Made by a program: the position numbers and the translations under genes. Of a DNA stretch of 32,000 bases, positions 1-32,000 are shown piece by piece; within the stretch, counting starts at the first letter, position 1, and each line of letters begins with the position of its first letter. Origin of the DNA: Clostridia bacterium (GTDB lineage Bacteria > Bacillota > Clostridia > TANB77 > CAG-465); assembly GCA_017536445.1 (NCBI GenBank), contig JAFXHJ010000001.1, positions 34,300 to 66,299 of the forward strand, written 5' to 3'. The notes below the pieces were generated by a model. The model made no database searches. It was not told the origin of the DNA and worked only from the letters and a program-made list of their open reading frames with translations.

Positions 1-332
1 AAGTTTTAGAAGCAGGAGACCACGTAGATGTACATGGTGTATCAAAGGGTAAAGGATTCCAAGGTGTTATTCACAGATATGGATTACACAGAGGACCAAC
101 AACTCATGGTTCTAACTATCACAGAAGACCAGGTTCTATGGGAGCTGGTACAAACCCAGGTAGAGTATTTAAGAATAAAAAACTAGCTGGACATATGGGA
201 CATGTAAATCGTACAGTTTTAAACCTTGAAGTAGTTAAAGTAGACGCTGATAAAAATGCAGTATTAGTTAAAGGTTCAGTACCTGGAGCTAAGGGAGCTA
301 CTCTAAATATTACTAAGAGTGTTAAAGCTTAG
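1..332 (+). CDS. rplC: 50S ribosomal protein L3, C-terminal part (5' end upstream of window)
   Basis: Frame is open from the window edge (codon phase from nt 3) and reads ...[56 protein letters not shown]..., a conserved L3 C-terminus. It lies directly upstream of rplD. Confidence 0.93.
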
Positions 333-349
333 GAAAGGAGAAAGTTAAA

Positions 350-970
350 ATGCTTAAAACAGACGTATTAGATATAACAGGAAAGAAAGTATCTGACATC
401 GAGTTAAATGAAGCAGTTTTTGGAATTGAACCTAACGAAGTAGTAGTACACCAAGTATTAGTTAACTTCTTAGCTAATCAAAGACAAGGAACACAATCTA
501 CAAAAACTCGTGCAGAAGTACGTGGTGGTGGTATCAAGCCTTGGAGACAAAAAGGTACTGGTAGAGCAAGACAAGGTTCTATAAGAGCACCACAATGGAT
601 AAAAGGTGGTATTGCTTTAGGACCAAAACCTAGAGATTACAGATTCAAACTACCTAAGAAAGTAAGAGCTTTAGCTATAAAATCAGTTCTTACAACTAAA
701 TTAGCAGAAAACAAACTAGTTGTAGTAGACAACATAGTATTAGATGAAATCAAAACTAAGAAAATGGTTGAAGTATTAAACAACCTTAAAGCTAACAAAG
801 CTTTAGTAGTTTTAAATGAAAAGAACCTAAACGTTCAAGCATCTGCAAGAAACATTGAAAATACAAAAACAACAACTGTTAATGCAATCAACATTTATGA
901 TTTATTAAGATTTGAAACTTTAGTATTAGATGTTAACGCAGTTAAAACTTTAGAGGAGGTGTACGCTTAA
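350..970 (+). CDS. rplD: 50S ribosomal protein L4
   Basis: 206 aa with the L4 motif [26 protein letters not shown]; AGGAG SD upstream; S10-operon order. Confidence 0.95.
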
Positions 971-1344
971 TGTTATACGCAGAAGATGTTATAATAAAAC
1001 CAGTAATAACTGAAAAAAGTTATATGGAAATGGCAAATGGAAAATACACTTTCCAAACTAAAATAGATGCAACTAAGATCGATATAAAGAACGCAGTTGA
1101 AAAACTATTTAACGTAAAAGTATTAAAAGTAAATACAATGAGATATGACGGTAAGTCAAAAAGAGTTGGAGTACACCAAGGTAAAACAAATGCATGGAAA
1201 AAAGCTATAGTTACTATAGATACTAACCCAGCAGATGAAAAATACTTAACTAAAGGTGGAAAAGAAGTAAAAGTTGCTAAAAAATACAATACTGAAATTA
1301 CTGAAATCAGCTCAGCATTCGCAAACGAGGGGGGAAATAAATAA
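970..1344 (+). CDS. rplW: 50S ribosomal protein L23 with C-terminal extension
   Basis: The N-terminal ~95 aa are L23-like (IKPVITEKS..., KSKRVG...KKAIVT), followed by ~28 extra residues. TAATG overlaps at both ends. Confidence 0.9.
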
Positions 1345-2177
1345 TGGGAATTAAAACATTTAAACCAACCACTCCGTCTAGAAGAAATATGACAGCTCTT
1401 ACTAACGAAGAAATAACTAAAAATTCTCCAGAAAAATCTTTACTTACAGTATTAAAGAAAAACGCTGGTAGAAACAACACTGGTAAGATAACTGTTAGAC
1501 ACCACGGTGGCGGACAAAGAAGAAAATATAGAGTAATTGATTTTAAAAGAAATAAACTAGATATGTATGCAACAGTAATTGGTATCGAATACGATCCAAA
1601 CAGAAGTGCAAACATAGCTTTAATAGAATATGAAGATGGAACAAAATCTTACATATTAGCACCTAAAGGATTAACTGATGGAATGAAGGTTATATCTTCA
1701 GCTACAGCAGATATCAAAGTAGGTAACGCATTACCAATAAGTGAAATTCCAGTTGGTACAGAAATACACAACATAGAAATGCACAAAGGTAAAGGTGGAC
1801 AATTAGTAAGAGCAGCTGGTGAAGCAGCTCAATTAATGGCTAAAGAAGGAAAATACGCACACGTAAGAATGCCTTCTGGCGAAATGAGATTAATACCTGT
1901 AGTATGCTTTGCTACAATCGGTGTAGTAGGTAACTCAGATCACGAAAACGTATCATACGGTAAAGCAGGTAAAACAAGACATATGGGCGTAAGACCAACA
2001 GTAAGAGGATCTGTAATGAACCCTAACGATCACCCACATGGTGGTGGTGAAGGTAGAGCTCCAGTTGGACACGCAGGACCTATGACTCCTTGGGGTAAAC
2101 CAGCATTAGGATACAAGACTCGTAAGAAAAACCATAGAACTGATAAGTTCATAGTTAAGAGAAGAAATAGAAAGTAG
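1344..2177 (+). CDS. rplB: 50S ribosomal protein L2
   Basis: 277 aa with the L2 motifs [18 protein letters not shown] and [13 protein letters not shown]. Confidence 0.97.
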
Positions 2178-2190
2178 GAGGTAACATACT

Positions 2191-2472
2191 ATGTCAAGAT
2201 CACTAAAAAAAGGACCTTATGTAGATGCAAAACTTTTAGCAAGAGTTGAAAAAATGAATGAAACTGACACTAAAGATGCACTTAAGACATGGTCAAGATC
2301 ATCTACTATATATCCTCAAATGATAGGTCACACAATTGCAGTTCATGACGGAAGAAAACATGTACCTGTATATATAACAGAGGAAATGGTAGGACACAAG
2401 TTAGGCGAATTTGCTCCAACAAGACTTTTCAGAGGTCACGCAGGAGACAAAAAGAGCAAACTTAGCAAATAA
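2191..2472 (+). CDS. rpsS: 30S ribosomal protein S19
   Basis: 93 aa: [12 protein letters not shown]...[27 protein letters not shown]. Confidence 0.97.
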
Positions 2473-2492
2473 TAATTAGGAGGAAACAAGAA

Positions 2493-2828
2493 ATGGAAGC
2501 AAGAGCTGAATTAAAATTTGCACGTATCAGTGCAAGAAAAGCTAAAATTGTTTTGGACCTAATAAAAGGTAAAGAAGCAAAAGAAGCGCTAGCTATACTT
2601 AAATATACAAACAAAGCAGCTAGCCCTATCGTTTCTAAAATCCTTAAATCTGCTATGGCTAACGCAACAAACAATCATTCAATGAATGAAAACAAACTTG
2701 TTGTAGCAGAAGCTGTTGCAAATCAAGGGCCAACAATGAAAAGAATAAGTCCAAGAGCTCAAGGTAGAGCATATAGAATAAGAAAAAGAACTAGTCACAT
2801 AAGAATAGTTCTAAAAGAAGTAGAATAG
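2493..2828 (+). CDS. rplV: 50S ribosomal protein L22
   Basis: 111 aa: [18 protein letters not shown]...[17 protein letters not shown]. Confidence 0.96.
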
Positions 2829-2840
2829 GAGGAAGTATTT

Positions 2841-3500
2841 ATGGGTCAAAAAGTAAGTCCACATGGTTTAAGAGTAGGCATTATAAAAGACTGGTCTTCT
2901 AAATGGTATGCAAATAAACAAAACTTTGCAGATTACTTAGTAGAAGATAACAAAATTCGTAAATATCTTAAAGAGACTTTAAAAACTGCTGGAATTTCTT
3001 CTATCAACATAGAAAGAAAAGGAACAGAAGTTAAAGTAAACGTAATGGCAGCTAAGCCTGGTATGATCATCGGTAAAGCTGGTGCTGCTATAGAAGAACT
3101 TAAAAAGAAATTAGAAAAAATGACAGGTAAAACAGTATCTTTAAATATCGTTGAAGTTAAAAACTTAGATATGGATGCTACACTTGTTGCAGAATCTATT
3201 GCTTCTCAACTAGAAAGAAGAATATCTTTCAGAAAAGCAATGAAACAAGCAATGGCTAAAACAATGAAAGCTGGAGCTAAAGGTATCAAGACTCAAGTGT
3301 CTGGACGTTTAGGTGGAGCTGAAATAGCTAGAGCTGAACATTATAGTGAAGGAACAATACCTCTACAAACTTTAAGAGCAGATATCGATTATGGTTTTGC
3401 TGAAGCATTAACTACATATGGTATCATCGGTGTTAAGGTTTGGATATATAAAGGTGAAGTTCTACCACAAAGAAAAGAAGCTAAAGGGGGTAACAAATAA
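2841..3500 (+). CDS. rpsC: 30S ribosomal protein S3
   Basis: 219 aa: [18 protein letters not shown]...[17 protein letters not shown]. Confidence 0.97.
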
Positions 3501-3937
3501 TGTTAGTACCTAAAAGAACAAAATTTAGAAAAATGCAAAAAGGTAGAATAAAAGGAAATGCTACAAGAGGAACAAAACTTGTACATGGTGAATATGGAAT
3601 AGTTGCATTAGAACCAACTTTCATAACTAACAACCAAATAGAAGCTGCCAGAATAGTAATTTCTAAATACACTAAAAAATACGGTAAATCTTGGATTACA
3701 ATATTCCCAGATAAGCCAATAACTAAAAAACCTGCAGAAACAAGAATGGGATCTGGTAAAGGTAACCCAGAATATTTCGTAGCAGTTGTTAAACCTGGTA
3801 GAGTAATGTTTGAAATAGCTGGATTAAGCGAAGCTGAATCAAGAGAAGTACTTAAAAAAGCTATCCAAAAGCTTCCTATCAAATGTAAAGTAATTTCTAA
3901 GGAAGAAAGCCTAGGAGGTAATGACAGTGAAAAGTAA
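3500..3937 (+). CDS. rplP: 50S ribosomal protein L16
   Basis: 145 aa: [16 protein letters not shown]...[24 protein letters not shown]. Confidence 0.97.
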
Positions 3938-4238
3938 TAAATTAAATGATTACAAAAAGATGGATGAAAAAGCACTAGTTGAAGAACTACAAGCTTTAAA
4001 ATCTGAGTTATTTAAATTAAGATTATCACTTGCCATGAACGGCTTAGATAATCCTAACAAAATAGCAGAAACTAAGAAAAATATAGCTAGAGTTAACACA
4101 ATCTTAACTATGAAACAAAATGGTGTAGAAGTTGTAGTTAAAGAAACAGCTAAAAAAGAAAAAGCAGCAAAAAAACCAGCTGCAAAGAAAACAGCTAAAA
4201 AAGCAGAAGCAACAGAAGCTGTAGAAGAAAATAAGTAG
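3921..4238 (+). CDS. rpmC: 50S ribosomal protein L29 with Lys/Ala-rich C-terminal tail
   Basis: L29 core ([44 protein letters not shown]) followed by a ~40-aa K/A/E-rich tail. The start could instead be GTG 3927, which is better spaced from GGAGG at 3914-3918. Confidence 0.9.
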
Positions 4239-4250
4239 GAGGATAAACTA

Positions 4251-4505
4251 GTGGAAAGAAATGCAAGAAAAACTAAAATAGGTAAAGTAGTTTCAAATAA
4301 AATGGATAAAACTATAGTTGTAAGAATAGACACTAAGTTTAAACATCCACTTTATAATAAAATCATGAACAAAACATTAAAAGTAAAAGCTCATGATGAA
4401 GAAAATGTATGTGGTATTGGTGATACAGTAGAAATAATGGAAACTAGACCACTAAGTAAAGATAAAAGATACAGACTAGTTAGAATAGTAGAAAAAGCTA
4501 AGTAA
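4251..4505 (+). CDS. rpsQ: 30S ribosomal protein S17
   Basis: 84 aa, GTG start after AGGAGG; [19 protein letters not shown]...H.LY.K motif pattern; operon position. Confidence 0.95.
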
Positions 4506-4524
4506 TTGAAAAGGAGGAACTACT

Positions 4525-4893
4525 ATGATACAACAACAATCAGTTGTTAATGTCGCAGACAACACAGGAGCAAAAAAATTAATGTGTATAAGAGTACTTG
4601 GTGGACACCACAGAAAATGGGGTAACATCGGAGATGTAATCGTAGCTTCTGTAAAACAAGCAACACCAGGTGGCGTTGTAAACAAAGGCGACGTAGTAAA
4701 AGCAGTAATTGTTAGATCTAAAACTGGACTAAGACGTCAAGATGGATCATACATAAAATTTGATGAAAATGCAGCTGTTATCATAAAAGATGACAAGACT
4801 CCAAAAGGAACTCGTATCTTTGGACCAGTTGCAAGAGAGCTTAGAGATAAAGATTATATGAAAATAATATCTCTAGCACCTGAAGTACTTTAG
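4525..4893 (+). CDS. rplN: 50S ribosomal protein L14
   Basis: 122 aa: [27 protein letters not shown]... Confidence 0.97.
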
Positions 4894-4906
4894 GAGGTAA
4901 AGCACA

Positions 4907-5245
4907 ATGGTAAAAAATATTAAGAATGAAGCTAAAATCAAACTAAGAGTAGATGACACAGTTATCGTAAACTCTGGTGTAGATGCAGGCAAAAAAGGTA
5001 AAATACTAAAAGTACTTAAAGCAGATAACAAAGTAGTTGTTCAAGGCGTTAACGTTAGAACAAAACATACTAAACCTAGAAGACAAGGAGAACAAGGCGG
5101 AATAGTTAAAGTTGAGTCTCCTATCCACGTATCAAAAGTAAATTACTACTGCGATAAATGTGGTAAAGGTGTTAAACTTGGAGTACAAGTTAAAGACGGT
5201 AAAAAAATAAGAGTATGCAGAAAATGTAATACTGAAATTAAATAA
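4907..5245 (+). CDS. rplX: 50S ribosomal protein L24 (Cys4 zinc-ribbon variant)
   Basis: 112 aa with a KOW region (DDTVIVNSGVDAGKKGKILKV) and a C-terminal CDKCG...RVCRKCN. Confidence 0.94.
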   Translation: MVKNIKNEAKIKLRVDDTVIVNSGVDAGKKGKILKVLKADNKVVVQGVNVRTKHTKPRRQGEQGGIVKVESPIHVSKVNYYCDKCGKGVKLGVQVKDGKKIRVCRKCNTEIK

Positions 5246-5255
5246 GGAGGACTAA

Positions 5256-5798
5256 GTGATGGATCTTAAAGAAAGATACACAAAAGAAGTTGTGCCTGCA
5301 TTAATGACTAAATTTGGTTACAAATCTATAATGCAAGTACCAAAACTTGAAAAAATAGTTATAAATATGGGTGTTTCTGATGTTAAAGATAACTCTAAAG
5401 CATTAGATATCGCTGCAAAAGATCTTGAAGCTATATCAGGTCAAAAGCCTCTTATAACAAAAGCTAAAAAATCAATAGCTGCGTTTAAGTTAAGAGAAGG
5501 TATGAATATCGGATGCAAAGTTACTTTAAGAAGAGAAAAAATGTATGATTTCGCTACTAGATTATTTGACGTAGCACTTCCTAGAGTAAGAGACTTCAAA
5601 GGTCTTTCAACAAAATCTTTTGATGGAAGAGGAAATTATGCTTTTGGTATTAAAGAGCAAATGATATTCCCAGAAATCGAATTTGATAAGGTAGATAAAG
5701 CTCGTGGTATGGATGTTATATTCGTAACAACAGCTAAGTCAGATGAAGAAGCTAAAGCTCTTCTAGAACTACTTGGCCTACCTTTTGCAAAGAATTAA
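5256..5798 (+). CDS. rplE: 50S ribosomal protein L5
   Basis: 180 aa: [40 protein letters not shown] 5256 or ATG 5259 could be the start, after AAGGAGG. Confidence 0.96.
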
Positions 5799-5811
5799 GG
5801 AGGAAAGTTTA

Positions 5812-5997
5812 ATGGCTAAAAAATCAATGATAGCTAAACAACAAAGAACACCTAAGTTTAGCACAAGATATTATAACAGATGTAAATTGTGCGGAAGACC
5901 ACATGCCTATATTAGAAAGTATGGTATATGCCGTATATGCTTTAGAGAATTAGCATATAAAGGTGAAATACCAGGCGTTAAAAAGGCTAGCTGGTAG
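5812..5997 (+). CDS. rpsN: 30S ribosomal protein S14 type Z (zinc form)
   Basis: 61 aa starting [33 protein letters not shown]...CRICFRE (CxxC...CxxC). ATG 5812 follows AAGGAGG; the track start at 5773 would overlap rplE and is not needed. Confidence 0.95.
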
Positions 5998-6014
5998 TAA
6001 GGAGGAACGTAAGA

Positions 6015-6410
6015 ATGAATTTAACAGATCCTATAGCAGATATGTTAACTAGAATAAGAAATGCAGCAAAGCAAAAACATGCAACTGTTGACGTTCCTTA
6101 TTCAAAAGTTAAAGCTGAAATATCAAACATACTATTAAACGAAGGCTTTATTGCTGATAGAGAAGTAGTAGAAAATGGAACACATAAAAATATAAGAATT
6201 ACTCTTAAGTATAAAGAAAATAAATGCGTAATCCAAGGTCTAAAGAGAATCTCTAAACCAGGTCTAAGAATTTACGCTGAAAAAGAAGAATTACCAAGAG
6301 TATTAAATGGATTAGGAATAGCAATTATTTCTACATCAAAAGGTATTGTTACAGATAAAGTAGCAAGAAGAGAAAACGTTGGTGGCGAAGTAGTCGCTTA
6401 CATATGGTAA
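6015..6410 (+). CDS. rpsH: 30S ribosomal protein S8
   Basis: 131 aa: [13 protein letters not shown]...GGEVVAYIW. Confidence 0.97.
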
Positions 6411-6423
6411 GGGAGGAGAAAAT

Positions 6424-6960
6424 ATGTCTAGAATAGGAAATAAAGCTATAACAGTTCCAGCTGGAGTAGAAGTTACAGTAAACGGAAATCACGTTGTAGT
6501 AAAAGGACCAAAAGGAACATTAGAAATGGACACTGTAAAAGAAGTTGCAGTTAAAGTTGAAAATGGAACTATAGTGGTTATGAGAGACAACGATGAACAC
6601 AAAGCATTACATGGACTAACAAGATCCCTTATTGCAAATATGGTTACAGGTGTAACAGTAGGTTTCGAAAAGAAACTTGAAATAAATGGTGTTGGTTACA
6701 GAGCAGCTAAACAAGGAAACAAACTTGCTTTAACGCTAGGTTACTCTCATCCAGTTGAAGTATTAGATACTGCAACAGTTAAAACTGAAGTACCAGATCC
6801 TAACACAATATTAGTAAAAGGAATCGACAAACAAGAAGTTGGAGAATTCGCAGCTAAGATAAGAGAATACAGATTACCAGAACCATACAAGGGCAAAGGA
6901 ATCAAATACGCTGATGAACGTATAATTAGAAAAGAAGGAAAAGCCGGCGGCAAGAAGTAA
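6424..6960 (+). CDS. rplF: 50S ribosomal protein L6
   Basis: 178 aa: [19 protein letters not shown]...[11 protein letters not shown]. Confidence 0.97.
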
Positions 6961-6972
6961 GGAGGATAAAAA

Positions 6973-7332
6973 ATGAGAAGTAGAGATAGCAAACAAGCAA
7001 AAAGAGAAGCTAGACAAAGCAGAGTAAGAGCTACTGTAAAAGGTACAAGCGCAAGACCAAGACTTTGTGTTAACAAAAGCTTAACAAACATTTATGCACA
7101 ATTAATTGATGATGAAACTAGAACTACACTTGTTTCAGCCTCAACTCTTGACAAAGAGGTTACAACTAAAGCTTCTAACGTAGAAGCAGCAAAAGAAGTA
7201 GGAACTTTAATTGCTAAACGTGCATTAGAAAAGAAAATAGATACAGTAGTATTCGATAGAAATGGTTACTTATACCATGGAAAAGTTAAAGAATTAGCAG
7301 AAGCTGCAAGAGCAGCAGGACTTAAGTTTTAA
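6973..7332 (+). CDS. rplR: 50S ribosomal protein L18
   Basis: 119 aa: [20 protein letters not shown]...[26 protein letters not shown]. Confidence 0.97.
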
Positions 7333-7352
7333 GGTTAGGAGGAAAATAAACA

Positions 7353-7892
7353 ATGACTGATACTAAACAAGTTAAAGAAAACAGACAACGTAGAGAAAAA
7401 AGAGAAGACAGAACACCTGAATTCAAAGAAAAAGTTGTTTACGTTGGACGTGTTGCTAAAGTTGTAAAAGGCGGAAGAACATTTAGATTTAGCGTACTTG
7501 TAGTAGTTGGAGATGAAAAAGGAAGAATTGGTGTTGGTTCAGGAAAAGCATCAGAAGTTCCAGAAGCTATCAAAAAAGCTACAGATGCAGCTAAGAAAAA
7601 CTTAATAAAAGTTCCAGTTGTAAACGGAACAGTACCTCATGAATATACTAAGAAACTTGGTTCTTCAATCGTAATAATCAAGCCAGCTCCAGAAGGTACA
7701 GGTGTTATCGCTGGTGGTGCTGTAAGACCAGTTCTTGAACTTGCAGGAATTAAGAATGTTACAGCTAAAACACTAGGATCTCGTAATGGAAGAAACGTAG
7801 TACTTGCTACAGTTGCTGCATTACAAGAAATGAGAACAGTTGAACAAGTGGCAGCAGCAAGAGATATTACAGTAGAAAAATTATTGAAATAA
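7353..7892 (+). CDS. rpsE: 30S ribosomal protein S5
   Basis: 179 aa: [24 protein letters not shown]...[19 protein letters not shown], with a basic N-terminal extension. Confidence 0.96.
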
Positions 7893-7918
7893 TAGTATAA
7901 GAGAGGAGGATGACCTAA

Positions 7919-8356
7919 ATGGAAATACATAATTTAGGACCAGCTGTTGAAAAGAAATCTAGAAATAGAGTAGGTCGTGGAATTGGAAGCGGTAACGGAA
8001 AAACTGCTGGAAAAGGACATAAAGGACAAAAAGCTAGAACAGGTGGAAAAATAAGAAGAGGGTTCGAAGGAGGACAAACTCCACTTTATAGAAGAATCCC
8101 TAAACGTGGATTTAATAACATATTTAGCACTGAATACGCTACAATTAACGTTTCTGATCTTGAAAGATTCGAAAACGGTACAGTAGTAAATATGGAACTT
8201 TTAGTTAAAGAAGGATTAGTAAGACGTGAATTAGCAGGACTTAAAGTGCTTGGTAATGGAACACTTACTAAGAAAGTAACAGTTGAAGCTAAAAAGTTCA
8301 CTGATGCAGCTAAAGAGAAAATAGAAGCAGTAGGTGGAAAGATAGAGGTGAAATAG
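7919..8356 (+). CDS. rplO: 50S ribosomal protein L15
   Basis: 145 aa: [25 protein letters not shown]...[18 protein letters not shown]. It follows rpsE after only 26 nt, leaving no room for rpmD. Confidence 0.96.
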
Positions 8357-8357
8357 T

Positions 8358-9662
8358 ATGTTTGCAACAATAAAAAATATGTTTGTAGTAAAAGACATTC
8401 GTAAGAAGATACTATACACTATATTTATAATACTTTTATTCCGTATTGGTACATTCATAACAGTACCAGGAATAAACAAACTGGCATTTATAGAAGCTTT
8501 CGAAGCTCAATCAAATGGAATACTTGGAACAATAAACATTATTTCAGGTGGAGCATTCAGTAGACTATCTATATTTGCGATGACTATATCACCATATATC
8601 ACAGCATCAATCGTACTACAACTTCTTCAAACTGTTATCCCAAGTTTAGAAAAACTTGCTAAAGAAGGAGAAACAGGAAGAAAAAAATTAGGTAGATACA
8701 CAAAGATGTTAACAATGGCATTTGCAGTTGTTGAAGCAATTGGTCTTTACCTAAACTATAGAACAGCAATGTTACCAGCATTATCTGTTGGTGCAATGAA
8801 AGTTGTTGGGATGATAATGTTTGTAGTAAGCATGACAGCAGGTACAGCATTATTAATGTGGCTTGCAGATAAAATTACAGAGCACGGAATTGGAAATGGT
8901 GTGTCAATGATTATCTTCGTAGGTATCGTTTCAGGTGCACCAGGAGCAATAACAGCTCTAGCAGAATTTGCAGCAATTAGAAAACTTAATATATTAATAG
9001 TAGCAGGTGTTGTAATTGCATTTATTGCACTTCTAGCAGGTGTAATATTTGTACAACAAGCTGAAAGAAGAATACCAGTAAATTATGCGAAACGTGTAGT
9101 TGGTAGAAAAATGTATGGTGGACAAAATACACACATACCATTAAAACTTGCAATGGCTGGTGTAATGCCAATCATCTTTGCAATGTCATTCTTAATGATA
9201 CCAGGTACAATAATTCAATTAGTAACAAAAGGTGCAGCAACAGGATTTTGGGGAGTAGTTCTTAAAATATGTTCAGCAGCTCCAGGTTGGTATCTAGTAG
9301 CATATGCTATTATATACATGTTATTAATAGTTGGATTTACATTTGTATACACAATGTTTACTGTTAATCCTGTGGAAATGTCTAACAATTTAAAACAAAA
9401 TGGTGGATTTATCCCAGGTATAAGAGCAGGAAAGAACACAGCAGATTATATTAATAAGGTTCTTACTAATATAACTTGGTCTGGAGCAATATTCCTAGCA
9501 TTAGTTGCAGTACTTCCAGTAGCATGTCAAGGTTTAATGCCTGGACTAGCACTATCATTTGGTGGTACTACAATACTTATCGTAGTAAGCGTTGCTATAG
9601 AAACATTAAAGACTATAGAAACACAAATGGTTTCAAGACATTACGATGGTTTCTTAGACTAA
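8358..9662 (+). CDS. secY: preprotein translocase subunit SecY
   Basis: 434 aa, polytopic: RIGTFITVPGIN...ISPYITASIVLQLL...GNGVSMIIF. Canonical position after rplO. Confidence 0.97.
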   Translation: MFATIKNMFVVKDIRKKILYTIFIILLFRIGTFITVPGINKLAFIEAFEAQSNGILGTINIISGGAFSRLSIFAMTISPYITASIVLQLLQTVIPSLEKLAKEGETGRKKLGRYTKMLTMAFAVVEAIGLYLNYRTAMLPALSVGAMKVVGMIMFVVSMTAGTALLMWLADKITEHGIGNGVSMIIFVGIVSGAPGAITALAEFAAIRKLNILIVAGVVIAFIALLAGVIFVQQAERRIPVNYAKRVVGRKMYGGQNTHIPLKLAMAGVMPIIFAMSFLMIPGTIIQLVTKGAATGFWGVVLKICSAAPGWYLVAYAIIYMLLIVGFTFVYTMFTVNPVEMSNNLKQNGGFIPGIRAGKNTADYINKVLTNITWSGAIFLALVAVLPVACQGLMPGLALSFGGTTILIVVSVAIETLKTIETQMVSRHYDGFLD

Positions 9663-9681
9663 TAAGAAAATATAAAAAAGT

Positions 9682-9713
9682 TGTTCAAAGTTTAACTTTG
9701 GGCATCTTTTTTT
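9682..9713 (+). terminator. weak rho-independent terminator after secY
   Basis: Stem 9682-9690 / 9696-9704 (9 bp including 2 G-U pairs), loop TTTAA, then TCTTTTTTT. Confidence 0.5.
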
Positions 9714-9749
9714 ATATATAAATATGTGTGAATTTATATAGACGGTACA

Positions 9750-9778
9750 TTGACCATAAAACAAATTTGTTATATCAT
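9750..9778 (+). promoter_or_regulatory. sigma-A-type promoter for the inserted 508-aa gene
   Basis: TTGACC (9750-9755), 17 nt spacer, TATCAT (9773-9778). Confidence 0.45.
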
Positions 9779-9802
9779 TATTTGTATAAGAGGGTGAATA
9801 AT

Positions 9803-17428: not shown

Positions 17429-17821
17429 ATGGCACCAGCAAAGAAAAAAGTAACTAAAAGAAAAGTAAAGAAAAACGTAGCAAGTGGTGTTGCACACATT
17501 CATTCATCATTTAACAATACAATAGTTAGTATGACTGATGAACAAGGTAACTTATTATCTTGGTCAAGTGCAGGTTCTCTTGGATTTAAAGGTTCAAGAA
17601 AGAATACTCCATTCGCAGCTAGTGAAGCAGCAACAGTTGCAGCAACTGCAGCTAAAGAACACGGTTTAAGAACTGTACAAGTAAATATAAAGGGGCCTGG
17701 AGCTGGACGTGAAGCAGCAATTCGTGCACTTCAAACAGCAGGTTTGGAAATCGATACAATTAGAGACGTAACTCCAATACCACACAATGGATGCAGACCA
17801 CCTAAGAGAAGAAGAGTTTAG
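17429..17821 (+). CDS. rpsK: 30S ribosomal protein S11
   Basis: 130 aa: [20 protein letters not shown]...[19 protein letters not shown]. Confidence 0.97.
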
Positions 17822-17836
17822 TGGGGGTGAAGACTA

Positions 17837-18466
17837 ATGGCAAGATATACAGGAGCAAGTTGTAAAAAGTGCAGACGCGAAGGACAAAAATTGTTCTTAA
17901 AAGGTGAAAGATGTAACACAGGTAAATGTGCTATAGAAAGAAGAGCATATGCACCAGGACAACACGGAAAAAACAAAGCTAAATTATCTGAATATGGTTT
18001 ACAACTTCGTGCAAAACAAAAAACTAAAGTTTATTACGGAGTTTCTGAAGCTCAATTCGTTAAATACTACGAAGAAGCATTTAGAAGAGAAGGAGTTACT
18101 TCTGACATCCTATTTGGATTATTAGAAACAAGATTAGATAATGTATGCTACAGATTAGGATTAGGTTCTTCAAGAAGAGAAAGCCGTCAATTAGTAGGAT
18201 ATGAAATGGTTACAGTAAATGGTAAAAAAGTAAATATACCTTCATACCAATTAAGAGTTGGTGATGTTGTAGCTATAAGAGATGAAAAGAAAGATAACAC
18301 AACAGTTAAAGCAATGATCGAAAATATCAAAGCTAAAAACGTACCAGCTTGGTTAGAAGTAGATAAAGAAAAATTAACTGCTAAAGTTATAAGAATACCA
18401 GCTAGAGCAGATGTAGATCTAGAAGTAGCTGAAAACTTAATTATTGAGTTATACTCTAAGAACTAG
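17837..18466 (+). CDS. rpsD: 30S ribosomal protein S4
   Basis: 209 aa: MARYTGASCKKCRREGQKLFLKGERC...EYGLQLRAKQK. Confidence 0.97.
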   Translation: MARYTGASCKKCRREGQKLFLKGERCNTGKCAIERRAYAPGQHGKNKAKLSEYGLQLRAKQKTKVYYGVSEAQFVKYYEEAFRREGVTSDILFGLLETRLDNVCYRLGLGSSRRESRQLVGYEMVTVNGKKVNIPSYQLRVGDVVAIRDEKKDNTTVKAMIENIKAKNVPAWLEVDKEKLTAKVIRIPARADVDLEVAENLIIELYSKN

Positions 18467-18543
18467 TAAATAATACTCGGTAAAAATTAACTAACAAATT
18501 TATGTGTACGTGTAATCAGAGCGTACAGATAGGAGGAATTATT

Positions 18544-19494
18544 ATGTTAGAAATGAAAAGACCAGAAATTGAATGTGTTGAAGTAGATGTAGACACATAT
18601 TATGCAAAGTTTACAGTAGAACCACTAGAAAGAGGATTTGGAATCACTCTAGGAAACTCACTAAGAAGAATATTACTTTCTTCTTTACCAGGATATGCAA
18701 TCAATACTTTAAAAATAGATAAAGTATCACATGAGTTTTCAACAATACCAGGTGTATCTGAAGATGTTACAAACATTATTCTTAACTTAAAAGAAGTATG
18801 TTTAAAATCTCATGATACAGATGTTAAATCATTAAAAATCTCTAAAGTAGGTCCTTGTGAAGTTACTGCAGCAGATATAATAACTGATGGAACAATAGAA
18901 GTTGTAAACCCAGATTTACACATTGCTTACCTTGATGAAGGTGGAGTACTAGAAGCTGAAATGACAGCTACAAAAGGTAGAGGATATATACCAGGAGATA
19001 AAAATAGAGATGAAGCAGGTGGAGCAATAAATACACTACCAATTGACTCTATATTTACTCCAGTAAGAAAAGCTAACTTTATTGTTGAAAAAACAAGAGT
19101 TGGACAAGAAATAGACTATGACAAGTTAACACTTGAAATATGGACTAACGGAGTTATTGAACCATATGAAGCTTTATCTATGGCAGCTAGAATATTAAAT
19201 GAACATTTAGAAATGTTCATAGACTTATCAGATATAGCTAAGAATATGTCAATAATGTCACAAAAACAACTATCTGAAAAAGATAGAACATTAGAAACTC
19301 CAATCGAAGAATTAGAGTTTTCTGTAAGATCATATAACTGCTTAAAGAGAGCAGGAATTCACACTGTTGCAGATATCGTATCTAGAACAGAACATGATAT
19401 GATGAAGGTAAGAAACCTTGGTAAGAAATCATTAGATGAAGTAATTGCAAAAGTTGCTTCTCTTGGATTATCTTTCAAGAAACCTGAAGAATAA
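18544..19494 (+). CDS. rpoA: DNA-directed RNA polymerase alpha subunit
   Basis: ATG 18544 follows AGGAGG (track start 18502 is unlikely). Motifs: GFGITLGNSLRRILLSSLPG, and a C-terminal domain LEFSVRSYNCLKRAGIHTVADI...NLGKKSLDEV. Confidence 0.96.
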   Translation: MLEMKRPEIECVEVDVDTYYAKFTVEPLERGFGITLGNSLRRILLSSLPGYAINTLKIDKVSHEFSTIPGVSEDVTNIILNLKEVCLKSHDTDVKSLKISKVGPCEVTAADIITDGTIEVVNPDLHIAYLDEGGVLEAEMTATKGRGYIPGDKNRDEAGGAINTLPIDSIFTPVRKANFIVEKTRVGQEIDYDKLTLEIWTNGVIEPYEALSMAARILNEHLEMFIDLSDIAKNMSIMSQKQLSEKDRTLETPIEELEFSVRSYNCLKRAGIHTVADIVSRTEHDMMKVRNLGKKSLDEVIAKVASLGLSFKKPEE

Positions 19495-19513
19495 TAAGTA
19501 GGAGGAATTTAAA

Positions 19514-20038
19514 ATGCCAGGAACAAATAGACTATCAAGAACAAAAGGAGCTAGGGACGCACTATTAAAAGGGCTAGTTACACAACTTATCCAAAATGGT
19601 AAAGTTGAGACTACTCTTGCTAAAGCTAAGGAAGTTAAACCATTAGCAGATAGCATAATTAGTCTTGCAATTAAAGAAGCAGCAAATTTCGAAAACAAAG
19701 AAAAAACTGTTTCAAGAGCTAAATTAGATAAGAACGGAAAAAAAGTAAAAATTGAAAAGACTTCAAAAAATGGAAAGAAATATGAAGTAGTAGAAAGAGA
19801 AATAGTTAAAGAAACAGTTAAAGTTGATAAACCTTCTAAATTAGCAGCTAGAAGAAAAATGTTTAAGCTTGTAAACAAAATTCAAGATAGCAAAGGTAAT
19901 ACAATCGACTTAACAGATAAATTATTTGACGAAATAGCACCTAAATATGAAGCAGGTAAAGGCGGGTACACTAGAATAACTAAACTTGTTGCAAGAAAAG
20001 GCGACGCTGCTGAAATGGCTATAATTGAACTTATATAA
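19514..20038 (+). CDS. rplQ: 50S ribosomal protein L17 with ~50-aa internal Lys-rich insertion
   Basis: L17 ends are conserved ([21 protein letters not shown]...ETT.AKAKE; [25 protein letters not shown]). It is 174 aa, against ~113-125 aa in the Bacillus and Clostridium L17s as I recall them. Confidence 0.92.
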
Positions 20039-20043
20039 AAATT

Positions 20044-20075
20044 AACACCTAATCAATAAAGATTAGGTGTTTTTA
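20044..20075 (+). terminator. rho-independent terminator of the alpha operon
   Basis: AACACCTAATC / GATTAGGTGTT stem, loop AATAAA, then TTTT. Confidence 0.8.
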
Positions 20076-20104
20076 TTGACTTTGTTAACATAAAATGTTA
20101 CAAT
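20076..20104 (+). promoter_or_regulatory. strong sigma-A-type promoter with extended -10, firing into a region with no convincing gene
   Basis: TTGACT (20076-20081), 17 nt spacer, TGT-TACAAT (20096-20104). Confidence 0.55.
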
Positions 20105-20347
20105 ATTATTGTATAAGAAAATCCTAAAACACCTTATTAAGTGGAATGGATGAGTAATAGAATAAATTCTATTTAATGGTTTGACGGATAATATTATTGA
20201 TAATATGTATAGTATATGTGTTTTAATACATATAGTATATGTATTTTTAAATAGCGCATTACCTAGAATAAGGGAATGTTTGACTTGTTTATACGCAAGA
20301 AAAGCTATTTATATATACATATATGCATATAATTCAAGTGATACTTT

Positions 20348-20436
20348 GACGCCATTACTTCTGACGGGTTAGTAGTAAAACATCAGACGCTATTATATCT
20401 GAAGGGTTGGTAGAAAAACATCAGACACTATTACAG
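20348..20436 (+). repeat. about 2.3 tandem copies of a 38-nt unit
   Basis: 20361-20398 (CTGACGGGTTAGTAGTAAAACATCAGACGCTATTATAT) versus 20399-20436 (CTGAAGGGTTGGTAGAAAAACATCAGACACTATTACAG) gives 32/38 identical by hand alignment. A partial copy GACGCCATTACTT lies at 20348-20360. Confidence 0.8.
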
Positions 20437-20685
20437 GTGTGATGTAAGGTAAGATTAGCCTAAAGATGCGTTATGGTATCATACTATTTTGTACAGATTT
20501 TGTTTGAACAAAATCTGGCACCGTATTGTGATAGTCAAGCTATCACGATTGGAGAGATAGGCGTTTCAGAGGCTCGCCTATACATTTTCTTAGTAATAGA
20601 ATACGTACAAACCAACGCAAGCTAATTATTAAACAAACAACACACTTATATATTTAATGCTAACACAAATTAGCTTATATATAAA

Positions 20686-20720
20686 AACCGCCAAGGAACT
20701 CCATGACGGTTATTTTTTTA
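20686..20720. terminator. bidirectional terminator (end of candidate ncRNA / end of tmcAL)
   Basis: AACCGCCAAGG / CCATGACGGTT stem (9 of 11 paired), loop AACT. T7 follows on the plus strand and an A-run precedes it, which reads as a T-run on the minus strand. Confidence 0.6.
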
Positions 20721-20744
20721 TTTAAATTTTGTAATATATTTTAG

Positions 20745-21926
20745 TTATTTTACAACAATAGAATTCGTAAAATCTTCATTCATATTATGAGAGATATTGT
20801 TAGCTAGTATATCTAGATATATACTTTCTTTTTCTTCATTACTTAATGTATCTAGTATTTCATCAGTAACTTTAGGGATGTATGTTGTATTACCGCTAGA
20901 TATTAAAGAAAGAAGATTAGAAGAATCTGTTTTTACTTTTAATACTCTAGCATAATTTACATTGCAAAGTCTAGTATATTTTTCTTTAGTAATGCCTAGT
21001 AATATATATATGCATATTCTTTTAATTCTACTTAATGTATATCTCTTGCTTTTTACATTGTGTATAAATTCATCGTAACTAGAAGAGTTTAATAGTTCGT
21101 CGTATAGTTTGTTTTCTAAACCTTCAGAAACATCTTGTATGTTTTTTAATCCTTCTTTACCTAATTTAAGAATACTAAATTTCAATAATTCCCAAATGTT
21201 TTTGTTTAATTTGTAACCGTTCTTTTCTAATGCTGAATAAGTATTTTGAGGTACGGAAGAAGATATTTCTTCTAATGTATTATCTAGTGCTTCGCGTATA
21301 GCTGTAGAACTTGCTAAAACGCAATTTTCTTCTATTTTATTATCTCTATGATTAGTTTTTAGTCTGTGAACCAAAACAGGCTTAATTTGGCTGTGAGATT
21401 CAATTAAAGCTTTAAGATATTCTACTCCTAAAAGGTTGTTAGGCTCTTCTAAAATGTTCTTTAGATCAAAAGCCACAAAATCCATTGTAGCAAGGTATTC
21501 TGCATTAGCTGCAGTTATACCATCTTTTAGATATTGTTTTTTCTTTTCTAAAATTTCACTTTCATAAGATATTTTAGCTTCTGCAATTTTTTTTAGGTTA
21601 TTTATATCTTCTGTTTCTGCCCCAAAGGCTAAATGAGTAACACAACCGAGACTATTTAATATATTTACAGCACCTTTTGCAAAGTTTTCTGCACTAGATG
21701 TGGCATATACTGTTGGAAGTTCTAGTACAAGATCAGCACCACATTCTACAGCAATTTTTGCACGTGTAAATTTATCTAGTGTTGCAATATTACCTTGCTC
21801 GGTAAAGCTGCCAGACATTATTACTATGCTGTAATCTGCATTTGTTAATTCACGGGCTTTTTTAATATGGTAAATATGTCCGTTATGCATAGGATTGTAT
21901 TCTGCTATTATACCTACAATGTTCAT
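20745..21926 (-). CDS. tmcAL: tRNA(Met) cytidine acetate ligase (YlbM/UPF0348 nucleotidyltransferase)
   Basis: 393 aa. The N-terminus MNIVGIIAEYNPMHNGHIYHIKKARE is typical of the YlbM/TmcAL family (EYNPFHNGH motif). Confidence 0.8.
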   Translation of the reverse strand: MNIVGIIAEYNPMHNGHIYHIKKARELTNADYSIVIMSGSFTEQGNIATLDKFTRAKIAVECGADLVLELPTVYATSSAENFAKGAVNILNSLGCVTHLAFGAETEDINNLKKIAEAKISYESEILEKKKQYLKDGITAANAEYLATMDFVAFDLKNILEEPNNLLGVEYLKALIESHSQIKPVLVHRLKTNHRDNKIEENCVLASSTAIREALDNTLEEISSSVPQNTYSALEKNGYKLNKNIWELLKFSILKLGKEGLKNIQDVSEGLENKLYDELLNSSSYDEFIHNVKSKRYTLSRIKRICIYILLGITKEKYTRLCNVNYARVLKVKTDSSNLLSLISSGNTTYIPKVTDEILDTLSNEEKESIYLDILANNISHNMNEDFTNSIVVK

Positions 21927-21943
21927 TTCTTCATCTCCTTTTG

Positions 21944-21972
21944 TTGCAAGTTAAATTTATATGATATATAAT
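21944..21972 (+). promoter_or_regulatory. sigma-A-type promoter for the rnhA-GNAT gene
   Basis: TTGCAA (21944-21949), 17 nt spacer, TATAAT (21967-21972). Confidence 0.45.
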
Positions 21973-22010
21973 ACCACAAAAGAATTAAAGTTACAATAAA
22001 GGAGAAGCTT

Positions 22011-23063
22011 ATGATGAAGGTAACAATATATACAGATGGAGCATGTAGCGGAAATCCAGGACCTGGTGGATATGCGGCTATAATTATGTGTGGAGATAAT
22101 AAAAAAGAAATATTTGGTGCAGAAAGAAATACAACAAATAACAGAATGGAACTAAGAGCAGCTATTGAAGGGCTTAAAGTTTTAACAAAACCATGTGAGG
22201 TTACATTATACTCAGATAGTGCATATCTGGTAAATGCGTATTTGAATAAATGGGTTGAAGGCTGGAAGAAAAATGGATGGAAGAATGCAAGTAAAGAACC
22301 TGTTAAAAATGTGGATCTGTGGGAAGAAATTGAAAGACTAAAAGAGATTCATGTGGTTAACTTTGTAAAAGTTAAAGGTCATGCAGATAATGAATACAAT
22401 AATAGATGTGATGAGCTTGCAGTGGCGGCTATAAAGAATATAGATGAGCTTGAAAGCGTGGAAGAAAAGGTAGAAGAGATTGCGGAAAGAGAAGATCTTG
22501 TATATAAAGCATTTAAGGATTTACCAGAGCTTGAAACAGAAAGATTAAAACTTAGATTATTTAAGGATACAGATGTAGATGCATTATATGAAGCGTGTAG
22601 CGATGAAAAGGTTACTAGATTTCTTTCTTTTGATACATATACATCTATGGATGATGCATATAACAGAATTGAGTTTTTAAAAGAAGAATATGAAAAACTT
22701 ATAGAACCACCTGTTTGGGCAATAACATTAAAAGGAGAGAATAAAGCAATAGGAAGTATAAATTACCTTCATGTAAAAGAAAAACATAGCGTAGCAGAGA
22801 TAGGATACTGGTTAGCTAGCAAATATTGGAATAAAGGTATAATGACAGAAGCGGTTAAAGGGGTACTAAAGTTCGGTTTTGAAAATATGGGACTAAACAA
22901 GGTTATTATTCAGTGTGATGCAAGAAATACGGGCTCATATAGAGTAATGGAAAAATGTGGCCTTGTATATGAGGGGACATTAAGACAAGAAAGATTTTCT
23001 AAGGGAGAATTTGTAGATATAAAAACATATTCTATGCTTAAAGAAGAGTATTCTAGTAAATAA
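22011..23063 (+). CDS. rnhA: RNase HI fused to a RimJ/RimL-type GNAT N-acetyltransferase
   Basis: Residues 1-~145 are RNase HI-like (IYTDGACSGNPGPGGYAAI..NNRMELRAAIEGL..LYSDSAY..VKGHADNEYNNRCDELA). Residues ~175-350 are GNAT-like (LETERLKLRLF.., AEIGYWLASKYWNKGIMTEAV.., CDARNTGSYRVMEKCG). Confidence 0.85.
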   Translation: MMKVTIYTDGACSGNPGPGGYAAIIMCGDNKKEIFGAERNTTNNRMELRAAIEGLKVLTKPCEVTLYSDSAYLVNAYLNKWVEGWKKNGWKNASKEPVKNVDLWEEIERLKEIHVVNFVKVKGHADNEYNNRCDELAVAAIKNIDELESVEEKVEEIAEREDLVYKAFKDLPELETERLKLRLFKDTDVDALYEACSDEKVTRFLSFDTYTSMDDAYNRIEFLKEEYEKLIEPPVWAITLKGENKAIGSINYLHVKEKHSVAEIGYWLASKYWNKGIMTEAVKGVLKFGFENMGLNKVIIQCDARNTGSYRVMEKCGLVYEGTLRQERFSKGEFVDIKTYSMLKEEYSSK

Positions 23064-23088
23064 CAAGTAATATACTAGGAATAAACAT

Positions 23089-23128
23089 AAACCACTTAGA
23101 ACATACATAGTATGTTTTAGGTGGTTTT
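23089..23128 (+). promoter_or_regulatory. long hairpin (terminator-like) that sequesters the spoIIM Shine-Dalgarno
   Basis: 18-bp stem 23089-23106 / 23110-23127 (three G-U pairs), loop ATA. The 3' arm contains AGGTGG, 4 nt before GTG 23129. The only T-run is the TTTT partly within the stem. Confidence 0.45.
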
Positions 23129-23740
23129 GTGCTTAAGAAATTAGTTAGAGAATACATATTAAAAAACAAGTATGATTTATTTGTTATATTAATAATGCTT
23201 TTAATAGGAATTATTGTAGGAATAGGAGTATATGCTTTTTCTGATTCTAGCATTAAAGAGGCATTAATAACAGAAGCAACAGAAGTATTTAAGATTAGTA
23301 CTGGTAAAGAATACTTAGAAACTAATGTTGTATTTAATGGGATAAAAACAAATCTTATATTGATATTAATATTTGCTATGGCTAGTGTTACGTTGTTTGG
23401 TAGATATGTAATAGAAATGTTAGCTGTAATAAAAGGGGCAATGATTAGTATATATGCAGTTATTTTATTTAATGTGTTTGGCTTAGGGGGTGGAATGCTA
23501 GTAGTATTTTTACTAGTTGTATTAGTTAATGTTATTTACATACCTGCGTATATATTTTTATCTGTTATGTTTATGGAAGTACATTTTAATATATTTAAGA
23601 AAAGAGCTGGTATGACAGGTTTAGAATTTCTTGGGTATATAGCTAAAAGTGCGGGCTCTTTTATAATAATATTTTCTAGTATAATTGCAGAACAAATGGC
23701 AAGTTTAGTAGCGTTAAAACTCTTTTTAAATATGAAATAA
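23129..23740 (+). CDS. spoIIM: stage II sporulation protein M family membrane protein
   Basis: 203 aa with ~5 TM segments. The architecture and the ..N.IYIPAY.. segment resemble SpoIIM (LPQN..LIPAY). It lies upstream of xerD, as in the B. subtilis spoIIM-fur-xerD neighbourhood. Confidence 0.6.
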   Translation: MLKKLVREYILKNKYDLFVILIMLLIGIIVGIGVYAFSDSSIKEALITEATEVFKISTGKEYLETNVVFNGIKTNLILILIFAMASVTLFGRYVIEMLAVIKGAMISIYAVILFNVFGLGGGMLVVFLLVVLVNVIYIPAYIFLSVMFMEVHFNIFKKRAGMTGLEFLGYIAKSAGSFIIIFSSIIAEQMASLVALKLFLNMK

Positions 23741-23870
23741 TACCTAAAAAAAAGAAAATACAAAATCGGTTACATAAAAATCAAAAAACACTTGCAAATC
23801 CCGAAAAAGTGGTGTAAAATAGTAGCAGTTATTAAAAAATTATGTAATATACAGCATATGGGGGTAAGAA

Positions 23871-24749
23871 ATGGAACTTATAATTCAAGACTTTATTGAG
23901 TACTTAGAAAGCAGACAAGTGTCTAAAAACACATTACTATCTTACAAAAGAGATATCAACCAACTATTAGAATATCTAGATGAAGTTGGTAAGAAGATGT
24001 TCGAAGCAACAGAAGAAGACCTAGTAGCCTATATTGCTTACATGCAAACATTAGGTAAATCTAATGCAACAATATCTAGAAGTATTGCTTCTATGAAAGC
24101 ATTCTATAGATATCTTTTAAAATTAAAACTTGTTGAAGAAAATATAGCAGACAAGCTATCTTCACCAAAAGTAGAAAAGAAAGAGCTTTCAATACTATCT
24201 GTAACAGAAATAGAAAGTCTACTTGACCAACCTAATCTTTCTGACCTTAAAGGCCAAAGAGATAAGGCTATGTTGGAGACCCTTTACGCAACTGGTATCA
24301 GAGTTACAGAATTAATATCTTTGAATTTAAGTGAATTAAACCTTAACGCTGGACATATAAAAGTTAAAAAGAAAAATAAAGAAAGAATTATTCCATTAGG
24401 AAATACAACTCTTAGATATTTAAGAGAATATGTGGAAAATGTAAGACCTTTATTAATTAAAACAGAGGACGAGCCATCTTTATTTATAAATGCTAATGGT
24501 CAAAAAATGACTAGACAAGGATTCTGGAAAATATTAAAACAATATAAAGAACAAGCTAAAATAGATAAAGAATTAACACCACACACAATCAGACATTCAT
24601 TTGCAGTACATATGTTGCAAAATGGTGCTGAAATAAAAACAGTACAAGAATTATTAGGCCACACAGATGTAGCATCTACTTTAATGTACACACATGTTGC
24701 AGATATGAGACTAAGAGATGAGTACTTAAAAGCACATCCAAGAGGATAA
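23871..24749 (+). CDS. xerD: site-specific tyrosine recombinase XerD/XerC
   Basis: 292 aa with an N-terminal SAM-like domain (SKNTLLSYKRDINQLLEYL) and catalytic-domain motifs RDKAMLETLYATGIRVTEL, HTIRHSFAVHMLQNGAEIKTVQELLGH, LMYTHV. Confidence 0.88.
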   Translation: MELIIQDFIEYLESRQVSKNTLLSYKRDINQLLEYLDEVGKKMFEATEEDLVAYIAYMQTLGKSNATISRSIASMKAFYRYLLKLKLVEENIADKLSSPKVEKKELSILSVTEIESLLDQPNLSDLKGQRDKAMLETLYATGIRVTELISLNLSELNLNAGHIKVKKKNKERIIPLGNTTLRYLREYVENVRPLLIKTEDEPSLFINANGQKMTRQGFWKILKQYKEQAKIDKELTPHTIRHSFAVHMLQNGAEIKTVQELLGHTDVASTLMYTHVADMRLRDEYLKAHPRG

Positions 24750-24753
24750 ACAT

Positions 24754-24781
24754 TAAGCGGATACATAAGTATTCGCTTTTT
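24754..24781 (+). terminator. rho-independent terminator after xerD
   Basis: AAGCGGATAC / GTATTCGCTT stem (one G-U pair), loop ATAA, then TTT. Confidence 0.6.
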
Positions 24782-24818
24782 ATATATATAAATGGTATAA
24801 TACACATTGGGAGAGATT

Positions 24819-25553
24819 ATGAGAAACATTAAATTAACAATAGAATACGATGGAACCAACTTTAGTGGTTGGCAAATACAAAAAGATAAAAGAACAATTG
24901 AAGAAGAACTAGAAACGGCTTTAGCCAAAATATTAAAAGAAGAAGTTAAAGTAATTGGGTCTGGTAGAACTGATGCTGGAGTTCATGCAATGGGACAAGT
25001 TGCAAATTTCAAAACAGATAAAACAATAAAACCAGAAGAACTTCTTTATGCATTAAATACAATGCTACCATATGATATAGTAATACTTAATGTGGAAGAT
25101 GTGGATGAAAGCTTTAATGCAAGAATATCTGCTAAAGCAAAACATTATAGATATGTGATAAACAATGCTAAATTTCCATCAGCACTAAATGCAAATAGAG
25201 AATATCATTATAAATATTTCTTAGATACAGAAGCTATGCAACTTGCTGCAAATGATCTTAAAGGTAAACATGATTTTAAAGCGTTTATGGCGGCAGGAAG
25301 TACAGTTAAAGATACTGAAAGAGAAATTTATGATATACAGGTTGCAAGACTTGGAAATAGAGTTATAATAGATGTAGTAGGTAATGGTTTTTTATACAAT
25401 ATGGTAAGAATAATTGCGGGAACTTTAATAGATGTAGGTTCTGGAAAATTAGACATATGTGTAATAAAGAATATGATTGAAACAGGAGATAGAAACCTAG
25501 GTGGAAGAACAGTAGCTCCAGAAGGTTTATTCTTAGTAAACGTAACATATTAA
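24819..25553 (+). CDS. truA: tRNA pseudouridine(38-40) synthase
   Basis: ATG 24819 follows GGGAGAG. Motifs: MRNIKLTIEYDGTNFSGWQIQ, GSGRTDAGVHAMGQVANF, FLYNMVRIIAGTL. Confidence 0.93.
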   Translation: MRNIKLTIEYDGTNFSGWQIQKDKRTIEEELETALAKILKEEVKVIGSGRTDAGVHAMGQVANFKTDKTIKPEELLYALNTMLPYDIVILNVEDVDESFNARISAKAKHYRYVINNAKFPSALNANREYHYKYFLDTEAMQLAANDLKGKHDFKAFMAAGSTVKDTEREIYDIQVARLGNRVIIDVVGNGFLYNMVRIIAGTLIDVGSGKLDICVIKNMIETGDRNLGGRTVAPEGLFLVNVTY

Positions 25554-25576
25554 AGAAAAGAGATAAAGAGGGAATA

Positions 25577-26806
25577 ATGAACAAAAGATTAGGTAAAGAA
25601 GCTAAAAAATTGCTTTTTGGCGATTTAATATACATTTTAACAGGAGTGTTTATTAATACGTTTTTAGTAGCATATTTTTTGCAGGTGACAGATGATAACA
25701 TATCTAAAATAGCATTATACTATTTAACGGTACATGCTATAAGGTTTATAGGGTCACTAGCAATAGGTGAACCTATAAAAAAACATCCAGATATAATAAA
25801 ATTAGTATTATCATTAAGTGTTATAACAAGAGCAATATTTATACTTTTTATAGTAGTGCTAAAAGAAGAAATAGTAAGAAACTATATATGGGTAGCAAGT
25901 ATATATGCATTATCTGAAGTGCTATACTGGTCAACGCATGAGATGATGTATATTGGCCTTACAAATAACGATAATAGAAAACAATTTGTATCTATTAAGA
26001 AGGTATTAGATAAGGTAATAAACATAGTAGCACCGGTAGTACTTGGAACATCTATAGAACTAGCATCATTTAATGAAATAGCTATTTATGTATTTTGTTT
26101 AGCAGTAATAGAAATAGCAATTACATTATCTATAAAACAGCCAAAGCTAAGTAAAACAAATAAAATATATAATATGGAAGCGTTTAAATGGAAGATTAAC
26201 GAAGAAAAGTTAGAAGGAACAAAGAATTTTGCTAGAGCAGGCGTTGCTTACGGAATATTTGAAAAGACAATAAGTAAGATTATTATTGTAATAACTCTTA
26301 TGACATTTAAAACGGAAATGAGTTTAGGTATACTTACAACAGTATTTTCATTATGTTCTATGTTAGCGATTTTAATATATAACAAACTAGATACTAAAAA
26401 GACATACAAGTCTATATTCAATATTCTTTCTATAGCAATAATATTTAGCGTAATTGGATTATTCTTAGACATAAATAAAATAACACTTATAATATTTAAT
26501 TTTTGCTATATGGTTGGTTTTGGAATATATGATGTTGTATATAACATAAAGAAAGCAAATATAGTAGTAGATGAAGGATTAGAGGAATATAAAGAGGAAT
26601 ATCTTGCGTATGTTACAGCATCGATATCTTGTGGAAGATTCATAGGGTATAGCATGATGCTAGTTGCAGGAGTATTAAATAGTTTATTGTTCTTTAAGTT
26701 ACTTTTAGTAGTAACAACAATAGCAATCCCTATATTTACTAGGTATTTAATAAAACTAGAACAAAATAGTAAAGTGAAGGAATTAAGTTGGATGAAGAAA
26801 ACATAA
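25577..26806 (+). CDS. polytopic membrane protein (MFS-like transporter, uncertain)
   Basis: 409 aa with ~10-12 hydrophobic helices in two halves separated by a basic loop. No diagnostic motif recognised. Confidence 0.6.
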   Translation: MNKRLGKEAKKLLFGDLIYILTGVFINTFLVAYFLQVTDDNISKIALYYLTVHAIRFIGSLAIGEPIKKHPDIIKLVLSLSVITRAIFILFIVVLKEEIVRNYIWVASIYALSEVLYWSTHEMMYIGLTNNDNRKQFVSIKKVLDKVINIVAPVVLGTSIELASFNEIAIYVFCLAVIEIAITLSIKQPKLSKTNKIYNMEAFKWKINEEKLEGTKNFARAGVAYGIFEKTISKIIIVITLMTFKTEMSLGILTTVFSLCSMLAILIYNKLDTKKTYKSIFNILSIAIIFSVIGLFLDINKITLIIFNFCYMVGFGIYDVVYNIKKANIVVDEGLEEYKEEYLAYVTASISCGRFIGYSMMLVAGVLNSLLFFKLLLVVTTIAIPIFTRYLIKLEQNSKVKELSWMKKT

Positions 26807-26814
26807 AACTTGAT

Positions 26815-26855
26815 ATAACGCAGTAATTATGATATAATTACTGCGTTATTTAATA
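26815..26855 (+). terminator. rho-independent terminator
   Basis: Perfect 16-bp stem ATAACGCAGTAATTAT / ATAATTACTGCGTTAT, loop GAT, then a T/A-rich tail. Confidence 0.7.
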
Positions 26856-26886
26856 TATTTTCATCAATAATTTGAAGGAGGATAAA

Positions 26887-27705
26887 ATGATAAGAGTTAG
26901 CGGTCAAAGCTATAACAATGGTATTAAATTTATAGGTGAAAAGTATAGTGTAAATTTCCGTGATGAACATGGAAAAACGACAATTTCAGTATCACAAAAT
27001 GTCTTAAAAGACACAAACAAAGTTATGCGGTTTCTTGGAAAACTACCAATTGTAAGAGGTTTCTTAAATGTTATATGCAAGAATTATTTTTTGCTTGCTA
27101 TAATAATAGCAGATGTTGTTATGAATTTAATAACAATAGGAGAAGAAAGTACATTAAGCGATAAGGCGGTTATGCTTCTTGGAATTTTATCTCTTTGTAC
27201 GTTTATAACAACAGTTGCCCTGTGTTTATATATGATGTCCAGAATTTTTATGAAAATGAAGAACACTTGGATGTACCATGGTGCAGAACATATGGTAATT
27301 GAAACGAATTATAAGGACAAGGAAATAAACCTTGAAAATTGTAGGAATTCACCTAGAGTGAGTGACAATTGCGGCACGATGCTTGTAAGCTTGATGATAT
27401 TTGTAGGAATAGTTTTAAATGTGCTTCAAATAATACTTAAAGTACAGTTTTGGAGTTCGATAGAACTTATTCTTATGATAACAATAGCTTATGAACTTTT
27501 CAGAATGAAGAGGACAAACATTTTGCTTAAACCTGCATTCAAGCTTGGATATTTTCTTCAAGAGAAACTTTTTACCAAAGAACCGAATGATCATCAATTA
27601 GCTCAGGCAATGCTTACTTTCTCTATACTTGAAGGTCTTGAAACTGGTGAACTCACAGTAGAAGATGTAAATGAAGTATTGGAAGAGGCAAAGCTTGCAG
27701 GCTAA
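26887..27705 (+). CDS. DUF1385-family membrane protein
   Basis: ATG 26887 follows GAAGGAGG. YHGAEHMVIETNYKDKEINLENCRNSPRVSDNCGTML matches the DUF1385 signature (YHGAEHK.I...E....L..EN.....R.H.RCGT.F). TM helices flank it. Confidence 0.7.
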   Translation: MIRVSGQSYNNGIKFIGEKYSVNFRDEHGKTTISVSQNVLKDTNKVMRFLGKLPIVRGFLNVICKNYFLLAIIIADVVMNLITIGEESTLSDKAVMLLGILSLCTFITTVALCLYMMSRIFMKMKNTWMYHGAEHMVIETNYKDKEINLENCRNSPRVSDNCGTMLVSLMIFVGIVLNVLQIILKVQFWSSIELILMITIAYELFRMKRTNILLKPAFKLGYFLQEKLFTKEPNDHQLAQAMLTFSILEGLETGELTVEDVNEVLEEAKLAG

Positions 27706-27708
27706 TAC

Positions 27709-27738
27709 AAAAAGGCTAGTTTTTACTAGCCTTTTTTT
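27709..27738 (+). terminator. rho-independent terminator
   Basis: AAAGGCTAGT / ACTAGCCTTT stem, loop TTTT, then a T-run. Confidence 0.8.
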
Positions 27739-27753
27739 GTATTTATTAATTAG

Positions 27754-27782
27754 TTGAAAATTATGTTAATCTATGGTATAAT
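27754..27782 (+). promoter_or_regulatory. sigma-A-type promoter with extended -10 for the MBL operon
   Basis: TTGAAA (27754-27759), 17 nt spacer, TGG-TATAAT (27774-27782). Confidence 0.55.
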
Positions 27783-27863
27783 CTGTAACTAGATTTAGGG
27801 TTTAGATATTCTTAAATTTAGGAATGTGATGGCAAAAATTAATAAAATAAAAGGAGAAGTATT

Positions 27864-28556
27864 ATGGTACTTAATTTTTTAGGAAGTGGTTCTGGTTTTG
27901 CAGATAATCACACCTCGGCGTATTTCACTACAAATGACAAGGAACTTGTCATTATTGATTGCCCGGTATCTGCTTTTCAAAAGTTGAAACGGATGAAACT
28001 TGGTGATTATGAACAAATCTATGTTTTCGTAACACATACTCATGGCGACCATGTTGGAGGACTTGGACTTTTTGCTCAGTATGTATTCTTTGTTTTGAAA
28101 AAGAAGCTTACAATCGTGGCGCCTTCTTCTGATGTGTTCGAAGATATTTTGACCATCATGAAAATTGAGGGCAACGACTCTGAGTGGTACAACTTGGAAC
28201 ACGTATTGAATCTTGCGGAGAAACCTTGGCTTAAAGGTTGCATTCCTACAGTTCATTCGCCGCAACTTGAAAGAAAATGTTTTGGATACAAGTTCTTCGC
28301 AAATGGCGAGACCATTATATATACCGGAGATACAGCTACGCTTAAGCACTTCCTTGAACGAATGGAAGATGTTAAGGAACTTTATGTAGATACTTCGGTA
28401 TATTACGGAATGATTCACCTTAAGCTTGAAGATGCATTGCCGAAATTTCTTGAACTTAACCAAAGTGGAGTAGAGGTATTCCTTATGCACTTAGACGATG
28501 CTAATGCCGCTGAAAAAATGGTTGCAAATTATCCGAAAATTAATGTTGTAAGATAA
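27864..28556 (+). CDS. MBL-fold metallo-hydrolase
   Basis: 230 aa: LGSGSG near the N-terminus, HxHxDH motif VTHTHGDHVGG, and a later YTGDT / H motif pattern. Confidence 0.85.
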   Translation: MVLNFLGSGSGFADNHTSAYFTTNDKELVIIDCPVSAFQKLKRMKLGDYEQIYVFVTHTHGDHVGGLGLFAQYVFFVLKKKLTIVAPSSDVFEDILTIMKIEGNDSEWYNLEHVLNLAEKPWLKGCIPTVHSPQLERKCFGYKFFANGETIIYTGDTATLKHFLERMEDVKELYVDTSVYYGMIHLKLEDALPKFLELNQSGVEVFLMHLDDANAAEKMVANYPKINVVR

Positions 28557-28572
28557 GATTTGAGGAGGAAAT

Positions 28573-29622
28573 ATGATTTGTTTTGAAAGAAAAAAGATTG
28601 AGTCTTGGAGTACACCTAACGGTTGTATGGGACATATAACCTTGGAACGGTTAGCTAAACCCGAGACAGTCAAAGTTATGCTAAATGGTGAGGAAATAAT
28701 TCCTATATCATTTAATGCATTTGGACATCCTAACTTTAGCGAAGAGCAAGATATGCTCTTTATGTTTAAAAAGGAAGCATTAAGTAGAGCAGCTGGCAAA
28801 CATGTGAGTCTGGAAGCTGATGTTACATACGAAGAAAGGGTATTTGATGTACCTAGAGCATCTTTTGATACCAAAGAAGGCATTAATAAATCTATTACTA
28901 GCCTTAAGGGATTAAGAGAACTCTTGAACAACAGAAGTATGTACTTGAAGGTACATCCAAAAGAAAGACTTAATGAGTTTGTCATTTTCAATTGCTTTTG
29001 GCTTGATCAATTTGCTCAGGTAATGTCGCTTGAAAATCCGGAAAATACAGTTGGGATTAAGCTGCCGGATGTAGTAGATATGGACATTTTTAGGCGGTAT
29101 AATTCTAATTTGTCATTCTCTACTGGCGGCAGAGCTATTCCTACAGAAGATGCAGTATGTCCTTGCTGTGGAAAAGCTTTTACACTTGAAGATGTAAAGA
29201 GGAATACTGCGGTCTATGTAGAAGGTAAGTATTATCACAGAGAATGCAGATTAAATTACGAGCATCTCCATGAAATAGATAGACTTACACGAATTCTTAT
29301 GGACATTGTTTATGACTATAAGGATTACACATTTGATCTCTTACCGAATGGGTACTGCAGTAGAGGCTGCTGTAATCATCTTCCATGGCTTCTGTGTCAT
29401 ACGCCAGACGGCGATATTATCATCGGCTGGAGAAAAAGAGTAATTTCTATTGAATGGCAAGAAAACTATAAGCCTTTTGATATGAATGAACTTTTTGCGG
29501 ATGAGAATGTTACCAAGTGGATTGAAACAAATAAATGTGGTATCCATGCTTGGGGCAGAGAAAAAGCTTATGAGTATCTTAAGAAAGTGCGTGAAAAGGT
29601 CAATCCTGATTACAAAAAGTAA
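28573..29622 (+). CDS. hypothetical protein with Cys/His-rich C-terminal half
   Basis: 349 aa, 16 nt after the MBL gene with a GAGGAGG SD. Cys/His clusters: CPCCGKAF...YHRECRLNYEHLHE...CSRGCCNH..LCH...CGIH. No family recognised. Confidence 0.75.
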   Translation: MICFERKKIESWSTPNGCMGHITLERLAKPETVKVMLNGEEIIPISFNAFGHPNFSEEQDMLFMFKKEALSRAAGKHVSLEADVTYEERVFDVPRASFDTKEGINKSITSLKGLRELLNNRSMYLKVHPKERLNEFVIFNCFWLDQFAQVMSLENPENTVGIKLPDVVDMDIFRRYNSNLSFSTGGRAIPTEDAVCPCCGKAFTLEDVKRNTAVYVEGKYYHRECRLNYEHLHEIDRLTRILMDIVYDYKDYTFDLLPNGYCSRGCCNHLPWLLCHTPDGDIIIGWRKRVISIEWQENYKPFDMNELFADENVTKWIETNKCGIHAWGREKAYEYLKKVREKVNPDYKK

Positions 29623-29637
29623 TAACAAAAATAAAAC

Positions 29638-29671
29638 AAAACACCTTGAGAATTTTCTCAAGGTGTTTTTG
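29638..29671. terminator. bidirectional terminator between convergent operons
   Basis: ACACCTTGAGA / TCTCAAGGTGT stem, flanked by an A-run (5') and a T-run (3'). Confidence 0.8.
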
Positions 29672-29700
29672 TGTGCTGGTAGTATTACAAAAATCAAACG

Positions 29701-30018
29701 TTAGAATCCAAGCTTCTTTTTGAATTCAGCGCGAATCTTCTTTTCGACTTTTTCAGTTACTTCTGCAGTAACTTCTTTTTCGATTTCGCTTCGCATGGTA
29801 GAAACAACTTCTGCTTTAATCTCAGCACGCATTTCAGCCTCTTTTTTCTTAAGCTCTGCTTCAATGTTTTTCTCGTACTGAAGAAGTCTTTTTCTTAAAC
29901 GATCGTTTTCGTCTTCCAAGCGTTTGTTCTCTCTTTCAAGAGAAGGGCTAGAATCACAGTTGCAATTGCAATTACATGCACTGCAAGCGCCACAGTTAGA
30001 GCCATCACAACTAGGCAT
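29701..30018 (-). CDS. Cys-rich N-terminus / charged coiled-coil protein (candidate radical-SAM substrate)
   Basis: 105 aa. AAAGGAGGA lies 8 nt upstream of the ATG, and the start overlaps the rSAM gene's 3' end by 8 nt. Sequence: MPSCDGSNCGACSACNCNCNCD (7 Cys in residues 4-21) followed by an E/K/A-rich helix. Confidence 0.75.
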   Translation of the reverse strand: MPSCDGSNCGACSACNCNCNCDSSPSLERENKRLEDENDRLRKRLLQYEKNIEAELKKKEAEMRAEIKAEVVSTMRSEIEKEVTAEVTEKVEKKIRAEFKKKLGF

Positions 30019-31033
30019 TATTTTGTCCTCCTTTATGGTAAAGAATTTTTTTGATCATATACAAGATAACAGCTTTCATAATGTCGCAAGTAAAGTTTTT
30101 ATTGATTTCTTTATTGTGCATTTTGCAACCGCCACCACATATATCTGCAATTGAACAATCCTTACACTTTTCAGGCAAAGTGTAGTTGTATCCGATTTTG
30201 TAAGCTTTTTGATCTTTCATTGCCTGTACGATGTTATCGCAAGTATAAATGTTGCAAATAGGATCATCGTTTACGAGTGTTTGACAAGGGAAAACATTAC
30301 CATCTACATCAATGGTTATAAGTTTTTCTCCAGCAGTACAGCCATCGTAGTTACTGTCAATTTTGATGTTGTTGAACTTGAAACGATGATAGATATCATA
30401 TCCGGAATTGGATAAAACATCTATAACCTCTTGCATCTTATCTAAGATAATCTTAGAATCGATTTCGCCGCAGAAGAAATGGTCAAGATAAACACCCCAG
30501 CCAAGATTTCTTTTTGCGACCCATTCAGCCAAAACATCTACATCGCCAAAACTCTTTTCATCTACAACAGTAGAAATATCAATGTTATTGATGCCTATTT
30601 TAAGCAACTTGTCTACATTGGCTTTAACGATTTCGGCAGAACTTTTTCCGTTAATAAAAGGCTTGGAATAAGAATAACCATCTAAGGAAATTCCAAAGCC
30701 AATTTTATCTTTGTATTTAGTAAAGAATTCAAGCATTTCATCCGTTAAAATGGTAAGGTTAGTAATAATGCTAACGAAACCTTTAGAACCGCATTTGTTT
30801 AAGAATTCTTGGACGAACTCTTTCCAATCATGAAAAACAAGAGTAGGTTCGCCGCCAGCTAAACGATATACAACAAAATCCAGTTCACCGGTGTCGAGCA
30901 TATGTAGAAATCTGCTGTTTATTTTGTCGTAGGTTTGCCTAGACATTTTTTTGTCGTTCCACTTGACATAGCAGTATGGACATCGAAGGTTGCATTGGTT
31001 AGTGGTAAATATCCACGGGGACATATACTTCAT
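30011..31033 (-). CDS. radical SAM / SPASM-domain peptide-modifying enzyme
   Basis: 340 aa: CNLRCPYC (CxxxCxxC), GGEPTL, and SPASM elements C-x12-G-x4-C (CTAGEKLITIDVDGNVFPC), CKDCSIADICGGGC and a trailing C. Confidence 0.9.
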   Translation of the reverse strand: MKYMSPWIFTTNQCNLRCPYCYVKWNDKKMSRQTYDKINSRFLHMLDTGELDFVVYRLAGGEPTLVFHDWKEFVQEFLNKCGSKGFVSIITNLTILTDEMLEFFTKYKDKIGFGISLDGYSYSKPFINGKSSAEIVKANVDKLLKIGINNIDISTVVDEKSFGDVDVLAEWVAKRNLGWGVYLDHFFCGEIDSKIILDKMQEVIDVLSNSGYDIYHRFKFNNIKIDSNYDGCTAGEKLITIDVDGNVFPCQTLVNDDPICNIYTCDNIVQAMKDQKAYKIGYNYTLPEKCKDCSIADICGGGCKMHNKEINKNFTCDIMKAVILYMIKKILYHKGGQNNA

Positions 31034-31046
31034 TTTGTAATCCTCC

Positions 31047-31265
31047 TTAATATCCTTTTACGATAGTTTCAAGCATAACATAGTAGTCGGTTCTATCGTA
31101 GGAATCATCCTTACCTACAACTTTTACGCCAAACATGCCGCGAATAAATGCGGCTTTTTCTGCCACGTTTTTGATTCTTGTGGTTTCTTCAATAAGTTCG
31201 TCTGCCTTTTCTGCACTAGGTGCAGTTTCAATTAATAGTTTGAGTTGCTCATGGGTTAAGTTCAT
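31047..31265 (-). CDS. small soluble protein, paralogue of the upstream membrane protein's C-terminal domain
   Basis: 72 aa after an AAGGAGA SD, with an ATGA overlap to the upstream gene. It aligns without gaps to residues ~165-230 of the 31262-31954 product (L..E.L..LI.TAP...A..IE..T.I....EK...I). Confidence 0.7.
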   Translation of the reverse strand: MNLTHEQLKLLIETAPSAEKADELIEETTRIKNVAEKAAFIRGMFGVKVVGKDDSYDRTDYYVMLETIVKGY

Positions 31266-31954
31266 TGTGTATTCTCCTTAATAGTATTTTTTGACATGAC
31301 TTGCTGTAAGATATCCATATAAATTTCTTCCTCGTCATTGAGAGAAACTTTTATAAGGGATTCTTTATAAAGTTTTTTGATTAAAAGATACTTCTCGCGT
31401 GTATCTGTTATACCTGTAACAGATTCAATAATATGATTTGCAATATCTGTGTTTGGTGCGGTAGAAATTAAGTGCATAAGTTCTTCTGAACTCAAGATTT
31501 CCGCCATATCTCCAGAAACAAATGTAGCTTTCTTTTTTTCTCTAGCACGCGCTAATCTAATTCTTCTTCCATCAAAGTTTGCGACAGTAATAATTATAAT
31601 GCTTATACCAATGTTTGTTATGTGTATCCAAAATAAAGGTAAAGCGATTCTACCACCGGTAGCAATTAATAGTGATGAACCAAAGAGCAACGCGTTAAAG
31701 ACAACAAGATTCTGGATTCTTATTAACATCTTCATATACTTTTCCATTGTTTTGTCTTCCTGTTCATCATATTGATTTCCAAGAAAAAGAGTCAAAACAT
31801 AATACATAGCAAAGTACAGTAGACCAACGAAAATACCAGACATTATAGATAGAAAAAGCATTTTTTCAGTCCGGACAAAGTAGTTACAAAATGTGCCATA
31901 GATGATTCCAAATATGCCAAATACAAGGGCCGTAATATAGTATCGTTTTTTCAT
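31262..31954 (-). CDS. 4-TM membrane protein with soluble C-terminal domain
   Basis: ATG 31954 follows AAAGGA (the track's TTG 31969 is less likely). Four hydrophobic helices, a basic RRIRLARAREKKK stop-transfer segment, then a ~85-aa soluble tail. Confidence 0.75.
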   Translation of the reverse strand: MKKRYYITALVFGIFGIIYGTFCNYFVRTEKMLFLSIMSGIFVGLLYFAMYYVLTLFLGNQYDEQEDKTMEKYMKMLIRIQNLVVFNALLFGSSLLIATGGRIALPLFWIHITNIGISIIIITVANFDGRRIRLARAREKKKATFVSGDMAEILSSEELMHLISTAPNTDIANHIIESVTGITDTREKYLLIKKLYKESLIKVSLNDEEEIYMDILQQVMSKNTIKENTQ

Positions 31955-32000
31955 ATGTAATCCTTTCAAAAATTATTTTTTCAGTATATTAAATTAACAT

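Follow-up and report, generated by a model that had tools for sequence, protein, structure and literature searches.

Does the run of four minus-strand genes at the end of the window (the 32,000-nucleotide stretch of Clostridia bacterium DNA analysed here) encode a single peptide- or protein-modification system? All the sequence features of the preliminary description, ie the four minus-strand open reading frames, their coupled junctions, the terminator and the motifs, were found again. In order, the genes encode TM230, a membrane protein with four transmembrane segments and 230 residues when read from its ATG (31262-31954; the listed open reading frame reaches further, to a TTG at 31969), p72, a protein of 72 residues (31047-31265), a radical-SAM/SPASM enzyme of 340 residues (30011-31033), and the 'MPSC' small protein of 105 residues (29701-30018), the presumed substrate. 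TM230 and p72 overlap by the ATGA at 31262-31265. A gap of 13 nt (31034-31046), with GGAGG inside it, separates p72 from the enzyme gene, and the enzyme and MPSC genes overlap by 8 nt (30011-30018), with AGGAGG located 8 nt upstream of the MPSC start codon. The run ends at a hairpin of 14 pairs followed by a T-run (29638-29669), identified as a bidirectional intrinsic terminator in a scan of the region that returned 6 sites of this type where 2.7 were expected. The promoter was predicted to lie beyond the window edge, and the sequence TTGCTA-17-TAAAAT is present there (L001 9000-9028, about window 32006-32034). The further operon genes that had been thought possible past the edge do not exist; upstream lie a tRNA-Leu, which has a terminator of its own, and, in divergent orientation, a gene for glycogen phosphorylase.

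The enzyme is a radical-SAM/SPASM protein, as first described. It has the CX3CX2C motif (C14-x3-C18-x2-C21) and the full seven-cysteine SPASM signature, CX9-15GX4C - CX2CX5CX3C - C (C232-x12-G245-x4-C250, C290-x2-C293-x5-C299-x3-C303 and C316), and all ten cysteines are invariant in an alignment of 20 homologues. The cut-offs for Pfam Radical_SAM (PF04055, 61.8 bits, cut-off 29.5), Pfam SPASM (PF13186, 21.7 bits, cut-off 21.5) and TIGR04085 SPASM (45.7 bits, cut-off 27) were all exceeded. The comparison with curated subfamilies suggested earlier placed the enzyme outside every one of them. The best match was the PapB ranthipeptide maturase (NF047865), at 93.3 bits against a cut-off of 340, and the scores fell below the cut-offs for the SCIFF maturase ScfB/CteB (TIGR03974, 46.3 against 425), anSME (TIGR03942, 66.3 against 349) and QhpD (TIGR03906, 61 against 453). 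Only generic radical-SAM/SPASM families were matched in NCBIfam, Pfam, PADLOC and PHROGs. An AF2 model (pLDDT 88) had ChlB, anSME and CteB as its best Foldseek matches, with a TM of about 0.73. A phmmer search of the PDB with the single enzyme sequence gave no match at 1e-8, and the comparison with PDB structures was therefore made by profile search. The CX3CX2C motif of CteB begins at C104 (PMC10177961); that of the enzyme begins at residue 14, so that it has no N-terminal domain, and thus no N-terminal RRE domain. Its homologues form about 90 clusters at 45-100% identity.

The MPSC protein has cysteines at residues 4, 9, 12, 15, 17, 19 and 21. In an AF2 model built on a 43-sequence alignment, residues 1-24 (MPSCDGSNCGACSACNCNCNCDSS; 29947-30018, minus strand) were predicted to be coil, with a pLDDT of about 52, and residues 25-103 (29710-29946, minus strand) a single long charged helix, with a pLDDT above 96. 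From the model and its conservation the first part is a putative flexible, Cys-rich core, and the helix a candidate coiled-coil handle. Searches of the curated families gave weak coiled-coil-type matches and nothing meaningful. The related proteins collected here number 83 unique sequences, which fall into 49 clusters at 50% identity, and the match begins at residue 1 in every case. These proteins have an MPSC(D)(G) start, a flexible segment of 12-35 Cys, Ser, Gly, Ala, Asn and Asp residues, and then one long helix, which ranges from 30 to 150 residues over the family. M1, S3 and C4 are invariant, and P2, D5 and G6 are present in 82, 74 and 76 of the 83, respectively. The six residues C, S, G, A, N and D make up 92% of the N-terminal segment, a composition like that of Cys-rich ranthipeptide cores. 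The number of cysteines (1-7) and their spacing vary, the commonest arrangement being C4-x4-C9-x2-C12 (62/83), and 12/83 have K/R-rich C-terminal tails. The codons for MPSCDG differ synonymously between copies, and a separate Shine-Dalgarno site precedes every copy. The unusual layout noted earlier, with the core at the extreme N terminus, a long helix next and no protease or exporter, is conserved in 83 unique partners. It is not that of a canonical RiPP, as the segment rich in Cys runs from residue 2 onwards in 83/83, and no conserved protease or exporter adjoins the pair in the family neighbourhoods.

Which of the four genes belong together was determined from the neighbourhoods of enzymes at least 45% identical to this one. 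An MPSC open reading frame lies by the enzyme gene in 13 of 13 distinct family loci. In 11 locus groups it follows the enzyme gene directly, in L109 it is upstream, and in L003 it is one gene away. A scan of genome contigs was dominated by the generic CNLxCxYC pattern and yielded one true family member, L003; the remaining loci, about 79 unrelated radical-SAM/SPASM neighbourhoods, served as negative controls, and none contained a genuine MPSC gene. The 35% outgroup, L107, also lacked one. Enzyme and partner distances correlated (Mantel r = 0.73, p = 6e-4), a co-divergence that could come from the linkage of adjacent genes alone. The conserved functional unit is two genes, enzyme and MPSC protein, and not four. 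The proposal that the 105-residue protein with the N-terminal Cys segment is the enzyme's constant partner is borne out, but the co-occurrence suggested for its two other neighbours is not: neither TM230 nor p72 was found in other family loci, phage or bacterial, and the pair has no other conserved neighbour across the family.

The 'tightly coupled four-gene operon' is instead made up of two resident genes, which form an operon, and a foreign cassette of two genes placed before that operon's terminator. In L102-L105 the order is TM230-p72-terminator-DUF1385 at the same chromosomal position, with p72 copies that are 86-89% identical and no enzyme or MPSC gene. The hairpin at 29638-29669 (AAAACACCTTGAG..CTCAAGGTGTTTT) recurs directly 3' of the p72 stop codon in the insertion-free loci L102, L103 and L104; it is the resident operon's ancestral terminator. 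Boundary alignments together with the syntenic presence and absence define the enzyme and MPSC genes as an insertion of about 1.4 kb (29673-31046, minus strand, ~1.37 kb) between the p72 stop codon and this terminator. The GC3 of the cassette is 0.34-0.37, compared to 0.14-0.21 in housekeeping neighbours, which is weak support for a foreign origin, given that p72 and TM230 are also somewhat raised in GC3. p72 is, as had been noticed, a paralogue of the C-terminal tail of TM230 (37% identity over 43 residues, E = 1e-7). Curated-family searches (NCBIfam, Pfam, PADLOC, PHROGs) gave nothing meaningful for either protein. A role for p72 as a stand-alone RRE-like recognition protein was considered and rejected on distribution, as TM230 and p72 occur without the enzyme. 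Lying after the p72 stop codon and ahead of the operon terminator, the cassette probably owes its expression to transcripts that read on from the resident promoter of TM230 and p72.

These findings bear on two other readings of the locus. The four genes might be one peptide- or protein-modification system, with the membrane protein as exporter, immunity protein or anchor and the 72-residue protein as a soluble recognition subunit. The genes overlap or are coupled in translation and have one terminator in common, and an enzyme with no RRE could plausibly use a separate recognition protein. Synteny largely refutes this, however, through the loci in which TM230, p72 and the terminator occupy the same position with neither enzyme nor MPSC gene, the confinement of TM230 homologues to one narrow lineage (close relatives only, 67-100% identity, 15 clusters), and the absence of both proteins from every phage and every other bacterial family locus. 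We regard a four-gene system as very improbable. The other reading is that the cassette in this bacterium is an inert phage remnant, for which its small size, foreign character, raised GC3 and lack of a dedicated promoter could be cited. That is hardly credible when both open reading frames are intact and every catalytic cysteine has been kept. The enzyme is under purifying selection (dN/dS = 0.04 against L106), the 105-residue protein has dN = 0 in the same comparison, and relatives at 79-83% identity are intact in other bacterial contexts. The block has also spread recently between genomes about 22% different in their flanks: the identity to L106 is 78% in the upstream part, about 89% across p72 and the enzyme gene, and about 99.5% from the 105-residue gene to the MBL gene beyond the terminator, L106 being a recombinational mosaic.

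The two-gene module is of phage origin. Most family loci are on phage contigs, and the IMG/VR viral contigs that carry the family include ones of 290 kb and 332 kb; contigs with the pair reach 510 kb. The phage contexts contain DnaB, dUTPase, DUF551, HNH and homing endonucleases, and PHROG families. Among GenBank phages there was no close relative of the enzyme, the identity being at most 29%. This mainly phage-borne distribution did not figure in the preliminary description.

The cluster ligands were used as a guide to the chemistry. CteB, PapB and Tte1186 have a common ligand scheme for auxiliary clusters 1 and 2 (AC1 and AC2), and a substrate Cys or Sec binds AC1 (PMC10177961). The seven SPASM cysteines of the enzyme aligned with C344, C362 and C413 (AC1) and C400, C403 and C409 (AC2) of CteB, with C316, the trailing seventh, matched to CteB C432 by motif order. 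The enzyme family alignment has no eighth conserved cysteine, and the extra AC1 cysteine of anSME, carried on an anSME-specific Cys insert, is absent. By this alignment AC1 has three cysteines and AC2 four, which is the CteB/PapB pattern and the one expected of a thioether-forming enzyme; it is not exclusive to such enzymes, and since TigE, a cyclopropylglycine synthase, also has three AC1 cysteines, the pattern is not specific to thioether formation.

By analogy with these enzymes, the protein most likely makes thioether crosslinks in the leaderless N-terminal core of the MPSC protein. The flexible segment follows the start Met directly, as M-P-S-C-D-G and then a stretch with 3-7 Cys. The free, unstructured N-terminal segment would thread into the enzyme barrel, and a substrate Cys thiolate would bind the open iron of AC1, the invariant Cys4 being the prime candidate. 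The 5'-deoxyadenosyl radical would then take a hydrogen from an acceptor residue close by, for which the abundant Asp and Asn of the segment may serve, and a Cys-S-to-carbon thioether would form, probably several times. The helix may be both a docking or oligomerisation handle and the functional body. As there is no leader removal and no export, we infer that the crosslinked protein would act within the cell. Overall, a phage-derived module of enzyme and MPSC protein, with the N-terminal core crosslinked inside the cell, is the explanation we favour, with a confidence a little better than even. Several observations run against the thioether model. Its chemistry rests on analogy, no acceptor residue is invariant (D5 comes nearest), the Cys spacing is variable and the partner in L003 has only one Cys. 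The enzyme is far below every curated cut-off, even that of PapB, and Foldseek places ChlB, a cyclophane synthase, and anSME as high as CteB.

Those structural matches would also suit an enzyme that modifies the MPSC protein by other chemistry, such as an oxidation of the anSME type that turns Cys4 into formylglycine, a carbon-carbon or cyclophane-type crosslink, or epimerisation. Shortness and the lack of an RRE are features that the enzyme shares with anSME, and Cys4 is the sole invariant cysteine and, in L003, the only one. We nevertheless consider other chemistry unlikely, as the anSME motif C/S-x-P/A-x-R occurs in none of the partner sequences, the fourth AC1 cysteine of anSME is missing from the enzyme, and the partners are dominated by cysteine and lack the aromatic-x-x motifs of cyclophane substrates. 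A further proposal makes the MPSC protein a metal- or Fe-S-binding or targeting subunit and not a substrate, a Cys-rich cap borne on a coiled coil, at times with a basic tail, that would work with the enzyme on some other target such as a host protein or nucleic acid. The frequent C4-x4-C9-x2-C12 arrangement, the K/R-rich tails, which are suggestive of nucleic-acid binding, and the lack of leader, protease and exporter would all fit. Against it, the number and spacing of the cysteines are not conserved, the segment is predicted to be disordered, and the substrates of most characterised SPASM enzymes are peptides or proteins whose genes adjoin that of the enzyme. A subunit role is in our view improbable.

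Of the known systems, the ranthipeptide/SCIFF pairs (CteB-CteA, ScfB-ScfA, Tte1186 and PapB-PapA) likewise have a SPASM enzyme by a small Cys-rich open reading frame, share the three- and four-cysteine ligand pattern, and include the best curated match, PapB. SCIFF loci are often without a protease or exporter. The MPSC pairs differ in having the core at the extreme N terminus, leaderless, with a helix of 30-150 residues behind it, in the missing N-terminal RRE, in scores far under the cut-offs (PapB 93/340, SCIFF 46/425), and in their mainly phage distribution. QhpD, also a radical-SAM/SPASM enzyme, forms several Cys-to-Asp/Glu thioethers within a small protein, QhpC, and not a short secreted peptide (PMC7876137), and the abundant Cys and Asp of the MPSC segment are reminiscent of that substrate. 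Maturation of QhpC, however, needs a 28-residue N-terminal leader, the protease QhpE and an ABC exporter (PMC7876137), all of which are absent here; neither the window nor L001 contains the qhp-operon neighbours QhpC, QhpE protease or QhpF exporter. The anSMEs (AtsB/ChuR) resemble the enzyme in size (340-370 residues), in having no RRE, in leader-free action on a protein Cys and as top structural matches. They differ in an AC1 that is fully Cys-ligated, and the MPSC pairs have neither the C/S-x-P/A-x-R motif in the partner nor a sulfatase nearby. Phage radical-SAM/SPASM proteins (PHROG 1802, Campylobacter CP220-like phages, gut Myoviridae) have the same fold and are phage-encoded, with matches of the enzyme to phrog_1802 at 6e-36 and to BFVD structures at a TM of up to 0.75, but the identity is at most 23-29% and those proteins carry generic annotation only. 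No account of a phage radical-SAM/SPASM enzyme with a Cys-rich partner came up in the literature searches.

Radical-SAM/SPASM maturases are usually found through a leader-core peptide adjoining the enzyme. The MPSC family escapes that search rule, with its putative core starting at residue 2, a long helix for the remainder and no genes for leader removal or export, and post-translationally crosslinked proteins are almost unexplored in phages. If the pairing is enzymatic, it would provide a compact two-gene system in which to study leader-independent substrate recognition by SPASM enzymes, and a candidate new class of phage effector. A bolder and more tentative suggestion, which we hold to be possible but rather doubtful, is that phages of gut Firmicutes, jumbo phages included, encode crosslinked small proteins in which a leaderless N-terminal Cys-rich cap is stapled onto a coiled-coil body by a dedicated radical-SAM/SPASM enzyme. 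The product would then work within infected cells and not as a secreted antimicrobial, with host takeover, anti-defence or nucleic-acid binding as its role; some copies would have basic tails, and bacteria would occasionally have captured the pair. If so, the substrates of radical-SAM maturases would include a new architecture, and no module of the kind would have been shown before to belong chiefly to viruses. The locus also calls for caution in operon-based function prediction, as a foreign cassette between a stop codon and its terminator mimics a native operon.

A second inserted pair (27864-29622, plus strand) converges on the same terminator. It comprises the gene for an MBL-fold hydrolase (27864-28556, plus strand) and that for a Cys-containing protein of 349 residues (28573-29622, plus strand). 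Both pairs are present together in L001 and L106, as an insert of 3.3 kb, and both are absent in L102-L105; the MBL and 349-residue genes were found in none of the other family loci. The MBL protein was considered as the Anti-Pycsar protein Apyc1 (PF23023) and rejected, at 23.4 bits against a gathering cut-off of 50 over residues 4-78 only, and it was also below the cut-off for NF041851 (24 of 400). A scan of IMG/VR with the 349-residue protein gave no match. The MBL protein matches phrog_392 at 1e-26, and the C-terminal domain of the 349-residue protein has homologues in jumbo phages.

The four minus-strand open reading frames and their junction geometry are as the preliminary description gave them. 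A 4-TM membrane protein (TM230, 31262-31954, 230 aa from its ATG) is joined through an ATGA overlap to p72 (31047-31265, 72 aa), a paralogue of the TM230 tail by sequence comparison (E = 1e-7). A 13-nt gap containing GGAGG precedes the gene for a 340-aa enzyme (30011-31033), which overlaps by 8 nt, with AGGAGG before the ATG, the gene for a 105-aa protein (p105, 29701-30018). All seven Cys of p105 lie inside residues 4-21. The terminator hairpin (29638-29669) has 14 bp and a T-run. More operon genes had been suspected past the window edge, and none were found when the contig was extended (L001). What lies 5' of the operon is a promoter-like site barely outside the window, then a tRNA-Leu(UAA) with its own terminator (L001 8879-8965, approximately window 32069-32155) and, beyond the tRNA, a divergent glycogen phosphorylase gene.

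The four-gene operon is composite. TM230 homologues are confined to one narrow lineage, and four syntenic relatives (L102-L105) have the order phosphorylase...TM230-p72-terminator-DUF1385-MFS-truA-xerD; the enzyme, p105, an MBL-fold hydrolase gene and a 349-aa protein gene are all absent. In relatives lacking the insert the hairpin AAAACACCTTGAG..CTCAAGGTGTTTT is directly 3' of the p72 stop codon, and the same hairpin stands behind p105 in the window, so the enzyme-p105 cassette (approximately window 29673-31046) was inserted precisely where the p72 stop codon meets its terminator. The second pair, the MBL hydrolase and 349-aa protein, is inserted on the terminator's opposite side. A further relative, L106, carries both inserts and is mosaic relative to the window lineage. 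Identity between L001 9752-13150 and L106 6408-9806 rises stepwise, from 78% upstream to about 89% in p72 and the enzyme and about 99.5% over the stretch that starts with p105 and ends with the MBL gene, which indicates that the block spread recently by nested recombination events across the insert. The GC3 of the insert genes (0.31-0.37, versus 0.14-0.21 for housekeeping neighbours) lends weak support to insertion, since that of p72 and TM230 is somewhat raised too.

Pfam and NCBIfam place the enzyme in the radical-SAM/SPASM group and in no curated subfamily. It scored 93 bits as a PapB ranthipeptide maturase (cut-off 340), 66 as an anSME (349), 61 as a QhpD (453) and 46 as a SCIFF maturase (425), and so falls outside PapB, ScfB/CteB, anSME and QhpD alike. 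It contains C14-x3-C18-x2-C21 and a complete seven-Cys SPASM signature, and these ten Cys are invariant in 20 homologues. The enzyme has no N-terminal recognition domain, and its AlphaFold model (pLDDT 88) matches ChlB, anSME and CteB about equally (TM ~0.73). The SPASM Cys align to the CteB ligands, three for auxiliary cluster 1 and four for cluster 2, whereas anSME has an extra cluster-1 Cys which this family lacks. The three-plus-four scheme is common to CteB, PapB and Tte1186, in which cluster 1 binds a substrate Cys/Sec (PMC10177961).

About 90 clusters of enzyme homologues (45-100% identity, almost all metagenomic) were found, and neighbourhoods were compared in 13 distinct locus groups. 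Homologues of the Cys-rich protein co-occur with the enzyme in all 13, as a small ORF starting MPSC; it is the sole conserved neighbour, a place not shared by TM230 or p72. It is directly downstream, overlapping or at most 15 nt away, in 11 groups, directly upstream in another (L109), and separated by one gene in L003. When about 79 unrelated radical-SAM/SPASM loci and a 35% outgroup locus from [Clostridium] fimetarium were scanned for the pattern, none had a genuine MPSC ORF. The gene is real: every copy comes with a Shine-Dalgarno site of its own, and from locus to locus the MPSCDG codons show synonymous differences. Profile searches of 1.84 billion representatives yielded 83 unique partners (49 clusters at 50% identity) of 51-180 aa, with every match starting at residue 1. 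M1, S3 and C4 are invariant, P2 occurs in 82, D5 in 74 and G6 in 76; 82 have 3-7 Cys within the first 32 residues, and C/S/G/A/N/D make up 92% of the N-terminal segment. In the p105 AlphaFold model (43 sequences), residues 1-24 are low-confidence coil and 25-103 a single predicted helix (pLDDT >96). Partner distances track enzyme distances (Mantel r = 0.73, p = 6e-4).

Two variants were seen. In L003 (7014-7819, a rabbit-gut Clostridia MAG) the 52% identical enzyme is followed by a Cys-free 121-aa coiled-coil protein and then a 112-aa 'MPSCDWTEYED...' protein with one Cys, an arrangement that resembles deletion of the Cys-rich spacer with the helix split off. Past the helix, 12 of the 83 proteins (including P0134, P0148, P0179, P0187-P0189, P0191, P0192 and P0197) have K/R-rich tails, which in these phage versions suggests binding to nucleic acid or membranes.

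The two proteins are best read as enzyme and substrate, because of the strict pairing, the cluster-ligand pattern, PapB as best match, and the disorder and composition of the substrate. The enzyme-partner idea and unusual N-terminal core of the preliminary description stand; its inclusion of the membrane protein and paralogue does not. The disordered segment of p105 would enter the enzyme barrel, where one Cys, most likely the invariant Cys4, would coordinate auxiliary cluster 1 at its open iron; a radical would then abstract hydrogen from a neighbouring residue and a thioether would form, perhaps at several positions, with the helix left outside as handle and functional body. The closest working likenesses are ranthipeptide/SCIFF maturation and the QhpD-QhpC system, where several Cys-Asp/Glu thioethers are formed within one small protein (PMC7876137). 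The leader, protease and exporter that canonical RiPP and Qhp systems possess are absent from this locus.

Thioether chemistry is proposed by analogy, and several points oppose it: TigE also has the three-Cys pattern, the partners share no invariant acceptor residue, one carries a single Cys, and fold matches do not distinguish reaction types. Another chemistry on the same substrate is rather unlikely. A Cys-rich partner acting as a metal-binding or targeting subunit is distinctly unlikely. The original four-gene model accommodates the coupled junctions and is highly improbable, TM230 and p72 being present without the enzyme or p105 in L102-L105. An inert remnant is scarcely credible; purifying selection on the enzyme is strong (dN/dS 0.04).

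The enzyme-MPSC pair is on six IMG/VR viral contigs, two of 290 and 332 kb, and further family loci lie within long same-strand arrays of small ORFs, with DnaB, dUTPase, DUF551, RNA ligase, homing and HNH endonucleases and PHROG families among the neighbours. Bacterial chromosomal copies form a close subgroup (79-83% identity, partners of about 105 aa) in unrelated contexts. In the main, then, phages carry this family, with occasional capture by bacteria. Other phage radical-SAM/SPASM proteins carry generic annotation only, and no description of the pair was found in the literature searched. Homing/HNH endonuclease genes near the pair in phage loci (L083 6922-9589, L090 357-1025, L089 8934-9554) could relate to cassette movement.

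The second pair (window 27864-29622, plus strand) is convergent on the same terminator as p105. Its MBL hydrolase matches phrog_392 (1e-26) and scores 23 of 50 bits, below the cut-off, against Pfam Anti-Pycsar Apyc1. The 349-aa protein has CxCC and CC motifs, and its C-terminal 85 or so residues match jumbo-phage hypothetical proteins (46% identity to a 595-kb uncultured phage). The presence or absence of this second pair in the host lineage coincides with that of the enzyme pair; it was found in no other family locus. The stretch from the phosphorylase gene to TM230 resembles a hot spot for insertion: instead of the tRNA-Leu, L103 and L105 have there a methyltransferase, an ABC-F gene and another radical-SAM/SPASM gene, which is anSME-like (TIGR03942, 258 of 349 bits). 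A LiaG-like DUF4097 gene between TM230 and p72 (L102 6698-7393, L106 5697-6395) hints at a possible role for the resident pair within a cell-envelope stress module. Four non-ribosomal ORFs interrupt the ribosomal-protein/secY/adk/rpoA string (window 9728-11852 and 13621-16372, plus strand): two of 533 and 170 aa, with no Pfam match, between secY and adk, and, after adk, a 365-aa HipA_C-like protein (38.7 bits) and a 396-aa protein without a match.

What the first reader, a model, noticed from the sequence alone, without database searches (positions are those of the whole stretch)
29701..30018. 105-aa protein with MPSCDGSNCGACSACNCNCNCD followed by a long E/K helix: a 'leaderless' or follower-type precursor?
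Seen: Cys at residues 4, 9, 12, 15, 17, 19 and 21, with alternating C-N-C-N-C-N-C-D. A Ser/Pro hinge (SSPSLE) follows, then ~80 residues of heptad-like charged sequence (..RLEDENDRLRKRLLQYEKNIEAELKKKEAEMRAEIKAEV..). The SD is strong and the gene is translationally coupled to the rSAM gene. Established: SCIFF/ranthipeptide cores are similarly Cys-dense (CxxC-type spacing), and ranthipeptide synthases link Cys sulfur to side-chain carbons of acceptor residues such as Asp or Asn. In those systems the core is C-terminal to a leader. Inference: either the long helix acts as a C-terminal recognition or scaffold element (reverse topology), or the protein stays intact and the N-terminal knot is a modified or metal-binding head on a coiled-coil stalk. 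Either would be unusual.
Basis: partly seen in the sequence, partly recalled or inferred. Interest (0 to 1): 0.75.

Follow-up and report, generated by a model that had tools for sequence, protein, structure and literature searches.

The report
Leaderless Cys-head protein paired with rSAM
A small protein with an almost invariant cysteine-rich first 12 residues and a long helical tail always sits directly after a radical-SAM enzyme; this two-gene unit is carried by phages and mobile islands of gut Clostridia, is undescribed in the libraries and papers searched, and most likely is an enzyme plus its own protein substrate built the opposite way round from ordinary modified peptides.

Summary
The 105-aa ORF (29701-30018, minus strand) has seven Cys in residues 4-21, a strong Shine-Dalgarno site and an 8-nt overlap with an upstream radical-SAM/SPASM gene. 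AlphaFold2 predicts a disordered head and a single helix over residues 23-103.

CNCNCNCD is lineage-specific. The conserved unit is MPSCDG[S/A]NCGAC from Met1: about 90% identity across 52 representatives, against 34% for the tails, with free synonymous codon variation. Cys count in the head ranges from 2 to 7. Tails fall into non-homologous helical classes; only the first ~30 tail residues are heptad-like.

In 43 of 43 loci the gene lies directly downstream of a homologue of the same 317-354-aa enzyme. That enzyme has all seven SPASM Cys and no RiPP-recognition domain. No third gene recurs. The pair occurs in three Clostridia MAGs among 185,579 species genomes and on viral contigs of up to 332 kb.

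Best reading: a dedicated enzyme-substrate pair that cross-links the head, which stays on its helical stalk. The chemistry and the biological role are inferred, not shown. I rate it a new variant of a known kind, interest 0.66.

The parts
29701..30018 (-). Gene for the 105-aa head-and-helix protein, stop codon included
   Evidence: ORF list and sequence. 12 homologues were found by protein search and about 45 clusters at 50% identity by profile search.
29983..30018 (-). Codons 1-12, MPSCDGSNCGAC: the near-invariant head and candidate site of modification
   Evidence: Mean pairwise identity is 0.905 over 52 representatives, against 0.338 for the tails. Codons vary synonymously; Ser7 uses both TCN and AGY codons. 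AlphaFold2 predicts it disordered.
29953..29982 (-). Codons 13-22, SACNCNCNCD: a lineage-specific extra Cys run
   Evidence: This segment is variable or absent in relatives. Head Cys count ranges from 2 to 7, and the window protein has the maximum.
29704..29952 (-). Codons 23-105: SSPSLE linker and long helix. Residues 27-58 are heptad-like; residues 59-105 carry a period-4 E/K-[IVM] repeat.
   Evidence: AlphaFold2 predicts a helix over residues 23-103 with pLDDT above 90. Tail classes are shown.
30027..30033 (-). Shine-Dalgarno site AAGGAGG, 8 nt before the ATG and inside the 3' end of the rSAM gene
   Evidence: Read from the sequence. GGAGG-type sites are seen at the same place in most of the related loci listed.
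30011..31033 (-). Radical-SAM/SPASM enzyme, 340 aa, with no N-terminal RiPP-recognition domain. Its stop codon overlaps the small ORF by 8 nt.
   Evidence: Pfam Radical_SAM and SPASM. CX3CX2C lies at residues 14-21, and the seven SPASM Cys (232, 250, 290, 293, 299, 303, 316) are invariant in 21 sequences. The AlphaFold2 model has pLDDT 87. The closest PDB folds are CteB, anSMEcpe and ChlB.
29638..29669 (.). Hairpin terminator shared with the convergent gene; it ends the operon
   Evidence: 14-bp stem followed by a T-run.
31047..31265 (-). 72-aa ORF upstream in the same operon. It is lineage-specific and not part of the conserved module.
   Evidence: No family hit. It shares a 43-aa stretch (37% identity) with the C-terminus of the next ORF. 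It is absent from the other loci.
31262..31969 (-). 235-aa predicted membrane protein, the first gene of the apparent operon. It is lineage-specific.
   Evidence: ORF list. Only weak sub-threshold Pfam hits to membrane-protein families. Not recurrent elsewhere.

Best explanation
The 105-aa protein and the upstream radical-SAM/SPASM enzyme form a self-contained two-gene module, in which the small protein is the enzyme's dedicated protein substrate.

The enzyme has no RiPP-recognition domain. It reads the disordered, near-invariant N-terminal head MPSCDG[S/A]NCGAC directly. A loosely conserved amphipathic helix that follows the head may help.

The enzyme most likely uses 5'-deoxyadenosyl-radical chemistry to cross-link head cysteines to neighbouring side chains. 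These would be thioether links of the sacti/ranthipeptide type. Cys4-x3-Asn8 is the most widely conserved candidate pair.

The head is not released by a dedicated protease or exported by a dedicated pump. It stays on a helical, probably self-associating stalk and acts inside the cell.

The module is carried by phages, jumbo-phage-like contigs and mobile islands of gut Clostridia. Its role is therefore probably in phage-host or element-host interaction.

Shown: conservation, obligate pairing, domain architecture and genomic contexts. Inferred: the substrate relationship, the chemistry and the cellular role.
For: 1. Pairing. In 43 of 43 loci (about 25 distinct) the head gene has a homologue of this rSAM directly upstream on the same strand. 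The gap is -4 to +33 nt between the end of the tblastn match and the head ATG, and overlaps of 8 or 14 nt are typical. In-family rSAMs down to 46% identity still have a head gene downstream.

2. Two-gene module. Only these two genes recur among neighbours.

3. Head conservation. The head is about 90% identical while tails are 34% identical. Synonymous codons vary freely, so selection acts on the peptide.

4. Head disorder. AlphaFold2 predicts the head to be disordered, as enzyme-modified segments usually are.

5. Enzyme type. It is a full SPASM enzyme with seven invariant auxiliary-cluster Cys. Its best family match is the PapB ranthipeptide maturase (E 1.6e-26). Its best structural neighbours are the thioether synthase CteB and the recognition-domain-less anSME and ChlB, at TM 0.72-0.75.

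6. No recognition domain. The rSAM motif starts at residue 14. PapB is documented to work without a leader or recognition domain in vitro (PMC12715619).

7. Distant relatives. Enzymes 28% identical on Clostridium and Paraclostridium plasmids sit in classical clusters with a Cys-rich precursor, an S8 peptidase and an ABC transporter.

8. Mobile contexts. Neighbours include a terminase/HNH module, a DNA methylase, SSB, a nucleoside deoxyribosyltransferase, and viral contigs of 290-332 kb.
Against: - No experiment or structure of the complex shows that the head enters the active site.
- The enzyme scores far below every curated family cutoff: PapB 93 versus 340 bits, SCIFF maturase 46 versus 425 bits. 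The chemistry is therefore only an analogy.
- Some heads lack the Cys4-x3-Asn8 pair: MPSCTQGACPC..., MPSCDACGAC..., MPSCDGSGSNC....
- The head composition (C, S, N, G, A, D) also resembles metal-binding peptides.
- The sister enzyme clade (35% identity) shows no Cys-rich partner in two of the three contexts examined. Enzymes of this wider group may therefore have other substrates.
Confidence: 0.5

Rival explanations
1. Follower-type RiPP. The head is modified by the rSAM, then cut from the helical tail by a host or general protease. It is released, for example on phage lysis, as a free 12-22-residue cross-linked peptide such as a toxin or signal. The helix serves as a C-terminal follower for enzyme binding, as in bottromycin precursors.
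For: - The core starts right after Met1 and a helix follows in every member.
- A ~30-residue amphipathic segment with 3.5-3.6 periodicity directly after the head is universal.
- ChlB, which lacks a recognition domain, still binds the leader region of its precursor (PDB 9gm3 title).
- One locus has ABC exporter genes nearby.
- Distant relatives sit in classical exported-peptide clusters.
Against: - No protease or exporter recurs with the pair.
- Tails are not conserved in sequence, length or charge, which is unlike recognition sequences.
- The core is invariant and the 'follower' is hypervariable. This is the opposite of the usual RiPP pattern.
- No conserved cleavage motif follows the head.
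Confidence: 0.17
2. Metal or Fe-S-binding partner rather than substrate. The Cys-rich head binds Zn, Cu or an Fe-S cluster, possibly shared between chains of an oligomeric helix. The small protein then serves the enzyme as electron or cluster donor, or as a regulatory subunit. The rSAM acts on something else: a nucleotide, DNA or a host protein.
For: - The head composition (C, S, N, G, A, D with CxC and CxxC spacing) resembles metallothionein-type and cluster-binding peptides.
- The three core Cys (4, 9, 12) are invariant in the standard heads; only the few divergent heads differ.
- In phages the genes lie among DNA-metabolism genes.
- One tail class ends in a strongly basic segment that could bind nucleic acid.
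- Two sister-clade enzyme loci show no peptide partner.
Against: - Minimal heads have only 3 Cys, and one degenerate member has 2.
- Non-Cys positions (P2, S3, D5, G6, N8, G10, A11) are as invariant as the Cys. This is more than metal ligation needs.
- No metal-binding family matches the head.
- Full SPASM enzymes act mainly on peptides or proteins (established knowledge).
- Tails are acidic in some members and basic in others, so a common nucleic-acid role is unlikely.
Confidence: 0.2
3. Toxin-antitoxin-like or abortive-infection pair. The rSAM is a toxic effector, and the small protein is a pseudo-substrate inhibitor whose head plugs the active site until it is degraded.
For: - It is a two-gene, translationally coupled module on mobile elements and in variable islands.
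- Sister-clade enzymes lie next to HTH/M78-peptidase and integrase genes typical of defence islands.
Against: - No match to known defence or toxin-antitoxin families beyond the generic rSAM core.
- The gene order, with the enzyme first, is atypical for type II toxin-antitoxin systems.
- Carriage inside lytic-type and jumbo phage genomes fits poorly with abortive infection.
- There is no direct evidence for this reading.
Confidence: 0.05

Closest known systems
PapB/PapA (freyrasin) and other ranthipeptide or sactipeptide systems, including CteB/SCIFF
   Same: - It is a radical-SAM enzyme with a full SPASM domain next to a short, Cys-dense, otherwise small-residue segment.
- PapB is the best NCBIfam match, and CteB is the best PDB sequence and fold match.
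- The PapA unit CSANDA (Cys-x3-Asp) resembles Cys4-x3-Asn8 of the head.
- PapB can act without a leader in vitro (PMC12715619).
   Different: - Scores are far below the family cutoffs: 93 versus 340 bits for PapB and 46 versus 425 bits for the SCIFF maturase.
- The enzyme has no recognition domain, whereas PapB has one at residues 1-86.
- The Cys segment starts at Met1 instead of following a leader, and a 40-160-residue helix follows it.
- No protease or exporter accompanies the pair.
- The module is phage-borne.
Anaerobic sulfatase-maturating enzyme (anSME)
   Same: - It is a SPASM enzyme of about 340-370 aa without a recognition domain that modifies a Cys in a short motif of a full-length protein, not a leader-guided peptide.
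- The structural match covers the whole query at TM 0.72-0.74.
   Different: - TIGR03942 scores 66 bits against a cutoff of 349.
- The head has no C/S-x-P/A-x-R motif.
- The partner is a dedicated small helical protein, not a sulfatase.
Bottromycin-type precursors (N-terminal core plus C-terminal follower)
   Same: The topology matches: the modified segment begins directly after the initiator Met, and a helical C-terminal extension follows (established knowledge; for literature).
   Different: - The enzymes are unrelated (YcaO and class B rSAM methyltransferases for bottromycin).
- The bottromycin follower is conserved and is cleaved off, and the product is exported.
- Here the tail is hypervariable and no processing genes are linked.
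Triceptide (three-residue cyclophane) maturases such as ChlB, YhhB and FxsB
   Same: - They are SPASM enzymes of similar size. ChlB shows no N-terminal extension beyond the match, to judge from its 375-aa length and whole-length fold match (TM about 0.73-0.75).
- NCBIfam gives YhhB 66 bits and FxsB 51 bits.
   Different: - All scores are below the family cutoffs.
- Their substrates carry aromatic-x-x motifs behind a leader, whereas the head here has no aromatic residue.

Membership tests
Radical-SAM/SPASM peptide- or protein-modifying enzymes (for the upstream gene) | CX3CX2C radical-SAM cluster motif in a partial TIM barrel | tested here: met
   C14, C18 and C21 are invariant. Pfam PF04055 E 1e-16. 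The AlphaFold2 model matches rSAM folds.
Radical-SAM/SPASM peptide- or protein-modifying enzymes (for the upstream gene) | Seven-Cys SPASM motif (CX9-15GX4C ... CX2CX5CX3C ... C) for two auxiliary clusters | tested here: met
   C232, C250, C290, C293, C299, C303 and C316 are invariant in 21 sequences. PF13186 scores 21.7 bits (cutoff 21.5) and TIGR04085 scores 45.7 bits (cutoff 27).
Classical RiPP maturase with recognition element | N-terminal PqqD-like RiPP-recognition domain, either in the enzyme or as a separate linked protein | tested here: not met
   The enzyme starts 13 residues before the first cluster Cys in all 21 aligned members. No PqqD-like hit was found in the neighbouring ORFs. 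No third gene recurs.
PapB-family ranthipeptide maturase (NF047865) | Score at or above the curated cutoff of 340 bits | tested here: not met
   93.3 bits.
PapB-family ranthipeptide maturase (NF047865) | Cys-to-Asp/Glu side-chain thioether in CX3D/E units of the substrate | not testable with these tools
   Only a sequence analogy exists. Cys4-x3-Asn8 is present in most heads and C4-x3-E8 in L025. Mass spectrometry is needed.
SCIFF system (ScfA/ScfB; TIGR03974 for the maturase) | Maturase above its cutoff, and a ~45-aa precursor with a leader and a C-terminal six-Cys core | tested here: not met
   TIGR03974 scores 46 bits against a cutoff of 425. No precursor-family model matched the small protein. 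The Cys segment is N-terminal.
RiPP precursor of sacti/ranthipeptide type (for the small protein) | N-terminal leader followed by a C-terminal core | tested here: not met
   The conserved Cys segment begins at residue 1-4 in every member examined.
RiPP precursor of sacti/ranthipeptide type (for the small protein) | Linked leader peptidase and/or exporter | tested here: not met
   An all-against-all comparison of neighbours in 25 loci finds only the enzyme and the head protein recurring.
Anaerobic sulfatase-maturating enzyme (TIGR03942) | Score above cutoff, and a C/S-x-P/A-x-R target motif | tested here: not met
   66 bits against a cutoff of 349. The head lacks the motif.
Known anti-phage defence systems (PADLOC-DB 2.0) | Match of either protein to a defence-system model beyond a generic domain | tested here: not met
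   Only the rSAM core matches pVip models (60 bits, residues 9-157). The small protein gives only coiled-coil noise.
Coiled-coil or helical stalk protein | Long uninterrupted helix with heptad periodicity | tested here: inconclusive
   The helix over residues 23-103 is confidently predicted. Periodicity of 3.5-3.6 holds only for residues 27-58, and period 4 applies thereafter. The oligomeric state was not tested.

The most novel reading that the evidence does not exclude
The pair is a phage-borne system for post-translational modification of a whole protein, not a natural-product pathway. A radical-SAM enzyme without a recognition domain builds a cross-linked or otherwise reactive knot on the first dozen residues of an oligomeric helical stalk protein. 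This intact modified protein acts inside the infected cell as an anti-defence or host-takeover factor. That would be a new functional class of radical-SAM-modified proteins and a new topology: an invariant N-terminal core with a hypervariable helical tail.
Probability: 0.3. Interest if true: 0.85.

Novelty: new variant of a known kind. Interest (0 to 1): 0.66.

Why it matters
Radical-SAM/SPASM enzymes that modify peptides are nearly always described as reading an N-terminal leader through a recognition domain and acting on a C-terminal core.

This family differs on each point:
- The enzyme has no recognition domain.
- The constrained segment begins at the initiator Met.
- The variable part is a long C-terminal helix.
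- The whole system is two genes with no protease or exporter.

It gives a compact, directly testable case of leader-independent substrate recognition. Two small genes can be co-expressed and read out by intact-mass MS.

The family is also carried by phages of anaerobic gut bacteria, including contigs of 290-332 kb. Many SPASM enzymes are annotated in phage genomes, and all the BFVD matches carry only generic names. A defined enzyme-partner pair is a good entry point to learn what phage radical-SAM enzymes do.

The invariant 12-mer could also serve as a minimal tag for enzymatic cross-linking.

Tried and rejected
1. Complex modelling. I built a fused alignment (small protein, GS linker, enzyme; A3) to see whether the head gains confidence next to the active site.

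2. A third component. The convergent 349-aa Cys-rich ORF (28573-29622) gave a weak phrog_9298 'radical SAM' hit, and a phage locus has a strong phrog_9298 gene just upstream of the pair. The two proteins show no pairwise similarity, and nothing else recurs. Rejected.

3. A stand-alone recognition protein. The 72-aa upstream ORF has no PqqD-like or other family hit and is absent from other loci. Rejected.

4. An 'SNC-unit' rule. In [Clostridium] fimetarium, an outgroup enzyme (35% identity) lies next to a surface protein ending in about 8 x SNCT. Two further sister-clade loci have no such neighbour. I keep it only as an unconfirmed lead.

5. Known defence systems: no match.

6. Cultured phages and plasmids: no close relative, with best identities of 27-28%.

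7. Literature. The motif string is found in no paper. Searches on phage-encoded SPASM RiPPs, follower peptides plus radical SAM, and prophage/ranthipeptide/coiled-coil found no description of this family.

8. Single-protein locus search in viral contigs found nothing. The alignment-based search worked.

9. Pfam, NCBIfam and PHROG hits of the small protein (Leu_zip, MreC, LeoA, head morphogenesis) are sub-threshold coiled-coil noise.

Full report
**1. The observation**

The minus-strand ORF 29701..30018 encodes 105 aa beginning MPSCDGSNCGACSACNCNCNCDSSPSLE, followed by a long charged stretch. The Cys positions (4, 9, 12, 15, 17, 19, 21) are exactly as reported.

An AAGGAGG site (30027-30033) lies 8 nt before the ATG. 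The stop codon of the upstream gene (TAG, 30011-30013) lies inside the small ORF, giving an 8-nt overlap. A strong hairpin terminator (29638-29669) follows the gene.

The upstream gene (30011..31033, 340 aa) is a radical-SAM enzyme with a SPASM domain.

AlphaFold2, using 12 family members, predicts residues 1-22 as coil with pLDDT below 50. Residues 23-103 form one uninterrupted helix with pLDDT above 90.

Hydrophobic periodicity is 3.5-3.6 only for about residues 27-58. Residues 59-105 carry a period-4 E/K-[IVM] repeat.

**2.

A protein search found 12 relatives. All start with MPSCDGSNCGAC, and their tails are otherwise divergent.

A profile search of 1.84 billion representative proteins found about 45 clusters at 50% identity that carry this head.

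A degenerate DNA pattern for the 12-mer is expected about 5e-4 times by chance in the genome collection. It hit as follows:
- 3 of 185,579 species genomes, all uncultured Clostridia MAGs, one with an identical protein;
- 5 IMG/VR viral contigs;
- 11 metagenome contigs, with codon 7 left free.

Across 52 representatives, residues 1-12 are on average 90.5% identical (median 100%). The tails are 33.8% identical.

The head codons vary freely at synonymous sites. Ser7 is encoded by both TCN and AGY codons. Selection therefore acts on the peptide, not on a DNA or RNA element.

After Cys12 the sequence varies: SAC, AC, NCNC, SSNC, or no further Cys at all. Head Cys counts run from 2 to 7, and the window protein has the maximum. 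The CNCNCNCD run is thus a lineage-specific elaboration.

Rare head variants:
- MTSCDG...
- MPSCNGSNCGAC
- MPSCDG[A/G]NCGAC
- MPSCDGSNCS[A/V]C
- MPSCDG[S/A]GSNCSSNCSAC
- MPSCDACGAC...
- MPSCTQGACPC...
- the degenerate MPSCDWTEYEDAC

Tails fall into non-homologous helical classes:
- long EIRPEVE-type repeats, as in the window lineage's relatives;
- short 'TEYVHLDKKE plus zipper' forms of 59-86 aa;
- a zipper followed by a strongly basic C-terminus;
- longer forms of up to 180 aa.

The common architecture is an invariant head, a short linker and a ~30-residue amphipathic helix. Anything beyond that is optional.

**3. Obligate pairing with one enzyme clade**

tblastn with the window enzyme shows a homologue directly upstream, on the same strand, in all 43 loci that carry a head gene. 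About 25 of these loci are distinct. The gap is -4 to +33 nt between the end of the tblastn match and the head ATG.

Three kinds of locus are partial exceptions:
- L025/L026, where a head-less paralogue of the tail lies between the two genes;
- L005, where the enzyme gene is truncated;
- L042, where the enzyme gene is also truncated.

The enzyme family has about 100 clusters at 46-100% identity. After these there is a sharp drop to 35% identity and below. Members at 46% and 53% identity still have a head gene downstream.

An all-against-all comparison of neighbouring ORFs in 25 loci shows that only these two genes recur. The 72-aa and 235-aa ORFs upstream in the window operon are lineage-specific.

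**4. The enzyme**

All 21 aligned members begin 1-7 residues (usually 3-5) before an invariant SPW motif, and CX3CX2C lies at residues 14-21. There is no room for a PqqD-like recognition domain. All seven SPASM Cys are invariant.

| Comparison | Result |
|---|---|
| NCBIfam PapB ranthipeptide maturase | 93 bits, cutoff 340 |
| NCBIfam anSME | 66 bits |
| NCBIfam YhhB | 66 bits |
| NCBIfam CcpM | 55 bits |
| NCBIfam CefB | 49 bits |
| NCBIfam SCIFF maturase | 46 bits |
| Best PDB sequence match, CteB | E 7e-7 |

Every NCBIfam match is far below its cutoff.

The AlphaFold2 model (pLDDT 87, pTM 0.88) superposes best on three structures:
- CteB;
- anSMEcpe, TM 0.72-0.74 over the whole query;
- the triceptide maturase ChlB, TM 0.72-0.75 over the whole query.

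anSME acts on a motif in a whole protein and has no recognition domain. ChlB, at 375 aa and matched over its whole length, is of similar size.

PapB itself has a recognition domain (residues 1-86). It has nevertheless been shown to modify leaderless peptides, and to work after deletion of that domain, in vitro (PMC12715619). Direct reading of a short Cys motif by this enzyme type therefore has precedent.

Relatives 28% identical on Clostridium argentinense and Paraclostridium sordellii plasmids sit in classical clusters. These contain several rSAMs, an S8 peptidase and an ABC transporter. The P. sordellii cluster (L047) also encodes a leader-plus-Cys-rich-core precursor.

**5. Genomic setting**

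The window matches a 175-kb metagenome scaffold of a Clostridia MAG. There the four-gene operon (membrane protein, 72-aa ORF, enzyme, head protein) sits between glycogen phosphorylase and a convergent group of genes (349-aa Cys-rich ORF, MBL-fold hydrolase, DUF1385). This lies downstream of truA, xerD-like and ribosomal-protein genes.

Elsewhere the pair lies in these settings:
- viral contigs next to HNH, small and large terminase genes, with a second, unrelated rSAM (phrog_9298) just upstream (L040/L043);
- between SSB and an MT-A70-type DNA methylase (L041);
- directly after a nucleoside deoxyribosyltransferase gene (L038);
- contigs of 290-332 kb made of small same-strand genes (L039, L042, L023/24);
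- a mobilisable element with a relaxase-like gene, identified by eye only (L013).

No cultured phage or plasmid carries a close relative. PADLOC gives nothing beyond the generic rSAM core. The held literature has no paper with the motif or a description of the family.

**6. Interpretation**

Five observations point the same way:
- a strictly conserved, translationally coupled pair;
- a disordered head conserved at every position, including the non-Cys positions P2, S3, D5, G6, N8, G10 and A11;
- a full SPASM enzyme whose nearest relatives make Cys-derived cross-links or oxidise Cys in proteins;
- the absence of a recognition domain;
- the absence of processing or export genes.

I therefore conclude that this is most likely a dedicated enzyme-substrate pair, and that the head is modified in place on an intact helical protein.

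By analogy with PapB's Cys-x3-Asp units, the most widely conserved candidate is Cys4-x3-Asn8. It is retained in the P2T, D5N, S7A and S7G variants and replaced by Cys4-x3-Glu8 in the degenerate L025 head. It is absent from a few heads. This is inference only.

Invariance of the head against hypervariable tails is the reverse of the usual RiPP pattern of conserved leader and variable core. It argues that the enzyme reads the head itself. The universal amphipathic helix next to the head could still contribute non-specific docking or oligomerisation.

The function of the product is unknown. Carriage in early or DNA-metabolism regions of phages and in mobile islands suggests a role in phage-host or element-host conflict.

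Three rivals remain open and are set out separately:
- a released follower-type peptide;
- a metal or cluster-binding partner, with the enzyme acting on something else;
- a toxin/pseudo-substrate pair.

**7. Comparison, novelty and verdict**

The module works like a sacti/ranthipeptide or anSME-type system. It fails the membership tests of every named family:
- the scores are below the cutoffs;
- there is no leader;
- there is no recognition domain;
- there is no sulfatase motif.

It shares only topology with bottromycin-type follower precursors.

I class it as a new variant of a known kind: an rSAM/SPASM enzyme without a recognition domain, paired with a leaderless N-terminal Cys head on a helical tail, forming a phage-borne two-gene module.

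It is rare (3 of 185,579 species genomes) but clearly under selection, and it is easy to test. Interest 0.66.

Noticed in passing
window 31047-31265 (-) and 31262-31969 (-): The 72-aa ORF and the C-terminal part of the 235-aa membrane protein directly upstream share a 43-residue stretch (37% identity, 'L..L..LI.TAP...A..').  Both are co-oriented with the rSAM and neither has a family hit. In the related MAG locus L014, an extra 236-aa ORF sits between them.
   Followed up: partly
window 28573-29622 (+): This convergent 349-aa Cys-rich ORF (CPCCGK..., CSRGCCNH...) has no Pfam or NCBIfam hit. Its only hit is a weak one to phrog_9298 ('radical SAM domain protein'). It is conserved next to the module in L014 and L044, but shows no similarity to the true phrog_9298 gene of phage locus L040.
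   Followed up: partly
window 27864-28556 (+): This MBL-fold hydrolase matches phrog_392 (E 1e-26). It also gives sub-threshold hits to the anti-Pycsar Apyc1 family and to cyclic-nucleotide phosphodiesterase models. It may be a phage-derived or anti-defence-type gene beside the module.
   Followed up: no
L021 4908-5882 (-), [Clostridium] fimetarium FOJI01000014.1: Next to the outgroup enzyme (35% identity), a 324-aa surface-type protein (signal anchor, Rib/Big_3, SH3) ends in about eight SNCT repeats (PSNCTSNCTSNCTSNC...). These resemble the SNC units of the heads. The feature was not seen in two other sister-clade loci (L048, L051).
   Followed up: partly
L025 7013-7384 and 7489-7827 (GCA_947627295, CANQVJ010000003.1): Two tandem paralogous helical proteins follow the rSAM (53% identity to the window enzyme). 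The first lacks any Cys head. The second has a degenerate head, MPSCDWTEYEDAC. An IS-type transposase lies upstream. This may be a decaying or diverging copy of the system.
   Followed up: partly
L040 2376-3317 / L043 2971-3912 (IMG/VR contigs): A second, unrelated radical-SAM gene (phrog_9298, E 2.5e-86, 313 aa) lies immediately upstream of the pair. Both sit just before the HNH-terminase module of the phage.
   Followed up: no
L042 3926-4681 (332-kb viral contig) and L005 2-514/897: In both loci the enzyme gene upstream of the head gene is truncated. Only residues 108-328 (L042) and 219-340 (L005) are matched. Causes could be a split gene, an intron or homing-endonuclease insertion, a deletion, or an assembly artefact.
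   Followed up: no
P0166 and P0171 (representative-library hits): These two proteins have tails of the EIRPEVE-repeat class but no MPSCDG head. P0133 (3048 aa) and P0165 carry long KAEV/KAEL period-4 repeats like the distal tail. The tail repeat therefore exists independently of the head.
   Followed up: no
L039 5214-5582 and L042 4899-5255: In the two jumbo-phage-like contigs, the gene directly after the head gene is a conserved 118-122-aa P-loop-like protein (GLGKTTYC) with no family hit.
   Followed up: no
L044 6231-8618 (same scaffold as the window, beyond its end): The glycogen phosphorylase next to the island is called as two pieces (538 aa and 160 aa). This suggests a frameshift or pseudogene.
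   Followed up: no
L048 1838-5008 and L051 1489-5008: Sister-clade enzymes without a recognition domain (39-49% identical to P0101) sit beside an HTH plus M78-peptidase pair, or beside a second rSAM and an integrase. These contexts are typical of defence or mobile islands, and no Cys-rich partner is present.
   Followed up: partly
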